This document shows positions 1 to 64,000 of a DNA stretch of 64,000 nt, piece after piece; positions within the stretch are counted from its first letter, which is position 1, and each line of letters begins with the position of its first letter. The notes under the pieces are model-generated. The model did no database searches. It saw only the letters and a program-made list of their open reading frames with translations, and was not told the origin of the DNA. The translations under genes and the position numbers were made by a program. This DNA comes from Alphaproteobacteria bacterium. GTDB lineage: Bacteria; Pseudomonadota; Alphaproteobacteria; UBA828. The stretch is from positions 2,528,001 to 2,592,000 of the forward strand of contig CBDCCI010000002.1 in the NCBI GenBank assembly GCA_965214705.1. The letters run 5' to 3'.

Positions 1-1586
1 ACGACGAAGAGCGCGAGGCCGAGGTTCATGCCGACGGAGAAGTTGCTGCCCTCGTTGTGAATCACCAGTGCGGTCATGCGCTCGCCCACGATTTCCACCG
101 ACTGCTCGACCAGCGCCATGATCTCGGTGTCGAGCGCGTTCATCTTGGAGTGGAATTCGAGGCAGGCGACGCCGTCGCCGATGTCCCAGAGGCTCGCCGA
201 GGCGTTGCGGGCGAGCGGCTTGCTGCTGAGCTTGATGTCGGAGAGGAGCAATACGCCGTCGGGCCGCGTGAGCGGCGTGTAGCGGCCGCTGCCGGCAAGA
301 TGGTCCGCGCGACCGTCGGCGATCCGGTAGAAGCCGTCGCCGTCCGCCGCCGCCCGCAGCAGGGGCGGCACCGCCCTGCCCTCTTGGGCGAGCTTGTCCG
401 CGAACCAGCCGGCGCCGACCTCGTCGATCAGCTCGAACGGCCCGCGCTTCCAGTTGTAGCCGAGGCGCATGGCGCGATCGACCGCCTCGACATCGTCGGC
501 AATCTCCGGCACCAGGCCGGCGGTATAGGCGAGCGTGCCCGACATCACCTGCCACGCGTAGGCCCCGGTCTTGTCGGGATGCTCGAAGAGCGCGCGAAGC
601 GAGCGCCCGGACTGCTCGATGCTCTCCAGCCGCGGACGCCGGGCGGGGCCGTACGTGCCGGTGGCGAGGTCCCGCACCTCCTTCTCTTTCGTCTCCGAGT
701 CGGGCTTGAGCCGGTAGAAGCCGCCCTTGCCCTTGCGGCCGATGTAGCCGCTCTCGATCATCTCCGTGATGAACGCGGGCTCGTCGTAGACCGCGTGGAA
801 GGCGTCGCTCTCGGGCAGCGCATTCTTCAGGCTGCGGCCCACCAGCGGCATCAGGTCGAGGCCGACCAGGTCGATCAGCCCGAACACGCCAGTCTTGGGC
901 ACGCCGATGGGGCGGCTGAGGACGGCGTCCGCTTCCTCCACCGTCACCCCGTTCTCGACCGCCGCGCGCACCGCAGCGACCAGCCAGTAGGTGCCGATCC
1001 GGTTGGCGATGAAGCCCGGCGTGTCGTTGCAGGGCACCACGCCCTTGCCGAGCTTGCGATCGGCGAAGTCGCAGACCTCGGCCACCGCATCCGCGCGGGT
1101 CTCCGGCCCCGCCACCACCTCCAGCAGCCGCATGTAGCGCGGCGGGTTGAAGAAGTGGGTGATGAGGAAGTCTCGCGCGAACGCCTCCGGCAGGCCGTCC
1201 AGCAGCACGCTGGAGGGGATGGTCGAGGTGTTGGACGAGACGATGGAGTCCTTCTTCCGCACCGAATCGATCTTGCGATAGATGGCCTGCTTGGCGTCGA
1301 CCGTCTCGATCACCGCCTCGACGATCCAGTCGGCATCACTCAGGAGGTCGAGGTGGTCCTCGACATTGCCGGTGGCGATGCGCTTGGCGTCCGACTTCGC
1401 CATGAAGGGCGCGGGGTCGGTCTTGAGCATCCGCGCCACCGAGCCCTCGGCCAGCGCGTTCCGGTCTTTCGCGCCCTCGGGCACGATGTCGAGCAGCACC
1501 ACGTCGTGGCCGGCATTGGCGATGTGGGCGGCGATGCCGCCGCCCATCAGACCCGCCCCGATGACGGCGGCCTTCTGGATGGCCAT
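1..1586 (-). CDS. 3-hydroxyacyl-CoA dehydrogenase/enoyl-CoA hydratase (FadN-like), 3' end runs off the window
   Basis: Minus strand from ATG at 1586 reads MAIQKAAVIGAGLMGGGIAAHIANAG (Rossmann GxGxxG), with SSNTSTIP, HFFNPPRYMRLLE and PGFIANRIG motifs; start overlaps the thiolase stop (TGATG). Not in the ORF track because there is no stop in the window. Confidence 0.92.
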   Translation of the reverse strand, partial: MAIQKAAVIGAGLMGGGIAAHIANAGHDVVLLDIVPEGAKDRNALAEGSVARMLKTDPAPFMAKSDAKRIATGNVEDHLDLLSDADWIVEAVIETVDAKQAIYRKIDSVRKKDSIVSSNTSTIPSSVLLDGLPEAFARDFLITHFFNPPRYMRLLEVVAGPETRADAVAEVCDFADRKLGKGVVPCNDTPGFIANRIGTYWLVAAVRAAVENGVTVEEADAVLSRPIGVPKTGVFGLIDLVGLDLMPLVGRSLKNALPESDAFHAVYDEPAFITEMIESGYIGRKGKGGFYRLKPDSETKEKEVRDLATGTYGPARRPRLESIEQSGRSLRALFEHPDKTGAYAWQVMSGTLAYTAGLVPEIADDVEAVDRAMRLGYNWKRGPFELIDEVGAGWFADKLAQEGRAVPPLLRAAADGDGFYRIADGRADHLAGSGRYTPLTRPDGVLLLSDIKLSSKPLARNASASLWDIGDGVACLEFHSKMNALDTEIMALVEQSVEIVGERMTALVIHNEGSNFSVGMNLGLALFV

Positions 1587-2722
1587 CAGGCGGCCTCGAG
1601 CACGGTGGAGATGCCCTGGCCGCCGCCGATGCACTGGGTGGCGAGCGCGTAGCGCTTGTCCTCGCGGCGGAGAATCTGCGCGGCCTTGCCGGTGATCCGC
1701 GCGCCGGTGGCGCCCAGGGGATGGCCAATGGCGATGGCGCCGCCGTCGATGTTCATGCGCTCCAGGTCGATGGAAAGCTCGCGCACGCAGGCGAGCGCCT
1801 GCACCGCGAAGGCCTCGTTGAGCTCGATCACGTCGACGTCCGACATCTTGAGCCCGGCGCGGGCGAGCGCCTTCTCCGACGAAACCACCGGGCCGTAGCC
1901 CATGATCTCGGGCGCGCATCCGGCGACCGCGATCGCCTTGATGCGGGCGAGCACGCTAAGCCCGTTGCGCTGGGCGTAGTCCTCGGTGCAGACCAGCACG
2001 GCAGCGGCGCCATCGGTGAGCGGCGACGAGGTGCCGGCGGTCACCGTGCCCTCGGCATCGAAGGCGGGCTCGAGTCCGGCCAGGACCTCGGCATTGGTGC
2101 CGGGGCGAATGCAGCCGTCGCGCTCGACCGTGCCGTCTGCGGTCTCGACCGCGATCACTTCGCCCTCGTACTTTCCGTCGTCCCAGGCGGCGGCGGCGCG
2201 CGCATGGCTCGCGACCGCGAGCGACTCCTGCTCCTCGCGGGTGATCTGGTACTTGCGGGCGAGGTTCTCGGCGGTCTCGCCCATGGACATGTAGGCGCCC
2301 TCGTTCTTCTCGTAGAGGTCGGGGTTGGGCGCCGGGTTGAAGCCGCCCATGGGCACGCGGCTCATGGATTCCACGCCGGCGCAGATGAAGGCCTCGCCGG
2401 CATCCATGCGGATCGCGCCGGCGGCGATGTGGATCGCCTGCATGGACGAGCCGCAGAAGCGGTTGACGGTGGCGCCGGCGACCGAGATCGGCAGCTCAGC
2501 GATCAGCGCCACGATGCGGCCCATGTTGAAGCCCTGCTCGCCTTCGGGGAAGGCGCAGCCGATGATCAGGTCTTCGATCTCGGCGGGATCGACGCCGGTC
2601 TGGGCGAGCAGGCCCTGCACGACCTCGGCGGCGAGATCGTCGGGGCGCTTCTCGACCAGCGCGCCCTTGTGGGCGAAGTGAAAGGGCGAGCGGACATAGC
2701 CGGCAATGACGGCGTTATTCAT
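1586..2722 (-). CDS. acetyl-CoA C-acyltransferase (thiolase)
   Basis: NRFCGSS, NEAF, GHPLGATG and CIGGGQG thiolase motifs. Confidence 0.96.
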   Translation of the reverse strand: MNNAVIAGYVRSPFHFAHKGALVEKRPDDLAAEVVQGLLAQTGVDPAEIEDLIIGCAFPEGEQGFNMGRIVALIAELPISVAGATVNRFCGSSMQAIHIAAGAIRMDAGEAFICAGVESMSRVPMGGFNPAPNPDLYEKNEGAYMSMGETAENLARKYQITREEQESLAVASHARAAAAWDDGKYEGEVIAVETADGTVERDGCIRPGTNAEVLAGLEPAFDAEGTVTAGTSSPLTDGAAAVLVCTEDYAQRNGLSVLARIKAIAVAGCAPEIMGYGPVVSSEKALARAGLKMSDVDVIELNEAFAVQALACVRELSIDLERMNIDGGAIAIGHPLGATGARITGKAAQILRREDKRYALATQCIGGGQGISTVLEAA

Positions 2723-2776
2723 GGACTGGGGCCTCTTGCTTTGTCAGATGCTATGTGTGGCGGCGCCGGGCCGCGT

Positions 2777-4501
2777 TCAACCGGAGCCGGCGGCGGCCGC
2801 GTCCTGCTTGGCGGCCTCTTCGGCCACCAGCTCCTTCTTGGAGAGCTTGCCGATGATGGTCTTCGGCAGCTCGTCGCGGAACTCGATCTGCTTGGGCATC
2901 TCGATGGGCGAGAGCTTGTCCTTGAGGAATTCCGTCAGCGCGTCGTCCGTCAGGCTCTCGCCGTCCTTGAGGCGGACGAAGGCCTTGACGGTCTGCTGGC
3001 GGCGGGCGTCATCGACGCCGATGACCGTCACCTCCAGCACCGACGGGTGCTTGTAGATCGCTTCCTCCACGTGGCGCGGATAGATGTTGTAGCCGCCGGC
3101 GATGATGACCTCCTTGAGCCGGTCGATGAGATAGACGTAACCGTCCTCGTCGATCTTGCCGACATCGCCGGTGTGAAAGCGCCCGCCGGCGAAGGCGCGC
3201 TGGTTCTCCTCGTCGCGCTTCCAGTAGCCCTTCATCACCTGCGGGCCGGAGATGCAGATCTCGCCGATCTCGCCTTGCGGCAGCACCTTCTCCGGCTCGT
3301 CGATCGAGCAGATTTCGACCACGGTGCCGGGCACCGGCACGCCGAGCGAGCCTTCGCGGCTGCCGCCAGGCGTGGTCGGGTTGCAGGTCGCAATCGGGGA
3401 GGTCTCGCTGAGACCGTAGCCTTCCACCAGCGTGCAGCCCGAGATCTCCTGGAACTTCTCCTGCACCTCGCGCGGCAGCGATGCCCCGCCCGAGAGGCAG
3501 AGCTTGATGGAGGAGAGGTCGTACTTGCCGGCCGCGACGTCCGGATGCCCGTTGATCGCGATGTAGATCGTCGGCACCGCGGGGAAGAAGGTCGGGCGCT
3601 TCTTGTGGACGACCTTGAGCACGGTGTCGAGCTCGAAGCGCGGCAACAGGACCATCTTGGCGCCGATCCGGATGCTGTAGTTCATCACCACGGCCATGGC
3701 GAAGACGTGGAAGAGCGGCAGCACGCCGATCATGACCTCGCGGCCTTCCTCGGCGCCGGGCATCATCATCGCCCCTTGCGCCACGTTCGCGCTGAGGTTG
3801 GCGTGGGTCAGCATCGCGCCTTTCGAGGTGCCGGTGGTGCCGCCGGTGTACTGAAGCACCGCGATATCTTCCTTGGCGTCGATCTCCACCGGCGACGGCC
3901 TGCCTGGGTTGTCGAGCAGCGCGCTCAAGCGGACATGGCGGGAATCTCGTGGCACCTTGGCGATTTCGCTGCGCTTGACGATGGGGAAGAGCAGCTTCTT
4001 GAGGCCCGGCAGCATCTCCGCCATGGAAACGATCACGAGATGGGTGAGCCGCGTCTGGTCGAGCGCGATTCGGGCCTTGTCGTAGAGGATGGAGAGGTCG
4101 AGGGTGACCAGAATATCGGTCTCCGAATCCTCGATCTGGCTCTTGATCTCTTCGATAGCATAGAGCGGGTTGACGTTGACCACCGTCCCGCCGGCCTTGA
4201 GCACACCGTAATAGACGGCGACGAAGGCCGGACAGTTGGGCAGCAGGATGCCGACCTTCTTGCCCTTGCCGACACCGAGCTTCTGAAATCCTCCGGCCGC
4301 CTTGTTCGCCTGCTCACCGAGTTCTCGGTAGCTCGTGATCTTGTCCATGAAGTCGATCGCGGGCCGGTCGCCGAAGCGGGCGACGGCATCGTCGAGCAAT
4401 CGGTGGAGCGCCCCGCTGGGTAGCGGCGCGTTCCAGTCGACGTTCTCCGGGTACGACTTCTCCCAGGGATGTGCACTGCCTTGCGCTTCGCTCTCAGCCA
4501 T
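2777..4501 (-). CDS. long-chain fatty acid--CoA ligase (FadD-like)
   Basis: YTGGTTGTSKG AMP-binding motif, EGYGLSE, TGDVG, PKTIIGK; start taken at MAESEAQ. Confidence 0.93.
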   Translation of the reverse strand: MAESEAQGSAHPWEKSYPENVDWNAPLPSGALHRLLDDAVARFGDRPAIDFMDKITSYRELGEQANKAAGGFQKLGVGKGKKVGILLPNCPAFVAVYYGVLKAGGTVVNVNPLYAIEEIKSQIEDSETDILVTLDLSILYDKARIALDQTRLTHLVIVSMAEMLPGLKKLLFPIVKRSEIAKVPRDSRHVRLSALLDNPGRPSPVEIDAKEDIAVLQYTGGTTGTSKGAMLTHANLSANVAQGAMMMPGAEEGREVMIGVLPLFHVFAMAVVMNYSIRIGAKMVLLPRFELDTVLKVVHKKRPTFFPAVPTIYIAINGHPDVAAGKYDLSSIKLCLSGGASLPREVQEKFQEISGCTLVEGYGLSETSPIATCNPTTPGGSREGSLGVPVPGTVVEICSIDEPEKVLPQGEIGEICISGPQVMKGYWKRDEENQRAFAGGRFHTGDVGKIDEDGYVYLIDRLKEVIIAGGYNIYPRHVEEAIYKHPSVLEVTVIGVDDARRQQTVKAFVRLKDGESLTDDALTEFLKDKLSPIEMPKQIEFRDELPKTIIGKLSKKELVAEEAAKQDAAAAGSG

Positions 4502-4688
4502 GCGCTCCGCTCCTTTTGCCTGGGATTTGCGGCCCCGCTCCGCCCTGTCCAGACGCGGGGAACACACTTCCGTGCACTATGAAAACCCGGCCTACCGCCG
4601 TCAAGGCGGGAAACTGCATACCCGCCTGCAGGCGTTGACATCGAACAATCGCTTTCCATGCTGGGGGTATGACGAGCGGCGGCGTACG

Positions 4689-6314
4689 ATGCTGACCATC
4701 GGCAAGGAGCCCGAGACGTGGCTGGTCCACCGTGTCCTCGAGCAGCGCGCCGCCGAACGCCCCGACCACCCGGTGATGCACTGGTCCGGGCTGGATTACA
4801 GCTACGCCGCCATCAACCGCGAGGCCAACCGCATCGCAGCCGGCCTGGAGGCGCGGGGGATCGAGCCGGGACACCGCTGCGCCGTGATGATGCAGAACTC
4901 GCCGGCCCACGTCTTCGTCTGGTTCGCCACCGCCAAGCTTGGCGTCGTCGAGGTGCCGATCAACACCGCCTACCGGGGCGACATCCTCACCCATATCGTG
5001 ACCAGCGCGCGGGTGACGGCGATGGTGCTGGACGCCGAGTTCGTGCCCGTGGTCGCGCGAATCGCGGACCGCTGCCCCGGCCTCGGCACCTTCATCGTGG
5101 CCGGCGACGACTTGGAGGATGCGCGGCGCACGCTGCCGGGCGTCGTGCTCTCGCTGGAGGAGATCGCCACCGGTGACGGCGCCGATACATCGCGCGCCAT
5201 CGAGGCTACCACCACGGCCTGCATCATGTTCACCTCGGGCACCACGGGGCCCTCGAAGGGCGTGGTCATCAACAACCATTTCGAGCTGTCGTTCGCCGTC
5301 GTCTTCAACGAGATCGTGTCGCTCCGCGCCGACGACGTGACCTACAACTTCCTCCCCTTCTTCCACATCGCCGGCAAGTTCATCCTGCTGGGCACCATGC
5401 TCGCCGACTGCCGGATGCTGCTGCGCCCGCGCTTCAGCGCCGGTCAGTTCTGGCCGGACGTGCGTGAGCACGGCGCGACCGTGACGGTCGGCGTCGGCGG
5501 CATCTGCCACATGCTCTGGGCCGAGCCGCCTCAGCCGGACGATGCCGACAACCCGCTCCGCATGATCTACTCGGTGCCCAATCCGCACGAAGTGCAGGAG
5601 CAGTTCCTCGAACGCTTTGATCTACAACTAACCGAAGGCTACGGCTCGACAGAGGCCAACATCGTGGTCTACACGCGGCCGGACGAAGCGACGCCGAGGG
5701 GCACGGCCGGGCGGGCCGCGCCCTACTACGAGGTGGCGATCTTCGACGAGATGGACCGCCCGGCGCCCCCCGGCACCTCGGGCGAGATCGTGGTCCGCGC
5801 CAGGCACCCCTACATCCTGATGGAAGGCTACGACGGCCTGCCGGAGGCGACGCTGGCGGCGTTCCGCAACCTCTGGTTCCACAGCGGCGACTGCGGCCAC
5901 ATGGACGAGAACGGCTTTCTCTTCTTCCACGACCGGATGAAGGACGCGATCCGTCGGCGGGGCGAGAACATCTCGTCGTTCGAGGTGGAGCGGATCGTCA
6001 ACAAGCACCCGGATGTGGCCGAGACCGCTGCCATCGCCGTGCCCGCCGACGTGGGCGAGGACGAGGTGAAGGTGGTGGTGGTGCGCAACCCCGGCGCTGC
6101 GCTGACAGAGGAAGCGCTGCTCCGCCACTGCGCGGCCGAGATGCCTTACTTCATGGTCCCGCGCTTCATCGAGTTCCGGGCCGACCTGCCGCGCACGCCC
6201 ACGCAGAAGGTGCGCAAGGTGGTGTTGCGCGAAGATGGAATCACGCCTGCGACCTGGGACCGGGAGGCGGCGGGGTTCAAGGTGACCCGTGACGGGCTCA
6301 AGCGGCGTCTCTGA
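4689..6314 (+). CDS. ATP-dependent acyl-CoA ligase (CaiC-like)
   Basis: FTSGTTGPSKG, EGYGSTE, WFHSGD, RRRGENISS, PRTPTQK; divergent from the other ligase. Confidence 0.92.
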   Translation: MLTIGKEPETWLVHRVLEQRAAERPDHPVMHWSGLDYSYAAINREANRIAAGLEARGIEPGHRCAVMMQNSPAHVFVWFATAKLGVVEVPINTAYRGDILTHIVTSARVTAMVLDAEFVPVVARIADRCPGLGTFIVAGDDLEDARRTLPGVVLSLEEIATGDGADTSRAIEATTTACIMFTSGTTGPSKGVVINNHFELSFAVVFNEIVSLRADDVTYNFLPFFHIAGKFILLGTMLADCRMLLRPRFSAGQFWPDVREHGATVTVGVGGICHMLWAEPPQPDDADNPLRMIYSVPNPHEVQEQFLERFDLQLTEGYGSTEANIVVYTRPDEATPRGTAGRAAPYYEVAIFDEMDRPAPPGTSGEIVVRARHPYILMEGYDGLPEATLAAFRNLWFHSGDCGHMDENGFLFFHDRMKDAIRRRGENISSFEVERIVNKHPDVAETAAIAVPADVGEDEVKVVVVRNPGAALTEEALLRHCAAEMPYFMVPRFIEFRADLPRTPTQKVRKVVLREDGITPATWDREAAGFKVTRDGLKRRL

Positions 6315-7680
6315 GCGGCGGCCGCACGCCAGCGCGGCATTCGCCGCCTACCAAGCAGGCAAGGCCGGCGAGGCGGAGGCCATCGGACGCGCCATCCTCG
6401 CCCACGACCCGCGCGATGCCGGCGCGCACTATGTCTGCGGCCTCGTCGCCGCCGATCGCGGCGCGCTCGACCGGGCGCGGCAGGCCTTCGAGACCGCCGC
6501 GGCGCTGGCGCCCGACAAGGCGAGCCTGCGCATCACCCTCGGCAATCTCGCGCTCCGACAGGGCGACGACGAGGCGGCAGAGCGGGCCTTCCGCCAGGCG
6601 CTCGCGCAGGCGCCGGGCTCGGTGGCCGCTCATACCAATCTCGGCGCTGCGCTGAAGCGGCAGGGGCGGCTGGAAGAGGCCGTGCAATGCTACCGCGCGG
6701 GGCTCGCGCTCTATCGCGGCTCCGCCTGGTGGGGCACCGACCCCGCTTCGAGCAATGCAGTAATCGACCCCGCCCAGCGGGCAACCTTCGAGAACGCATC
6801 ACGGATCAAGCTCGAACACAACCTCGCGCAGCTCGACTATCTGCTGGAGCGAGGCCGGCTCCCACCCTCGCTTGCCGAGGCGCGCGAGAGCCTGCGCCGG
6901 GTGCTCGCCAGTTTCGGCAACGAAGACCGGCCGAGCGCGCCACGCCCGCTCACGGAGGCCGAGCGACGGCTGATCGGCCCGGTCTACAACCGGGTGATCT
7001 ATCGCCCGCCGGAGGAGGCCATAGCGCCCGCGCTCAACCCCCGCCTTGATGCGGGCGCGATCGAGCGGCGCTATCACGAGACTGCGCCCTCCGTCGTCGT
7101 CGTGGATGACCTGCTCAGTGCGCCGGCCTTGGCCGCCCTCCAACGCTTTTGCCTTGAGGCGACGATCTGGTTCGACTGCAAGGAGCATGGCGGCTATCTC
7201 GGGGCCTATCTGCACGAGGGCTTCGACCACCCGGCGTTGATCGCGCTGGCCCGCGAGCTGGGGGAGCGGCTCGGCGGCATCATCGGCAAGCACCGGCTCG
7301 CCCAGATGTGGGCGTTCAGCTATGGGCAAGCGGGCGGCGGCACGCGCAAGCACGCGGACAAGGCCGCCATCAACATCAACCTCTGGATCACGCCGGACAG
7401 CGCCTGCCCCGACCCCGAAGCGGCCGGCCTCGTCGTGCACGATGTCGCCGCGCCGCCGGATTGGGGCTTTTCAAACTACAATCTGGACCCGGCACCGCTG
7501 GAGCGTCTCGTGGCGCGCGAAGGGCGGGCGCCGGTGCGCGTTCCCTATCGCTGCAACCGGGCGGTGATCTTCGATTCGAGTCTCATTCACGAGAGCGGCG
7601 GGGTGTGCTTCCGGAGCGGCTACGCGAACCGGCGGATCAACGTGACTCTGCTCTTCGGCGAGCGCGCGGAGAACGAGTGA
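6289..7680 (+). CDS. TPR-repeat protein with C-terminal 2OG-Fe(II) oxygenase-like domain
   Basis: N-terminal TPR-like helices (AHYVCGLV, AHTNLGAAL, AVQCYRAGL); C-terminal HAD...H(ES)...RR pattern; start uncertain. Confidence 0.72.
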   Translation: MTGSSGVSERRPHASAAFAAYQAGKAGEAEAIGRAILAHDPRDAGAHYVCGLVAADRGALDRARQAFETAAALAPDKASLRITLGNLALRQGDDEAAERAFRQALAQAPGSVAAHTNLGAALKRQGRLEEAVQCYRAGLALYRGSAWWGTDPASSNAVIDPAQRATFENASRIKLEHNLAQLDYLLERGRLPPSLAEARESLRRVLASFGNEDRPSAPRPLTEAERRLIGPVYNRVIYRPPEEAIAPALNPRLDAGAIERRYHETAPSVVVVDDLLSAPALAALQRFCLEATIWFDCKEHGGYLGAYLHEGFDHPALIALARELGERLGGIIGKHRLAQMWAFSYGQAGGGTRKHADKAAININLWITPDSACPDPEAAGLVVHDVAAPPDWGFSNYNLDPAPLERLVAREGRAPVRVPYRCNRAVIFDSSLIHESGGVCFRSGYANRRINVTLLFGERAENE

Positions 7681-7684
7681 ACCG

Positions 7685-8020
7685 ATGATCCCGATCACCG
7701 ACGCGCTGATCGACGAGATGGTTCAGGCCATCGTGACCGAGGTCGATCCCGAGCAGGTCATCCTCTTCGGCTCGCGCGCGCGTGGGGAGGAGGGCGAGAG
7801 ATCGGACATCGACCTGATCGTCGTGGAGGCCAAGCCCTTCGGCGCGGCGCGCAGCCGCCACAAGGAGTTGGTCAGGCTTTATCACGCAATCGCGGGGTAT
7901 CCCGTCGCCGCCGACGTTCTCGTCTATTCCCACGAAGACGTGGACTACTGGCGCGACTCTCTCAACCACGTGCTCGCGCGGGCGCTCAGGGAAGGCAAGG
8001 TGCTTTATGAGCGACCCTAA
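7685..8020 (+). CDS. minimal nucleotidyltransferase (MNT) of HEPN-MNT pair
   Basis: LFGSRARGEEGERSDIDL (GSx10DxD); overlaps downstream HEPN gene. Confidence 0.9.
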   Translation: MIPITDALIDEMVQAIVTEVDPEQVILFGSRARGEEGERSDIDLIVVEAKPFGAARSRHKELVRLYHAIAGYPVAADVLVYSHEDVDYWRDSLNHVLARALREGKVLYERP

Positions 8021-8396
8021 GTGTGCGCGGATGCTCGTGAACGCGGCCGAACGCGACATCGAGGCGCTTCGTGTCATGCGCCGTTCGGACGCAATCCCCG
8101 CGGAGATATTCGGTTTCCACGTACAACAAGGAGCCGAAAAGCTGCTCAAGGCCTGGATCGCGCTCCTGGGCGACAGCTATCCACTCACCCACAGCATCGA
8201 GACGCTACTGGAGCTCCTCGCCGATCGGGGCGCTGCGACCGAGCCTTTCAACGATCTCGCTGCCTACACGCCCTATGCGGTCGAGTTTCGCTACGCGGGC
8301 GTCGGCGCGAATGCCGAGCCCATCGACCGGGGCCGCGCGCTCACGCTCGTTGAAGCGCTCTTGGAGGCGGTCCGGGATCAACTGCCTGAGGAATAG
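8007..8396 (+). CDS. HEPN domain protein
   Basis: FHVQQGAEKLLKA, THSI, EFRY pattern of the HEPN (PF05168-type) partner of MNT. Confidence 0.88.
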   Translation: MSDPKCARMLVNAAERDIEALRVMRRSDAIPAEIFGFHVQQGAEKLLKAWIALLGDSYPLTHSIETLLELLADRGAATEPFNDLAAYTPYAVEFRYAGVGANAEPIDRGRALTLVEALLEAVRDQLPEE

Positions 8397-8449
8397 GATC
8401 GTGACGGACGGCAAATCCGTCTTCGTCGGACGAGCAACGGAGTGAACGA

Positions 8450-9859
8450 ATGCTTAGCCACTGGCTGACCGAAGCCGGCCTTTCCACGGACGACGCGGCA
8501 CCGGCCCTCGAAGGCGATGCGCGCGCGGACGTTTGCATCATCGGCGGCGGCTTTTGCGGGCTGTGGACGGCGATCCGCCTGAAGCAGCGCGACCCCTCCA
8601 TCGACATCGCCATCGTCGAGCAGGGCCTGTGCGGCAGCGGCGCGAGCGGGCGCAACGGCGGCTTTGTGCTGAGCTGGTGGGCCAAGTTCGGCTCCCTCTG
8701 CAAGATCTGTCCCTCGGACGAGGCGGTGCGGCTCGCACGCGCCTCGGCCAATGCCGTCGGCGAGATCGGCCAGTTCTGCGCCGACAACGGGATCGACGCG
8801 CACTATCGCGGCGACGGCTGGCTCTGGGCTGCGACCAGCGCGCCGCAGGTCGGCTCGTGGGACGCCCTGGTCGACACCCTGGAGCGCTACCAGGAGCATC
8901 CCTTCGAGCTCTGGGAGCCGGAGACGGTCAAGCGCCGGTCGGGCACCGACAGGCACATCGCCGGCGTCTACGAGCCGACCGGCGCCACCGTGCAGCCGGC
9001 CATGCTGGCGCATGGGCTCAGGCGCACGGCGCTCTCGCTGGGCGTGCGCATCTACGAGCAGACGCCGATGATGAGCCTCCACCGCGGCCGCCCGCCGCGC
9101 GTGGTCACGCCCAGGGGCATCGTGACGGCGGAAAAGGTGGTCATCGCCATGAACGCCTGGTCCACGATGTTCTCGGAGTTGCGACGGACCGTCGTCGTGA
9201 TTGCCAGCGACATCGTGGCAACCCGGCCGATGCCCGAACGCCTCGCCGCTTCGGGCTACAGCGGCGGCATGTGCATCTCCGATTCCCGGACCCTGGTGAA
9301 CTATTACCGGCCGACCATGGACGGTCGCTTCGTCTTCGGCATGGGCGGCGGGCGGCTCTCTTTCGGCAATCGGGTCGATGACCGCTTCAACGGTGCCTCG
9401 CCGCGCTCACGCGAGGTCGAGGAAAACTTCCGCCGGATTTACCCCAACTTCAAGGACGCGCCGATCGCGACGAGCTGGACCGGGCCGGTCGACCGATCCC
9501 TCAGTGGGCTGCCTTTCTTCGGCCGCCTCGACGGCCGCGACGACCTGCTTTACGGCCTCGGCTTCTCCGGCAACGGCGTGGGACCCACCTCCGTCGGCGG
9601 GCGCATCCTCGCGTCCCTCGCCCTTGGGACGAAGGACGAATGGTCGGAGTGCAGTCTGGTGCGCGAGGGCGTGGGGCTCTTCCCCCGCGAGCCGGTGCGC
9701 TACGTCGGCGGCCGCATGGTGATCGCGGCGAACCGGCGCAAGGAGCGGTTCGAGGACGAAGGCCGCACGCCGGGCCCGCTGACGGCCAAGCTCGCCGGTC
9801 TCGCGCCGGCCGGCCTCGTACCGGTGAAGGGAGTCGATGCGCCGGCAGCGAAGGCCTGA
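8450..9859 (+). CDS. FAD-dependent amine/amino-acid oxidoreductase (DadA/PuuB family)
   Basis: IIGGGFCGL, GASGRNGG, GFSGNGVG. Confidence 0.9.
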   Translation: MLSHWLTEAGLSTDDAAPALEGDARADVCIIGGGFCGLWTAIRLKQRDPSIDIAIVEQGLCGSGASGRNGGFVLSWWAKFGSLCKICPSDEAVRLARASANAVGEIGQFCADNGIDAHYRGDGWLWAATSAPQVGSWDALVDTLERYQEHPFELWEPETVKRRSGTDRHIAGVYEPTGATVQPAMLAHGLRRTALSLGVRIYEQTPMMSLHRGRPPRVVTPRGIVTAEKVVIAMNAWSTMFSELRRTVVVIASDIVATRPMPERLAASGYSGGMCISDSRTLVNYYRPTMDGRFVFGMGGGRLSFGNRVDDRFNGASPRSREVEENFRRIYPNFKDAPIATSWTGPVDRSLSGLPFFGRLDGRDDLLYGLGFSGNGVGPTSVGGRILASLALGTKDEWSECSLVREGVGLFPREPVRYVGGRMVIAANRRKERFEDEGRTPGPLTAKLAGLAPAGLVPVKGVDAPAAKA

Positions 9860-9862
9860 GGC

Positions 9863-10816
9863 GTGCACACTGGGCCGACGCCGCAGCTAGGGACCCTCAC
9901 CGCCCACGACGGCTTCCCGCTCCGCACAGTGGTCTGGCCCGCGCCACCCGGTGGCGGGCGGGGAACGGTGGTACTGCTGCAGGGCAGAGCCGAGTTCATC
10001 GAAAAGTACGGCGAGACCGTGGATGACATCTTGGCCCGCGGCTTCGCCGTCTACGCGCTGGACTGGCGGGGCCAAGGCCGCTCCGGCCGGGTGCTGAAGG
10101 ATCCGCGCAAGGGTCACGTTGTAAAATACGACGACTATCTCAAGGACTTCGACCTGTTCCTGGAGCGGCTGGTCGTCCCCGAAGCCCCGCGGCCCATCGT
10201 GGTGCTGGCCCATTCCATGGGCGGCCACATCGTGCTCCGTCACCGGGCCGAGCACGATGCCCGCGCCGGGCCCTATTTTGCTCAAGGCATCGCCCTCTCC
10301 GCCCCCATGGTGGACATCCTGATGACCCCCGCCGAGCGGGCTCTGGGCGCAGTGCTCATGATTGCCGCCATGAGCGTCGGCCTGAGGAACCAGTACGTGC
10401 CGGTGCGCGGGACCTTCCCGCCGCCCTACGACGGTAATCCGCTGACCCGCGACCGCGCACGGTACGAGCGCATGGAGACGCTGATGCGCGAGAACCCGGC
10501 GCTCGCTATCGGCTGGCCGACGGTGGGCTGGCTCGCCGCCACTCGGCGCTCGGTCGCGATCCTGCGCAGCCGGGGCTATCCCGAGCGGGTCGCGACGCCG
10601 GTGCTGATGATCAGCGCCGAGGCCGACAGGGTCGTTTCAAATGGGGCCCAGAAGCACATCGCCGCGCGGCTTCCCGACTGCCGCCTGGAGATCATACCCG
10701 ATTCCCGCCACGAGCCCCTGATGGAGACGGACGAGGTCAGGGCGCAGGTCTTCGCCCTCTTCGATGCCTTCGTGGAGAGAGTTCTCGGGAGCGGGGCTCA
10801 GTCTCCCAGCCGGTAG
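9863..10816 (+). CDS. alpha/beta hydrolase, lysophospholipase L2 (PldB)-like
   Basis: GRAEFIEKY, DWRGQGRS, AHSMGG nucleophile elbow, RHE. Confidence 0.88.
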   Translation: MHTGPTPQLGTLTAHDGFPLRTVVWPAPPGGGRGTVVLLQGRAEFIEKYGETVDDILARGFAVYALDWRGQGRSGRVLKDPRKGHVVKYDDYLKDFDLFLERLVVPEAPRPIVVLAHSMGGHIVLRHRAEHDARAGPYFAQGIALSAPMVDILMTPAERALGAVLMIAAMSVGLRNQYVPVRGTFPPPYDGNPLTRDRARYERMETLMRENPALAIGWPTVGWLAATRRSVAILRSRGYPERVATPVLMISAEADRVVSNGAQKHIAARLPDCRLEIIPDSRHEPLMETDEVRAQVFALFDAFVERVLGSGAQSPSR

Positions 10817-11706
10817 AAGCGCACCGCGTTGTCGTGGAAGAGCGCGCGCTGCTCGGCGGGCGTGAGGTCGGCGACAATGGTCTTGAACGAATCGTAAATG
10901 GCGCCGGCGCCGCCGTGCAGCGCGGCCACCGGAAAATCGCTCGCGAACATGCAGCGCTCGGTGCCGAAGGCGTCGATGGTGTGGCAGATGAAGGGGCGCG
11001 TGCTCTCGGTCGTCCAATCGTGGTCATAGGCGCCGAGGTCGGAGATCTTGACTGCGACGTTGGCGGCGCCGGCCAGCGCGCTCATGCCTGAACGCCAGGC
11101 GGCGATGGCCTCGTCGTCCCGGTCGGCGGGGCTGCCGGTGTGGTTGAGGATGATCTGCGTGTCCGGGAAGGCCCGGGCGAGGTCCAGCGCGTTGTCAAGC
11201 TGGCCGGAGTAGATCATCATGTCGAAGGAGAGATCGAACTTCCGAAGCAGGCCGAAGCCCCTCCGCCACGCCGCGTCCTGCATCAAGTCCGAGCGCTCGT
11301 GGAAGGTCCAGGCCGGGTTCTCGTGCCAGCTCAGGATCTGGCGGATGCCGCGCATGTTGGGATGCGCACAGTGGGCCTCCAGCACCGCCTCGGCATCCGG
11401 CTCCTCCAGCAGGGCGTAGGCGACGATGCCGTGGGGAAAGCCGTTCTCGTCGGCGATGCCTTGCAGCCAACGCGTCTCGGCCACCGGGTCTTCGAAAAAG
11501 CTCGCCTGGATGTGGACGGACTTGACCAGCCCGATGCCGGCCATGTCGGCGAGATAGTCGGCGAGAAAGTAATCGCGGATGAGCGGCGCGGTGCTGCCGA
11601 ACACCACCTCACGCGGGCCGTCGGTGAGCCACGTGTAGCGGCCGGAGTCGAGCTCCCAGAGATGGTGGTGGGCGTCAATGATCGGCCCGTCGTAGAGGCT
11701 GCTCAT
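10798..11706 (-). CDS. amidohydrolase family protein (lactonase-like, Amidohydro_2)
   Basis: IIDAHHHLW, LNHTG, FASDFP; start at MSSLYDG. Confidence 0.88.
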   Translation of the reverse strand: MSSLYDGPIIDAHHHLWELDSGRYTWLTDGPREVVFGSTAPLIRDYFLADYLADMAGIGLVKSVHIQASFFEDPVAETRWLQGIADENGFPHGIVAYALLEEPDAEAVLEAHCAHPNMRGIRQILSWHENPAWTFHERSDLMQDAAWRRGFGLLRKFDLSFDMMIYSGQLDNALDLARAFPDTQIILNHTGSPADRDDEAIAAWRSGMSALAGAANVAVKISDLGAYDHDWTTESTRPFICHTIDAFGTERCMFASDFPVAALHGGAGAIYDSFKTIVADLTPAEQRALFHDNAVRFYRLGD

Positions 11707-11764
11707 GGCGTGCTCCGCTCGCTGGTGTGTGCGCCGGCGATGGCCGCACACGGTTGCCGTCAAG

Positions 11765-12235
11765 TCAAGACGCGGGCGGGCCACGCATGAGAATGTGAAC
11801 GATCTCGTAGCTCAGCACCGGCTCGTTCCGCTGGTTGCGGACGTCGTAGGCCATGCGCACGTAGCCGCGGTCGGGCTTCGAGCGCGAGGGGCGGGCTTCG
11901 GCGACGGTCGCGATGGCGTGGATGGTATCGCCCGGCCGCGCCGGCCGGTGAAAACGGACGTTATCGATCCCCGGCCCGCCGATACAGGCCTCGTTGATCA
12001 CGCCAAGCTCGTAGAAGAGGCGGAAGCCCAGCGCCATGGTCTGGAAGCCGCTGGCGATCAGACCGCCGTAGGGGCCCTCGGCCGCGCCCTCGGCATCGAC
12101 GTGGATCGGCTGCGGGTCGAACTGGCGCGCGAAGGCGACGATCTCCGCCTCGTCGAGGGTCAACGTGCCCGTGACGAAGCGCTCGCCTTCCTTCAACTCG
12201 TCGAAGTAGCGCGCAGCCGCGCGGGTCGCGCTCAC
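11765..12235 (-). CDS. MaoC family dehydratase
   Basis: FDPQPIHVD, GLIASG, RFHRPARPGD. Confidence 0.9.
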   Translation of the reverse strand: MSATRAAARYFDELKEGERFVTGTLTLDEAEIVAFARQFDPQPIHVDAEGAAEGPYGGLIASGFQTMALGFRLFYELGVINEACIGGPGIDNVRFHRPARPGDTIHAIATVAEARPSRSKPDRGYVRMAYDVRNQRNEPVLSYEIVHILMRGPPAS

Positions 12236-13389
12236 AGCGTCGGGTTGTCGATCTCGAGCCCGTAGAGCATCCGCCCGTAGGTCGTGAAGTTCACGTCCTT
12301 GCTCTGGGTGAAGTGCTGGTTGGCGACCAGCATGTCAGTATAGAGGTTGCCGAGGGAGCTTCGGGTGTAGACGCTGGCGGCGCCGGAAAGGTCCCAGATG
12401 GCGCGCGCGGCGTCCATGGCGATGTTGCCGGCGTAGGTCGCGAGGGCGCGGCAGCGGGCGCGTTCCTCGAGATTCGGCACGCGGCCCTCCTCGACGGCGA
12501 TGGCGCTGATCTCGTCGGCCGCAACCCTCAGCAGCTGCTTGGCCCCGTCGACCGCGCACTTCGATTCGGCGAAGCGGATGTGCTGCGAGGCGAAGGCGGA
12601 GACCTGCTTCTCCGCCATGATCGAGCCCTTCTTGCGCGCGATCTCGTTGTACTCCGCCACCATCTCCTGCGCGATGCCGACCGCACCGCTGGTGATGCCG
12701 CAGCCGAAGATCGGATAGCTGGGAAGCAGGTAGAGCGGCGTCTCGCGCCAATGGCCGCCGGGGGACTCGCCGCCGCGTAGCGCCTCCATCGAGAGCACCC
12801 GGTGCTCCGGCACGAAGAACTCCTTGAGCTGCACGTCGTTGGTGCCGCTGCCGCGCAGGCCCAGCGCGTGCCAGGTGTCGAGGATTTCGATTTCCTCGCG
12901 CTTGATGAGGAAGTGCAGGTGACTGTCGTGCTCGCCCACCCTGCCTTCCTCGTAGGCTGAGACGATGCACCAGTCGCAGGTGTCCACGCCGGTGACGAAG
13001 GGCCAGCGGCCACTCACCCGGTAGCCGCCGTCGGCCCGCACGTAGCGGCCCAGGCTCTGGATCAGGATGCCGGCGACCAAGGCCTTGGGATCGTCGCCCC
13101 AGACCTCGTCCTGCCCCTCCCGCGGCCACTGGGCCACCATGAAGGGATGAACGACGTATTGCACGACCGCCCAACCGGTCGAGCCGCAGGCCGCACCGAT
13201 CTGGGAGACGGCCTCGACGATGTCGCGCAGCGGTCCGCCGGCCCCGCCGTAGGCCGGAGGCTGCAGCAGACGTGCGACGTCCGATTCCCGAACCATCTCC
13301 CTGATCTCGGGCAGGACCGTGCGGTTCTCGCGGGTCTCGTCCCGCCGGTCGCGCAGGGCGGGCAACAGGGCATCGAGATCGGCGCGCAT
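12232..13389 (-). CDS. flavin-dependent monooxygenase, acyl-CoA dehydrogenase fold (HsaA-like)
   Basis: CGSTGW, VSGRWPFVTGVDTCDW, DTWHALGLRGSGT. Confidence 0.85.
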   Translation of the reverse strand: MRADLDALLPALRDRRDETRENRTVLPEIREMVRESDVARLLQPPAYGGAGGPLRDIVEAVSQIGAACGSTGWAVVQYVVHPFMVAQWPREGQDEVWGDDPKALVAGILIQSLGRYVRADGGYRVSGRWPFVTGVDTCDWCIVSAYEEGRVGEHDSHLHFLIKREEIEILDTWHALGLRGSGTNDVQLKEFFVPEHRVLSMEALRGGESPGGHWRETPLYLLPSYPIFGCGITSGAVGIAQEMVAEYNEIARKKGSIMAEKQVSAFASQHIRFAESKCAVDGAKQLLRVAADEISAIAVEEGRVPNLEERARCRALATYAGNIAMDAARAIWDLSGAASVYTRSSLGNLYTDMLVANQHFTQSKDVNFTTYGRMLYGLEIDNPTL

Positions 13390-13570
13390 GGCTTCCTTTC
13401 CGTGCTCCGCGATGATGGTGAGGGTGAGTCCCCCGCCTGCCAGAGGCCCCGGCGGGGCGCATCATGGCCGCGCCGGACGGTGGGGACAAGACTGGCACGG
13501 TCCCCTAGCCAACACATGCAGCCCGATGTCGGGACGGATTGACCGGCGACCCACGCACAACACGGGCTTA

Positions 13571-13613
13571 GCTTGGACCAAGCCTTGACCAAGCACGTAG
13601 TGGCCACTATGTG
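13571..13613 (+). promoter_or_regulatory. predicted promoter and operator palindromes of the phd-vapC operon
   Basis: GCTTGGACCAAGC (13571-13583), TTGACC -35 (13585), perfect TAGTGGCCACTA (13598-13609) overlapping a TATGTG -10. Confidence 0.55.
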
Positions 13614-13653
13614 TTGGTGCTCGAAAACGGTAACACTGCTGCAGGAGAGCATC

Positions 13654-13887
13654 ATGCCTCAGACAGTCAACGTCGGAGACGCCAAGGCACGGTTGTCGCA
13701 CCTGATCGCGCGTGCCGAGGCTGGCGAGGACGTCATCATCGCGCGCGACGGCGTTCCTGCAGCGCGCATCGTGCCCTTAGAGCGACCCGTTGGCGCAACC
13801 ATTGAACTCATGCGGCAAGAACGAGCGCAACGGCCGCCCGTCCCCGCCGCGGACATTCGAGCCGCCAAGGAGCAGGGCCGGGCCTGA
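13654..13887 (+). CDS. Phd/YefM family antitoxin
   Basis: TVNVGDAKARLSHLIARAEAGEDVIIARDGVP; GGAG RBS. Confidence 0.9.
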   Translation: MPQTVNVGDAKARLSHLIARAEAGEDVIIARDGVPAARIVPLERPVGATIELMRQERAQRPPVPAADIRAAKEQGRA

Positions 13888-14288
13888 TGGCAATCGTCCT
13901 GGACGTATCCATCGCCGCGGCCTGGTGTTTCCCCGATGAGCATGCCGACGCTGCCGAGCGCTCATTCGACGAGTTGCCGCAGGTTGGCGGCGTGGTTCCG
14001 GGCATCTTTCGATACGAAATTCGGAACGTCTTGGTCGTGAATGAACGCCGCGGCCGCATCGATCAGGCCGGCAGTGCCCGGTTTCTGATGCGCTTGCGAG
14101 ACTTGCGGCTTTTGCAGGACGACGCTCACGACGAGGACACGGTCATGGCACTTGCCCGCAAGCATGGGTTGAGTGCCTACGACGCCGCCTATTTGGAGAC
14201 TGCGCTTCGCCGCGGTGACAGATTGGCGACCCTGGACCGAGACTTGGCGAACGCTGCCACGGCCGAGGGCGTTGCCCTGATCCACTGA
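13887..14288 (+). CDS. vapC: VapC PIN-domain toxin
   Basis: IVLDVS, E, LSAYDAAYLE, LATLD acidic PIN residues; TGATG coupling to the antitoxin. Confidence 0.9.
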   Translation: MAIVLDVSIAAAWCFPDEHADAAERSFDELPQVGGVVPGIFRYEIRNVLVVNERRGRIDQAGSARFLMRLRDLRLLQDDAHDEDTVMALARKHGLSAYDAAYLETALRRGDRLATLDRDLANAATAEGVALIH

Positions 14289-14382
14289 ATTTTGAGGGTG
14301 AATTGGCCTAGCGCCGCCTGCGTAACGCTGTACTCTCCCGGCGCGCGGCGGGGGCCGGGCTCGAGACGAAAGGGAGAGCGGC

Positions 14383-15108
14383 ATGGGCAAGACGGCGATC
14401 GTGATCGGTGTGGGTGCGGGCGAAGGGCTGGGCGCGGCGGTCTGCCGCATGGCGGCGAGCGAAGGGCTCCACGTCTTCGTCGGCGGCCGCACCGAGGCCA
14501 AGGTGGCAGCGGTCGCAGACGCGATCCGCGCAGCCGGCGGTGAGGCCACCGCCGTCGTCGCCGACACCACCGACGAAGCCTCGGTCAGCGCCTTCGTCGA
14601 AGCGGCCGAAGCGCAAGGCCCGATCGACCTCGCCGTCTTCAACGCCGGCAACAACATGCCGGGCAACCCGCTCGAAATGGAGGCCGCGTACTTCGAGACC
14701 TGCTGGCGCATCGGCTGCATGGGCGGCTTCCTGTTCAGCCGCGAGGCGTTGCGCCGCATGGTGCCGCGCGGCACGGGCACGCTGTTGCTCACCGGCGCGA
14801 GCGCGTCGATGCGCGGCAAGCCCAATTTCGCCGCCTTTACGTCCGCCAAGGCCGGGCTCCGAGCGCTCGGCCAGAGCCTCGCCCGCGAGTTCGGCCCGCA
14901 GGGCATTCACGTAGGCCACGTCGTGGTCGACGGCGGCATCGACGGTTATCGGCTCAAGACCCGCGCGCCCGACTTCGCCGCACGCATGGGCGAAGGCGGG
15001 CTCATCGGCCTCGACGGGCTCGCGGAGTCCTATCGCTTCCTCTACCGCCAGCCGCGCAACGCGTGGACGCAGGAGCTCGATCTGCGCACCCACAAGGAGC
15101 AGTACTGA
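14383..15108 (+). CDS. short-chain dehydrogenase/reductase
   Basis: GVGAGEGLG, FNAG, FTSAK (F in place of the catalytic Y). Confidence 0.9.
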   Translation: MGKTAIVIGVGAGEGLGAAVCRMAASEGLHVFVGGRTEAKVAAVADAIRAAGGEATAVVADTTDEASVSAFVEAAEAQGPIDLAVFNAGNNMPGNPLEMEAAYFETCWRIGCMGGFLFSREALRRMVPRGTGTLLLTGASASMRGKPNFAAFTSAKAGLRALGQSLAREFGPQGIHVGHVVVDGGIDGYRLKTRAPDFAARMGEGGLIGLDGLAESYRFLYRQPRNAWTQELDLRTHKEQY

Positions 15109-15157
15109 GGCCCCGCCGGCGATTGACATGCGGGCCTAAACGCCGCTTTCTGCCGCC

Positions 15158-16360
15158 ATGACCGAGAAGCTGCCGCTTGAGGGCGTCCGCGTCATCGACC
15201 TCGCGACCTTCATCGCGGGGCCGTTCACCGCCGCGTTGCTCAGCGAGTTCGGCGCCGAAGTCATCAAGGTCGAGCAGCCGGGGCTCGGCGACCCGCTGCG
15301 CAAGTTCGGCTCGCCCAGCAAGCGGGGCGACGGCTACGCCTGGCTCTCGGAGCAGCGCAACAAGAAGTCGGTCACCCTCGACCTGCGCCAGCCTGAAGGC
15401 GCGGCGCTCTTCAAGCGGCTGGTCGCCGAGGCTGACATCCTGTGCGAGAATTTCAGGCCGGGCACCATGGAGAAGTGGGGTCTCGGACCGGACGCGCTCA
15501 AGGCCGTCAATCCCGGTCTCGTCATGGTGCGTATCTCGGGCTATGGCCAGAAGGGCCCCTACAAGGACCGTCCCGGCTTTGCCCGCATCGCCCATGCCTT
15601 CGGCGGCCTGACGCACCTCACCGGCGTACCCGGCGGGCCGCCGCTCACGCCGGGCTCCACCTCGCTCGCGGACTACATCTCCGGCCTCTACGGCGCCGTC
15701 GGCGCGCTCATGGCTCTGCGCACTCGCGAAGACGTTGGCGGGCAGGTGATCGACATCGCGCTCTACGAATCGATCTTCCGCGTGCTCGACGAGATGGCAC
15801 CGCTCTATGCCGCCACCGGGTTCGTCCGCCCCAGGCTCGGGCTGATGACCAGCAACGTCTGCCCCCACGGCCATTTCGAGTGTGGCGACGGCGGCTGGGT
15901 CGCGATCGCGTGCACCAGCGACAAGATGTGGCGCCGCATGGCCGCGGTGCTCGGGCGCGAGGAACTGGGCGAGGATGAGCGCTACGCCACCAGCGCCAAG
16001 CGGGTGGAGAACCGGGACGACGTCGAAGGCATGGTCACGGCCTTCACGCTCTCGCTGCCGCGCGACCGGGTGGTGGAGACCTGCAACGCGGGCGGGGTGC
16101 CGACGTCGCCGATCTATTCCATCGCCGACATCTTCGAGGACCCGCATTACCAGGCGCGCGGGACCTTGAGGGGCGTTGTCGAGCCCGAGACCGGCGAGGA
16201 GGTCCACGTGCCGAACGTGCTGCCCGCCATGTCCGAAACGCCGGGGCGGATCGAGAGCCTCGGCCCCAAGCTCGGTGCCCACAACGACGAGGTATACGGC
16301 GGCCTGCTCGGCCTCTCGACGGAAGAACGCAACGCCCTGCGGGAGAAGGGCGTGATCTGA
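15158..16360 (+). CDS. CaiB/BaiF family III CoA-transferase
   Basis: IAGP, RNKKSVTLDL, ENFRPG, ISGYGQ, ADY. Confidence 0.94.
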   Translation: MTEKLPLEGVRVIDLATFIAGPFTAALLSEFGAEVIKVEQPGLGDPLRKFGSPSKRGDGYAWLSEQRNKKSVTLDLRQPEGAALFKRLVAEADILCENFRPGTMEKWGLGPDALKAVNPGLVMVRISGYGQKGPYKDRPGFARIAHAFGGLTHLTGVPGGPPLTPGSTSLADYISGLYGAVGALMALRTREDVGGQVIDIALYESIFRVLDEMAPLYAATGFVRPRLGLMTSNVCPHGHFECGDGGWVAIACTSDKMWRRMAAVLGREELGEDERYATSAKRVENRDDVEGMVTAFTLSLPRDRVVETCNAGGVPTSPIYSIADIFEDPHYQARGTLRGVVEPETGEEVHVPNVLPAMSETPGRIESLGPKLGAHNDEVYGGLLGLSTEERNALREKGVI

Positions 16361-16999
16361 ATGAGAGACCCGTGCCGGCTCTACCTGATCACCCCGCCCG
16401 AGTTTGAACTGGAGACCTTCACGCCCGCGCTCGAGGCGGCGCTCGACGCGGGCGATGTCGCCTGCCTCCAGCTCCGGCTGAAGGAGGCCGACGACGATGC
16501 GGTGCGCCGGGCGGGAGAGCGCCTGCTGCCGATTTGCCGGACGCGCGAGGTGCCGCTGCTCATCAACGACCGGCCCGATCTGGCGGCTGCAATCGGTGCA
16601 GACGGCGCCCATGTCGGCGCCGACGACGCGAGCTATACGGAAGCGCGCGAGCGGCTGGGCACGGACGGGATGGTGGGCGTGAGCTGCTACGATTCCCGCC
16701 ACCGGGCCATGGAGGCGGCTGCGTCGGGCGCCGACTACGTGGCCTTCGGCGCCTTCTTCCCCACCGAGACCAAGACACCGCGCGCGAAGGCGGACACCCA
16801 CCTGCTCAAGTGGTGGAGCACCCTCATGGTCGTGCCTTGCGTCGCCATCGGCGGCATCACGGCCGAGAACTGCGGGCCCCTGGTGGAGAACGGCGCCGAC
16901 TTCCTCGCCGTGATCGGCGGAGTCTGGTCACACCCGGACGGGCCGGAGGCCGGCGTCAAGGCGATCAATCGCGCCATTGCCAGCGCGGAGGCGAGTTGA
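16361..16999 (+). CDS. thiE: thiamine phosphate synthase
   Basis: LQLRLK, INDR, GVSCY, FFPTETK, VAIGGI. Confidence 0.93.
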
Positions 17000-17033
17000 T
17001 ATAGCCTGCAGCCTCTCTCCGGCAGCAGACCCC

Positions 17034-17600
17034 ATGAAGATCAACGGCAACGCCATCCGCCCCGGCATGGTGATCGAGCATCAGGATCGCCTCTGGGTCG
17101 CGGTGAAAATTCAGCACACCCAGCCCGGCAAGGGCGGCGCCTACCTCCAGGTCGAGCTCAAGAACCTGCGCGACGGCACCAAGCTCAACGAGCGGTTTCG
17201 GGCGTCCGAAAACGTCGAACGCGTGCGCCTCGACCAGAAGCAATACCAGTACCTCTACGAGGACGGCGATCTGCTCCACTTCATGGATCAGGACACCTAC
17301 GAGCAGTCCAGCCTCGCGCGCGACCTGATCGGCGAGCGGATGGTCTTCATGCACGAGGGGATGATCGTCACCATTGAATCCCACGAGGGCTCACCGCTCG
17401 GGGTGACGCTGCCGGACACGGTGGTGCAGACGGTCACCGAGACCGAGCCGGTGGTGAAGGGCCAGACGGCCGCGGCCTCCTACAAGCCGGCGCTGCTCGA
17501 CAATGGCATCAGAACGATGGTGCCGCCCCACATCTCCGAGGGCGAGCGCGTGGTGATAAGCACCGCCGATTCGACCTATGTCGAGCGCGCCCGCGACTGA
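17034..17600 (+). CDS. efp: translation elongation factor P
   Basis: [20 protein letters not shown]; start at MKING. Confidence 0.97.
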
Positions 17601-17663
17601 GCGGCCGGCCCGCGGGCGCGGCCGGCGCCCGCCTTCCCTCCTCCACACGACGATCGCCACGCC

Positions 17664-18461
17664 ATGTCCCGCCGCTCGCCGCTGATCACGGTCATGGTCA
17701 ACGCCGCCTACAAGGCGGCGCGTGACCTGATCCGCGACTTCGGCGAGGTCGAGAACCTGCAGGTCTCGCAAAAGGGGCCGGCGGATTTCGTCTCGGCGGC
17801 CGACCACCGGGCCGAGAAGACGCTGGTCGCGGAGCTCGGCCGGGCGCGCCCGCGCTTCGGCTTCCTGCTCGAGGAAGGCGGCGCCATCGGCGGCGAGGAC
17901 AGCTCCAACCGCTGGGTCGTCGATCCCCTGGACGGAACCACCAACTTCCTGCACGGGCTGCCTCATTTCGCCATCTCCATCGGGCTGGAGCGTGACGGCA
18001 AACCCTATGCCGGTGTGATCTACGATCCGGTGCGGGACGAGCTGTTTTGGGCGGAGAACGGCGCCGGCGCCTTCATCAACAACCAGCGGCTCAGGGTCTC
18101 GGCCCGGCGCGCGCTGCCGAGCGCGCTGCTCGCGACCGGGCTGCCCTTCGGTGCGCGGCCGCGCTATCCGGGCCATCCCGAGATGGTGCGCCGCCTCGCC
18201 GGGGAGACGGCAGGTGTACGCCGGACGGGCTCGACTGCGCTTGACCTCGCCTACGTCGCGGCCGGACGGCTCGACGGATATTGGGGCTTCGGCATGGAGC
18301 CCTGGGACCTCGCGGCCGGGATCATCATCGTGCGCGAGGCCGGCGGTATCGTGACCGAGGTCGACGGCGGCGCGGACTCCATGACGAGCGGCGACGTGCT
18401 GGCCGCCAACGGCCACCTGCACGGGGTGTTGCGGGAGGCTCTGGCGCAAGCGGGCGGCTGA
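17664..18461 (+). CDS. suhB: inositol monophosphatase family protein
   Basis: WVVDPLDGTTNF, PWDLAAG. Confidence 0.94.
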   Translation: MSRRSPLITVMVNAAYKAARDLIRDFGEVENLQVSQKGPADFVSAADHRAEKTLVAELGRARPRFGFLLEEGGAIGGEDSSNRWVVDPLDGTTNFLHGLPHFAISIGLERDGKPYAGVIYDPVRDELFWAENGAGAFINNQRLRVSARRALPSALLATGLPFGARPRYPGHPEMVRRLAGETAGVRRTGSTALDLAYVAAGRLDGYWGFGMEPWDLAAGIIIVREAGGIVTEVDGGADSMTSGDVLAANGHLHGVLREALAQAGG

Positions 18462-18531
18462 GGGTGGCGCAGGCCGCAATTCCGACGGGGAATCCGGGTT
18501 GCCCAGGCCCCTTCGTCACGCGGCTTTCGGC

Positions 18532-18625
18532 CCCACCCTCACCCCGGCCCTCCCGGCGGGGAGGAGAGGGAGAGAGCGTCCGCGCCGCCTTTGTTCCCCC
18601 TCCTCCCGGGAGGAGGGGGAAGGGC
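18532..18625 (+). repeat. REP/BoxC-like palindromic pair
   Basis: CCCTCACCCCGGCCCTCCC...GGAGAGGG followed by the perfect 28-bp palindrome TTCCCCCTCCTCCCGGGAGGAGGGGGAA (18594-18621). Confidence 0.65.
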
Positions 18626-18978
18626 AGAATCACGGTCGCTCCGCAGGCTGGGGCCAAGAGCGCACGTCCCTTGCACCGCTGGCCGCGACTCGGTGGGGAA
18701 TGAATGTAAGGTTACTCCAATTGATTCCGCGGTACCGCTACGTATAGGAGGCGATGTCTACTACGGAACCTGCTACGTTAGGGTTGAAGGTGGGCAAGGC
18801 CATTCGGATGTAGCACTATACGTCCACCATCAATTTCCAACGCAATAGGGTCAAAGCCAAGACTAATAAGGGCAAGAGAAAGCTACGCTAGCCTAAGAAG
18901 GATGACTAGCCTTCACGCACGGAACATCAACACAGTGGAGGTTTCATTCGAGCCTCCGCTATGTGTTAGTGATAGGAG

Positions 18979-20037
18979 ATGGACATGCAGTTTCGCAACA
19001 TACCTAACCATGAGCGATTGCGGTTCCTGCTCGATGAGAAGGAGCATTTGATTGCCGACGGCGCCACGGCTACCAACCTCTTTGAGCTAGGCTTGGAGTC
19101 GGGCGATCCTCCTGAGCTATGGAATCTCGATAAGCCTTGGCTGGTGATCGGCAACCATGAAGCCATGAGATATGCTGGAGCTGACATCCTACTGACCAAC
19201 AGTTTCGGTGGCAATGCCTACAGGATGAAGCTCCATGGCTCCCAAGACCGGGTATTCGAGCTGAATAAGGAAGCCGCTTTACTGGCCCGTCAGGTGGTAA
19301 GTGAGGCGGATAGGCCGATGTTGGTAGCAGGGTGCATGGGACCAACCGGCGAGATTGTCATGTCTACTTCGGGGGAAGCAGCTTCTATCGGCACCTTGAC
19401 TCAGGAGGATGCGGTCGAGGCATTCAAAAATCAAGCAATCTCTCTACAAAAAGGTTCCGCTGATATCATCTGGATCGAAACCATGTCATCTTTGGCGGAG
19501 GTGGAAGCCGCTATTCTAGGGGCTCGCAGCACTGGCCTGCCCATTGTATGCACCATGTCCTTTGACACCAACGGTTTCACCATGATGGGTCTAACTCCGC
19601 AAGATGTAGCTGTATATTTCACACGTAATGCTATAGATGTAGCAGCCTTTGGCGCGAACTGTGGAGGAGGATTTGGTGATACCGTGGCCTCTATCATGGA
19701 GATGAACGAAGTAAATAAAAACGAAATCTTAGTCGTCAAGTCGAACTGCGGCGTCCCTAAGTTGGTGAAAGGGAAGGTGTGTTATTCGGGTGCTGATAAC
19801 GCCGTGCGTAAGTACGCCAGACTTTCCAAAGATGCTGGAGCACGAATCATAGGAGGGTGCTGCGGCTTTACTCCTGACCACATACGCATACTCAAGGAGG
19901 AACTTGAGTGCTACACCCCATTCCCTGTGAACCTCAGCGTTATCGATGCCGAGTTAGGGCTGTCTCGCTCTGATTTGACTCAGCCCCTCAAGCGCCGCAC
20001 CAGTAAATCACGGGCAAATAGGAGAGGCAAATCGTGA
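18979..20037 (+). CDS. bmt: homocysteine S-methyltransferase (betaine-homocysteine methyltransferase / split MetH N-terminal module)
   Basis: LIADGATATNLF, LTNSFG, IETMS, GANCG and GGCCG Zn ligands; visibly AT-richer than the flanks. Confidence 0.85.
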   Translation: MDMQFRNIPNHERLRFLLDEKEHLIADGATATNLFELGLESGDPPELWNLDKPWLVIGNHEAMRYAGADILLTNSFGGNAYRMKLHGSQDRVFELNKEAALLARQVVSEADRPMLVAGCMGPTGEIVMSTSGEAASIGTLTQEDAVEAFKNQAISLQKGSADIIWIETMSSLAEVEAAILGARSTGLPIVCTMSFDTNGFTMMGLTPQDVAVYFTRNAIDVAAFGANCGGGFGDTVASIMEMNEVNKNEILVVKSNCGVPKLVKGKVCYSGADNAVRKYARLSKDAGARIIGGCCGFTPDHIRILKEELECYTPFPVNLSVIDAELGLSRSDLTQPLKRRTSKSRANRRGKS

Positions 20038-20042
20038 CGCAT

Positions 20043-21544
20043 GAGCCACTTGCAGAATTCCGCATTTGAGCGGGATTTTGCCGCCGTGGCGGTCAGATTG
20101 TCCTGGAAATCGGGACCGCTCTCTGTTCCTGTCGGGTTTCGGACAACGTCGACGGAGAGGGCGGCCCCATGTCGCTGGGAAAGACACTATCCGGATTCTG
20201 GCATCGCATTCAAGCGGATCTTTTCCCGTGGCTTGAGGAGGAGCTCGGGCCGCTCGGCGAGAGGTACCGGCGCTTCGTCACCGTGCTTGAGCTTGCGCGG
20301 GTCGAGAGCTTCCTTCCCCATTTCCATGGCCTGCCCGGTCGGCCGGTCGAGGATCGGGCGGCCTTGGCCCGCGCCTTCATCGCCAAGGCGGTGTTCGACG
20401 TTCCGACGACGCGCGCCCTGATCGAGCGCCTTGAGGCCGACAAGACGTTGCGGCATCTGTGCGGCTGGACCTGGCGCGGGGAGATCCCGAGCGAGGCGAC
20501 CTTCTCGCGGGCCTTCGCGGAGTTCTCCGAGGGGGCGTTGCCCGAACGGGTGCATGAGGCGCTGATCAAGCAGACCCTCGGAGACCATCTGGTCGGGCAC
20601 GTCTCGCGCGACTCGACGGCGATCGAGGCGCGCGAGAAGCCTCAGCCCAGGCCCAAGGCGGAGAAGCCGAAGCGCAAGCGCGGCCGCCCGCGCAAGGGCG
20701 AGGAGCGGCCCAAGGAGGAGCGCCGCGTGAAACGCCAGCTCACGATGAGCTTGCCCCAGATGCTCGACGACCTGCCGAAAGCCTGCGACGTCGGCACCAA
20801 GCGGAACGCCAAGGGCCATACCACATCGTGGATCGGTTACAAGCTGCACATCGACGCCGCCGATGGCGGCATCCCGATCAGTTGCATCCTGACGTCCGCC
20901 TCGCTGCACGACAGCCAGGCCGCGATCCCGCTGGCGAGTATGACCGCCGACCGCGTCACCAATCTGTACGACCTCATGGACTCAGCCTATGACGCGCCCG
21001 AGATCGGCTGGCACAGCTACCTGCTGGGCCACGTCCCGATCATCGACATCAACCCTCGCGATAAGGAGTACAAGGAGGAGCTGGCGCGCGAGGCCAGGGC
21101 GCAGAGAGGCGTCGGTCACCGCCACCCGGCGGACGAGCGCTACAACGAGCGCTCGAACATCGAGCGCATCAACGGTGGGCTGAAGGACAACTGCGGGGGC
21201 CGCCATGTCCGCGTGCGCGGCCATGCCAAGGTTCATTGCCACCTGATGTTCGGCATCCTGGTGCTGACGGTCGACCAGCTGATGCGCCTCCTGGCCTGAG
21301 CGGCGCCTCCGTCCCTGTCACGCCGGCACGCCTCCCTCGGCGGAGGCGCAAAAAGCCACGTCCGCATCGCGACGGCGGGTCCAAAATGCGCCCGCATGGG
21401 CATCGGTTTGCGGCGAATCGGCGACCCGGCGGCAGCCAGCGACGTCCGCTCGTCCCGATGTTCATGTTACGTTCCGGCCGTCAATGTCTTCACGACGGGC
21501 TCTCGGGAAAAGCAGACCGCGCCTGGGAGTTTTGCAAGTGGCTC
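20043..21544 (+). mobile_element. insertion sequence, IS5/IS1182-like DDE element (1502 bp)
   Basis: IRL GAGCCACTTGCAGAATTCC, IRR (reverse complement) GAGCCACTTGCAAAACTCC; 4-bp DR GCAT at 20039-20042 and 21545-21548. Confidence 0.92.
20169..21299 (+). CDS. DDE transposase
   Basis: PSEATFSRAF, SRDSTAI (D), GYKLH, DSAYD (D), RSNIERIN (E). Confidence 0.93.
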   Translation: MSLGKTLSGFWHRIQADLFPWLEEELGPLGERYRRFVTVLELARVESFLPHFHGLPGRPVEDRAALARAFIAKAVFDVPTTRALIERLEADKTLRHLCGWTWRGEIPSEATFSRAFAEFSEGALPERVHEALIKQTLGDHLVGHVSRDSTAIEAREKPQPRPKAEKPKRKRGRPRKGEERPKEERRVKRQLTMSLPQMLDDLPKACDVGTKRNAKGHTTSWIGYKLHIDAADGGIPISCILTSASLHDSQAAIPLASMTADRVTNLYDLMDSAYDAPEIGWHSYLLGHVPIIDINPRDKEYKEELAREARAQRGVGHRHPADERYNERSNIERINGGLKDNCGGRHVRVRGHAKVHCHLMFGILVLTVDQLMRLLA

Positions 21545-21875
21545 GCATGTCGGTGTATAGAAGAGGGTTTGCCGCAAGCTGGCGGAGGTACTCGAATCTC
21601 CCAAGAGCTATCTGACTCCACAATCCTTCGCAATGCAGAAACCCGGATTGATTCGCATTACAGACGGCAAGGAGGGTGGAGTCGAAAATACAATCCACGT
21701 ATGGGACTGTAAATTGAACGTATCGTCAGCGTCGGATAATCGCTCCCATCCTTGGGATTTCAAGTCTTCAGTACTGTGGAATGCTATCCATGACAGTGTG
21801 TTCACCACCGAAAAAGCTGCTACCGTCTACTGCGATAAAGATATCTGGAATGAACACATGATCGGGGAATGGGGT

Positions 21876-22100
21876 TCAGAGGCTGCGCCAGGCTTCCTCG
21901 TCCTCGAACGAAAGCCATTCGCCCATCAGCCCCCCGAGGCCATGCAGGAATTCATCTCGTCCCGGAACTACCTTGTGGACTACCAGGCGGTCGCCATCGA
22001 ATTCGAAGGCGATCACATCGCCCTCGCGCAGGCCTGCCGCGTCCCGAATGCTCTTTGGGATCGTCGTCCGACCGTGTGCTCCAATCTTGGCAAGTTCCAT
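21876..22100 (-). CDS. AbrB/MazE/SpoVT family antitoxin-like DNA-binding protein
   Basis: AKIGAHGRTTIPKSIRDAAGLREGDVIAF, acidic C-terminus EWLSFEDEEAW. Confidence 0.85.
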   Translation of the reverse strand: MELAKIGAHGRTTIPKSIRDAAGLREGDVIAFEFDGDRLVVHKVVPGRDEFLHGLGGLMGEWLSFEDEEAWRSL

Positions 22101-22252
22101 CTGTCCTATTCCCCGCTACTCGAAGCGTATGGTGATCTAATGTAGCGGATAACACCGCGGCTGAGCCCCGGCTGGCGGTTGCGCCCGCATTCGGCGAAAA
22201 TGCCGGCGCTTGTGAGACGCGGGCCTCGTGCCCACATGGGGGACAGCCGGGT

Positions 22253-23521
22253 ATGGACATCATTCTGAAGAACGCTCTCGTCGCGCACGAGGATCAGCCC
22301 GTGCGCGCAGCCGATATCGCCATCGAGGGCGAGCGCATCGCGGCGGTCGAGCCGGGGATCACGGCGGAGGCCGGCGAGACGATCGACTGCGGCGGCCGCC
22401 TCGTCTCGGGTCCGCTGATCGACCCGCACGTCCATCTCGACGCCGTGCTCACCGCCAACTTGGAGCCCAACATCACCGGCACGCTGCACGAGGGCATCGC
22501 TAATTGGGCTAAGCAAAAGAAGATTCGCGACCTAGAATCGGTCAAGGCGCGGGCCAGGCAGGCGATTGACTGGGAGGTCGCGCAGGGCGCTGGCTTCATC
22601 CGCACCCACGCCGACACCTCGGACGATAGCCAACTCTCCATGCAGGCTTTGCTGGAGGTCAAGGACGAGGTGAGTGACCGGGTCGACCTGCAGATCGTGG
22701 CCTTCCCGCAGGACGGCATCCATTCCCACCCCGGCGGCCCCGAGCTCTTCATTCGCGCGCTTGACATGGGGCCCGACGTGATCGGCGGCATCCCCCACAA
22801 CGAGGCGACGCGAGAGGCAGGCGTCGCCAGCCTCAAGCTGATCTTCGACGAGGCGGAGAAGCGAGGCCTGCTGATCGATGCCCACTGCGACGAGGTCGAC
22901 GACCCCAACTCGCGCTTCACCGAGGTGATGGCGCACGAGACCTATTACCGGGGCATGCAGGGCCGCGTGACGGCGAGTCACTGCGCAGCCATGCACTCCT
23001 ACGCCAACGCCTACGCCTTCCGCCTGTTCGGCTGGCTGGAGAAAGGCGGGCTCAACGTCATCGCCAACCCGTTCGACAACCTGATCCTGCTGGCGCGGGA
23101 GGACAGCTACCCCAAGCGCCGCGCAATGACCCGGGTGAAGGAGCTGTGGCAGGCCGGGATTACCGTCGGCATCGGCCACGATTCGATCATGGACCCGTGG
23201 TATCCGCTTGGCCGGGGCGACATGGTGCAGGCGGCCTCGGTGGCGCTCCACGTCTGCCAGATGTCCGGCACGGCGGAGATCGACGCCTGCTTCGACATGG
23301 TGACCTGGAAGAACGCCGAGATCCTCGCGCTGGAAGATTACGGCGTGGCCCCCGGCTGCCAGGCGGACCTCGCGGTGTTCGATGCCGCCAGCAAGGCGGA
23401 CGTGCTTCGCATCAACCCGGCGTGCACCCACGTCTTCAAGCGCGGCAAGCTGGTCGCCGCGACCACGCCGGCTGCCCGCACGGTGATGGGCCAGCCGGTC
23501 GACCTCACGCTCGGCAACTGA
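22253..23521 (+). CDS. codA: cytosine/creatinine deaminase
   Basis: HVHLD, AFPQDG, HCDE, SH, GHD motifs of the bacterial CodA family. Confidence 0.9.
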   Translation: MDIILKNALVAHEDQPVRAADIAIEGERIAAVEPGITAEAGETIDCGGRLVSGPLIDPHVHLDAVLTANLEPNITGTLHEGIANWAKQKKIRDLESVKARARQAIDWEVAQGAGFIRTHADTSDDSQLSMQALLEVKDEVSDRVDLQIVAFPQDGIHSHPGGPELFIRALDMGPDVIGGIPHNEATREAGVASLKLIFDEAEKRGLLIDAHCDEVDDPNSRFTEVMAHETYYRGMQGRVTASHCAAMHSYANAYAFRLFGWLEKGGLNVIANPFDNLILLAREDSYPKRRAMTRVKELWQAGITVGIGHDSIMDPWYPLGRGDMVQAASVALHVCQMSGTAEIDACFDMVTWKNAEILALEDYGVAPGCQADLAVFDAASKADVLRINPACTHVFKRGKLVAATTPAARTVMGQPVDLTLGN

Positions 23522-23551
23522 ACGCAGCGTTTCGGAGAATGGAGAGAAACG

Positions 23552-25333
23552 ATGGTGCAAACCTATAGCGCGCCGCTTCGCGACATGCGCTTCGTGCTGA
23601 ACGAGCTGCTCGACGTGGGCGAGATCGCGACGCTGCCCGGCTACGAGGACGCGACGCCCGACGTGATCGACGCCATGATCGAGGAGGGCGCCAAGCTCTG
23701 CGAGAACACGCTGCTGCCGCTCAACCGCCCGGCGGACGAGGAAGGCTGCCACTACGAGAACGGCGTGGTGCGCACACCCGTCGGCTACAAGGAGGCCTAC
23801 AAGACCTTCGTCGATGCCGGCTGGACCGGCGTCACGCTGTCGCCGGACTACGGCGGCAAGGGGCTGCCGCAGCTCATCAGCATGGTCTTCGACGAGATGG
23901 TCTGCTCGACCAACCTTGCCTTCGGCGTCTACCCGCTGCTCACCAACGGGGCCGCGGCGGTAATCGAGCTGCACGCGGCGGAGGCGCTCAAGCAGGCCTA
24001 TCTGCCCCGCCTCGGCGACGGCACCTGGAGCGGCACCATGTGCCTGACCGAGCCCCACTGCGGCACGGACCTGGGGCTGATCCGCACCAAGGCCGTGCCG
24101 ACCGACGAGGGCCGCTACGCGATCTCCGGCACCAAGATTTTCATCTCTGCCGGCGAGCATGACCTGACCGAGAACATCGTCCATCTCGTGCTGGCGAAGC
24201 TGCCCGACGCCCCGCCCGGCGTGCGCGGCATCAGCCTCTTCCTGGTGCCGAAGCGGACGCTCAAGGAGGACGGAACGGCGGGGCCGGCCAACGGCGTCTC
24301 CTGCGGCTCCATCGAGGAGAAGATGGGCATCCACGGCTCGGCCACCTGCGTGATGCACTTCGACGAGGCAGAGGGCTACCTCATCGGCTCGCCGCACAAG
24401 GGCCTGCGCTGCATGTTCACGATGATGAACGGGGCGCGGCTCGGCGTCGGCCTCCAGGGTCTGGGGCTCGGCGAGACCGCCTACCAGAGCGCGACCGCCT
24501 ACGCGAAGGACCGCCGCCAGGGGCGCGGGCTCAAGGGCGCCGAGGAGCCGGAGGCGTCGGCCGATCCCATCATCGTCCACCCCGACGTGCGCCGCATGCT
24601 GCTCAACCAGCGCGCCATCAACGAGGGCGCCCGCGCGCTCGCCTACTGGACCGCGCTGCAGCTCGACGTCTCGCGCAGCCACGAGGACGCCTCGGTGCGC
24701 GAGGATGCCGACGAGCTGGTGCAGCTTATGACGCCGATCATCAAGGCCTTCTTCACGGACTACGGCTTCGAGGCGACCAACCTCGCGGTGCAGGTCCACG
24801 GCGGCCACGGCTACATCCGCGAGCACGGCATGGAGCAGCTCGTGCGCGATGCGCGGATCAGCCAAATCTACGAGGGCGCGAACGGCATCCAGGCGCTCGA
24901 CCTGGTGGGCCGCAAGCTGCCCCGCCGGGCCGGGCGTTACCTGCGGCACTTCTTCCACCCCGCCGTCGCCTTCATCGAGGAGAACAAGGACGACCCGGAG
25001 CTCGCGGACATCGTGGGCCCCGTGGGCAAGGCGCTCGGCAAGCTGCAGACCGCGACGCTGGTCATCGCCCAGCGCGGCCTGGGCGACCCGGAGGAAGCGG
25101 GTGCTGCGGCCTCGGACTATCTCAGGATGTTCGGGCTGGTGGCGGTGGGCTACATGTGGTGCCAGATGGCGAAGTGCGCGCGCGACAAGCAGAACGGCGA
25201 CGCCTTCTACGACACCAAGCTCAAGACCGCCCGGTTCTACGTGCAGAAGGTATTGCCGGACAGCGCCGGGCTCTTCCTCAAGATCATGGCCGGCAAAGGC
25301 ACCGTCATGGCCCACGGCGCCGAGGAGTTCTGA
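23552..25333 (+). CDS. acyl-CoA dehydrogenase (long, DmdC-like subfamily)
   Basis: MCLTEPHCGTD, GTKIFISAGEH, KMGIHGSAT, IYEGANGIQALDL. Confidence 0.92.
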   Translation: MVQTYSAPLRDMRFVLNELLDVGEIATLPGYEDATPDVIDAMIEEGAKLCENTLLPLNRPADEEGCHYENGVVRTPVGYKEAYKTFVDAGWTGVTLSPDYGGKGLPQLISMVFDEMVCSTNLAFGVYPLLTNGAAAVIELHAAEALKQAYLPRLGDGTWSGTMCLTEPHCGTDLGLIRTKAVPTDEGRYAISGTKIFISAGEHDLTENIVHLVLAKLPDAPPGVRGISLFLVPKRTLKEDGTAGPANGVSCGSIEEKMGIHGSATCVMHFDEAEGYLIGSPHKGLRCMFTMMNGARLGVGLQGLGLGETAYQSATAYAKDRRQGRGLKGAEEPEASADPIIVHPDVRRMLLNQRAINEGARALAYWTALQLDVSRSHEDASVREDADELVQLMTPIIKAFFTDYGFEATNLAVQVHGGHGYIREHGMEQLVRDARISQIYEGANGIQALDLVGRKLPRRAGRYLRHFFHPAVAFIEENKDDPELADIVGPVGKALGKLQTATLVIAQRGLGDPEEAGAAASDYLRMFGLVAVGYMWCQMAKCARDKQNGDAFYDTKLKTARFYVQKVLPDSAGLFLKIMAGKGTVMAHGAEEF

Positions 25334-25352
25334 GCGCGGGGGCGCGGGGGCC

Positions 25353-26195
25353 GTGACCGAGACCCTCTCCCTCAACCGGCTCGCGGGCCGGGTTGCCGAC
25401 GGCGCCATGCTGGCGCTGCCGCCGGACTATTCGTTCGTGCCGATGGCGGCGGTGCGGGCGCTGGTGCGGCGCGGCGTGCGCGACCTGCACTTGCTCACCG
25501 TGCCGCAGGCCGGCATCGCGGCGGACCTGTTGATCGGCGCGGGCTGCGTCGCCACGGTCGAGACCGCGGCGGTAAGCCTCGGCGAGCTCGGTAACGCGCC
25601 CCGCTTCGCGGCGGCGGTGGAAGGCGGCGCCGTGGCAATCCGCGACTCCACATGCCCCGCAATCCACGCCGCGCTCCAGGCAGCCGAGAAGGGCGTGCCC
25701 TTCATGCCGTTGCGCGGCCTCATCGGCTCCGACCTGCTGCGCGTGCGCCCCGACTGGCAGGTGATTGACAATCCGTTAGCTGAGGGCGACCCCATCGTCG
25801 TGCTGCCGGCGCTCCGGCCCGATGTCGCGCTCTTCCACGCGCCCTATGCCGACGAGCACGGCAACGTCTGGCTCGGTGCGCGGCGCGAGCTCGTGACCAT
25901 GGCGCATGCCGCCAGGGAAACCCTGGTCACAGTGGAGGAGGTGCGGCCCGGCGATCTGCTGGCCGACGAGGCGCTGGCGGCGGGCACGTTGCCTGCGCTC
26001 TACGTCACGGCGCTCGCCGAAGCCCCGCAAGGCGCCTGGCCCCTCGGCCTCGCCGGCCGCTACGAGCCGGACCGCGAGCACCTGGCCGAGTACGCCCGGC
26101 TCGCGAAGAGCGAAGAGGGTTTCGAGGAATATTGCGGGGAGAATCTGATCGCCAATGAAGCGAACGTCATGAAGGGCCTCCGCGCCGCCGAATGA
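25353..26195 (+). CDS. CoA-transferase subunit A (glutaconate CoA-transferase-like)
   Basis: GTG start; KGVPFMPLRGLIGSD, PDVALFHA; ATGA overlap with subunit B. Confidence 0.85.
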   Translation: MTETLSLNRLAGRVADGAMLALPPDYSFVPMAAVRALVRRGVRDLHLLTVPQAGIAADLLIGAGCVATVETAAVSLGELGNAPRFAAAVEGGAVAIRDSTCPAIHAALQAAEKGVPFMPLRGLIGSDLLRVRPDWQVIDNPLAEGDPIVVLPALRPDVALFHAPYADEHGNVWLGARRELVTMAHAARETLVTVEEVRPGDLLADEALAAGTLPALYVTALAEAPQGAWPLGLAGRYEPDREHLAEYARLAKSEEGFEEYCGENLIANEANVMKGLRAAE

Positions 26196-26929
26196 GCCCG
26201 GACAAGACCGCGCTCCTCATCGACGTCATCGCCGGGATGCTCGACGGACTCGGCCGCGTCGCGGTCGGGGCCTCGTCGCCGATTCCCGCTGCGGCCGCGT
26301 GGCTCGCGCGCGAGCGGGGCGGCGGTCGGCCGGAGGTGAGCGTGCTCGGCAGCGGGGCGCAGAGCGACATGACCGACGGCGGACGCGAGCTCTTCGACCG
26401 CGCCGGCCAGGGCCGCATCGACGCCTTCTTCCTGGGCGGGGTGCAGATCGACGGCAGCGCCAACATCAACTTGATCGGCACCGGCCCGCACCCAGCGGCA
26501 GACAGGCGCTTCCCCGGCTCCTACGGCTCCGCCTACCTCTACTTCGTGGTGCCGCGCGTGATCCTCTTCCGCGTCGAGCACACGCCGCGGACGCTGGTGG
26601 AGAGCGTGGATTTCATCAGCGCGCCGGGCACGAGCCCGCCCGAGGTCTACCGGCCCGGCGGGCCCTACGCGCTGGTCACGGGGCGCTGCGTCTTCCGCTT
26701 CGATGCGGCGCGCGGGCGCTTTCGCCTCGCCTCGCTGCACCCCGGCCATAGCCTCGACGAGGTGCGCGCCGCCACCGGCTTCACCTTCGACGCCGCCGAC
26801 AACCCACCCGTCACCCCTGCCCCGAGCGCGGAGACCATGGCGCTGATCCGCGGCCCCGTCGGCGCGAACCTCGCGGAAGTCTACCCCCGCTTCGCCGCCA
26901 GATTTCTGGGCAACGAGCGGGCGGCGTAG
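26192..26929 (+). CDS. CoA-transferase subunit B
   Basis: FLGGVQIDGSANIN, FPGSYGS, LHPG...VRAATGF. Confidence 0.87.
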   Translation: MSPDKTALLIDVIAGMLDGLGRVAVGASSPIPAAAAWLARERGGGRPEVSVLGSGAQSDMTDGGRELFDRAGQGRIDAFFLGGVQIDGSANINLIGTGPHPAADRRFPGSYGSAYLYFVVPRVILFRVEHTPRTLVESVDFISAPGTSPPEVYRPGGPYALVTGRCVFRFDAARGRFRLASLHPGHSLDEVRAATGFTFDAADNPPVTPAPSAETMALIRGPVGANLAEVYPRFAARFLGNERAA

Positions 26930-26991
26930 ACACCCCCTCCTCACCCCGGCCCAGGTTGCTGTGCGGCTCTCGCGGCGGCCCGACTCCGACT

Positions 26992-28890
26992 TCACGCCTC
27001 GTCGCGAGCCCGCTCCCGAGCCGCCAACGCCCACGGGGCGAACTCGGGCGGGTGCGGCGCCGGAAGCCCTGTCTCCTCCTCGCAGCGGGCCACGATCTCG
27101 TCGATGTCGCCGCCCATGTCGAAAAGGTCGGGGTTGCCCCGCTCCGGCCGCATGCTCTCGCGCAGCGCCCGCGTGGCCTCCTCGTCGACGGCAGACTCTT
27201 CGCCCACGACCACGCCGTAGCGCCGCGCGCCTGCGACCGTGACGAGCCCGGCCTCGACGTCGAACGCCACCTGCTCGACCGGCCGCTCCAGCGGGTCGCC
27301 CCAGCCGCCGCCGCCCCACGTGCAATAGTGCACGACGTCCCCCGGCTCGACCCGAACGCGGTCGCACTTCGAGGGAAGAACCTCGATCGTGCCGTCCGAG
27401 CGCTCGACGTACTTCCGGCTACGCGAGCCGGGCAGCCCGCCCCTCACGCCCCACGGATAGGAGAGCCAGCGGTCGTCGTGAATCGAGATGTCCCCGGCGT
27501 TGAGGATGCGATAGGCGGTGTGCACGCCGTTGCCGCCGCGGTGCAGCCCGGCCCCCCCGGAATCGGGGATCACCTCGTGGGCGTCCATGCGTAGCGGGCA
27601 GATCGCTTCGAGGTATTCGCACGGGACATTGGTGAAATCGGGCCACATGCCGTGGCCATCGGCACCGTCGCCCGAGGGCGCGGCGGCGATGCCGCCAAAC
27701 GCGATGTGGAAGAGCTGAAACCACTCGCCGCGGGAATCGTATCCCGAGTAGAGGAAATGCGGGCTGGCCGAGAATCCAGCCGCGCACATGTAGTCGGGAT
27801 TGCTCTGCCCGAACAGCCCGGCGAGCACGTCCATGCAGCGCGCGAGGCCGTGGGTGCGGCAGGAGAGCGCCGCAGGCTTGATGGGCTTGTACAGCGTGCC
27901 CTCGGGGATGCGCACGTCCATCAGATCGTAGAAACCGTCGTTGAAAAGAATCTGCGGGTCCGCAAGCATGATGAGGAAAACGCCGCAGTGCATCTTGGTC
28001 ATTTCTTCGTTGCAATAGAAATTGATCGAGCTTTGCGACTGCGGATCGGTTCCCTCGAAATCGAGGATCATCTTGTCGCCTTCGCGCCACATTGAGCAGG
28101 CAATCTTGTAGGGGCCCATGCCGACGCCGTCGTCGTCCAAATAGTCTTCGAAGTACTGCTTTTCCTCGGAGATTCCCGTCAGGATGATGTGACGCATTGC
28201 GCGGCGCGTACGCTCCAGCAACTCTTCCAAGGCGGAATAATAGGTGTCGTCACCGAAGCGGTCGGACAGTTCGACGACGCGTATTGCTGCGAGACGGCAG
28301 CCTGCAATCAATGCGTCCAGATCGCTCCGGTTCCAGTGCGGCATACGGCAGTTATGCAGGATGAGTTGCAGGATTTCGTCCTGGCGTTCACCGCGCCGAT
28401 AAATCTTGGTCGGCGGAATTATGATTCCCTCTTCGAAGATCTGCTGAGCGTCCGTTGGCATGCTGCCGGGGACGCGGCCTCCCGTATCGGTCATGTGGCC
28501 GAACATCGCGGCCCAGCCGATGACCCGGCCGTTCTTGAAAATCGGCAGCAGCACCAGCCAATCGGGCGTATGGCTGATGGCGCCGTCGCAGGAATAGGGG
28601 TCGTTGGTGAGAAAGACATCGCCCTCGTGAATCTCGCCCTCGTAGGAGTTGAGAAACACGTTGATGAAGGCGCCAAACTGCCCGACCACCATCTTGCCAT
28701 CGCGGTTTGCGATCAGGGGGAACTCGTCGTGCTGCTCGCGGATGCCGGGCGACATGGCGGTGCGGAAGAGAACGGCATCCATTTCGTAGCGCGCGTTGCG
28801 CAGCGCGTTCTCGATGATGTCGAGATCGACCGGGTCGACCTCGACCCGGCTGAACGGGGTGTGATTGCTCTCGATCACGGTCGCCGGCAT
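26992..28890 (-). CDS. hyuB: hydantoinase B / 5-oxoprolinase-type subunit (N-methylhydantoinase B)
   Basis: SPGIREQHD, NDPY..GAISH.PD, GHMTDTGG, GGGGWGDP. Confidence 0.92.
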   Translation of the reverse strand: MPATVIESNHTPFSRVEVDPVDLDIIENALRNARYEMDAVLFRTAMSPGIREQHDEFPLIANRDGKMVVGQFGAFINVFLNSYEGEIHEGDVFLTNDPYSCDGAISHTPDWLVLLPIFKNGRVIGWAAMFGHMTDTGGRVPGSMPTDAQQIFEEGIIIPPTKIYRRGERQDEILQLILHNCRMPHWNRSDLDALIAGCRLAAIRVVELSDRFGDDTYYSALEELLERTRRAMRHIILTGISEEKQYFEDYLDDDGVGMGPYKIACSMWREGDKMILDFEGTDPQSQSSINFYCNEEMTKMHCGVFLIMLADPQILFNDGFYDLMDVRIPEGTLYKPIKPAALSCRTHGLARCMDVLAGLFGQSNPDYMCAAGFSASPHFLYSGYDSRGEWFQLFHIAFGGIAAAPSGDGADGHGMWPDFTNVPCEYLEAICPLRMDAHEVIPDSGGAGLHRGGNGVHTAYRILNAGDISIHDDRWLSYPWGVRGGLPGSRSRKYVERSDGTIEVLPSKCDRVRVEPGDVVHYCTWGGGGWGDPLERPVEQVAFDVEAGLVTVAGARRYGVVVGEESAVDEEATRALRESMRPERGNPDLFDMGGDIDEIVARCEEETGLPAPHPPEFAPWALAARERARDEA

Positions 28891-28903
28891 GGTCGTCCCT
28901 CGC

Positions 28904-30967
28904 TCACGCCGCCCGCGGGCGGATCAGGAAGTTTCCGATCGCGTCGATTTCACCGTCGTGCTCGGGCAGCAGCACGGTGGTGGAGTCGAGCTGAATCACG
29001 ATGGCCGGCCCCTCGATGACATTGCCGGCGAGGAGTCTGGCGCGGTCGTAGACCGGCACCTCGCGATGGGCGCCGTCCACGTAAACGGTCTGACTTCCGG
29101 CCTGCGCGGCGGAGGCATCGCGCGTTCCGGCCGCCAGGCGCGGCGCACTGAGCGGTGTCTCCTTGCCCTGCACGATGGCGCGCAGGTTGATGATCTCCCG
29201 ATCCATGTCGAGCGCGAAGGTGTAGAGACGTTCGTGCAGCTCGTCGAATGCCGCTTCGATGCAGCCGAGTCCGCTGCGCCGAAGCTCCTCCATCTCCACG
29301 GTCACCGTCAGGTGAAGCACCTGCCCGGCATAACGCACGTCGATCTCGAAGTGTGCCGATTGCTCGGCGCGGGGGATGCCCTCGGCATCGAGCGATTTCG
29401 CGGCCTGTTCCGCAAGCTCCTCCAGGATCGCCAGGACGTTCGCCTGGGTGGTCTCGGAGAACCGTCGCATGAGGCTGCGCGACGCTTCGTCCCTGGTTCG
29501 CGTCGTCGCGTCGCCGTAGGCGCAGAGCACGCCGGGGCTCGGTGGCACGATCACCGGCCAGCACCCGAGGATTCGCGCCAGCGCGTTGGCGTGCATCGGG
29601 CCGGCCCCGCCGAAGGCCACCAGCGCAAAGTCGCGGGGGTCGAACCCCTGCTGCACGGATACGAGGCGCAGCGCGCCGATCATGGTCTCGTTGACGATGT
29701 TGTAGATGCCCGCGGCGGCCCGCTCCGTCGAAAAGCCGAGTGCGCGCGCGACCTTGCCGACTGCGTCCGCTGACTTCTGCCTGTCGATCGCGAGGTCGCC
29801 GCCGAGCAACGAAGCTTCGGGCAAGTGGCCGAGCACGACATTCGCGTCCGTCACGGTGGGCTCCGTGCCGCCCTTGCCGTAGCCGGCCGGACCGGGATCG
29901 GCGCCGGCGCTTGCAGGCCCCACGCGAAGCGCTTTGGTCAGCTCGGGCACGTGGGCGATGGAGCCACCGCCCGCGCCAACGGAGCGCACGTCGACCGACG
30001 ATGCGCGCACGGTGAGGTCGCCGACCGTCGTCTCGCGCCGGATTTGCGCGACTCCGTCCCTGACCAGGCAGACATCCGTCGAGGTGCCCCCCATGTCGAG
30101 GGTGAGAAGGTTATGGAATCCGGCCTGCCGCGCGATCCAGAGCGCGCCGGTGACGCCGCCGGCGGGGCCACTCATCAGCAGGTTGACGGGCACCGTCTCG
30201 GCGCCCACGGGGGAGGTCAAACCTCCGTCCGAGCGCAAGATGTGCAGAGTCACGTCGCCCGATATGGTGCCGAGCTCCCGGCTCAGGTTGCGCACGTACC
30301 GGGAGACGATCGGGCGGACATAGGAATTGCAGACGGTCGTGATCGTGCGCTCGTACTCCTGCATCTCGGGGATCACCTGGGAGGAGAGCGAAATCGGAAT
30401 GTCGGGCAGCTCCTCCGTCGCGATGCGGCCGGCGATCTTCTCATGCGAGTCGTTGGTGTAGGAATTGATCAGCGAAATCGTGAGCGCGTCGATTCCCTTT
30501 TGCTTGAGCGATCGCAGCGATTCGCGCAGCTCATCCTCGTCCAGTGTCTCGACAATCTCGCCCCTGGCGTCGATCCGCTCGTGTACCTCCACGGTCAGCG
30601 CCAGGGGCGCGAGAGGCGGCGTCTTGTTGAAGATGACCCAGGCGCCGAGGCCGCCCGGAACGAAGGAGCGGGCGATTTGCAGGACATGCCGATAGCCCTT
30701 CGTCGTGACCAGGCCGACGCGTGCGCCCTTGCCGGTGAGGATCGCGTTGGTCGCAACCGTGGTCCCGTGCATTACGTTTTGAATTGCGCCGGGCCGGATG
30801 TCGGCCAGTTCGCAAACGCGCGCGATGCCGTTGAGCACGCCGATCGATGAGTCTGCGGGAGTGGACGGGACCTTGGCGACGTGAAAGCTGCTGTCTTCTT
30901 CGTCGATCAGAAGCACGTCCGTGAAGGTGCCTCCCACGTCGACTCCTAGCCGATACGCCATCGACAC
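28904..30967 (-). CDS. hyuA: hydantoinase A / 5-oxoprolinase-type ATP-binding subunit (N-methylhydantoinase A)
   Basis: DVGGTFTD, HGTTVATN, SGPAGG, DMGGTSTD, GAGGGSIA. Confidence 0.94.
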   Translation of the reverse strand: MSMAYRLGVDVGGTFTDVLLIDEEDSSFHVAKVPSTPADSSIGVLNGIARVCELADIRPGAIQNVMHGTTVATNAILTGKGARVGLVTTKGYRHVLQIARSFVPGGLGAWVIFNKTPPLAPLALTVEVHERIDARGEIVETLDEDELRESLRSLKQKGIDALTISLINSYTNDSHEKIAGRIATEELPDIPISLSSQVIPEMQEYERTITTVCNSYVRPIVSRYVRNLSRELGTISGDVTLHILRSDGGLTSPVGAETVPVNLLMSGPAGGVTGALWIARQAGFHNLLTLDMGGTSTDVCLVRDGVAQIRRETTVGDLTVRASSVDVRSVGAGGGSIAHVPELTKALRVGPASAGADPGPAGYGKGGTEPTVTDANVVLGHLPEASLLGGDLAIDRQKSADAVGKVARALGFSTERAAAGIYNIVNETMIGALRLVSVQQGFDPRDFALVAFGGAGPMHANALARILGCWPVIVPPSPGVLCAYGDATTRTRDEASRSLMRRFSETTQANVLAILEELAEQAAKSLDAEGIPRAEQSAHFEIDVRYAGQVLHLTVTVEMEELRRSGLGCIEAAFDELHERLYTFALDMDREIINLRAIVQGKETPLSAPRLAAGTRDASAAQAGSQTVYVDGAHREVPVYDRARLLAGNVIEGPAIVIQLDSTTVLLPEHDGEIDAIGNFLIRPRAA

Positions 30968-31027
30968 ATAACCTCGGTCGGTAACGCTCAGTTCCCACTC
31001 GGCCCGCCGAACTCGCTCGCCGCGCCG

Positions 31028-31714
31028 CTACCGGTTGGCGAAGGGTTCCAGATCGTCCAGGTAGGCTAGCACCCGATCGAGCGGTTCAACGTCGCAATAC
31101 TTCATGTCGATGTCGAACAGGTTCCACTCGACCGCCGCAGGCACGCGGTCGCCGACGCATTCGCGCACCACGACGGTGCGGAACCCCTCGCCCAGCGCGT
31201 CTTCCACCGTATGCCTGACGCAGCCGGCCATGGTGACGCCGGTGCAGATCAACGTGTCGATGCCGCCGGCACGCAGGATGCCGCCGAGATGGGTGCCGGC
31301 GAAGGCGCTCGGTCTCTTCTTCACGATCACCGTGTCGACGCCCGTCTCCGGCGGGATGCGGTCGTCGATCTCGCACGCAGGCGTGCCCAGCATAAGGTCC
31401 TCGAATGGCGTCTTGAGCGGGAAGGCGCCCATGTCGAAGCGGCTGCAGAAGGCGGTGGTGGTGTAAATGATCGGCACCTGCTTGGCCCGCGCGGCTTCGA
31501 GCAAGCGCTGCACGCCGGGGATGATCTGCTGGTCCATGTCATCGCAGGAGAAGCGATAGCCGGGGCGAGTCCAGGCGTTGGCGAGGTCGATGTTCAGGAG
31601 CGCAGGCCTCGTGCCGAAGCCCGAGCGCTGGTTCCAACCGCGCTTCTGGTAGAGCCCGGCGTCGCCGGAGAAGATGGTGTCGAGCGCTTTGCGAACGTCG
31701 TCATCCAGCGGCAT
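31028..31714 (-). CDS. N-carbamoylsarcosine amidase (isochorismatase family)
   Basis: IDLANAWT.PG..FSC and AGCVRHTVEDA...GDRVP..V.WNL.DID.K match, from memory, Arthrobacter N-carbamoylsarcosine amidohydrolase; D-K-C triad present. Confidence 0.85.
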   Translation of the reverse strand: MPLDDDVRKALDTIFSGDAGLYQKRGWNQRSGFGTRPALLNIDLANAWTRPGYRFSCDDMDQQIIPGVQRLLEAARAKQVPIIYTTTAFCSRFDMGAFPLKTPFEDLMLGTPACEIDDRIPPETGVDTVIVKKRPSAFAGTHLGGILRAGGIDTLICTGVTMAGCVRHTVEDALGEGFRTVVVRECVGDRVPAAVEWNLFDIDMKYCDVEPLDRVLAYLDDLEPFANR

Positions 31715-32100
31715 CGCTGTCTCCCTCCGTTGCCTGCTCATGGTATGCCACGGTGGGGTAAGCCCGCATTTCTCACCACGGTCATGGTCTGCGCGGCGCT
31801 CTCCGGCCCACAGGGTAGGAAAGCTGCGTAGCGCGATGTGGGGCATCGGGCAAGCAGCTTGACGCACACTGTGGGCCGGAGAGCGCCGCCCTTCGGGTCG
31901 CGCCCAGGCGCCCGACCGCAGCGTCGCGGGCCTCAACCGTATTCCCTGATACGCTTTTCGGCCCGCTCCTGGCGGATCGAACACCTGGGCGCGACGCAGG
32001 CCGTGACCCTGGTGGGAAATGCGGGCTAGGGACGACGGGTTTGATTCGGCGCCGGCCGCTCTCTAGCCTAGCCGGCGAGGTCGAACGGGAGGCACGCGCC

Positions 32101-33861
32101 ATGGCGAACGTCGACCCCATCACCGTGCAGGTGATCGGCGGCGCCCTGCATACGATCGCGAAGGAGATGGGGCACATGCTTTACCGCATGTCCTACTCCA
32201 CGATCATCCGAGAATCGGAAGATCTCGGCGCCGGGCTCTTCGACCGCAACTTCAACACGCTCTGCGAATCGGATTCGACGCCGATGCATATCGGCTCGAT
32301 CCCCGGCTATCTGCGGGGCGCCGAGCGCACCATGCACGGCACGTGGCGGCCCGGCGATGTCGTGCTGCACAACCATCCCTATCGCGGCGCGAGCCATGTG
32401 CCGGACATCTGCTGCATCGCACCGGTGTTTTACGAGGACGAGCTGGTCGGCTTCTCGGCCAACACGGCGCATCATGTCGACCTCGGCGCCGCGACCCCGG
32501 GCATCGTCATCGACATCCCGGACGTGTTCGCCGAGGGCATGCTCTTCTCGGGCGTGAAGCTCTACGAGGAGGACAGGCTGAACCGCGCGCTCTGGCAGCA
32601 CATCGAGACCAACACGCGCGTGCCGCGTGACGTGCTGGGCGATATCGAGGCGCAGGTCGCCTCCGCCCAGCTGGGAGTCCGCCGCTTCCAGGAGCTCTAC
32701 GAAACCTACGGAAAGGCGACGCTTGAAGCTGCCACGGCCGAGCTGATGGACTATTCGGAGCGGATGCTGCGCCGGCGCATCCGGGAGATTCCCGACGGGG
32801 ACTATGTCGCCGAAGGCTTTCTGGACGACGACGGCGTCAACCGGGAGGTACGCCTGCCGGTCAAGGTCACCGTGCGGATCAGGGACGATTCGGCGGTGGT
32901 CGACACGACCGGCTCCGCGGCCCAGGTGGCGACCGCCTACAACGTCCCCTTCGAGGGTTCGACCAAGGTGACGTGCTATTTCGCGTTCCGCGCGCTCCTG
33001 CTCGATACGAGCACCACCACCGAATACATTCCCCAGAACCAGGGCTCCTTCCGCCCGATCGAGGTGGTCTCGCCCGAAGGCTCGATCTTCAACCCGAAGT
33101 TTCCGGCCGCCTGCCAATCGCGCTTCGCCCAGTGCCAGCGCCTGGTCGATCTCATCAGCAAGGCGCTCGCGCCGGCGATCCCGGACAAGGTGACGGCCGG
33201 CTGCGGCGCGACCCTCTCGGCCTTCGCCTATTCCGGCGTGCGGCCCAGCGGCGACTATTGGATACTGGTCGAGATCAATGAGTCCGCCTATGGCGGGCGT
33301 CCGGCGTCCGACGGTCCGGATTCGATCGACGAGTTGATGCGCAACACCCGCAACAACCCGATCGAGGATCTCGGCATGCACCTGCCTCTGATCTGCGACC
33401 GCTACGAGCTTCGAGACGATGTGGCGCCGGGCGCCGGGCGCCATCGCGGCGGGCTCGGCATCGTCAAGGTGCAGCGCTTCCTCACGCCGGGCTACGTCGT
33501 CCACGAGGCGGACCGGCACGAGGATGTGCCCTGGGGCTTCCGGGGCGGTGCGCCCGGCACCGTCGGCAGGCTCGAGAAATGGAACGCCGCGGCGCCGGAC
33601 GAGGTGGAGAGCTGGCCGGCCAAGGTGCCGGCGACGCCGACCGAGGCCGGCGACTGCATCGCCGTCTACACGCCGGGCGGCGGCGGCTACGGCGACCCGC
33701 TCGATCGCTCGGCCGCGCTGGTGTGCGACGACGTAGCCGACGGCTTCTACACGGCTGCCGAGGCGCGCGAGAGCTACGGCGTGGTCCTGGACGACTCGCT
33801 GACCGTCGACGAGGCAGCGACCGTGGCGCTCCGCGCCACGCTTCGCCGCGCGAAGGCTTGA
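32101..33861 (+). CDS. second hydantoinase B/oxoprolinase family subunit
   Basis: STIIRESED, NHPYRGASH.PD, HHVDLG, GGGGYGDP. Confidence 0.92.
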   Translation: MANVDPITVQVIGGALHTIAKEMGHMLYRMSYSTIIRESEDLGAGLFDRNFNTLCESDSTPMHIGSIPGYLRGAERTMHGTWRPGDVVLHNHPYRGASHVPDICCIAPVFYEDELVGFSANTAHHVDLGAATPGIVIDIPDVFAEGMLFSGVKLYEEDRLNRALWQHIETNTRVPRDVLGDIEAQVASAQLGVRRFQELYETYGKATLEAATAELMDYSERMLRRRIREIPDGDYVAEGFLDDDGVNREVRLPVKVTVRIRDDSAVVDTTGSAAQVATAYNVPFEGSTKVTCYFAFRALLLDTSTTTEYIPQNQGSFRPIEVVSPEGSIFNPKFPAACQSRFAQCQRLVDLISKALAPAIPDKVTAGCGATLSAFAYSGVRPSGDYWILVEINESAYGGRPASDGPDSIDELMRNTRNNPIEDLGMHLPLICDRYELRDDVAPGAGRHRGGLGIVKVQRFLTPGYVVHEADRHEDVPWGFRGGAPGTVGRLEKWNAAAPDEVESWPAKVPATPTEAGDCIAVYTPGGGGYGDPLDRSAALVCDDVADGFYTAAEARESYGVVLDDSLTVDEAATVALRATLRRAKA

Positions 33862-34080
33862 GCGCGGTTGCGGCCGGCGCCTTCGGAGCGCGTGCGCGTC
33901 TTGCTTGGCGCGCGCCTCTGGGGAATACTTTCGTCAGTCGCGGTCGGGATCGCGCGTGGCGGTGCGAAGATGCCGCCGGAAAACAAGCGAAGCCGGCCGC
34001 GGGGAGGCGAGAGCGCGGCCGCGGGCCGTAGCGACCCGCAGGCGTCAGCGCCGCAGCACTAGCTGGCGGGAGACGACGCG

Positions 34081-35373
34081 ATGAAAAAATCACGTTCGAC
34101 GAAGCTTCTTCCATCCATTACCCGGCGTTCGGCCTTGAAGGGCGGCGCCGCGGCCGTTGCTGCAACGGCGCTTGGTGGTTTCCCCACCATCTGGGCGCAG
34201 GACATCGAGGACATCGAGATCCACATGCTGGGCTCCGCAGTGTCCCACATCAAGGAACTGGAGCTGATGGCCGAAGAGGCGCTCGGCTTCCAGATCCTGC
34301 AGACGGTGGTCGATTTCGCCACCCTGGGCCAGCGCGCGGCCACCCAGCCGCGCTCCTTCGACACGGTCGAGCCGGCTTATCAGCAGATCAACGCCATCTG
34401 GCCGACCGGGAACTTCCAGGCGGTCGACACCACCAAGCTCGCCTATTGGGATCAGGCGATCGGCCTCTACAAGAAGGAGGGCAAGATCTGGCCCGATGCC
34501 TGGTACGGGCAGGGGCAGCACCCGACCCAGGTGCAGTACACCTCCGCCATCGACAGCCGCGATTTCGTCGAGCCGGAGACCCAGTGGCTCACCATGATTC
34601 CGACCAACCACAATGCCGATACCCTCGGCATCCGGCCCGACCTGATTGGCCGGCCGATCACGTCATGGGCGGAATTCATCAACCCCGAGTTCGAGGGCCG
34701 GGCGGCGCTCCAGAACTTTCCGCAGATCGGACTCATGGACCTCGCCATGGCGATCGAGGCCCAGGGCATGATGACCTACGGCAACAAGGGCAACATGACC
34801 CGTGACGAGATCGATACGACCATCGATTTCCTGATCGAGCTCAAGCAGAAGGGCCACTTCCGCGCGTTCTGGGGGACCTTCAGCGAGTCGGTAAACCTGA
34901 TGCTCTCCGGTGAGGTCGTGATCCAGTCGATGTGGTCGCCGGCGGTGACGGCGGTCCGCTCCCAGGGCGTGCCCTGCATCTACAGCGACCTGGACGAGGG
35001 CTACCGCTCCTGGGGTATCGGCTTCCTGTTGTCGAAGTTCGTCGAAGGCAAGAAGCTGGGCGCAGTCTACGACTTCTTCGATTGGTACTACTCGGGACCC
35101 GCCGGCGCCTTCTTCGCGCGCCAGGGCTACTACATGCCCACACCCGAGCAGACCAGGCAGCACCTGCCGGCCGACGAATGGGATTTCTGGTTCGAAGGCA
35201 AGCCTGCCGTGAACGAGATCAAAGATCCCTTCGGCAACGTGATGGAGAAGCCGGGCGCCGTTCGCGACGGCGGCTCCTGGAAGAACCGCATGGGCCGGGT
35301 CGCCATCTGGAACTCGACGATGGCGGAGAATGCCTACGTCATCCAGCGCTGGAACGAGTTCCTGACGGCCTAG
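34081..35373 (+). CDS. ABC transporter substrate-binding protein (PotD/PotF-like), Tat-exported
   Basis: TRRSALK twin-Arg signal, SMWSPAV, EGYRSW. Confidence 0.88.
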   Translation: MKKSRSTKLLPSITRRSALKGGAAAVAATALGGFPTIWAQDIEDIEIHMLGSAVSHIKELELMAEEALGFQILQTVVDFATLGQRAATQPRSFDTVEPAYQQINAIWPTGNFQAVDTTKLAYWDQAIGLYKKEGKIWPDAWYGQGQHPTQVQYTSAIDSRDFVEPETQWLTMIPTNHNADTLGIRPDLIGRPITSWAEFINPEFEGRAALQNFPQIGLMDLAMAIEAQGMMTYGNKGNMTRDEIDTTIDFLIELKQKGHFRAFWGTFSESVNLMLSGEVVIQSMWSPAVTAVRSQGVPCIYSDLDEGYRSWGIGFLLSKFVEGKKLGAVYDFFDWYYSGPAGAFFARQGYYMPTPEQTRQHLPADEWDFWFEGKPAVNEIKDPFGNVMEKPGAVRDGGSWKNRMGRVAIWNSTMAENAYVIQRWNEFLTA

Positions 35374-35540
35374 CGGTGCGCGATTCGGTCGCGACCGTGA
35401 GTACGTTTGATGACCTTGCCGCCCTCGCGATGCCGGCTCTTCGGCGCGTGGCGGGGGCGGCAGCGGGGGTGTCCGGGCGGAGCGGCGCGCAAGCGCGTGC
35501 TCCGTCCGGCTCCGCCGCCTGAGGCGGGTCCGCTCACGCG

Positions 35541-36419
35541 ATGAACGGTGCCGTTGCCGCGCTGACCCCTTACCTCAAGCGCTACAGCTCGGCGCTGCAG
35601 GTCACGCCGCTCAGCGTAGTGCTGCTTCTGTTCCTGGTCGGCCCGGTCATCGTCATCCTGATTTTCAGCTTCTACATTTTCAACGGGTTCTTCATGGAAC
35701 CCGGATTCGTTACCGACAACTACGAAGGCATTTTCACATCGTTCAATACGTTAGAAGCGTATTTGGCCACGTTCAAGATAGCGGCCATAACCTGGGCTGT
35801 TACTTTAGTATTCGGATTTATACTTAGCTACTACTTCGTCTTCGATATTATCGCGTTCCGCTGGAAGATTTTTCTCTTCCTGCTGAGCGTGGTGCCGTTC
35901 TGGACCTCCGGCGTGGTCCGCATGATCTCGTGGATCCCCTTCCTCGGTAAGGAAGGGCTGCTCAACCGTGCGTTGCAGGGCATCGGGGTGATCGACGATC
36001 CGCTCGAGTTCCTGCTGTTCTCCGAGTTCGCGGTGATTGTCTCCTACGTGCACATGTACACGCTGTTCATGGTGGCGCCGCTCTTCAACGTGATGGCGAA
36101 AATCGACCGCTCCTTGATCGAGGCAGCGCGCGATTCCGGCGCCTCCGCCATTCAAATCTTCTTCAACATCATCGTTCCGCTCTGCAAGCCGGGAATCGCG
36201 ATCGGCACGATCTTCGTGGTCGCGCTGGTGATGGGCGATTTCGTCTCGATCCGGGTGTTGAGCGGCGGCCAGGCCGGCACGGTGCTCATGTCCATGCGCA
36301 ATCAGGTGGACGTGCTGCAATATCCCTTCGCCTGCGCCAGCGCCGTGCTGCTGCTGATCGTGCTGTTGATGATCGTTGGCGGGATCATGAGCGTGGTCGA
36401 CGTGAGGAAGCAGCTATGA
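35541..36419 (+). CDS. ABC permease (PotB-like)
   Basis: PFWTS..VR, EAARDSGA loop, multiple TM segments. Confidence 0.92.
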   Translation: MNGAVAALTPYLKRYSSALQVTPLSVVLLLFLVGPVIVILIFSFYIFNGFFMEPGFVTDNYEGIFTSFNTLEAYLATFKIAAITWAVTLVFGFILSYYFVFDIIAFRWKIFLFLLSVVPFWTSGVVRMISWIPFLGKEGLLNRALQGIGVIDDPLEFLLFSEFAVIVSYVHMYTLFMVAPLFNVMAKIDRSLIEAARDSGASAIQIFFNIIVPLCKPGIAIGTIFVVALVMGDFVSIRVLSGGQAGTVLMSMRNQVDVLQYPFACASAVLLLIVLLMIVGGIMSVVDVRKQL

Positions 36420-37291
36420 AGAGTGGCGAGAAGATCCGCCGTGCGCCGGGCTTCATTCCGCGCACGATCTTCTTTTGGCTGTTCATGCTGTTCCTCTACG
36501 GCCCGATTGCGGTGATCGCCATTCTCTCCTTCCAGGGGCCGCAGGGCGGGCTTACCTTCCCGATGACCGGATTCTCGCTCCATTGGTTCAAGGACGTCAT
36601 CGACCCCACCTATATCGGCGATTTCCGCTGGCCGTTCGGCCGCTCGGTAATTCTGGCGCTGATCGTGATGGCGCTGACGGTCCTCGTGTCGTTCCTTGCC
36701 GGCCTCGCCTATCGCAAAGGGTTCGTGGGCGGCACGGTGCTCTTCTATCTCGTGATCACCTGCCTGGTGGCGCCCTCCTTCCTGGTGAGCCTCGGCATCG
36801 GCCTCGGTTTCGCCAACCTGGAGATGCAGACGCAGTGGTGGTCCGGCGGGCTCGGCGCCCATCTGAGCTGGACCATCCCGATCGGGGTGCTGATCATGCT
36901 GGCGGTGTTCGCCCGCTTCGACCGCTCGCTGGAGGAGGCGGCACGCGACCTCGGCGCGACCGAGTGGCAGAACCTGCGCAACGTCGTCATTCCCATCATG
37001 GCGCCGGGCATGATCGCCGTCGGCCTCTTCGGCTTCACCCTCTCCTACGACGAATTCCCGCGCACCTCGCTGGTGACCGGGACCGCGAACACGCTGCCGG
37101 TCGAGATGGTCGCGGTCACCGGAACCGCAGCGACGCCCTCGCTCTACGCGGTCGGCACCATGACCACGGTGTTCTCGCTCGCCGTCATCGTCATCAGCTT
37201 CGTTGCGATCTACTTCGTGCAGGCGCGGCGCGCGGGCCGCGCCCGATCGGTGCAAGCGCGCTACGGGAAGAAACCCGACGAGTCAGACTGA
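36416..37291 (+). CDS. ABC permease (PotC-like)
   Basis: FLYGP, EEAARDLGA, FTLSYDEF. Confidence 0.92.
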   Translation: MKSGEKIRRAPGFIPRTIFFWLFMLFLYGPIAVIAILSFQGPQGGLTFPMTGFSLHWFKDVIDPTYIGDFRWPFGRSVILALIVMALTVLVSFLAGLAYRKGFVGGTVLFYLVITCLVAPSFLVSLGIGLGFANLEMQTQWWSGGLGAHLSWTIPIGVLIMLAVFARFDRSLEEAARDLGATEWQNLRNVVIPIMAPGMIAVGLFGFTLSYDEFPRTSLVTGTANTLPVEMVAVTGTAATPSLYAVGTMTTVFSLAVIVISFVAIYFVQARRAGRARSVQARYGKKPDESD

Positions 37292-37522
37292 GCCCAGGCT
37301 CGCGAGATTTCACGGTCGCCCCGCTCGGCGCCAGACCGAAAAGCCCGAACAGTTCCGATAGGAGACTTTCAAAGGCAAAGTCGTGCTCGGCGAGAGGGAC
37401 AGGGAGAGGCGGGTAGGGCGGTGGCCGGCAACGCTGATGCCCGACGCGCGCTGCGATAGCACGGGCCGGCGTATCGGAGTATCACTGCCGGCGCGGGGGT
37501 TGCAGGCGGCGGAGTGAGGATC

Positions 37523-37957
37523 ATGAAGCGCGTCCACATCAACATCACGGTCACCGACCTCGACTGCTCGGTCGGGTTCTACACGACCCTCTTCGGCACC
37601 GGGCCGACTGTGCTGAAGCAGGACTACGCCAAGTGGATGCTGGAGGATCCCCGCCTCAACCTCTCGATCTCGACGCGCTGCGGCAACCCCGGCGTCGACC
37701 ATCTCGGCATCCAGACGGAGAGTGCTGACGAGCTGGACACGCTTGCCGGGCGGCTCAAGGCGGCGGGCGAGCGCCACGTCGATCAGGCGGACGCGAACTG
37801 CTGCTACGCGCGCGGTGACAAGACCTGGGTGTTCGATCCCGAAGGCGTGGCGTGGGAGACTTTCCACACCACCGGCGCCATCACGCACTACGGCGAGGAC
37901 CTGGGGCCCGAGACCGGCGCGGCGGACGAGCCGGCCCAGGACGAGCAGGCCGCGTAA
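37523..37957 (+). CDS. ArsI/CadI family glyoxalase-fold metalloenzyme
   Basis: DYAKWMLEDPRLN, DHLGIQ, CCYA, WVFDPEGVAWETF. Confidence 0.9.
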   Translation: MKRVHINITVTDLDCSVGFYTTLFGTGPTVLKQDYAKWMLEDPRLNLSISTRCGNPGVDHLGIQTESADELDTLAGRLKAAGERHVDQADANCCYARGDKTWVFDPEGVAWETFHTTGAITHYGEDLGPETGAADEPAQDEQAA

Positions 37958-38011
37958 ACGGCAGCTCCCCTACCCCGAGCCTCGACGCACACATCGTTCA
38001 GGGAGTCTTCC

Positions 38012-39415
38012 ATGTCGTCATCCAATCCGGCGTTCCTCACCGCGACCGAAGCCAGCGAGGCGATCCAGGCCGGGCGGCTCAGTCCGGTGGAGCTCGTGGA
38101 CGCGCTGCTCGACCGGATCGACGCGCACGAGGAACGGCTGCACGCCTTCGCCGCGGTCTACCGCGACGAAGCGCGCGCCGCGGCCGAGGCCGCGCACAAG
38201 GCCATCCGCTCAGGGCACGGCATCGGCCCCTGGCACGGGGTGCCGATCGCGCTGAAGGACATCATCGACATCAAGGGCCGCGTCACCACCATCGGCAGCA
38301 GGCACTGGGCGGATCGCGTTTCACCCACGACCGCGACGCTCGCGCGGCGGCTGATCGAGGCTGGGATGATCGTCATCGGCAAGGCCAATACCGTGGAATT
38401 CGCCATGGGTGGCTGGGGCACCAACCGGCACATGGGGACGCCGCGCAATCCGTGGGATGCCGAGGTGCACCGCGCCCCCGGCGGCTCCAGCAGCGGCTCC
38501 GGCGTCTCGGTCGCCGCGCGTCTCGCGCCCTGGGCCATCGGCACGGACACCGGCGGCTCCGTGCGCATTCCGTCCGCCTGGTGCGGGCTCGCGGGCCTTA
38601 AGGTCACCATCGGCCAGGTCAGCGCCGCCGGCGTGGCGCCGCTCTCACACACCCTCGACACGCCCGGCCCCATGACGCGGACGGTGGAGGACGCGGCGCA
38701 CCTCTACACGGTGCTGCAGGGGCCCGATCCCGCCGATCCGGCGACGCGGCGCCACGTGCCCGACGATGTGTTCCCCACGCTGCGCCGGGGTGTCGCCGGG
38801 CTTCGCCTGGGCGTCATGGCCGAGGCCGAGCGGCACGGCGTGGATGCCGAGGTGCTCGCGGCCTTTGACGCCTCCGTGGAGGTGCTCGAGCAGGCCGGCG
38901 CGCGTTGCGAGACGCTGGCGCTGCCCCGCTCCGCCGCCGAGTACGGCAACAGCGTGGGCAAGCTGATCGGCACGGAGGGCTACTTCCACGTGGGCACACT
39001 GGTGGACGATGAATCACTCCCCATCGACGACGACGTGCGCCCGCGCATCCAGCTCGGCCGCGGCGTCTCCGCCGTCGAATACATGGCGATGATGCGTGCC
39101 CGCGACGAGGACAAACGGGCCGCGCTCGCGGCGATGGAGGGGTTCGACGCCCTGCTCACACCGGGCACGCTGACGCCGGCGCCGGCGGTCTCGGCCATCG
39201 ACCAGACCCAGACGCCCGCCCACTTCACGCGCATGGTCAATTGGCTCGAATTGTGCGCGCTCGTGGTGCCCAACGGCGCCACCGCGAACGGCCTGCCGAC
39301 CTCGCTGCACATCGTCTGCCGCGAACGGGACGAGGCGACGGCGCTCCGCATCGGCCAGGCCTACGAGCAGGCCACCGACTGGCACCTGCGCGTGCCGCCG
39401 GGTCTCGAGGGGTAG
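38012..39415 (+). CDS. amidase signature family enzyme
   Basis: LKD, GGSSSGS, GTDTGGSVRIPS. Confidence 0.95.
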   Translation: MSSSNPAFLTATEASEAIQAGRLSPVELVDALLDRIDAHEERLHAFAAVYRDEARAAAEAAHKAIRSGHGIGPWHGVPIALKDIIDIKGRVTTIGSRHWADRVSPTTATLARRLIEAGMIVIGKANTVEFAMGGWGTNRHMGTPRNPWDAEVHRAPGGSSSGSGVSVAARLAPWAIGTDTGGSVRIPSAWCGLAGLKVTIGQVSAAGVAPLSHTLDTPGPMTRTVEDAAHLYTVLQGPDPADPATRRHVPDDVFPTLRRGVAGLRLGVMAEAERHGVDAEVLAAFDASVEVLEQAGARCETLALPRSAAEYGNSVGKLIGTEGYFHVGTLVDDESLPIDDDVRPRIQLGRGVSAVEYMAMMRARDEDKRAALAAMEGFDALLTPGTLTPAPAVSAIDQTQTPAHFTRMVNWLELCALVVPNGATANGLPTSLHIVCRERDEATALRIGQAYEQATDWHLRVPPGLEG

Positions 39416-39575
39416 CCGACCCTAACCCCGGACCATGGTGCGGTGCACGATGCCTGCCGTCCGCGCCAGACTCGCGCCATGCGAAACGAAGGTGAACAGG
39501 GCACCGCAGTTGCGGCAAGATAGCGCTTACCAGTCAAGTGGCCGCAGCCCGCGCAGGCCGCCGCTCGTCCCGAGG

Positions 39576-39634
39576 AATTCCACTCATCCCGCCTAATCCC
39601 ACTCAATTCCACTTAATCTCGGCAAATCCCACGT
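39576..39634. repeat. six ~10-bp phased direct repeats (AAT[TC]CCAC-like)
   Basis: AATTCCACTC ATCCCGCCT AATCCCACTC AATTCCACTT AATCTCGGCA AATCCCACGT. Confidence 0.75.
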
Positions 39635-39722
39635 CTCTTCCTGCGCCGCCGGATCGGCACCGGTTGTCAGGGCCCGCTGGCTTCCATAGTCTCCGCGCCA
39701 ATCAAGCCGAGAGGAGGTCGCG

Positions 39723-40625
39723 ATGGCCAAGAAGGAAATCTTCGTGGGGATCGGCGTGGACGTCGATTCGGTGGCAGGGCAAATCGGCTCCTATGCCGGC
39801 GGCGATTCGCCGAGCGACATCTCGCGGGGCGTGTTCGCCTCCGAGGTCGGAACCCCCCGCATGCTCAAGCTGTTCGACCGGGTGGGCATTCAGACCAGCT
39901 GGTTCATTCCCGGCCATTCGATCGAGACCTTCCCCAGGGAGATGAAGGCGGTCGCGGCGGCGGGGCACGAGATCGGGCTGCACGGCTACACCCACGAGAA
40001 CCCGATCGCCATGACGCCCGAGCAGGAGGCGGACGTCCTCGACAAGTCCCTGGATCTGGTTACCAAGCTCGCCGGCAAGGCGCCCACGGGCTATGTCGCG
40101 CCCTGGTGGGAGATGAGCGCGTATACGCCGCACCTGCTGATGGAGCGCGGCATCAAGTACGACCACAGCCAGATGCACAACGACTTCGAGCCCTACTGGA
40201 TGCGGATCAACGAGGAGTGGACGTTGATCGACTATTCCAAGCCGGCGAAGTCGTGGATGAAGCCGATGAAGAAGGGCACCACCTTCCCCATCGTGCAGAT
40301 CCCCGGCAGCTGGTACCTCGACGACCTGCCGCCGATGATGTTCATGAAGAAGGTGCCGAACTCCGGCGGCTGGACCAACCCGCGCGACATCGAGGAGTGG
40401 TGGCGCGATCAATTCGACTGGGTCTATCGCGAGATGGACTACGCGGTCTACACGCTCACCATCCACCCGGACATCTCGGGCCGGCCGCAGACGCTGCTGA
40501 TGCTGGAGCGGATCATCGCCCACATCGCCAACCATGAGGGGGTGATCTGGGCGACCTTCGACGAGATCGCCGACGATTTCATCAAGCGCCGGCCGTTCAA
40601 GGGCAAGCGGCAACGGAAGAAATAG
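39723..40625 (+). CDS. polysaccharide deacetylase family cyclic-imide hydrolase (PuuE/PgdA-like)
   Basis: [32 protein letters not shown]. Confidence 0.9.
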
Positions 40626-40639
40626 GCCGCTCGCCCGCG

Positions 40640-41002
40640 ATGTGCGCGCTTTGCGGCGTCCTCACCGACGGCCCGCACTGGACTGAGGCAGGCACCGATG
40701 CAGGCCGGAGCGACGCGGCGCCGACCGGCCGGGAGCGGCACCTGGAGCGCACGCGCCGCCTCGCGCTGCTGAACCGCGTGCTCGGCGCCTACGGCTGCAC
40801 CGCCGACGACTGGGCCGGCGCGCAATACATGTTGCACAGGCGGAGCGGTGGCGCGACCGAGATGGCGGCCGATCTGCCGACGCTCTGGGCCGCCGTCGAA
40901 GGGCTGGTCGGGTACGCGCCCGACCCGCTCGACCCCGCCCTGGTGGAGCAGCTCGAGGCAGCGCCGTCAGCCGGGGGCCGCGCTTCCCGGCGGCGGGCGT
41001 AG
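40640..41002 (+). CDS. conserved-looking hypothetical protein with N-terminal MCxxC motif
   Basis: MCALCG...HW...DW.G...LW...DPLDP; tightly packed between the deacetylase and CobW genes. Confidence 0.75.
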   Translation: MCALCGVLTDGPHWTEAGTDAGRSDAAPTGRERHLERTRRLALLNRVLGAYGCTADDWAGAQYMLHRRSGGATEMAADLPTLWAAVEGLVGYAPDPLDPALVEQLEAAPSAGGRASRRRA

Positions 41003-41007
41003 GGGCG

Positions 41008-42057
41008 ATGGCGACTTACACGCGGCTCACCCCGGTGATCGTCGTCACCGGCTTCCTCGGCAGCGGCAAGACGACGCTGCTCAACCACATGCTGCGCCAC
41101 CCTTCCCTCGCCGACGCCGCGGTGCTGGTGAACGAGTTCGGCGCCGTGGGGCTCGACCACTTCCTGGTCGAGGCGATGGACGAGAACACGGTGCTGCTGG
41201 AGAGCGGCTGCCTCTGCTGCACCATCAGGGGCGACCTCAAGGACGCGATCATCGACCTCAACAGCCGGCGCGCCCGCGGCGAGATTCCGCCCTACCGGCG
41301 GCTGATCGTCGAGACCACGGGGCTCGCGGACCCGGCGCCGATCCTGTTCACGCTGAGCGCGGACACGGTGCTGAAGCACCACTACCGCCTGGGCTCGGTG
41401 ATCACGACGGTGGATGGCGTGAACGGGCTCCGGCAGCTCAAGCGCCATCCGGAATCGGTGAAGCAGGCGACGGTGGCGGACCGGATCGTGCTGACCAAGC
41501 CCGACATCGCCGACGCCGACACGCTTGCCCGGCTGCGCGCCAAGCTCACGAGGCTCAACCGCTCGGCCGACCAGATCACCGCCGTGAACGGCGAGGTGAA
41601 TGTGCCGCGCGTGCTGCGCGCCGATGTCTACGATGCGCGCACCAAGGGCGCCGAGGTGCGCCGCTGGCTTGCCGACGAAGCGGCGAAGGACGCGGCGGCA
41701 GACCACGCCCACGGGCACGGCCGCGACGTCTCGCGCCACGACGAGCACATCCACTCCTTCACGCTGAGCTTCGAGGGCGCGCTGGACTGGACCGCCTTCG
41801 GCATCTGGCTGACCATGCTGCTGCACACCCACGGCGAGAAGGTGCTGCGCGTGAAGGGCATCCTCAACGTCGCAGGCACGGACGCGCCGGTGGTGGTCAA
41901 CGGCGTGCAGCACGTGGTCCACCCGCCGATCCATCTCCGCGCCTGGCCGAGCGGCGACCGCCGCTCGCACATCGTCTTCATCGTCGACGACCTCGCACAA
42001 GCGGACATCGAGCGCTCGCTCGCCGCCTTCAACAACATCGCCGCCGAGGCGGCCTGA
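41008..42057 (+). CDS. CobW/COG0523 family metallochaperone GTPase
   Basis: GFLGSGKTT, NEFG, GCLCC, ETTG, TKPD, short His-rich linker, LRVKG. Confidence 0.94.
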   Translation: MATYTRLTPVIVVTGFLGSGKTTLLNHMLRHPSLADAAVLVNEFGAVGLDHFLVEAMDENTVLLESGCLCCTIRGDLKDAIIDLNSRRARGEIPPYRRLIVETTGLADPAPILFTLSADTVLKHHYRLGSVITTVDGVNGLRQLKRHPESVKQATVADRIVLTKPDIADADTLARLRAKLTRLNRSADQITAVNGEVNVPRVLRADVYDARTKGAEVRRWLADEAAKDAAADHAHGHGRDVSRHDEHIHSFTLSFEGALDWTAFGIWLTMLLHTHGEKVLRVKGILNVAGTDAPVVVNGVQHVVHPPIHLRAWPSGDRRSHIVFIVDDLAQADIERSLAAFNNIAAEAA

Positions 42058-42067
42058 GGAGAGCATC

Positions 42068-43012
42068 ATGTCGGACAAGATCGCGATGGTCGGCGCCGGC
42101 CTGGTCGGCAGCGCCTGGGCGATCGTCTTCGCCCGCGCGGGCCACCGGGTCGCCCTCTACGACGGGACCGAGGGCCAGTGCGAGGCCGCGCTCGCACGCA
42201 TCGAGACCAACCTCAAGGCCCTCCAAGGCCACGGGCTGATCGAGGATCCCGCGGCGGCGCGAGCGCGTATCTCCATCGCCGCGGGCCTCGCCGATGCCCT
42301 CGACGGCGCGGCCCACGCGCAGGAAAGCGTGTTCGAGCGCGCCGACGTGAAGCGCGCGGTGTACGAGCAGATCGACGGCGTCGCGGGGCCGGAACTGGTC
42401 GTGGCGTCCTCCTCCTCCGGCATTCCCGCCTCCACCTTCACGGAGGGGCTGGGGATCGGCCCGCGCTGCCTGATCGCGCATCCCATCAACCCGCCCTACG
42501 TGATCCCGCTCGTCGAAATCGTGCCGGCGCCCTGGACCGAGGAAGAGACGGTCACGCGTTGCTGGAAGTTGATGGAGGCGGCCGGCATGGAGCCGGTACG
42601 GCTCACGCGGGAGATCGACGGTTTCATCGCCAACCGGCTGCAGGCGGCACTCCTGTGGGAGGCCTTCCGCCTGCTGGAAGGCGGCTACGCCACGGCGAAG
42701 GACATCGACATGACGATCTCGGCCGGCCTCGGCCGCCGCTGGTCATTCATCGGGCCGTTCGAGACCATCGACCTGAACGCACCGGGCGGCCTTGCCGATT
42801 TCTGCGCGCGACTCGGCGAGGGCTTCTACGAGTTCGTGAAGCAAGGCGAGCCGGCCGAGCCCTGGTCGGACGCGGTGGTCGCTAAGGCGCACGAGGAGCG
42901 GCGCGGGCAGCTGCCGATGGCCGACCACACCGGGCGCCAGGCATGGCGCGACCGCCGCCTCATGGGCCTCGCCGCGCACCTCCGCGACGCCCGCCGCGAC
43001 GTCGGGGATTAG
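42068..43012 (+). CDS. 3-hydroxyacyl-CoA dehydrogenase family (L-gulonate/carnitine dehydrogenase-like)
   Basis: GAGLVG..WA, QESVFE, SSSSG, HPINPP, GFIANRLQ. Confidence 0.9.
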   Translation: MSDKIAMVGAGLVGSAWAIVFARAGHRVALYDGTEGQCEAALARIETNLKALQGHGLIEDPAAARARISIAAGLADALDGAAHAQESVFERADVKRAVYEQIDGVAGPELVVASSSSGIPASTFTEGLGIGPRCLIAHPINPPYVIPLVEIVPAPWTEEETVTRCWKLMEAAGMEPVRLTREIDGFIANRLQAALLWEAFRLLEGGYATAKDIDMTISAGLGRRWSFIGPFETIDLNAPGGLADFCARLGEGFYEFVKQGEPAEPWSDAVVAKAHEERRGQLPMADHTGRQAWRDRRLMGLAAHLRDARRDVGD

Positions 43013-43034
43013 GCGGGGCACTCCCGACAACCGG

Positions 43035-43883
43035 CTATCCGTAGTTATAGCCGGTGAGTTCCTCGCTCAGCTCCCACAAGCGCTGCCCGGTTTCCTCTTC
43101 GCGCGAGACGAGCGAGCTGGTGGTTTCGCGGCTCTTGTCGAAGTAGCGGCCCGACACGCCCTCGACATCGGCACCGGCCGCAACATGGACGCTGGTGCGC
43201 GCGCCGGCCTCCACGTCGATCGCGGAGAAGCGCATCAGGGTCTTCAGAAACGTGGAGAAGAGCCAGCCGTTGTTCTGGCCGAACTGGCTGGCGACGAAGC
43301 CAGGGTGCAGGCAATTCGTCGTGACGGGTGTCTCGGACAAAACGGCCGCGAGGCGATAGGTGAAGAGGATGTTGGCGAGCTTGCTCTGCTGATAGGCGCG
43401 CCAACCGCTGTAGCGCTTCATGCCCTGCGGGTCTTCCAGGTCCATCTGTCCGCCACGATGGGCCTCGGAGGCCACGTTGACGATGCGGGCCGCGGCGCTC
43501 GCCTTCAGATTCTCCAGCAAGAGCCCGGTCAGCAGGAAGTAGCCCAGATGGTTGAGGGCGAAGGTCATCTCGATCCCGTCGACGCTCTCGCGCCGGCGGT
43601 TGAATATGGCGCCGACGTTGTTCACCAGCACGTCGATGGCGGTGCCGCCCTCGGTGAGGCGCTTCGCCAACGCCCTGATCTCGGCCTGACTCGATAGGTC
43701 CGCCTGCTCGAAGCGCACGCGGTCGTTGCGGGACGAGCGGCGAATCGCCTTGCAGACCTCCGCGCCCTTGGCGGCGTTGCGCCCGACGAGCACGACCTCG
43801 GCTCCCCGTTCGGCCAGCGCCCGCGCAGTGACGCGGCCGATCCCGTCGGTCGCGCCGGTGACGATGCAGAGCTTGCCTTCCAT
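43035..43883 (-). CDS. SDR oxidoreductase (retinol dehydrogenase-like)
   Basis: TGATDGIG, NNVG, NHLGYF, YQQSK, HPGFV; start at MEGK. Confidence 0.92.
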   Translation of the reverse strand: MEGKLCIVTGATDGIGRVTARALAERGAEVVLVGRNAAKGAEVCKAIRRSSRNDRVRFEQADLSSQAEIRALAKRLTEGGTAIDVLVNNVGAIFNRRRESVDGIEMTFALNHLGYFLLTGLLLENLKASAAARIVNVASEAHRGGQMDLEDPQGMKRYSGWRAYQQSKLANILFTYRLAAVLSETPVTTNCLHPGFVASQFGQNNGWLFSTFLKTLMRFSAIDVEAGARTSVHVAAGADVEGVSGRYFDKSRETTSSLVSREEETGQRLWELSEELTGYNYG

Positions 43884-44995
43884 CGCTCGTCTCCTCCTCG
43901 TCCGTCCCTGCTGTTTTCGCGTCAGCTTGGCAGCGGGAGGCGAAGGGTCAAGCGGCAAGCGCGGAAGCGGGGAAGGTCGTTCGACAAGTGTCGATCCAAC
44001 GAAATGTGCAGCAACCGAGGGAGCATTCCTGAAGGGTCACGATCAAGACCGGGTCGCGTTGTTTGTCGACGCCAGAGTGAATGCAATCGATCTGCCTTCC
44101 GGCAGAACCGCAGATGAACGTGCCGCGCAGGGAAGGTGCGCGAACGAGTTTCGCACCCCTCACCGTCGCGAGGTTTCCGCTTCGACCAGCTGTCGGGTGA
44201 GAGTTAATCGGTCCCTGCACTTACAGACGTACCTGAAATTCCCTCAGGGTCCGAAGTCATCTCTTTTCGGAACCGCCTCCGGCCCGAGGTGCCACCACCT
44301 TGCCTGATGACCTTGCTCGATTTTGGAAGCAGGGTCATTAGAAAATCCAATATGGAATCAGTCTCTCAGCAAACACAGCTGATGCCTATCTCGATATAAC
44401 GAGTATTCCTCCTGATATGTTGCCGCTTTAATTATATCGAGACCGCAGCGAATTAGTAAGCGCTGCGAGCGCCCCACCTTACGGCTTTCTCTGTGATGAG
44501 GTTCGATGATCCTCTGGCTGTGGAGGATCATGCGATGGATGGTTTCGATATTCTGCGTGGGTCGGTTCCGCGACAAGCGAAGGAAGAGGTTGGCGACGAG
44601 GACGAGGCAAGCAAGGCCTCGGAGGGTTCGCAGGACGGCGCGCGTCAGCGAGAGTGGTCGGACGAAGAGAAGGCGTGGATCGTCCAAGGTTAAGGGTTGG
44701 GCAGGCTCTCTCTCGAGAGCCTGCCCAACCCTTTTGAACGAAGCCGCGGGCCACGAGAGGCGAAGTTGAGCTATGTGGAAAGTGCGCTGATGTCAGCGTC
44801 AGGCGGCATCCACCGGCAGCAGAGTTGCGCATAAAATCGACGCTCGCGCCGGTCTTTCGGCAGGCATGCGGGCGCACGCTGCGAGGACTGAGCGGGGTGT
44901 GAGCCGAGGGCTGTCAGCCCGGCTCAAGCGGAGACAGGTTCGGTCGTGCGTCGGCGCTTTGGCGCCGTTGCGCGGGGCCGAAGCGAGCGGGCGTC

Positions 44996-46237
44996 TCACG
45001 GTTTCCCCCTGTGGGTCGGCGGCAGCGCCGGCGGGCCGCGCGTCGAGCGGGGCTCATGGCGGCGGCGGATTTCGCGGACGAGGCGCATGACGCCGCCGCA
45101 GTGGGGGCAGGCCACGGGCGCGGTGCCGATCTCGGGCTCTTCGTCGGGCTCGGCCCGAGCGCCGTCCACGCTTCCCTCGGGGGCGGCGCAGCCGAGGGCG
45201 CCGAGAGCCTGGCGTGCTCTCTCCAGCGTGCTGGCGCGGCAGCCGTTGGCGAGGATGCCGAAGTAGCGAATGCGGTGCATGCCGTCCGGCAGGACGTGCC
45301 TCAGGAAGCGGCGGATGAACTCGTCGGCGCTCACGGTGGCGATGCCGTAGCGCGGCTTTCTCTGCCCCGGCGCCTTGGGCTTTCGGTGGCGGAAGGAGAC
45401 CGTCTCGCCGTCGAAGGAGACGATGCGGCTGTCGGAGATGGCGATCCTGTGCGTGTAGTGCGAGAGGTACCGGAAGACCTGCTCAGGCCCGCGGAAGGGC
45501 CGCTTGGCGTAGACCACCCAGTCCCTGGCCCGGGCGGCGGCAAGCGTGGCGTGGAACTCGCCGGGATTGGCGAGGTGGGCGAGGGTGCCGTGGAACTCCA
45601 GGTCCCCCCGGCCGTGGGCGCGGGCGAGCTCCTTGAGGAAGAGGCGGCGGAACAGGCTGCCGAGGACCTTGACGGGGGCGAGGAAGGTGGTGCTCCCCGT
45701 CTTCCACTCGCCACTGTCTACGTCGAAGCCCGCGTTGGGCACGACCACGTGCAGGTGCGGGTGGAAGCGGAGCTTCTGATCCCAGGTATGGAGGACCGCG
45801 GTGCCGCCGATGCGCATGCCGCCGTGGCGGGGATCGGCGGCGATGGTGCGCAGGGTCTCGGCGACGGCCCGGAAGAGGATGTCGAACACCACCCTGCGGT
45901 TGCAGAAGGCAATGGCGGCAACCTCCTTGGGCAGGGTGAAGACCACATGGAAGTAGGGCACCGGCAGGATGTCCCCGGCGCGCTCCTCGCTCCAGAGGTT
46001 GGCGGCGAGACCCTGGCAGGTGGGGCAGTGGCGGTTGCGGCAGGAGTTGAAGAGCGGATGCTCGCGCCCGCAGCCCTCGCAGGCGTACATGTGGCCGCCG
46101 AGCACGGCGGTGCGGCACGCCTCGATGGCGCCCATGACCTTGAGCCGGGCGGCGTCGATGCGCCCTTTGTGGCGCTCACGGAAAGCGGCGCCGGCGCGGC
46201 GGAAGATCTCCGCCACGCCCGCGCGTTCGGCCTCCAC
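44996..46237 (-). CDS. IS91 family transposase
   Basis: Zn-binding CR..LGGH..C..C..NSCRNRHCPTC, YFHVVFTLP, LHTW...HPHLH (HUH), YLSHY (Y2), CPHCG. Confidence 0.95.
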   Translation of the reverse strand: MEAERAGVAEIFRRAGAAFRERHKGRIDAARLKVMGAIEACRTAVLGGHMYACEGCGREHPLFNSCRNRHCPTCQGLAANLWSEERAGDILPVPYFHVVFTLPKEVAAIAFCNRRVVFDILFRAVAETLRTIAADPRHGGMRIGGTAVLHTWDQKLRFHPHLHVVVPNAGFDVDSGEWKTGSTTFLAPVKVLGSLFRRLFLKELARAHGRGDLEFHGTLAHLANPGEFHATLAAARARDWVVYAKRPFRGPEQVFRYLSHYTHRIAISDSRIVSFDGETVSFRHRKPKAPGQRKPRYGIATVSADEFIRRFLRHVLPDGMHRIRYFGILANGCRASTLERARQALGALGCAAPEGSVDGARAEPDEEPEIGTAPVACPHCGGVMRLVREIRRRHEPRSTRGPPALPPTHRGKP

Positions 46238-46243
46238 GCGCCG

Positions 46244-47122
46244 TCAGTTGCGCAACGCTGCGAAGCCTGAGATCGGGTGGTCGAGGCCCTCGAACATCTT
46301 GCCGGTGACGCGGGCGTAGTGACGGGTCGTGTTCGCGCTTCGATGGCCGAGCATGTCCCGGATCACCTCGATATCGCCGCCGCGCTCGAGGAGATGGGTC
46401 GCCGCCGAATGGCGCAGGCAATGGAAGGTGTAGCTGCGGTCGAGCTCGGCAATGTCGCGCGCCCTCCTGAAGGCGGCCTGCAAGGTCTCCGTTGCGATGG
46501 GCCTGTCGAGCGAGACGCCGTAGAAGAGCCAGTTCGTCGGACGCGGCCAGATGTTCCTGTAGTAGACGCGCAAGTAGTGGATGACGATGTCCGGCAACGG
46601 TGCCATTCTCTCGGTGCCGCCTTTGCCGGAGGGGATGTGCAGCAGCTTCTTCTCCGACAGGATGTCGCCGACCTTGATGGCCAAGGTCTCGGAGATGCGG
46701 AGCCCGCCGCCATAGCCGGTGACAATGGCAGCACGGTGGCGGAGGTCGGGTGTCGCAAGGATGAGGTGCTCGACCTCCTGCTCCGACATGTAGCGCGGCA
46801 GCTTGCCGGGCTTCTTGCGGGAGCGCAGGCCGGCGACATGGTCAGGCCAGCCGAGTGTGTCGATGTAGAGGAAGTTCAGCGCGGCGAAGGAGACGTTGGT
46901 CGTGCCCGGACTGAGCCCCTTGTCGATCCGCCCCAGGTACCACTGGCGCACCTGCTCGGCGTCGAGCTCGTCCGGCGAGGCGTCGTAGTACCTGGCCAGG
47001 TTCTTGATCTCGCAGATGTAGGCCTTGGACGTGCTCGCGGCCAGATTGGCGATGCGGAGCTGCTCCTCCATGCGCTGGCGAAGAGGGGTGACGGTGTTCG
47101 TGTCGCACGCGGTCCCGGTCAT
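46244..47122 (-). CDS. tyrosine recombinase/integrase
   Basis: GLRISE (R), GKGG (K), HCLRHS (HxxR), LGH, TTRHY (Y); start at MTGTAC. Confidence 0.94.
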   Translation of the reverse strand: MTGTACDTNTVTPLRQRMEEQLRIANLAASTSKAYICEIKNLARYYDASPDELDAEQVRQWYLGRIDKGLSPGTTNVSFAALNFLYIDTLGWPDHVAGLRSRKKPGKLPRYMSEQEVEHLILATPDLRHRAAIVTGYGGGLRISETLAIKVGDILSEKKLLHIPSGKGGTERMAPLPDIVIHYLRVYYRNIWPRPTNWLFYGVSLDRPIATETLQAAFRRARDIAELDRSYTFHCLRHSAATHLLERGGDIEVIRDMLGHRSANTTRHYARVTGKMFEGLDHPISGFAALRN

Positions 47123-47637
47123 TATCGATCTCCCTGGATCGCGACGGCGCGCCGCCGGACCGATCCGGCGACGGTCCGTCGCAGGGGTCGATGCTAACCA
47201 CTGGTGATCGGGAGGCTGCTGGGGATCCGCCACCCGACGGGCGGAGCGCCACTGACGCAACCGGGAAGCGAACGCACAGAACAAACGGCACCCGCGACGC
47301 CTCGGAAATGAATGAACTCTACGCCGCTAACTCCGCGTAGCGGCTTCGTTCAAGAGAGTTTTGAGCGGGGGACGACCGTAGAGGAGGTGGCCGAGCGCCA
47401 CGGGGTACCCCCTCGTCGGCTTTCGTACTGGCGCAAGCTGGCTCGCAAGGGCGAGCTCGTGGTTCCCCCGGCGGCGCCGAGCGAGGGACCGTTTGCCACC
47501 GTTGAGGTGGAGTCTGCCCCCGCACCTGCCCATGTGGGCTCGGTCTCGATCGAGGCACGCGGCGTGACGGTACGCCTCGACGGCGACGTGAGCACGGTGC
47601 GCATCACGTCGATCGCCTCGGCGTTGCGAGCGCTTCG

Positions 47638-47991
47638 ATGATCGTTCCGGGCTCCGGCCTGCGGATCGTGGTGGCGACGCGGCCGGTTGATTTCAGGAAG
47701 CAGCACGACGGGCTTGCTGCGATCGTCGCGAGCGATCTCGGTCTGGACCCCTATTCGGGGCTTGTCGTGGTGTTTCGCTGCAAGCGCGCGGACCGGATCA
47801 AGGTGCTGTGGTGGGACGGCACGGGCTTGGTGTTGGCGCACAAGCGTCTGGAGGAGAGCCGCTTTGCCTGGCCCACGGTTCGCGACGGCACGATGCGTCT
47901 GTCGCGCGCGCAATTCGAGGCGCTGTTCGAGGGCCTGGACTGGCGCCGGGTGTGGAGCCGGCGGGCGCGCAAGCCGCTTGCGGCGGCGTGA
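47638..47991 (+). CDS. tnpB: IS66 accessory protein TnpB
   Basis: PVDFRKQHDGL, RIKVLWWDGTG, KRLE...FAWP. Confidence 0.95.
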   Translation: MIVPGSGLRIVVATRPVDFRKQHDGLAAIVASDLGLDPYSGLVVVFRCKRADRIKVLWWDGTGLVLAHKRLEESRFAWPTVRDGTMRLSRAQFEALFEGLDWRRVWSRRARKPLAAA

Positions 47992-48065
47992 TGCAGGGGC
48001 GGCACAGCCCACTTTTGCGCTCTCTCTTCTTTACTAAGTAGCTGATTCCGTGATAGTATTCTGCG

Positions 48066-49721
48066 ATGGAGACGGGCACCGGCAACGTCGATCTCGGCGC
48101 GCTCGCACGCCCCTACCGGGCGCTGTTCGAGGCGCAGCAGGCGGCTCTTGAGGCGCTTCGCGCCGAGAATGCGGCGCTGAGCGCTCGCAACCGCCGTCTC
48201 GAGGAGCAAGACCCGGAAGCGGCGGTCGAGACCCTGCGCGCCAAGGTCGCCTCGCTCACCGAGCAGAACCAGCGTCTTGAACATCTGCTCAACGAGTTGC
48301 GCCGGGCGATGTTCGGGAAGAAGTCCGAGAAGCTCCATCCCGACCAGCTCCTGCTCGCCTTCGAGGAGCTCGAAGGCGCGCTTGCCGAGGCCGAGGAAGA
48401 GACCCCGGCGAGCACGACGCGGCCGCCGCGCGCGAAGCGCCCCGCTGCGGAACGCAACATCGGTCATCTGCCGGCCCACTTGCCGCGCACCTACGAGGTT
48501 GTCGAGCCCGAGAGCAGGCTGTGCCCGTGCGGCTGCGGTGAGATGGTGAAGATCGGCGAGGACCGCACCGAGCGGCTCAACATCGTTCCGGCGCAACTTC
48601 AGGTCATCGTCACGATCCGGCCGAAGTACGCCTGCCGCAGTTGCGAGGAAGGCGTCACCCAGGCGCCGGCGCCGGCGCACCTCATCGAGGGCGGGCTGCC
48701 CACCGAGGGCATGCTCGCCCACGTGCTGGTGTCGAAGTTCGCGGACCACCTCCCGCTGTACCGGCAATCGCAGATCTACGCCCGCTCGGGCATCGAGCTG
48801 CACCGTTCGACGCTGGCCGAGTGGGTCGGCAAGGCGTCGTTCCACCTGCGGCCCGTGTTCGACTGCCTGAAGGGGGAGTTGAAGACGTCGAGCAACCTCG
48901 GCCTGGACGAGACCACGGTTCGGGTTCTCGACCCGGGCCGGGGCAAGACCAAGACCGGCTACATGTGGACGATGGCGCGCGACGAGCGGGCATGGTGCGG
49001 GGCCGATCCGCCGGGCGTGGTGTACGATTATGCGCCCAGCCGCAGCGGCAAGCATGGCGAGAAGCTGCTCGCGGGCTTCAAGGGAACGGTGCAGGTCGAC
49101 GGCTATTCCGGCCACAACCGGCTGCGCCGGCCGGATCGATCCGGAGGAGCACTGACGCTCGCGGCGTGCTGGGTCCACGCCAGGCGCGGCCTCAAGGAGG
49201 TGTTCGACAGCAACGCCTCGCCGATCGCCAAGGCCGGTCTGGAGCGCATCGCTCAGCTCTACAGGATCGAAGATAAGATCCGGGGCGAGCCGCCGGCGAC
49301 GCGCCAGTTCGTTCGATGGACCGAGTCCGCGCCGCTGGTGAACGCCTTCGGCGTCTGGCTCGACGAGCAGCGCTCGCTGGTCTCGCCGCGCTCGCGCCTC
49401 GGCGAGAAGCTGACCTACATCGCCAACCAGTGGGAGGGGTTGCTGGAGTTCCTGTACGACGGGCGCGTCGAGATGGACAGCAACTTCGTCGAGAACCGAA
49501 TCCGTCCGATCAAACTCACGGCCAAGAACGCGTTGTTCGCCGGCCACGACGAAGGCGCTATCTCTTGGGGCCGGATCGCTTCGCTGATCGAGACCTGCAA
49601 GATGAATGGGGTCGAGCCCTACGCCTGGCTCAAGAGCACGCTGGAGAAGATCGCCGCCGGCCACCCCCAATCCAAAATCGACGAACTCCTGCCCTGGAAC
49701 TTCGACCCGGCGTCAAGCTGA
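48066..49721 (+). CDS. tnpC: IS66 transposase TnpC
   Basis: FGKKSEK, CPCGCG, KFADHLPLYRQ, DET, DGYSG, CWVHARR, SNFVE, ELLPW. Confidence 0.96.
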   Translation: METGTGNVDLGALARPYRALFEAQQAALEALRAENAALSARNRRLEEQDPEAAVETLRAKVASLTEQNQRLEHLLNELRRAMFGKKSEKLHPDQLLLAFEELEGALAEAEEETPASTTRPPRAKRPAAERNIGHLPAHLPRTYEVVEPESRLCPCGCGEMVKIGEDRTERLNIVPAQLQVIVTIRPKYACRSCEEGVTQAPAPAHLIEGGLPTEGMLAHVLVSKFADHLPLYRQSQIYARSGIELHRSTLAEWVGKASFHLRPVFDCLKGELKTSSNLGLDETTVRVLDPGRGKTKTGYMWTMARDERAWCGADPPGVVYDYAPSRSGKHGEKLLAGFKGTVQVDGYSGHNRLRRPDRSGGALTLAACWVHARRGLKEVFDSNASPIAKAGLERIAQLYRIEDKIRGEPPATRQFVRWTESAPLVNAFGVWLDEQRSLVSPRSRLGEKLTYIANQWEGLLEFLYDGRVEMDSNFVENRIRPIKLTAKNALFAGHDEGAISWGRIASLIETCKMNGVEPYAWLKSTLEKIAAGHPQSKIDELLPWNFDPASS

Positions 49722-49789
49722 AAAGCAGGGTGGGGCGCTCGCAGCGCTTACGCGAATTATTGCCATTTGGACTCCAAGAGTATACCACA

Positions 49790-50716
49790 ATGGACATGAG
49801 TCGCCGCGGGCCATACCGGATTCCGCCGACGAGTGCTCTGATCGCTTTCGAGAGCGCCGCGCGGCACGGCAATTTCTCGCGTGCCGCTCGGGAGCTGCGC
49901 ACGTCCCAATCCGCCATCAGCCGCCACATTGCGAGCCTGGAGCGGCAACTTTCCACTCGACTGTTCCATCGGTCGCGGACCGGGGTGAGCCTGACCGACG
50001 CCGGCAGCCGCTATCGTGACGCCGTCGCCATCGGCCTCGGCGCCATCCATGCGGGTGCTGCCGAAGTCGCCGAACTATCGTCTGTCGAGCAAGTGGAGCT
50101 GGTGATCGCCTGCTCCGACGAGATATCGCACCTTTTCGTGATGCCGCGATACGACGCGCTCCAAAAGGCGCTCGGCGATCAGGTTCGAATTCGGATTCTG
50201 ACTTACCAACATAACATTCGATACTTGCCACCAACGCCGGTCGCGGATGTCCTCTTGTCGTGGGATCCGGCAACCAACACCCCCGAGGACTGTGCGGTCA
50301 TACTGCAGGAAAAGGTGAGCCCCCTTTGCTCGCCGGGCTACGCCGCGCTTCATGCCGAAACACTCAGGCAGCCCGTAACCGATTGGAGCAAGTTGACGTT
50401 TCTCGATATTGCGCGGCCCAATGAGGGGTGGGCGTCGTGGGACGATTGGTTCGACGTCGTCGGGCGCCCCGGCTCCGAACCCAGGTACGCGAATTATGAC
50501 AACTACACGTACGTGCTGGAGGCCGCCGCTGCGGGGCAGGGCATTGCACTGGGCTGGCGTCATTTCATCGAGCGTTATCTTGAGTCCGGAGCGTTGATTA
50601 CTCTCGATGACAAATTTCTGGAGACCGACAATCGATTTTGTGCCGTGGTTACAAAGAAGGGGCGACAACGGCCCCTCGCTCGCAAATGCCTGAACTTTTT
50701 TGAAAAATGCATTTAG
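49790..50716 (+). CDS. LysR family transcriptional regulator (GcvA-like)
   Basis: FESAARHGNFSRAAREL..SQSAISRHI..LE HTH; GQGIALGW; AT-richer than the flanks. Confidence 0.93.
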   Translation: MDMSRRGPYRIPPTSALIAFESAARHGNFSRAARELRTSQSAISRHIASLERQLSTRLFHRSRTGVSLTDAGSRYRDAVAIGLGAIHAGAAEVAELSSVEQVELVIACSDEISHLFVMPRYDALQKALGDQVRIRILTYQHNIRYLPPTPVADVLLSWDPATNTPEDCAVILQEKVSPLCSPGYAALHAETLRQPVTDWSKLTFLDIARPNEGWASWDDWFDVVGRPGSEPRYANYDNYTYVLEAAAAGQGIALGWRHFIERYLESGALITLDDKFLETDNRFCAVVTKKGRQRPLARKCLNFFEKCI

Positions 50717-50799
50717 CGCTAATGTTGGAGTTTCAAATCGACCCAATCAGTTAACTCGTGCCCGAGAGAAAACGTTACAGACTTCGTCATCGTTTTACC

Positions 50800-51180
50800 A
50801 GATTCATGCCCGCATGCGGCCGATTCAGGAGAACTCTTCATTCCGGACAGACCCGACTTGGTAGTCGCAAATATTGATCCCACGATAGCGCTTTAGGCGG
50901 GGTCGAAAGCATCGGAGACTCCGAGGCATGACGAACCCGAAGGGTTGTAAAGAGCACGAATAAATCCCAGGGACGGTTTAGGAATATCGCCCAATGCCCT
51001 TCTGCGGCTCGTGAATCCGAATTGGGTCCGCTGAGAGCATGCAAGACCATTGAATGAACGCGTTCCCCGTGCAGGCAGGTACGCCGGCATTCGGTTGCCC
51101 ACCGCGTTTGGGAGGGACTGCCCGGAGAGGCGATCGACGACGAGAAGGAGGATCAAGTTTACTCTATCTGGGGATGACAC
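50800..51180 (-). pseudogene. possible heavily decayed sulfatase 5' fragment
   Basis: Broken frames give PDRVNLILLLVVDRL...ARGTRSFNGLAC...SR and WDQYLR/DYQVG/LSGMK, loosely like sulfatase PNILLI.VD, ARG..F.N.YC and HYLR..GY.T.LSGKMH. Confidence 0.3.
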
Positions 51181-51437
51181 ACGTTAATTCTTGAGCAGAG
51201 ACTCGCCGCCTCGTCAGAATGCAGGTTGCCAACCGAGTGCCGGATAGGGTTAGGCTCGCCTTTGTGCGGCAGATAAGGCCGTACGCTCGCGCACCATCAA
51301 GATGTCAAGCCGATGCACGCTAATTCGCACGCACCAAAGCGCTTACTCGTGAGCGGCCGACGACGGCGCCCGCATCGGCAACGCAAACCTTACAGTTCGA
51401 ATCGCGCCGGTTGACGTGACCCGACGCGGTACTTTGG

Positions 51438-51863
51438 TTAGCTTGGCGAGGCGCCGTGGATGCGACCGAGCAACGGGCTTTGATGCCAGCAGACCTGAAG
51501 CCACTTGCCGTCCACGTGGTACCAAGTCTGGGTGAAGCCCATGAAGCGCTGCCGAAAGCCCGCGTCGCGCGGCTTGCCGCGGAAGGTCGAGAAGCCGCTG
51601 ACATGACCAGTCGTGCCCCAGACCCTGACGTTCAGCTCCCGCGGGATCCACTTGAAGTGCTCCCACAGCCCGGTGCCTCCGGCGTGAAAGTCGATATGGT
51701 CCTTGAACTCCTCCAGCGTCATCCGCCAGGGGTAATCCTCGTCCAGGATCTCGGCGCCGTCGTCGAAGGCACTCCAGAAGGCGTCGAGGTCGCCCTCGTT
51801 GAGCCCGCGCGCCCATGCGTGGAAGGCGGCTTCCAGCCCCGCCGCCGTGGCGTCCTGTGTCAT
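51438..51863 (-). CDS. NTF2/SnoaL-like (DUF4440-type) protein
   Basis: AFHAW..GLNEGDLDAF, C-terminal TQTW....GKW..VCWHQSP. Confidence 0.75.
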   Translation of the reverse strand: MTQDATAAGLEAAFHAWARGLNEGDLDAFWSAFDDGAEILDEDYPWRMTLEEFKDHIDFHAGGTGLWEHFKWIPRELNVRVWGTTGHVSGFSTFRGKPRDAGFRQRFMGFTQTWYHVDGKWLQVCWHQSPLLGRIHGASPS

Positions 51864-51976
51864 CGTTCCCCTCCTCCGGCCGTGCGTTGCGTTGCTGGAT
51901 GCACCTCACCACATGCACGCGCCAAACGCCAACGCCGGGAGCGGGGCGGCGCTCGGCCCGACGGCGGAGCGACCCG

Positions 51977-52579
51977 ATGACGGAAGCGTTAGTTCTGACC
52001 GTCGGGCACTCCAACCACCCGCTGGAGACCTTCGTCTCGCTCCTGCAGCAGCACGACGTCACGACACTCGCCGACGTTCGCTCGGCGCCCTACAGCCGCT
52101 TCAACCCGCAGTTCAACCGCAAGTCCCTCGACGCCGCGCTGCGGACGCACGGCATTGCGTACCGCTTCATGGGGCAGGCGCTCGGCGGGCGCCCCGAAGA
52201 CCGCTCCTGCTACGAGGACGGGCGCGTGCGCTACGATCGCATGGCGCGGACGTCTCTCTATCGCGAGGGGATCGATCGGGTGGTGGAGATGGCGGGGGTC
52301 GAGCGCCTGGCTCTGATGTGCGCGGAGAAGGAGCCGCTCGACTGCCACCGGACGCTGTTGGTCGGCCACAGCCTCGCCGGGCGCGGCGTCGCCGTCACCC
52401 ACATCCTCGCCGATGGAAGGCTGGAGCCCCACGACGACACGATGGACCGCCTGCTGGACTCCGTGAAGCTGCCCAGAGGCGACCTCCTGCACACGAAGGA
52501 GGAGCTGATCGAGCAGGCGCTGGCCCTGAAGGAGGGACGCATCGCCTACGCGGACAAGACATCGCGCAGCCGCCGATGA
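51977..52579 (+). CDS. DUF488 family protein
   Basis: TVGHSNH, DVRSAPYSR, LGGRP, LMCAEKEPLDCHR. Confidence 0.9.
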   Translation: MTEALVLTVGHSNHPLETFVSLLQQHDVTTLADVRSAPYSRFNPQFNRKSLDAALRTHGIAYRFMGQALGGRPEDRSCYEDGRVRYDRMARTSLYREGIDRVVEMAGVERLALMCAEKEPLDCHRTLLVGHSLAGRGVAVTHILADGRLEPHDDTMDRLLDSVKLPRGDLLHTKEELIEQALALKEGRIAYADKTSRSRR

Positions 52580-52653
52580 CGGACTGGGCGATCATGGTGC
52601 GGCCGCCGATCCGCTTGCGGGGGCCGCGGCGGGCCCCTATCCTTCCCGGTCGG

Positions 52654-52727
52654 GCGGGTGTAGCTCAATGGTAGAGCAGAAGCTTCCCAAGCTTACGACG
52701 AGGGTTCGATTCCCTTCACCCGCTCCA
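52654..52727 (+). tRNA. tRNA-Gly(CCC)
   Basis: GCGGGTG acceptor stem, TAGCTCAATGGTAGAGC D arm, TTCCCAA anticodon loop, GGTTCGATTCC T arm, encoded CCA. Confidence 0.97.
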
Positions 52728-52838
52728 TTCCGCGCCCACCCAGTGTCGCGGAAGCGACCCGGCCCCCGGCACCGGAAGACCGGCCAAGGGTGAGACCCGC
52801 CGGGGCAGTCTCGCCGGTGCCCTGCGGCTGAGGACGCG

Positions 52839-54047
52839 ATGTCGGACCGCTCCCGCATACTCTTCATCAACGTTGGGCACGGGCTCGACCACCTGTTCCT
52901 GCTGCTCTACCCGACCGTGGTGCTCACCCTCGAAGGGGTGTTCGACCGTTCCTACGGCGAGCTGCTCTCGCTTGCCGTGCCCGGCTTCATCGCCTTCGCC
53001 GCCGGCACGCTGCCGGCCGGCTGGTTGGGGGACCGGTGGAGCAGGCCCGCGATGCTCGCGATCTTCTTCGTCGGCATCGGGGCCGCGTCCATTCTCACCG
53101 GCTTCGCCCGCACGCCCTTCGAGCTTGCGGTCGGGCTCACGCTGATCGGCCTCTTCGCCTCGATCTATCACCCGGTCGGCATCGCCATGCTCGTCGAGGG
53201 ACGCGAGAAGGTCGGCAAGCTGCTCGGGGTCAACGGAGTCGCGGGAAACTTCGGGCTGGCGGCGGCGGCGATCGTGGCTGCGTCGCTGAGCGATGCGATC
53301 AGCTGGCGTGCGGCGTTCTTCGTGCCGGGCGCGGGCTCGCTGGTCGTGGGGCTCTGGTTCATCGCGGTCTGCCGGCAGTGGCGCAACAGCGAGGCGGTTT
53401 CCTCCCGACCCTCCCTGGGCCGGGGGTGGGGCGGCCAGCCCTCGGGCACGCTGCTGCGGCTGGTGCTGGTGATCGGCATCGCGACGACGCTCACGGGGCT
53501 CACGTTCCAGACCACGACCATCGCGCTCCCCAAACTGTTCGACGAAGGGCTCACCGGGATAACCGACAGTGCCCTCGGTATCGGCGGGCTGGTCTCGGTG
53601 GTCATCGCCATCGCCGCCTTCGCCCAGATCGGAGTCGGCTGGCTGATCGACCGCTACCCGGCCAAGCCGGTCTGGATCGCGGTGCTGTTCGCCCAGGCGC
53701 CGCTGATCGCCGCCGCCGGTGTGCTCGCTGGCCACGGCCTGATCATCGTGGCGCTCGCGATGATGATGGTGGTGGTCGGCGAGATTCCGATCCAGGACGC
53801 GCTGGTCACGCGTTACACGAAGGAGAGCTGGCGGGCGCGGGTCTTTGGCGTCAAGTTCCTGCTGGGCCTCGGCGCGAGCGCGGTGGCGGCGCCGCTGGTC
53901 GCGGGCCTCCACGGTGTTTCCGGCGGCTTCCTCTGGCTCTTCGTCGGACTCGGCGGCTCGGCGGCGCTGGTCGCCATCATCGCCTTCTGGCTGCCGAGCA
54001 GCGACGGTGGCGCGCCGCAGCACGCGGTGGCCAAGGCCGGGGCCTGA
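52839..54047 (+). CDS. MFS transporter
   Basis: GHGLDH, GWLGDRWSR (motif A), YHPVG, about 12 hydrophobic segments. Confidence 0.9.
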   Translation: MSDRSRILFINVGHGLDHLFLLLYPTVVLTLEGVFDRSYGELLSLAVPGFIAFAAGTLPAGWLGDRWSRPAMLAIFFVGIGAASILTGFARTPFELAVGLTLIGLFASIYHPVGIAMLVEGREKVGKLLGVNGVAGNFGLAAAAIVAASLSDAISWRAAFFVPGAGSLVVGLWFIAVCRQWRNSEAVSSRPSLGRGWGGQPSGTLLRLVLVIGIATTLTGLTFQTTTIALPKLFDEGLTGITDSALGIGGLVSVVIAIAAFAQIGVGWLIDRYPAKPVWIAVLFAQAPLIAAAGVLAGHGLIIVALAMMMVVVGEIPIQDALVTRYTKESWRARVFGVKFLLGLGASAVAAPLVAGLHGVSGGFLWLFVGLGGSAALVAIIAFWLPSSDGGAPQHAVAKAGA

Positions 54048-54087
54048 GACGGCCTGCGCGTCGGCTCGTCGAGGCCGCGACATTTGG

Positions 54088-54116
54088 TTGACCACGCCCA
54101 CCGGTTTGTGTTTCAT
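54088..54116 (+). promoter_or_regulatory. predicted sigma70-type promoter
   Basis: TTGACC-N17-TTTCAT ending 15 nt before the riboswitch. Confidence 0.5.
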
Positions 54117-54131
54117 GCGCGCACAGGACGC

Positions 54132-54212
54132 GCTCATCCAGAGCGGTGGAGGGACAGGCCCTTCGAAGCCGCGGCAACCGCCAAGAGCGGTGCCAATGCC
54201 TGATCGATGAGT
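54132..54212 (+). ncRNA. SAM-I superfamily riboswitch aptamer lacking P4
   Basis: P1 CUCAUC/GAUGAG, J1/2 CAGAG, P2 kink-turn CGGUGGAGGG-ACAGG-CCCUUCGAAGCCG, P3 GGCAACCGC/GCGGUGCC, pseudoknot CAGG/CCUG. Confidence 0.88.
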
Positions 54213-54279
54213 TAGCCGGAGGCGGAACTCCGCTCTCGGCGCTCGTAGAGCGCGTAGGAGACGAGAGGAGTACCGCCAG

Positions 54280-54345
54280 ATGATGACTCTGTGCGCCCAA
54301 CCATTCGCCCCTCCGGGGGCCGCGTCCTGTTGCGTCTGTACCTAG
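54280..54345 (+). CDS. putative Cys-rich leader peptide MMTLCAQPFAPPGAASCCVCT
   Basis: GAGGAG RBS at 54265-54270, ATGATG start, 4 Cys (CCVC just before TAG). Confidence 0.6.
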   Translation: MMTLCAQPFAPPGAASCCVCT

Positions 54346-54472
54346 GCTACCGCTCGTAGCCGATCCCACCGGGTGAGACCGATGGAGACCTCGCGGTCCT
54401 CCAGGCCTCTGGCATCGCCGCCGACCGGGGCGGTGTCAACGCCCGACAACCATGCCCACAAGGAGAAGATTC

Positions 54473-55036
54473 ATGTCCGATACCAGCGAAACTCCCGGCC
54501 TTAACGGTGTCAACGTCGAGCACCTGCTCGGCGCCCGCAATATCCTGGGCGACCAGCCCGAAGCCGGCCAGTTCACGTGGCGCGTTACCAACGAGTGGCT
54601 CCACGGCACCCACAGCAAGACGCAAGTGGAAGGCTATTTCGGCCTCGGCCAGGAGAACGACCACAAGGCGAGCTACTCGTTCGAGTCCGATCATCCCCTG
54701 GTGTTCGCGGCCGAGGACAACGCCGCCACGCCGGTGGAAATCGTGCTCACGGGCCTCGCGAGCTGCCTGACCGCGGGCGTCGCCGCGGTCGCACAGGTGC
54801 GGGAGATCCAGCTGCGTTCGGTCAAGGCCACGGTCGAAGGCGACATGGACATCGCCGGCATCCTGGGCGCCGATCCCGAAATCCGGAACGGGTTCAGCAA
54901 TGTCAAGGTCACCTACGATATCGACGCCGACGCCACGCCCGACGAGATCCAGGCGCTGGTCGCCCAGTCGCAAAAACGCTCGGCGGTCTACGATATCCTG
55001 ACCAACCCGACGAACGTCACCGTCGAGGTCAAGTAA
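54473..55036 (+). CDS. OsmC family protein (single-Cys subfamily)
   Basis: NGVNV, DHP..F...D...TPVE, LASCLTAG, RNGF, RSAVYD; AAGGAG RBS. Confidence 0.88.
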   Translation: MSDTSETPGLNGVNVEHLLGARNILGDQPEAGQFTWRVTNEWLHGTHSKTQVEGYFGLGQENDHKASYSFESDHPLVFAAEDNAATPVEIVLTGLASCLTAGVAAVAQVREIQLRSVKATVEGDMDIAGILGADPEIRNGFSNVKVTYDIDADATPDEIQALVAQSQKRSAVYDILTNPTNVTVEVK

Positions 55037-55044
55037 CCGCCGTC

Positions 55045-56292
55045 ATGCAGACGACGACCGTCGTGGTCGGGGCCGGTCATGCCGGCCTCGCCGTGAGCCA
55101 TTGCCTCGCCGCGCGCGGCATCGATCACGTGGTGATCGAGCGCGGCGAGGTGGCTCACACGTGGCGGACGGAGCGCTGGGAGTCGCTCCGCCTGCTGACG
55201 CCGAACTGGCAGACGCAGGTGCCCGGCCTCGCCTACGACGGCGACGATCCCGACGGCTTCATGACCATGGCCGAGGTGGTGGCGTTCATCGAGCGCTACG
55301 CCCGGCTCGTGGACCCGCCGCTCGAGACCGGCACCACCGTCGAAGCCCTGACCAAGAACGGCGCCGGCTACGAGGTGGCGACCGACCGGGGCGTCTGGCG
55401 CTGCGCATGCGTGGTGCTCGCCTCCGGCGGCTTCAACGTTCCGAAGATTCCGGCGGTCGGGGCGGCGCTCTCCGGCACCATCGAGTCGGTGACGCCGATG
55501 GACTACACGCGGCCCTCGGACTTGCCGGAGGGCGGCGTGCTGGTGGTCGGCGCGTCCGCCACCGGTGTCCAGATCGCGGACGAGGTGCACCGCTCGGGCC
55601 GCCCCGTGACGATCGCGGTGGGCGAGCACGTGCGCATGCCGCGCACCTATCGCGGCAAGGACATCCTGTGGTGGATGGATCGCACCGGGCTGCACGACGA
55701 GCGCTACGACGAGGTGGACGACATCGTGCGCGCGCGCCGGGTTCCCTCGCCGCAGCTCGTGGGCACGCCGGAACGCTCCACGCTGAATCTCAACGACCTC
55801 ACCGATCAGGGGGTGCGCCTGGTGGGCCTGCTGGCCGGGTTCTCGGACGGCAAGGCGCAGTTCTCGGGCTCGCTCCGCAACAAGTGCAACCTGGCGGACC
55901 TGAAGCAGGGCCGGCTGCTCGACACCATCGACGAATGGGTCGACGAGAACGGGCTCGATGACGAATTCGAGTCGCCGCATCGTTTCGAGCCGACGCGGGT
56001 GGAGGAGTCGCCGCCGCTCACCCTCGACCTCGCCCGCGAGGGGATTCGGACGGTGATCTGGGCGACCGGATACGAGCCCGACCATTCCTGGGTCGATCTT
56101 CCCGTGTTCGACCGCAAGGGGCGGCTGCGCCATGACGGCGGCGTGGTGACGGAGGCGCCGGGCGTCTACCGCATCGGCCTCAACTTCCTGCGCCGGCGCA
56201 AGTCAAGCTTCATCCACGGCACCGCCGACGATGCCCGCGATCTCACCGACCATTTGGCCGCTCAGATCGGCGCGGACTCGGCCCGCCACTGA
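55045..56292 (+). CDS. flavin-containing monooxygenase / FAD-NAD(P) oxidoreductase
   Basis: VVGAGHAGL, WRTERWESLRLLTPNW, VVGASATGVQIA, IWATGY. Confidence 0.9.
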   Translation: MQTTTVVVGAGHAGLAVSHCLAARGIDHVVIERGEVAHTWRTERWESLRLLTPNWQTQVPGLAYDGDDPDGFMTMAEVVAFIERYARLVDPPLETGTTVEALTKNGAGYEVATDRGVWRCACVVLASGGFNVPKIPAVGAALSGTIESVTPMDYTRPSDLPEGGVLVVGASATGVQIADEVHRSGRPVTIAVGEHVRMPRTYRGKDILWWMDRTGLHDERYDEVDDIVRARRVPSPQLVGTPERSTLNLNDLTDQGVRLVGLLAGFSDGKAQFSGSLRNKCNLADLKQGRLLDTIDEWVDENGLDDEFESPHRFEPTRVEESPPLTLDLAREGIRTVIWATGYEPDHSWVDLPVFDRKGRLRHDGGVVTEAPGVYRIGLNFLRRRKSSFIHGTADDARDLTDHLAAQIGADSARH

Positions 56293-56318
56293 CTCCGTCA
56301 CGCCGGGGCTTGCTTGAT

Positions 56319-57017
56319 CTAACGATTGGCCGCCTTTGTGCGCTCCAGGTGCTTGAGCGCCTCGCGCCGGCTCAGGTCCGAAAGTTCTGGATGAGCTTTG
56401 ACGAAGGCGCGCACCCAGGCCGGATCGGTCTTGGAGTACTCGCGCAACGCCCAGCCGATGCCCTTGCGCAGGAAGAACTCCGCCTCGCCGATGGACGGCC
56501 GGATCGCGTCGGCCAGCAGCTCCGTGTCCGTTGCCCGCTTGGCCCGGAGCTGGGCGAGTATCGCGGTCCGCCGCTTCCAGATGTTGTCGTCCTTCGCCCA
56601 TTCGCTCAGTACGGCCTTCATCGGGCGAGGATGAGCGGCGAGCATGATCCCTACTCCACGACCGGCAATCGCGTCCACGTAGTCCCACCAGGCGCCGGTG
56701 ACCACCAGCTCCTCGATTAACGGAACTCTCGCCGGCTCCAGCCAGCGCGAATAGCGCCCGAACAGCAGTAGCTCGACCGCCGCGTAGCGCTCCTCGCGGT
56801 GGGCGGCGTTGCGCCACAGGTCGAGAATCGCCGCCTCCCAGGCGCGGGCGTCGGGTAGCGGGCGTGCCCTGAACACAGAAGTGGCGAGACGCCGGCATTG
56901 CGGCACGCCCACGCCGAAATAGGGCATGTCCGACTTCATGTATGCCTGTTGCTGCGGGGCTCTCGCCGGGTCGGCGGCGTCGCGCAAGGCGGCAATGACA
57001 GAGTCTCGAATGCTCAT
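56319..57017 (-). CDS. DNA alkylation repair protein (AlkD-like)
   Basis: YMKS..PYFGV, REERY, WWDYVD, EFFLRKGIGWALREY. Confidence 0.9.
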   Translation of the reverse strand: MSIRDSVIAALRDAADPARAPQQQAYMKSDMPYFGVGVPQCRRLATSVFRARPLPDARAWEAAILDLWRNAAHREERYAAVELLLFGRYSRWLEPARVPLIEELVVTGAWWDYVDAIAGRGVGIMLAAHPRPMKAVLSEWAKDDNIWKRRTAILAQLRAKRATDTELLADAIRPSIGEAEFFLRKGIGWALREYSKTDPAWVRAFVKAHPELSDLSRREALKHLERTKAANR

Positions 57018-57204
57018 CGTGCGACCCTACTGATTCGGGGCGATTGTCGCTGTTCGGCGCCATCATGCCTCCGGCATCGCCTGCCCGACAGGTCCAACGA
57101 CCTGGCTCGAAGACCGCCATCCGCAGGCATGAGCTACCAGCGTCGGTCGCGCCCCAGCGGCCGCTGGGGCGACGACAGGCGGTGACATCGGCGCCGCTTG
57201 GAGG

Positions 57205-59407
57205 CAGGGCGAATTTGTCCAAGCCTGATTTTTGAGTTCTGCGCTACGAGTTGACCTTGGGTCTGGTCAGCGCGCGCCAACCCTGCTATGGATTGAGGCG
57301 ACTGGATTCGCGGTGTTCTGCTGCGGATCGGCTTCGAGCAGGGGGACGGTTTCTACGGTGGATCTTTCCGAGGTCGATGTCGCTGCTGTCCGGCCGGAGG
57401 ACGAGGCCCGGTTCCGCGCGCTGATGGAGGGGCATCACTACCTGGGTGCGTCTGCGAAGGTGGGGGCGACGGCGTGGTACGTCGCCCATCGGCGCGGCGA
57501 GTGGCTGGCGCTGGCCGTGTTTTCGGCTGCGGCGCGCAAGTGCCGGGCGCGGGACGAGTGGATCGGCTGGGACTTCCGCACGCAGCACGGGCGGCTGCAT
57601 CTGATCGCGAACAACGCGCGCTTCCTGATCCTGCCGGGACGGGGTGTTCCGAACCTCGGCTCGCGGGTGCTGGGGCTTTGCGCGCGGCGCTTGGCGCGCG
57701 ACTGGCCGGCCCGCTTCGGCCACCCCGTGCTGATGCTGGAAACATTCGTGGACGCGGCGAGGTTCCGGGGCACGGTCTACCGGGCGGCTGGATGGCTGGC
57801 GGTCGGCCAGACCCGCGGCTTCCGGCGCCACCGCTCGGGCTATGTCGCCGGCTCGACGCCGAAGCTTGTGCTGCTGCGCCCCCTGGTTCCCGACGCCTGC
57901 CGCCGGCTGTCCGCTGCCGGGCTGGATCGGGAGTTGTGGAAGAAAGGAGTTCCGAGAACCATGATCAGCGCCGCTCAGCAAGAGTCGCTCTACGCCTACT
58001 TCAAGGACATCGACGACCCCCGCACGCGCAAGGGACGGCGGCATTCGCTGCCCAGCGTGCTCGCGCTTGCGAGTGGCGCGACGCTCTGCGGCATGCGAGG
58101 CTGGAAGGCCATGTCCGAGTGGGTCGACGATCTCGGCGAGAAGGCGCTGGCCCGCTTCGGCGTGCGGCTGCGCGACGGGGTGCGCCGGCCGCCTTCGATG
58201 TCGACCATCCGCAATGTGGTGATCCGGGTGGACCCGGACCAGTTGGACGAGGCGTTGCGCAAGTGGCAGGAGGCCCACGGCTCAGGCGACGCGGCGCTTG
58301 CCATCGACGGCAAGACCCTGAGGGGGGCCATCGACGAGGACGGGACCCAGGCTCATGTCATGAGCGCGGTCGGGCACGAGACCAAGGCCACGCTCGCCCA
58401 AAAAAACTTCTCCTGAAAGTCGGGGCCGACGAGGAGACAAAGCGCACCAACGAGATCGGCACCGTGACGGCGCTGGTGGACCTGATCCCGAACATCGCGG
58501 GCAAGACGGTCACGACGGACGCGCTGCTAACCCAGCGCAAGTTCGCCCGCTACCTGCTCGACCGGGGCGCGCACTTCATGTTCATCGTGAAAGGGAACCA
58601 GAAGACCATGCGGGACGATGTGACGCTGCTCTTCGAAGAGGCGCCGGAGCGTGAGCCTGACTTCGAGGAGGAGGCCGCGCTGTCGCACGGACGCATCGAG
58701 CAGCGGGCAATCTGGACGAGCACGGAGTTGAACGGCTTTCTCGACTTCCCGGGCGTCGGCCAGGTCTTCATGATCGAGCGCTCCCGCCAGGACAAGAAGA
58801 CCGGCGAGACCGGCACCGAGACCGCCTACGGGATCTCCAGCCACACGCCCGGCACGGCCAACGCGCAGAGCCTGCTCGCCCTCAACCGCGGCCACTGGTG
58901 CATCGAGAACAGCTCGCACCACTGCCTCGACTGGACCTGGGACGAGGACCGCAGCCGCATACGCACAGGCTTCGGCCCCGAGAACATGACCCGCCTGCGG
59001 CGCTTCGCCATCGGCCTGATCAAGGGCCGGGGGCTCGAGGTCGCCTCGACCGTGCGCAGGCTCGCCCGCAACGTCCGCGCCGTCCTCGACTTCCTGAAAA
59101 TGACCGGGAACACCCAGCCGAGGACCGCAAAGCGCGCCGCGCCGGCCTGAACCCCGGCGCCCGGCAAGCCGGGCGCAAAGATCGTACCTGCCCTCGCTCC
59201 CGACCACGCCGGTGGCGCGATCCATCATGTCGGGGCACCGCCAAATCGCGACGGCACCGCCCGCACCGCCCACACGGTAATGCCAGAACCCTCTGACCGA
59301 ACCGGATGCTCGGCCAGACCCCGCCGCAAACCCCGCAACAAAGCCGATCCGCACAACCCGTGGCCAGAACTCAACTGCCTACCAGCCGCTTGGACAAATT
59401 TGCCCTG
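57205..59407 (+). mobile_element. ISAs1 family IS carrying a DUF4338 (DruA-like) fused transposase (2203 bp)
   Basis: 20-bp IR CAGGGC(G/A)AATTTGTCCAAGC; 10-bp DR CGCTTGGAGG at 57195-57204 and 59408-59417. Confidence 0.94.
57358..59150 (+). CDS. DUF4338-ISAs1 transposase, two ORFs joined by a -1 frameshift at A7C (58400-58407)
   Basis: ORF1: HHYLG, RDEWIGW, NNARFLILP, ETFVD, GTVYRAAGW, then DPR..GRRH and IDGKTLRG; ORF2: TNEI, TDALLTQ, VKGNQ, HGRIE, RGHWCIEN, WDED. Confidence 0.88.
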
Positions 59408-59515
59408 CGCTTGGAGGATGCATGGCGTCGCGGGCACGTGGTATATAGTAGGGTACGGCGACAAACAGGTTCGACGGCACGGACCGCTCAATCGGAAGGA
59501 GCAAGGGAGGCTTCA

Positions 59516-61114
59516 ATGGGGATCAGGATCACGCGACGGCAGGCGCTGAAGACCGGCGCCGCAGGCCTAGTGCTCACCTCGCCGATCGGCATCGCACCCA
59601 AGTACATCCGTCCCGCGCGGGCGGCGGGCTTGGCGCCTGGGATGACCGGCGGCCCCACGGGCTTCCCGGGGGCCGAGCGCTATCAGTACAACGAGGACAT
59701 GCCCGAAGGGCGGGCCATCGAAGGCATCAAGAAGCTCAAGGCAGAGGGCAAGGCGCCTGAGAAGTTGAGCTTCCTGCTCTTCTCGGGAGCGATCGGCCAG
59801 TTCACCAAGCCCTTCCCGGAGGGCGCGCCGACCGTCCACGACGTGTGGAAGGAAGAGACCGGGATCGAGGTCGAGTTCAGCGGCTCTGGCGAAGTGGAGA
59901 TGGTGACCAAGGTTCTCCAGGACATCACCACCCAGGCCGGCGTCTACGACATCTATTCCGCGCTGTGGAGCAATGTCGGCGACCTCGTCGCCACCGGCGG
60001 CATCGTCAATCTGGACCCGTACGTCGAGCAGTATAAGCCCGACTGGAACGACCCCGAGCGCGGGGCACCGACTGCGGAGATCGCCGATCTTCTCTACAAG
60101 TATGCGGGCTCCTACTACACGATCTCCTTCGACGGGGACTTCCAGACCTGGGTCTACCGCAAGGACCTGTTCGAGGACCCCGAGAACGTGAAGGAGTTCA
60201 GCGACCGCTACGGCTGGGAGCTGGGCAAGCCGCAGACCTGGGAACACGCTGACAATATCGCCGAGTTCTTCGCCGAGAAGGGCATGAACGGAACCGTCAA
60301 TCTGTTCAGCCCGTTCTGGGGTCTGGGCACCTACTTCATGCGCTACGTGGGGCAGGACAATCCCAACTTCCAGTACTTCGACGACAACGGAAACCCGCTG
60401 CTCGAGACGGAGCTCGGCATCAAGACCGCCGAGGAGCACGTGAGAAGCCGGCAGTGGGCCAACAAGGATGCGCTCAGCTGGACCTGGTCCGAGGCTTACG
60501 GGAGCATGGCCCAAGGCACCGGCGTGATGATGAGCACCTATACCAACCTGCGGAAGTTCAACGACCGGATGAACGCCGACGGAACGCCCGCCACGCCTGC
60601 GTCGGGCAAGCTCGGCTCGTTCCTCCCGGTGGGCAATTGGTTCGGAGACGACCTGATCCGCCGCAGCGTGCTCTACCTCAACATCAACGCCGAGGTCTCG
60701 GCGCAGAGCGAGTATCCGGAGGCCGCCTATCTCTTCCTCCAGTGGGCGAGTTGCTCGCGCATCTTCAGCTGGATGTCGGGCAATCCGGCCGGCTACTTCG
60801 ATCCGTTCCAGAAGGCCAACTTCGACGATCCGTTGGTGCAGCAGACCTACCACAAGGACCACGTGGAGGTGATTCAGGAGACCATCAAGCGCTCCGCACC
60901 GACGATCAACTTCGCCGGCCAGTCCGCATTCGACAACGGCCTGGACGAGGAGTTGCAGCGCGCGCTGATCGGCGACATCACGCCCGAAGAGGCCATGAAG
61001 AACGCCTCCAAGAAATGGCGGAAGATCATCAAGAAGAAGGGCGAGGACAAGATGATCGAGGCCATCCGCGCGAGCAACAAGGCAGCCTGGCCGACCATCG
61101 TCGACAAGGCTTAG
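59516..61114 (+). CDS. ABC transporter substrate-binding protein (carbohydrate type), Tat-exported
   Basis: ITRRQALK signal, YRKDLF, PQTW, AAYLFLQW, TPEEAM. Confidence 0.87.
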   Translation: MGIRITRRQALKTGAAGLVLTSPIGIAPKYIRPARAAGLAPGMTGGPTGFPGAERYQYNEDMPEGRAIEGIKKLKAEGKAPEKLSFLLFSGAIGQFTKPFPEGAPTVHDVWKEETGIEVEFSGSGEVEMVTKVLQDITTQAGVYDIYSALWSNVGDLVATGGIVNLDPYVEQYKPDWNDPERGAPTAEIADLLYKYAGSYYTISFDGDFQTWVYRKDLFEDPENVKEFSDRYGWELGKPQTWEHADNIAEFFAEKGMNGTVNLFSPFWGLGTYFMRYVGQDNPNFQYFDDNGNPLLETELGIKTAEEHVRSRQWANKDALSWTWSEAYGSMAQGTGVMMSTYTNLRKFNDRMNADGTPATPASGKLGSFLPVGNWFGDDLIRRSVLYLNINAEVSAQSEYPEAAYLFLQWASCSRIFSWMSGNPAGYFDPFQKANFDDPLVQQTYHKDHVEVIQETIKRSAPTINFAGQSAFDNGLDEELQRALIGDITPEEAMKNASKKWRKIIKKKGEDKMIEAIRASNKAAWPTIVDKA

Positions 61115-61121
61115 AGCAGAC

Positions 61122-61159
61122 GGGCGACGGGCGGGCGCGCGCCGCCCGTCGCCCCTTTC
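61122..61159 (+). terminator. GC-rich hairpin between convergent genes
   Basis: GGGCGACGGGCGG / CCGCCCGTCGCCC 13-bp stem followed by TTTCT. Confidence 0.6.
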
Positions 61160-61165
61160 TCCGAA

Positions 61166-63574
61166 TCAGCGCGCGGCTCTTCCGCTCCGCCGGATCGCGG
61201 CCCAAATCCGATCCGGGCGGAGCGGTAGTTCGTCGATCTCCACACCGAAGGGCTGAAGCGCGTCCGAGACCGCGTTGGCGAGCGCCGCGGGCACCGGCCC
61301 CGGCAGCCCCTCGCCCGCACCGCGTGCGCCGAACGGGGTATAGGGGCAGGGAACGCCCGCGTGGGTCACGGTGATGGGCGGCACGTCGGGCGCGCGTGCG
61401 ATCTGGTAGGTCTCCAGGCTCGTGCTGAGCTGCTGCCCGTTCTCGTCGTAGACGAACTGCTCGAACATCGTGTTCGAGAGCCCCTGCACGACGGCGCCCT
61501 GCACCTGGCCCTCGATGATCTTGGGATTGATCACGACGCCGAAATCCTCCGACGTCACGTAGCGCTCGATGGTGAACTGGCCGGTCTCCGGATCGACCTC
61601 CACGATGGCGCCGTGGCAGGAGAAGCAAATCAGCGGCTTTTCTGCCTCGAAGAACGCCGTGTGCTCGAGGCCTCCGCTCTCATCCGGAGGCAGGTCTATG
61701 GGCCGCATGATGATCCGCTGCGTCATCTCCACGAATGAGCGCCGAATGTTGTCGTCCCTGGCGTAGACCACCTGCCCGTTCGCGAAGGTGAAATCTGCTG
61801 GCTCCGCGCCGACGAGGCTAAGATCGTGGATCATGAAGCGGCCGATCTTCTCCTTGAGGACTCGGCAAGCCACGGCGACGGCGCTCGCGGTGTAGGAGCC
61901 GGCGCGGGCGCCGATCGTGCCCGAGCCGAACGGGGTTTTTCCGGTGTCGCCGACGGTGACGACGATATCGTCGGGGTGGATGCCGAACTCGTTGGCGGCG
62001 ACCTGCGCCAGCATCGTCTCGTGGCCCTGACCGCCGGGCGCGTCGCCTTCGAACACGAATGCCTTGCCGTGCGGGTCGAGCCGCACAGTCGCCGCGCCAT
62101 AACCCGGCTGGTTCTCCATGGGGACCAGCACCTCGGACGCGACGCCCGAGGATTCGACGCCGACGCCGAAGCCGATTCCCAGATATTGTCCGCGTGCGCG
62201 CGCCGCGGCCTGCTCCTTGCGAAAGCCCTCCAGATCGAGCTGTTCCACGAGGTTCTCGAAGGTCTTGGCGAAATCGCCGCTGTCGTAATGCACGCCGGTG
62301 CAGATGACGTGGGGGAAGCGGCGCACGAAGTTGCGGCGCCGCACCTCCGCCGGCTCCATCCCGAGCGCCCGCGCAACCAGGTCGATGCACCGTTCCATGA
62401 CGAAGCGGGTCGGGAAGCGGCCGAAGGCACGTGCCGGAGAGAGCGAGGACTTGTTGGTCACAGCCACCCGGATGCTGATGTCGCAGGTCGGCAGATCATA
62501 CGCGTTGGGCAGATAGGCGGCACCCGTGAGCGGCATGACGTAGCCCCAGTAGACGCCGGAACACCCGTCGCCGGCATCTCCGAGCGCACGGTCGCGCACC
62601 GCCGTGATCCGCCCGTCGGCGGTGGCTGCGACCTCGATGTCGTGGGTCTGGTCGCGCTCCTGGCTCACGGCCATGAGGTGCTCCTCGCGCGACTCGATCC
62701 AGCGCACCGGGCGGGCGAGCATCCGCGCCATGTGACAGACCAGCGTTGGCTCCCGATAGAAGGGCGCCTTGACGCCGAACGCGCCGCCTTGATCGCGCGG
62801 CGCAATGACGCGAATTCGATGTGATGGGATGCGGAGCTGATCTGCCAGGGCCAGACGATCGATGTGCGGACGCTGGGTCGTGATCCACGCCGTGAGGTCG
62901 CCGTCGGGATCCCAGACCGCGAGCGCGCCACGAGTCTCGAGCGGTGTCACGCCGGTGCGGTGGACACGAAAGCGCCGCCGCACAACGACATCGGCTGCGT
63001 CGATCAGCCGCTGGACCTCCGCAGCGTTGCGCGCCTGGTCGGCCGGGTCATCGCCGCCCGTCAGCGTGCCGCCGAACATCAGGTTGTCGTCCCAGTCCTC
63101 GTGTACGAGAGGCGTGTCGGGCCCGAGCGCGGCCTCGGCGTCGACGACAGCCGGAAGCGGCTCGTACTCGATCTCGACCAGTTCGGCGGCGTCCTCCGCA
63201 ACGTAAGCGTCCCTCGCGACGATGGCAGCGACCGGCTCGCCGTGGAACTTCACCTTGTCGATGGCAAGCGGCCAGAAGGTCGGATAGCGGGCCGGGAACG
63301 CCGGCAGGACGACCGGCAGCGGCAACGGACGGATTTCGTCCTTGATGTCCTCGCCGGTGACCACCGCCACGACACCGGGCACGGCGCGGGCCTTGCTGAC
63401 GTCAATTGACAGGAGCCGGGCGTGGGCGTGCGCGCTGCGCACGAAGGCAAGGTGGAGCGTGCCCGGCACAGCCAGATCGGCGATGTAGCGGCCGCCGCCG
63501 GTGGTCAGACGAAAATCTTCTTTGCGCTCCAGGGGGTAACCCAGCCAGGGAGACTCGGTCCGGCTCTCGGACAT
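61166..63574 (-). CDS. xanthine dehydrogenase/CoxL-like molybdopterin-binding large subunit
   Basis: RKED..L..G.G.Y..D, TQRPH, GGAFGVK, GQGHET, GT.GAR, GQVQGA..QG, GAGE. Confidence 0.92.
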   Translation of the reverse strand: MSESRTESPWLGYPLERKEDFRLTTGGGRYIADLAVPGTLHLAFVRSAHAHARLLSIDVSKARAVPGVVAVVTGEDIKDEIRPLPLPVVLPAFPARYPTFWPLAIDKVKFHGEPVAAIVARDAYVAEDAAELVEIEYEPLPAVVDAEAALGPDTPLVHEDWDDNLMFGGTLTGGDDPADQARNAAEVQRLIDAADVVVRRRFRVHRTGVTPLETRGALAVWDPDGDLTAWITTQRPHIDRLALADQLRIPSHRIRVIAPRDQGGAFGVKAPFYREPTLVCHMARMLARPVRWIESREEHLMAVSQERDQTHDIEVAATADGRITAVRDRALGDAGDGCSGVYWGYVMPLTGAAYLPNAYDLPTCDISIRVAVTNKSSLSPARAFGRFPTRFVMERCIDLVARALGMEPAEVRRRNFVRRFPHVICTGVHYDSGDFAKTFENLVEQLDLEGFRKEQAAARARGQYLGIGFGVGVESSGVASEVLVPMENQPGYGAATVRLDPHGKAFVFEGDAPGGQGHETMLAQVAANEFGIHPDDIVVTVGDTGKTPFGSGTIGARAGSYTASAVAVACRVLKEKIGRFMIHDLSLVGAEPADFTFANGQVVYARDDNIRRSFVEMTQRIIMRPIDLPPDESGGLEHTAFFEAEKPLICFSCHGAIVEVDPETGQFTIERYVTSEDFGVVINPKIIEGQVQGAVVQGLSNTMFEQFVYDENGQQLSTSLETYQIARAPDVPPITVTHAGVPCPYTPFGARGAGEGLPGPVPAALANAVSDALQPFGVEIDELPLRPDRIWAAIRRSGRAAR

Positions 63575-63617
63575 GGCGCCCCTCCTCTGGATTTGCGATA
63601 ATGCACGCGACACCACG

Positions 63618-64000
63618 GTGAGCGTTTGGATGCCCTTGTCGAATCGCTTCGTGTACGAAGGGCTACGCTATCTTGCCATACTCTTTGCGATCGTAATCGC
63701 GCTGATACCGATCGCCTGGATGGCAACGATGGCGTTCAAGCCGGTGGCGGAGTGGACGACCGCCATCGCCGACGTCACGTGGCTGCCCAAGAATCCCACG
63801 CTCGGCAATTTCGAGTACATCTTCACCGGCGAGACGGAAGAGGTCATCGTCACGCTGGACCGCATCGCGATCCGCCCGATTCTGTCGAGCCTGCTGATCG
63901 CGTCGTTCGGAACGCTGATCGCGGTCTTCGCCGGCACGCTCGGCGCCTACGGGGTGTCGCGCTTTGCGGTCGGCCGCAACCTGCCTCTCGGCGTCCTTCA
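63618..64000 (+). CDS. carbohydrate ABC permease (MalG-like), runs off the window
   Basis: PIAWMATMAFKP, WLP.NPTLGNF, SLLIA, GTLGAYG.SRF; no stop before the window end. Confidence 0.85.
   Translation, partial: MSVWMPLSNRFVYEGLRYLAILFAIVIALIPIAWMATMAFKPVAEWTTAIADVTWLPKNPTLGNFEYIFTGETEEVIVTLDRIAIRPILSSLLIASFGTLIAVFAGTLGAYGVSRFAVGRNLPLGVL

Follow-up and report, generated by a model that had tools for sequence, protein, structure and literature searches.

What kind of riboswitch lies before a pair of non-methionine genes in an alphaproteobacterium, has the core of SAM-I and lacks the P4 helix, and what might it control? The question is posed by one locus of the window (the whole 64,000-nucleotide stretch of DNA that was analysed), for which a preliminary description had proposed an architecture intermediate between SAM-riboswitch classes. 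According to the available text of the 2007 survey by Barrick and Breaker, SAM-I is nearly absent from Alphaproteobacteria, and SAM-I and SAM-II occurred together in no species at that time (Barrick & Breaker, 2007; PMC2258182). Coordinates of the features discussed below are collected in Table 1.

Table 1. Features of the riboswitch locus, in coordinates of the window.
Feature	Position	Strand	Description
Possible promoter	54088..54116	+	TTGACC (54088–93), 17-nt spacer, TTTCAT (54111–16); read from sequence
5′ segment ACGCGCUC	54128..54135	+	Overlaps P1 5′ strand; perfect complement of 54248–54255
SAM-I aptamer, P4-less	54131..54213	+	RF00162; P1, P2 with kink-turn, P3, pseudoknot
Hairpin H1	54215..54240	+	54221–54238 is the proposed anti-SD strand
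Hairpin H2	54239..54253	+	GCGCUC, loop, GAGCGC; arms could exchange with P1 strands
Shine-Dalgarno (SD) region and flank	54262..54277	+	GAGAGGAG at 54263–70, 9 nt before AUG
Leader ORF (uORF)	54280..54345	+	21 codons and TAG, 4 Cys codons
Second leader half	54346..54472	+	Conserved hairpins including GGAGACC/GGUCCUCC; from alignment, fold and composition
OsmC-like protein	54473..55036	+	187 aa, single Cys; Pfam PF02566, E = 8e-18
FAD/NAD(P)-dependent oxidoreductase	55045..56292	+	415 aa, MSMEG_0569-like/type II flavin-monooxygenase kind

A SAM-I aptamer without P4

Searching the whole window against Rfam 15 with cmscan gave three matches that exceed their gathering scores, one of which is SAM-I (RF00162) on the plus strand (68.9 bits, where the gathering score is 44.4; E = 5e-14; model positions 1–108); the same match was reproduced when cmscan was limited to 53900–54600. 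It is not a chance match, since an 82–86-nt, P4-less match of this kind recurs in 15 of 20 congeners and at 43 of 66 loci that carry OsmC relatives. The RNA at 54131–54213 is a P4-less SAM-I (S-box) aptamer. The preliminary description had set the element at 54132..54240: that start lies a single base inside the Rfam start, whereas the end belongs to hairpin H1, the aptamer itself stopping at 54213.

All the core elements that had been read from the letters—P1, a kink-turn P2, P3 and a CAGG/CCUG pseudoknot—aligned to RF00162. P1 closes the junction with seven pairs (54132–38 with 54206–12), of which six are Watson-Crick and are kept in 42–43 of 43 distinct leaders, and the conserved A-U/U-A steps adjoin J1/2. 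In SAM-I riboswitches generally, such P1 pairs beside J1/2 have a role in SAM contact. In P2, an asymmetric GGA/UUCGAA loop aligns to the kink-turn columns of the model, and the helices on either side of this loop are 100% paired in 43/43 leaders. The pseudoknot joins CAGG (54155–58) in the P2 loop to CCUG (54199–54202) in J3/4, with all four pairs present and invariant in every one of the 43 leaders, while the GCAACC/GGUGC core of P3 aligned at high posterior probability and two of the eight P3 pairs show compensatory changes. Overall, 22 of the 27 aptamer pairs never vary among these leaders; with P1, P2 and the pseudoknot almost invariant, covariation is uninformative for the aptamer helices in this set. 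An aptamer of this anatomy would be expected to bind SAM.

The remark that only AUC occupies the place of P4 was borne out by the alignment, in which 17 model positions are cleanly deleted and AUC (54203–05) alone separates the pseudoknot strand from the 3′ strand of P1; the canonical four-way junction with P4 is absent. As P4 is not required for curated membership of RF00162, we file the window RNA in the P4-less subclass of SAM-I. Members of this sort have been published as natural variants: in the accessible part of one 2025 study, the first principal component of the RF00162 alignment corresponds to P4 deletion, one group of Actinomycetota has a P4 that is very short or absent, and aptamers without P4 function with reduced affinity (PMC12714719, citing Trausch 2014 and Heppell 2011).

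Such RNAs also turned up in our own sample of 151 Actinomycetota genomes, drawn from the phylum of a riboswitch host titled Acidimicrobiia (G101). SAM-I matches were present in 80 of the 151 genomes, with 17 of 99 above-cut-off matches no longer than 95 nt (75 of 146 genomes and 15 of 92 matches when five genomes flagged as unpublished are set aside). All 11 short matches that were retrieved, each from a published genome, score above the cut-off, and the P4 positions are deleted in 10/10 of those with the alignment displayed, leaving 0–4 bases instead. The window RNA shares with the known P4-less SAM-I aptamers the covariance-model family, P1, the P2 kink-turn, P3, the pseudoknot and 3–4 nt at the site of P4. 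It therefore belongs to the P4-less subclass of SAM-I and is neither a new class nor an intermediate between classes, and the proposal of an intermediate architecture falls. What sets it apart from known P4-less SAM-I is the host, an alphaproteobacterium that also carries SAM-II, and the target, a leader ORF and an OsmC-like/flavoprotein operon instead of met genes, with a terminator absent. Elsewhere in the Actinomycetota sample, loci L115, L116, L117 and L120 carry a second P4-less SAM-I subclass, behind which come hairpins of the U-tract terminator type and then a short MetE-like gene.

Among the sister classes, SAM-IV (RF00634) has in common with the window RNA a P4-free, SAM-I-like core and a hairpin 3′ of P1. 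In the available description, SAM-IV has a P5 hairpin 3′ of P1, a PK-2 and a SAM-I-like core with a junction that is free of P4 (PMC6890682). The window RNA differs in its full kink-turn and in having no PK-2 partner: the P3 loop varies in sequence and length across the 43 leaders, whereas the downstream sequence is fixed, so the hairpin after P1 does not behave like the P5/PK-2 element of SAM-IV, and SAM-IV was rejected as an identity. The SAM-I/IV variants (RF01725), members of the same clan that are known from marine metagenomes as well as from several phyla, have no internal loop in P2 (PMC2864571); the window RNA has that loop, and this identity was rejected too.

Model searches of the host genome for the sister classes yielded weak negatives. 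With 150 of approximately 2494 candidates scored, RF00634 gave nothing at E ≤ 0.001; the same model scores the true SAM-IV of an actinobacterial locus (L121, genome G188) at 103.8 bits. That SAM-IV, on the plus strand, stands divergent from a P4-less SAM-I (60.7 bits, minus strand) at most 170 nt away. RF01725 and RF01727 (SAM/SAH), each again with 150 candidates scored, also gave nothing at E ≤ 0.001, models whose controls likewise yielded no match. Of the SAM-clan models named in the preliminary description, SAM itself thus matched, and SAM-IV and SAM-I/IV did not at that threshold in the host's own genome. In one scan of OsmC loci, two weaker clan matches were suppressed beneath the RF00162 match; the sibling models match weakly.

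Host, operon and distribution

The supposition of an alphaproteobacterial host agrees with records 95–99% identical in the downstream protein, which are titled Alphaproteobacteria or Rhodospirillales. Throughout this 7.9-Mb, three-contig genome, the aptamer is the single RF00162 match. A SAM-II riboswitch (RF00521, 68.8 bits) lies on another contig (C1:3955948–3956026, minus strand, locus L083), directly 5′ of metZ, the gene for O-succinylhomoserine sulfhydrylase (TIGR01325, 559 bits). The SAM riboswitch on methionine synthesis is thus of the class that an alphaproteobacterium would be expected to use, and SAM-I comes as an extra; both in one genome is a combination unseen in the 2007 survey, as far as its available text goes (PMC2258182).

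The genes behind the aptamer are, as had been anticipated, not standard methionine genes. Among solved structures, 2opl_A (a ‘hypothetical protein’) comes nearest to the OsmC-like protein, with E = 8e-38. The flavoprotein matches TIGR04046 at 357 bits, below the 498-bit cut-off of that model, as well as ArsO and Pyr_redox_3, and its relatives in the PDB are type II flavin monooxygenases.

Around the operon, an ISAs1-like transposase (57232–59150, plus strand) begins 1 kb past the last gene, split over two overlapping frames, the first with DruA/DUF4338 and DDE_Tnp_1_assoc domains and the second with DDE_Tnp_1. On the upstream side, 1.4 kb away, is a gene for tRNA-Gly(CCC) (52654–52727, plus strand), which the closest relatives have at an equal distance. 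It is possible that tRNA and transposase frame a small island, comprising an MFS transporter, the riboswitch operon and a DNA-alkylation-repair gene. An Rfam match to Cis90_sRNA of Ruegeria (60648–60848, minus strand, 87.2 bits) runs antisense within a 602-aa ORF (59306–61114).

Distribution was followed along two lines, by kinship of the host and by kinship of the OsmC-like protein. Among 100 relatives of the host (20 of the same genus, 23 from other genera of the family and 57 from other families), the 83-nt match occurs in 15 of the 20 congeners, in 0/23 and in 0/57; two of the five congeners that lack it are represented by complete genomes. The search by OsmC kinship, at one genome per species, covered 66 loci, with RF00162 upstream of the OsmC-like gene at 43 (19/20, 17/20, 6/20 and 1/6 by batch). 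All the RF00162 matches at these loci span 82–86 nt and are P4-less. Loci that carry no match, of which two among the 23 have too little upstream DNA to judge, belong mostly to distant OsmC relatives (62–74% identity).

Titles of the RF00162-positive records, several of which are closed chromosomes, include Alphaproteobacteria, Gammaproteobacteria, Rhodobacterales, Paracoccaceae, Ca. Spongiisociaceae, Immundisolibacterales and Acidimicrobiia. Compared with the window, the aptamer is identical at 74–81 of its 83 positions (89–98%) in the records titled Gammaproteobacteria, Rhodobacterales, Ca. Spongiisociaceae and Acidimicrobiia. The flavoprotein gene follows the OsmC-like gene in 6/6 other lineages tested, and the flavoprotein of the window is 68% identical to that of the Acidimicrobiia-titled record. 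Aptamer, H1, H2, SD and leader AUG are one conserved unit before the OsmC-like and flavoprotein genes. One 3.7-kb contig titled ‘uncultured Bifidobacteriaceae’ (L024) carries the cassette with an OsmC-like protein 88% identical to that of the window; this title suggests faulty binning or labelling, not a true host.

Two actinobacterial loci bear on the origin of the arrangement, both sharing the P1 sequence and the post-P1 hairpins H1 and H2 with the window. L119 has the aptamer, H1, H2, an SD, a leader ORF and an OsmC-like protein at 30% identity to that of the window; in L114, the same aptamer and hairpins stand before a zinc-ribbon ThrC-like gene. These arrangements, together with the cross-phylum identity and the presence of one SAM-I match per genome in all six hosts checked (that of the window and five others), suggest that a P4-less switch of actinobacterial type has spread together with its operon. 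Riboswitch, platform, leader ORF and the two genes appear to have been transferred as a unit across classes and phyla. Acquisition of the RNA with its operon, which had been put forward as a possibility, fits these sole copies, the 0/80 relatives from outside the genus and the 89–98% identity between classes and phyla. Recent transfer, and not constraint on each of the conserved bases, may lie behind the high identity between phyla.

RNA libraries also contain sequence of this kind. Eighteen runs hold a fraction of 0.06–0.10 of sampled words from 54050–55100, and in four runs from four studies, contigs of relatives (90–99% identity, mostly <95%) cover parts of 54130–54413 and the OsmC-like gene; three of those four are labelled sponge or marine-type metagenomes. 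Such contigs are evidence of presence in the libraries, not of transcription, transcript ends or levels, and DNA carry-over is possible.

The leader and a proposed translational switch

Upstream of the aptamer, a block of TTGAC and TTTCAT/TTCCAT is kept across 16 loci of the genus, and a strict sigma-70 scan of 53950–54550 returned 0 sites; from the putative promoter, the RNA would start a few bases before P1. The segment at 54128–35 is nearly invariant in the 43 distinct leaders. A hairpin after P1 without a U-tract, as in the preliminary description, is present as H1, and a terminator scan of 53950–54550 found 0 terminator-like sites. H1 has a 4-bp base that is invariant in 43/43 leaders, a distal stem with one compensatory change and variable loops; the H2 stem is 100% paired in 43/43, its loop varies in length and sequence, and extensions of the stem are lineage-specific.

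All 43 distinct leaders (alignment A2) retain H1, H2, SD and AUG, the last two at a fixed distance from one another in each. The SD and AUG of the leader ORF are likewise kept in 16/16 loci of the genus, and at 43/43 riboswitch-bearing loci, an ORF of 21–60 codons begins at the conserved AUG. Among the 36 distinct versions of this ORF that were listed, six have a stop codon that overlaps the OsmC start or lies right beside it. From these features of the alignment, we infer that the leader ORF is regulatory and the direct target of the switch; the peptide, poorly conserved between lineages, and the frequency of short ORFs in DNA of 67% G+C count against such a role.

The leader extends for 259 nt 3′ of the aptamer, of which the 127 nt between the leader-ORF stop and the OsmC start are structured and C-rich; a second ribosome site precedes the OsmC-like gene. 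In most lineages outside the genus, a long-range helix (GCUCYCGGG... with ...CCCGRGAGC) encloses the stop codon of the leader ORF. The second leader half also contains a GGAG(G)NCC...GGNCCUCC hairpin, a mimic of the SD/anti-SD pair. At 54346–54472, as in L037, L039, L044, L058, L063, L065 and L119, conserved structure is present with no match to an Rfam family.

Folding of the 181-nt segment 54120–54300 gave two states that bear on control. The minimum free-energy fold (−81.6 kcal/mol, z −2.8) forms the aptamer helices and pairs 54221–54238 with 54262–54277 around H2, so that the ribosome site is covered. An alternative fold at −78.5 kcal/mol pairs ACGCGCUC at 54128–35 with GAGCGCGU at 54248–55 and 54207–12 with 54241–46, closes H1 and leaves the SD free. 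P1 and H2 can thus exchange strands in the model, and with P1 enforced, the H1 form is 6.5 kcal/mol less favourable than the SD-sequestered form.

Across the 43 leaders, the complement for the swap (54128–35/54248–55) is 8/8 in 38 and 7/8 in five. At least three-quarters of the SD is paired with P1 enforced in 32/43, and at most one-quarter is paired with the swap enforced in 32/43; by this crude test, the expected difference between states is not seen in 11/43. Alignment-free duplexes between anti-SD and SD range from −13.6 to −28.9 kcal/mol in the 43 leaders and are stronger than shuffled sequences in all 43 (z −0.7 to −4.0). The three sequestering helices are paired at 78, 68 and 89% by column, with six pairs changed on both sides; the swap helices hardly vary, and covariation cannot support them in this set. 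Already in the absence of ligand, the model favours the P1/sequestered state (median 4.8 kcal/mol over the 43 leaders), a point against the switch proposed below.

This pair of folds, the conserved swap complement and the pairing states of the SD fit a translational OFF switch that would act on the leader ORF and thereby on the OsmC-like/flavoprotein operon (54473–56292), a reading to which we give a probability of roughly 0.55. With SAM bound, P1 would be held closed, H2 would fold locally and 54221–54238 would pair with 54262–54277, burying the GAGAGGAG site before the leader AUG. Without SAM, the P1 strands would swap onto the arms of H2 (54128–35 with 54248–55 and 54207–12 with 54241–46), H1 would close on the anti-SD strand and the ribosome site would be freed. 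Translation of the leader ORF might then promote operon expression by shielding the C-rich leader from Rho, by melting helices or by reinitiation, with direct coupling possible in those lineages in which the leader-ORF stop abuts the OsmC start. The outcome would be induction of the operon at low SAM, when sulfur or methionine supply is short.

An independent precedent supports the OFF logic. In Ca. Pelagibacter ubique, the neighbours of osmC are bhmT and the oxidoreductase gene ordL; osmC is located downstream of a validated SAM-V riboswitch, and under sulfur limitation it is the most induced transcript, with 50-fold more mRNA and 4–10-fold more protein (PMC5069961). The bhmT-osmC-ordL locus with its SAM-V/SAM-II riboswitch resembles that of the window in that a marine alphaproteobacterial osmC and an oxidoreductase stand behind a SAM riboswitch that occludes a ribosome site, and are induced by sulfur limitation. 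It differs in that its riboswitch is of another class with an unrelated fold and that no leader ORF is described in the accessible text; the OsmC proteins are likened by family name. In our searches for literature linking SAM riboswitches with OsmC, this work alone was found, and nothing on the present cassette; on this analogy, the association of a SAM riboswitch with osmC should not be called wholly unprecedented.

Control of translation by a proteobacterial SAM-I has a parallel as well, in Xanthomonas campestris, where, according to the available text, SAM-I acts mainly on translation and controls the met operon (PMC7270179), a target that the window RNA does not share. The leader ORF of the window may be set beside a more distant system. 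In the mgtA leader of Salmonella, a ligand-sensing RNA is combined with a short translated ORF, mgtL, and Rho is implicated. Ligand and fold are different there, and the window switch appears to gate the ribosome site of the leader ORF itself.

Four other readings of the same leader were weighed. According to the first, it is mainly transcription that is controlled, through Rho, with SAM-dependent folding exposing or hiding a Rho loading site and the leader ORF without function. The long leader with a C/G ratio of 1.27 (0.98 in the window), the intrinsic terminator sought and not found in 53950–54550 and the poorly conserved peptide would all suit such a device; the C excess is modest, suggestive at most as the sign of a Rho site, and a purely Rho-based device would have no need of the SD and AUG at fixed distance or of the anti-SD complement, both of which are kept in 43/43 leaders. 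We consider this reading unlikely.

It is quite unlikely that H1 and H2 belong to a larger aptamer as peripheral elements, replacing P4 as P5/PK-2 do in SAM-IV and leaving the RNA with no expression platform. The two hairpins follow P1 directly, are conserved about as strongly as the aptamer and occur with that P4-less aptamer in L114 as well, where another gene follows, all of which such a reading would explain; it sits poorly with the P3 loop—the PK-2 partner in SAM-IV—which varies freely with no matching downstream change, with the complementarity of H1 to the SD and with the quite different post-P1 sequences, U-tract terminators included, of the other P4-less SAM-I RNAs (L115–L117 and L120). 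The searches with the SAM-IV and SAM-I/IV models, weak negatives within the limited candidates scored, point the same way.

The opposite logic, an ON switch in which SAM binding frees the ribosome site and the operon is made at high SAM, appears very unlikely. A fold with free SD does exist when P1 and H1 are both enforced (−75.1 kcal/mol), and physiology alone cannot fix the logic of an uncharacterised operon; with P1 alone enforced, however, the sequestered fold has the 6.5 kcal/mol advantage given above, 32/43 leaders behave in the OFF manner and Pelagibacter osmC is, in the text available, induced at low sulfur (PMC5069961). A decayed or inert relic, carried along with an operon that seems horizontally mobile and has a split ISAs1-like transposase 1 kb downstream, is scarcely credible for an RNA that scores well above its cut-off, keeps all core elements intact in 59 loci, shows compensatory changes in P3 and has a conserved platform.

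Significance of the cassette

The type of aptamer in the window was already known; what is new is its context, namely a SAM-II-bearing alphaproteobacterial host, a portable cassette and probable control through a leader ORF before the OsmC-like/flavoprotein operon. For the question posed by the locus, this means an ordinary SAM-I aptamer in a trimmed form. Modelling of the leader suggests that the operon is probably shut off when SAM is plentiful.

A more speculative extension of the OFF switch comes from the codons of the leader ORF. Met and Cys residues cluster in the leader peptides of different lineages (MCCPGSR, MECLGSR, RCPCSR and MAMMPSSR, with SCCVCT in this genus), and in several lineages, the Met/Cys codons immediately precede those from which the 5′ arm of the downstream long-range helix is built. 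This position gives rise to the idea of a second sensor, of tRNA charging. The cassette might then be a mobile, two-tier sulfur sensor of unrelated, apparently sponge-associated bacteria, in which the SAM aptamer gates the leader ORF, stalling on that ORF reports the supply of Met- and Cys-tRNA and the OsmC-like protein and flavoprotein are made only when SAM and the sulfur amino acids run short together—a tentative suggestion that we regard as rather doubtful. If it were true, the pair would represent an unrecognised function in sulfur starvation or in the scavenging of organosulfur compounds.

Apart from that extension, the cassette offers a natural example of a portable regulatory unit that has apparently moved across classes and phyla. 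Should the strand-swap platform be confirmed, it would illustrate how translation can be controlled by a P4-less SAM-I in organisms of high G+C content. For the proteins themselves, the riboswitch would tie an uncharacterised pair, OsmC-like protein and flavin oxidoreductase, to the SAM or sulfur status of the cell, and so may provide a handle on their role.

Follow-up and report, generated by a model that had tools for sequence, protein, structure and literature searches.

Riboswitches are usually read as controlling the gene directly after them. The Salmonella mgtA leader combines a Mg2+ riboswitch with a proline-codon leader ORF, mgtL, and involves Rho, while among SAM-sensing RNAs the SAM-IV and SAM-I/IV architectures have no P4 inside the junction and carry a hairpin directly 3' of P1. 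Control of a short upstream ORF (uORF) has been described in Mycobacterium tuberculosis: in the available portions of the respective reports, the platforms of the ppe2 and metE B12 switches act on a short uORF, in the case of ppe2 via termination-reinitiation (PMC11260477), and at the pe20 Mbox uORF translation decides downstream expression through Rho-dependent termination (PMC12810186). Another set of related systems comprises leader ORFs with Cys codons. As presented in the accessible parts of these sources, the mycobacterial polycysteine sORFs are leaderless, contain runs of Cys codons and lie upstream of sulfur-related genes (10.1101/834739); the Cys leader peptides of Actinobacteria are devoid of obvious terminators, with a suggested role for Rho (PMC1262725); and uORFC-8-2, found upstream of cysS in Rhodobacterales, is accompanied by a terminator with a U run (PMC8632094). 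In 'Ca. Pelagibacter ubique' a SAM-V riboswitch acts on the RBS of osmC itself, which is the most strongly induced transcript under sulfur limitation according to the portion of that study at hand (PMC5069961). The literature that we searched contained no description of a SAM riboswitch in tandem with a Cys/Met leader peptide, in agreement with the initial annotation of the locus discussed here, which knew of no SAM-I and Cys-attenuator tandem.

This locus lies in a window of 64,000 nucleotides (the whole stretch of DNA that was analysed) that comes from an alphaproteobacterial MAG of a sponge-type lineage rather than from an actinobacterium; positions are those of the window and all features are on the + strand. 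It contains an osmC-like gene (54473..55036; PF02566, E 7.7e-18), whose orthologues within the genus are 82-99% identical, followed after 8 nt by a flavin-dependent oxidoreductase/monooxygenase-like gene (55045..56292; PF13738 Pyr_redox_3, E 4.2e-23) that probably belongs to the same operon. We propose that a P4-less SAM-I riboswitch in the leader of these genes works as an OFF switch for the translation of a leader ORF, osmC not being its direct target, and assign this reading a probability of about 0.6; that the window holds a riboswitch-gated leader ORF of some kind is likely.

The aptamer (54131..54213) was recovered with the RF00162 covariance model at 68.9 bits, against a curated cut-off of 44.4 bits, over model positions 1-108, and its P1 helix pairs CUCAUC (54133-38) with GAUGAG (54206-11). 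The four-way junction is missing: the RF00162 alignment shows P4 deleted over 17 consensus positions, a deletion common to all relatives aligned. The aptamer is the sole SAM-I match in the genome, and when the same genome was searched with the SAM-I/IV (RF01725) and SAM-IV (RF00634) models, the first-look filter scoring 150 candidates each time, nothing here reached E<=10 with either model. Like SAM-IV and SAM-I/IV RNAs, the window aptamer is without P4 and has a hairpin directly 3' of P1; unlike them, its P2 region follows the SAM-I consensus, and since the 3' hairpin overlaps the anti-SD strand it is more likely a part of the expression platform. Rfam searches at E<=10 within 54100-54500 yielded nothing credible besides the aptamer, and those on 15 distant leaders recovered SAM alone. 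The aptamer is present at all 15 same-genus loci having enough upstream sequence and at 15/15 distant osmC loci tested, with RF00162 scores of 64-74 bits in relatives. Only about 30 of the 80 osmC relatives fetched carry this aptamer type by nhmmer, a count that divergent aptamers could escape because the profile was made from one genus; in sister genera of the same family Rfam gave no match upstream of osmC. Membership of the SAM-I family predicts that this aptamer binds SAM and switches structure.

A putative promoter precedes the aptamer (54088..54116), with TTGACC at 54088-93, a spacer of 17 nt and TTTCAT at 54111-16, and both TTGAC and the TGTG.TT.CAT block are kept in 16/16 aligned leaders. 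A promoter and terminator consensus scan of 53900-55200 returned 0 promoters and 0 terminators, the putative promoter being missed because the scan rule accepts only -10 elements that have A in second place. If this promoter is real, the transcript would start a few bases 5' of the aptamer. Contigs from four RNA libraries, which cannot reveal level, strand or ends, span the leader in relatives 88-99% identical to it. They begin at 54130-54136 and leave 53900-54087 uncovered; these beginnings were rejected as evidence of a transcript start. One record carries what we take to be adapter letters just 5' of 54131, and two others run on, upstream, into sequence that is unrelated and belongs to other organisms.

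The leader ORF (54280..54345) comprises 21 codons followed by TAG (54343-54345), opens with ATG ATG and has the translation MMTLCAQPFAPPGAASCCVCT. It is preceded by a Shine-Dalgarno (SD) sequence, GAGAGGAG (54263..54270), with GAGGAG at 54265-54270 and a 9-nt spacer (54271-54279). Reading of the sequence together with the ORF translation thus bears out the GAGGAG, the 9-nt spacing, the double ATG and the Cys-rich ORF that had been noted initially. The uORF starts 66 nt 3' of the aptamer and stops 127 nt 5' of osmC (54473). Its start is kept in 14/14 distinct same-genus leaders and its stop at the same place in 12/14, and 40/40 aptamer-bearing osmC leaders have, 59-73 nt past the aptamer end, an SD-like, purine-rich block and then an ATG. 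Furthermore, the homologous platform position in sibling riboswitches is the true start of metH, metE, a metX-like gene and others. In the osmC leaders of group D the uORF stop overlaps the osmC ATG in seven of nine cases (gaps -1 to -8), and in ten metH leaders a short uORF ends on or beside the metH start, nine times as ATGA/GTGA and in leader L205 5 nt past the ATG; these short metH uORFs follow no consistent Cys rule (0-3 Cys).

The SD is buried in a sequestering helix (54221..54277) formed by 54221-25/54273-77, 54227-31/54267-71 and 54234-38/54262-66, within which hairpin X (54239..54253, GCGCUC/GAGCGC, the 3' arm reaching 54255 as anti-P1 partner) is nested. This OFF helix is the minimum free energy structure of 54214-54285 (-32.3 kcal/mol, z -2.60), and 2/200 shuffles are equally stable. 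Across 44 leaders 85.2% of its cells are paired vs 35-62% when slid, double-sided changes occur in 10/21 pairs and the covariation score is reached by 0/500 shuffles, although the related sequences are not independent, so that these covariation and enrichment statistics overstate the support. The platform accordingly buries the RBS of a short ORF ahead of the main gene, the arrangement of a riboswitch-controlled uORF, and the conserved start is tied to the riboswitch by this helix. Hairpin X itself is 99.2% paired in the 44 leaders, with a loop ranging from 3 to 7 or more nucleotides. The competing hairpin V/W (54215..54240, GCCGG.GGCGG/CCGCU.UCGGC), which in the proposed ON state would capture the anti-SD strand, has 89.4% of cells paired vs 38-64% with a slid partner, and 3/10 of its pairs change on both sides. 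In leader L043 both partners match one and the same G-to-A substitution.

A candidate link to SAM is provided by an anti-P1 helix, in which the 5' arm ACGCGCUC (54128..54135) is proposed to pair with 54248-54255. The two are perfect 8-nt complements, and since the aligned leaders show little or no change in either arm, there is no covariation. Plain thermodynamic folds favour the OFF helix; imposing anti-P1 moves the ensemble energy by no more than about 1 kcal from that of the P1 state, the folds of the window leader being near-isoenergetic (-78.3 kcal/mol for P1 vs -78.0 for anti-P1). Enforcing it raises the unpaired probability of the SD from 0.12 to 0.49-0.54 in the window and from 0.32 to 0.53 over 81 leaders, in 54 of which it is more than 0.1 higher and in 6 lower. 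Forcing the P1 3' strand open without anti-P1 does not free the SD (0.38 vs 0.41; higher in 50/80), and the switch model therefore requires the specific anti-P1 pairing. With SAM bound, P1 would hold, and hairpin X together with the 54221-38/54262-77 helix would bury the uORF SD; with SAM absent, the 5' flank of P1 could pair with the 3' arm of hairpin X, the anti-SD strand would refold as V/W and the uORF would be translated. The initial annotation had the riboswitch and the uORF acting in series: the tie between them stands, but as a hierarchy in which SAM would gate uORF initiation and not as two independent switches. Another pairing, of GCGCACAG (54117-24) with CUGUGCGC (uORF codons 4-6), was dropped, the upstream arm being not conserved in leaders L011-L018 and also probably 5' of the transcript start.

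Alternatively, translation from 54280 could be irrelevant: the GGAG block would be a pairing partner or decoy within the platform, and the riboswitch would act via Rho loading or RNA decay set by leader folding. Both the sequence and the length of the peptide vary between lineages (from 1 to 60 codons), one lineage (L071/L138) having ATG TGA only; GC-rich DNA leaves ORFs open by chance; and a codon-position test in the genus, with 21 sites per position, counted 6, 11 and 11 variable ones and showed no third-position bias. We consider an incidental uORF improbable in the face of the SD-spaced ATG in all 40 aptamer-bearing osmC leaders, the use of the homologous site as a real gene start in sibling riboswitches, the stop/start overlaps in the group D and metH leaders, indels that keep the frame within the genus and group C, leader L018 excepted, and a frame retained in 55/55 members, among the matches listed, of the wider peptide family described below despite changes in N-terminal length.

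Even less probable, and indeed highly so, is that the peptide itself acts, either through a Pro-Pro-Gly arrest (a motif requiring EF-P) or as a small Cys-rich protein with its own function. Codons 8 and 10-16 are invariant except for the third positions of Pro-11 and Pro-12, A-P-P-G-A-A-S is preserved in 12 genus members, whose two Pro codons differ only synonymously, and L017 has P-P-P instead. However, these codons coincide with a hairpin inside the uORF (54307..54320, GCCCC-UCCG-GGGGC, coding A-P-P-G), whose stem is invariant and whose loop is variable in the 12 genus members, so that the apparently synonymous sites are those of the loop. Group B keeps the hairpin with the loop UUUC, which gives A-P-F-G, and L018 retains it with the frame shifted. 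Retention of the stem while the loop changes implies that the conservation is at least partly at the RNA level, and as the conserved core coincides with the hairpin, peptide-level selection in the genus is not demonstrated. The remaining peptide is variable, and a Pfam search with the uORF peptide found no family match. Pro-Pro-Gly arrest was accordingly set aside as the main reading.

Under the preferred reading, that of a SAM-gated leader ORF, leader translation would promote the expression of both osmC and the gene for the flavin oxidoreductase. Among sister lineages, the overlap of stop and start may serve as the relay; in the window, where the uORF stop lies 127 nt before osmC, the likeliest route would be that translation keeps Rho off a C-rich leader. 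From the uORF onward C exceeds G by a factor of 1.3-1.5, a modest bias, and the sequence does not allow a Rho site to be called. The three hairpins that had been named initially are present before the osmC RBS (AAGGAG, 54460-65): H3 at the uORF stop (54345..54361, GGCUAC 54345-50/GUAGCC 54356-61), a hairpin of GGAGACC (54384-90) with GGTCCTCC (54395-402), and H5 (54411..54437, GGCAUCGCC/GGCGGUGUC, with arms GGCATCGCC at 54411-19 and GGCGGTGTC at 54429-37). The six pairs of H3 are kept in 13-14 of 14 leaders with one compensatory change (L016), and two of the five consensus pairs of H5 change on both sides. The middle hairpin is an alternative to a long-range helix (54316..54400) of GGGGCCGCG (54316-24, codons 13-15) with CGCGGUCCU (54392-400), which would enclose Cys codons 17, 18 and 20, the uORF stop and H3; it appears in the RNAalifold consensus of 14 genus leaders with nine pairs and one double-sided change, a weak indication. 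In all, four of 34 consensus pairs show compensatory changes, and 54280-54475 is no more stable than shuffles (z -0.51; 58/200 shuffles fold as well), so that these hairpins rest on conservation only. Whether the ribosome is placed on the start codon, over Cys codons 17-20 or on the stop, or the entire uORF is masked, the osmC RBS is predicted to stay 0.51-0.62 unpaired, which predicts no structural relay; given this accessibility and the strength of that RBS, osmC translation could be independent of the uORF.

The initial annotation envisaged a second input. In that model a ribosome starved of Cys-tRNA would stall at codons 17-20, opening the leader or blocking Rho, and the operon would be fully on only with SAM and charged tRNA-Cys both low. 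The uORF has Cys at codons 5 (54292), 17 (54328), 18 (54331) and 20 (54337); at least four Cys in 20 codons, and three in the last five, are expected from the base composition of the leader with P of about 0.0014 and 0.00015, respectively. The long-range helix would enclose the Cys codons, with H3 following directly, Cys-20 is kept in 13/14 genus leaders, and Cys-5 is found in 17/22 leaders of groups A-C with both TGC and TGT in use. In addition, Cys-codon attenuators are established in mycobacteria (10.1101/834739; PMC1262725) and a tandem-Cys cysS leader was proposed in Rhodobacterales (PMC8632094), on the evidence of the accessible parts of these reports. Against this, the longest Cys run is two, and the conserved Cys codons with synonymous variation that had been anticipated did not materialize: genus counts range from 1 to 4 (1 in L015 and L016; 2 in L011, L012 and L014), only codon 20 is kept, and codons 17-19 swap non-synonymously (C/R/Q, C/F/R and seven residues at codon 19), so that conservation of regulatory codons across orthologous leaders, the mark of an attenuator, is not seen in the genus. 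The ancestral state of codons 17 and 18 is ambiguous, with Arg-Phe in L011-L016 and Cys at 17 in L017. Cys is absent at the homologous place in sister groups B and C, and the relatives represented in the RNA libraries carry a Cys-poor Arg-Phe-Ser version. Moreover, no terminator was found, a stalled ribosome has no predicted effect on the osmC RBS, and a stall two codons before the stop would cover nearly the same RNA as a terminating ribosome. Owing to the variable Cys codons, the Cys-poor relatives and the want of a terminator or of RBS unmasking, we treat a Cys input in the window as a possibility and not as a finding, and the two-input model as unlikely.

What lends the model some appeal is the company this aptamer keeps elsewhere. 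Mostly in Acidimicrobiia MAGs, the same aptamer type precedes a leader-peptide family that, among the matches listed in the collection scan, to which all these family and leader counts refer, comprises at least 35 non-redundant peptides upstream of osmC or metY. A Met/Cys block falls in one frame in 55/57 motif matches, and in 35 peptides its eight codons contain 62/280 Cys (22%) and 39/280 Met (14%), against 9/454 and 10/454 (2% each) in the rest of the peptides; block position -3 is Cys or Met in 34/35. The codons are thus conserved in the wider family as expected of an amino-acid attenuator. A stem of 11-12 bp begins directly after the block (90% canonical vs 41-45% when shifted; compensatory changes at 7/13 positions), with the stop a median of 8 nt before its 3' strand, and a block beside a covarying stem is the geometry of such attenuators. 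Sequence comparison indicates that the window leader is a derived member of this family without the covarying stem. Cys sensing is therefore plausible for the family and weakly supported in the window: the frame-locked block of the parent family speaks for the Cys-tRNA input claimed initially, and the missing block-flanking stem speaks against it. The uORF probably descends from a widespread Met/Cys-rich attenuator tied to this aptamer type, with the genus having lost the stem partner and its Cys codons having become variable, and a shortage of Cys-tRNA may still make the ribosome slow down at these codons. Tentatively, and with rather more doubt than confidence, we suggest that the family as a whole is a composite sensor, in which the P4-less SAM-I riboswitch licenses the leader ORF and the Met/Cys block before the stem reads charged tRNA-Met and tRNA-Cys, providing a SAM AND sulfur-amino-acid gate ahead of osmC, metY and rhodanese-type genes that was probably transferred among sponge and marine bacteria. 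The window uORF would then be a functional remodelled member, with H3 and the long-range helices replacing the stem.

Here and in more than 100 related leaders, the regulated RBS often belongs to a short ORF. The SAM class and uncultured marine and sponge lineages would then join the few mycobacterial B12 and Mg2+ riboswitch-uORF cases. Should the Met/Cys block truly act as a sensor, a single leader would combine the state of the methyl-donor pool (SAM) with that of the tRNAs charged with either sulfur amino acid and so form a natural two-input logic gate. Like the mgtA leader, the window leader pairs a ligand-sensing RNA with an amino-acid-codon short ORF; it differs in ligand, amino acid and architecture, since mgtL lies within alternative stems and the platform here sequesters the RBS of the ORF. 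These leaders would also place an OsmC-like protein and a flavin oxidoreductase in a SAM/sulfur regulon of several phyla, for which the sulfur-limitation induction of Pelagibacter osmC, whose protein function is still unexplained in the part of that study at hand, offers a parallel (PMC5069961). Pelagibacter is likewise an alphaproteobacterium, a marine one, with osmC in its SAM regulon, although the aptamer class of the window differs from SAM-V and the available portion of that report makes no mention of a leader ORF (PMC5069961). As far as the accessible parts of the sources extend, the window uORF resembles the Cys-codon leader ORFs in being a short ORF with Cys near its end before sulfur-related genes, stalling there having been proposed or shown to remodel RNA. 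In contrast to those ORFs, it is preceded by a riboswitch, and its family mixes Met and Cys codons; unlike the leaderless mycobacterial sORFs with their Cys runs it starts about 150 nt into the transcript, behind an SD, and unlike uORFC-8-2 it has no terminator in the scanned region (53900-55200). From the M. tuberculosis systems, on the same partial view of their descriptions, it is set apart by its ligand class, SAM-I and not B12 or Mg2+, by the Met/Cys block and covarying stem of its uORF family, and by its host, an alphaproteobacterial MAG bearing an aptamer type found mainly in Acidimicrobiia MAGs. The overlap cases in the group D osmC and metH leaders resemble the ppe2 arrangement, and the proposed SAM-gated leader ORF is a variant of the known riboswitch-uORF and Cys-attenuator systems.

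The osmC gene (54473-55036, +; PF02566) and the flavin oxidoreductase gene beginning 8 nt after it (55045-56292, +; Pyr_redox_3) lie downstream of an MFS transporter gene (52839-54047, +). Their leader opens with a promoter-like block on the + strand (TTGACC at 54088-93, 17 nt, TTTCAT at 54111-16), which is conserved in 16/16 aligned leaders and was left uncalled at 54088-54116 by a consensus promoter/terminator scan. This is followed on the same strand by a SAM-I aptamer (54131-54213; RF00162, 68.9 bits versus a cut-off of 44.4), from which the entire P4 arm is absent in the RF00162 alignment, a 66-nt interval, a 21-codon upstream ORF (uORF; 54280-54345) and a 127-nt spacer before osmC. Reading of the sequence recovered every leader element named in the initial annotation, each in its place. 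A tRNA-Gly (CCC) gene (52654-52727, +) is situated between the MFS transporter gene and the gene upstream of it, and a DNA alkylation repair gene (56319-57017, -; PF08713, E 6e-62) is convergent with the end of the osmC-oxidoreductase operon.

A purine-rich Shine-Dalgarno (SD)-like block with an ATG occurs 59-73 nt past the aptamer in 40/40 osmC leaders, and at the equivalent site of sibling riboswitches the downstream gene itself begins: metH, metE, a metX-like gene, a PALP enzyme or a homocysteine methyltransferase (identities from Pfam, to which 50 of 106 downstream ORFs were submitted). In leaders L071 and L138, from an Actinomycetota MAG, ATG TGA directly past this platform makes a start-stop ORF of one codon, 64 nt upstream of osmC. 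In the window, 54214-54285 folds as a single irregular hairpin (-32.3 kcal/mol, z -2.60, 2/200 shuffles equally stable) that buries the uORF SD, GAGAGGAG (54263-54270). When 44 distinct leaders were aligned with MAFFT, without refinement, pairing of this structure reached 85.2%, versus 35-62% with the partners slid, and 10/21 pairs showed two-sided changes, 9 of these 10 in the SD-proximal helix; its covariation score was reached by 0/500 shuffles. A rival local hairpin that competes for the 5' strand of this structure shows 89.4% pairing and two-sided changes at 3/10 pairs, and in one relative (L043) a single G-to-A substitution has its counterpart in both alternative pairing partners. The reading of the initial annotation finds partial support: the tandem it claims is real, with its two elements arranged hierarchically, and not as the independent series in which low SAM and low Cys-tRNA would both be needed to turn the operon on.

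The 3' arm of a hairpin at 54239-54253 is a perfect 8-nt complement of the 5' flank of the aptamer (anti-P1, 54128-54135 with 54248-54255); this pairing is unable to covary because its sequence is invariant. The ensemble energy of the window is -78.0 kcal/mol with anti-P1 enforced versus -78.3 with P1 enforced, and the predicted unpaired fraction of the SD rises from 0.12 under P1 to 0.49 under anti-P1. Over 81 distinct leaders the corresponding values are 0.32 and 0.53, with anti-P1 raising SD openness by >0.1 in 54 and lowering it in 6, while freeing the P1 3' strand alone had no effect on predicted SD openness. We propose that the riboswitch switches off translation of the uORF, a model that combines the covarying helix with a putative switching path, and place the probability that the uORF is gated by the riboswitch at about 80%.

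Between lineages the uORF peptides vary in length (1-60 codons) and in sequence, and in group D, a set of osmC leaders from sister lineages, 7/9 uORFs terminate across the osmC ATG with gaps of -1 to -8. In the 14 distinct leaders of the genus the start is kept in 14/14 and the stop position in 12/14. Variable sites number 6, 11 and 11 at codon positions 1, 2 and 3, and the invariant core, codons 10-16, overlaps a GCCCC/GGGGC hairpin and a long-range helix; with no third-position bias and a core coinciding with RNA helices, it is probably the ORF as such, and not its peptide, that is conserved within the genus. Four Cys in 20 uORF codons have a probability of about 0.0014 given the leader composition. 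Contrary to the expectation of conserved Cys codons in homologous osmC leaders, the counts in the genus are 4, 3, 3, 4, 4, 4, 2, 2, 3, 2, 1, 1, 3 and 2, and the only conserved Cys is codon 20, always TGT, in 13/14. Codon 5 is Cys in 11/14, codon 17 is C/R/Q, codon 18 C/F/R, and codon 19 takes seven residues. The homologous site lacks Cys in the alignable leaders of groups B and C, and contigs from four RNA libraries spanning the uORF are from 88-99% identical relatives carrying an Arg-Phe-Ser version. Cys-richness is therefore a trait of the window's own subclade.

A different picture emerges from 55 leaders of common architecture (among the matches listed and group E), retained from 57 motif matches after L018 and L049 were rejected as false. 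Here a uORF of 25-57 codons carries an S-R-V motif whose codons supply the 5' strand of an 11-12 bp stem; the 3' strand of that stem lies just past the uORF stop (median 8 nt), and the motif frame is identical in 55/55 despite an N-terminal part of 7-26 codons. In 35 peptides of <70% mutual identity, Cys occupies 62/280 and Met 39/280 of the positions in the 8-codon block preceding S-R-V, versus 9/454 and 10/454 in the remainder (off-frame control: TGY 35/490, ATG 4/490), and 34/35 have Cys (25) or Met (9) at position -3; canonical pairing in the stem is 90%, falling to 41-45% on shifting, and 7/13 positions show compensatory changes, although these statistics overstate independence because the sequences are related. 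No U-tract was found after the stem. Such frame-locked Met/Cys codons directly before a stem coverable by a stalled ribosome would constitute the geometry of a leader-peptide attenuator. Cys codons in the block are TGT (45) more often than TGC (17) despite GC-rich genomes (35 non-redundant loci, e.g. L123, L124, L114, L172 and L144), and in L114 and L160 a stretch of the uORF tail appears by eye complementary to the metY RBS. Downstream genes, pooled over type-iii and other leaders (50 ORFs submitted to Pfam), include OsmC (24), Cys_Met_Meta_PP of the metY type (7) and a rhodanese-SBP fusion (1). In the window leader the stop-region motif of this family is present and the S-R-V stem is missing; the leader is probably a remodelled descendant of the family. 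A Cys input is accordingly well motivated for the family but weak for the window, where we consider it unlikely that the Cys codons serve as a second input.

The aptamer was present in 15/15 same-genus osmC loci with sufficient upstream sequence, and was not found by Rfam upstream of osmC in sister genera of the family. The combination of this aptamer with osmC was found again at 24 other loci, which belong to Gammaproteobacteria, Immundisolibacterales, Rhodobacterales, Spongiisociaceae, other Alphaproteobacteria and Acidimicrobiia, with Rfam confirmation in 15/15 of those tested. A genome-wide search returned this aptamer as the single SAM-I of the window genome, whose other SAM sensor is a SAM-II outside the window (68.8 bits, G000 contig C1:3955948-3956026, -); as SAM-II is the usual class in Alphaproteobacteria, the SAM-I is the odd one out. 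A sequence scan yielded at least 115 stretches matching the 3' part of the aptamer, mostly, among the matches listed, in Acidimicrobiia MAGs, and this distribution suggests that the module is native to lineages like Acidimicrobiia and that the lineage of the window acquired it. Near-identical loci occur in MAGs whose label is Alphaproteobacteria or Rhodospirillales; several of these have isolate names of sponge type, and the leader stretch is present in sponge metagenomes. Directly past the alkylation repair gene, and close to this module of seemingly horizontal origin, lies a mobile element, a split transposase-like gene (57232-59150, +) with a DruA-like domain and DDE_Tnp_1_assoc in one frame (57232-58413) and a DDE_Tnp_1 continuation in another (58302-59147).

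As to how the uORF might reach osmC, a scan around the leader found no terminator, folding with masking predicts the osmC RBS to be 0.51-0.62 open irrespective of the segment covered by a ribosome, and 54280-54475 does not exceed shuffled sequences in stability (z -0.51). C exceeds G 1.3-1.5 fold from the uORF onward. The least unlikely relay, by analogy, is that a ribosome translating or pausing on the uORF would shield the transcript from Rho, so that osmC is expressed; that uORF translation matters for osmC in the window we regard as somewhat favoured. Among the matches listed, ten metH leaders (L113, L117, L128, L131, L155, L163, L167, L190, L205 and L223; Pfam on L113 and L117) combine a P4-less SAM-I aptamer with uORFs of 8-76 codons ending at the metH start, nine with the stop in an ATGA/GTGA overlap and L205 with it 5 nt beyond the ATG, which suggests termination-reinitiation coupling. 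The Cys content of these uORFs is inconsistent (0-3).

The mgtA/mgtL leader, a Mg2+ riboswitch leader plus proline-codon leader ORF in Salmonella, is a precedent. In agreement with the initial annotation, which knew of no SAM-I and Cys-attenuator tandem, a search of open-access main texts found no description of a SAM riboswitch that is linked with a uORF or a Met/Cys leader peptide. Leader ORFs with Cys codons have been established or proposed for Actinobacteria and Rhodobacterales (10.1101/834739; PMC1262725; PMC8632094), and Pelagibacter osmC, the top transcript on sulfur limitation, stands behind a SAM-V riboswitch (PMC5069961). Riboswitch-gated uORFs are described from M. tuberculosis with B12 and Mg2+ as ligands (PMC11260477; PMC12810186). 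The metH leaders, with the uORF stop at the gene start, have the same layout as its ppe2 B12 switch, a termination-reinitiation arrangement (PMC11260477), and the relay proposed for the window resembles its pe20 Mbox, in which protection from Rho by ribosome translation is demonstrated (PMC12810186).
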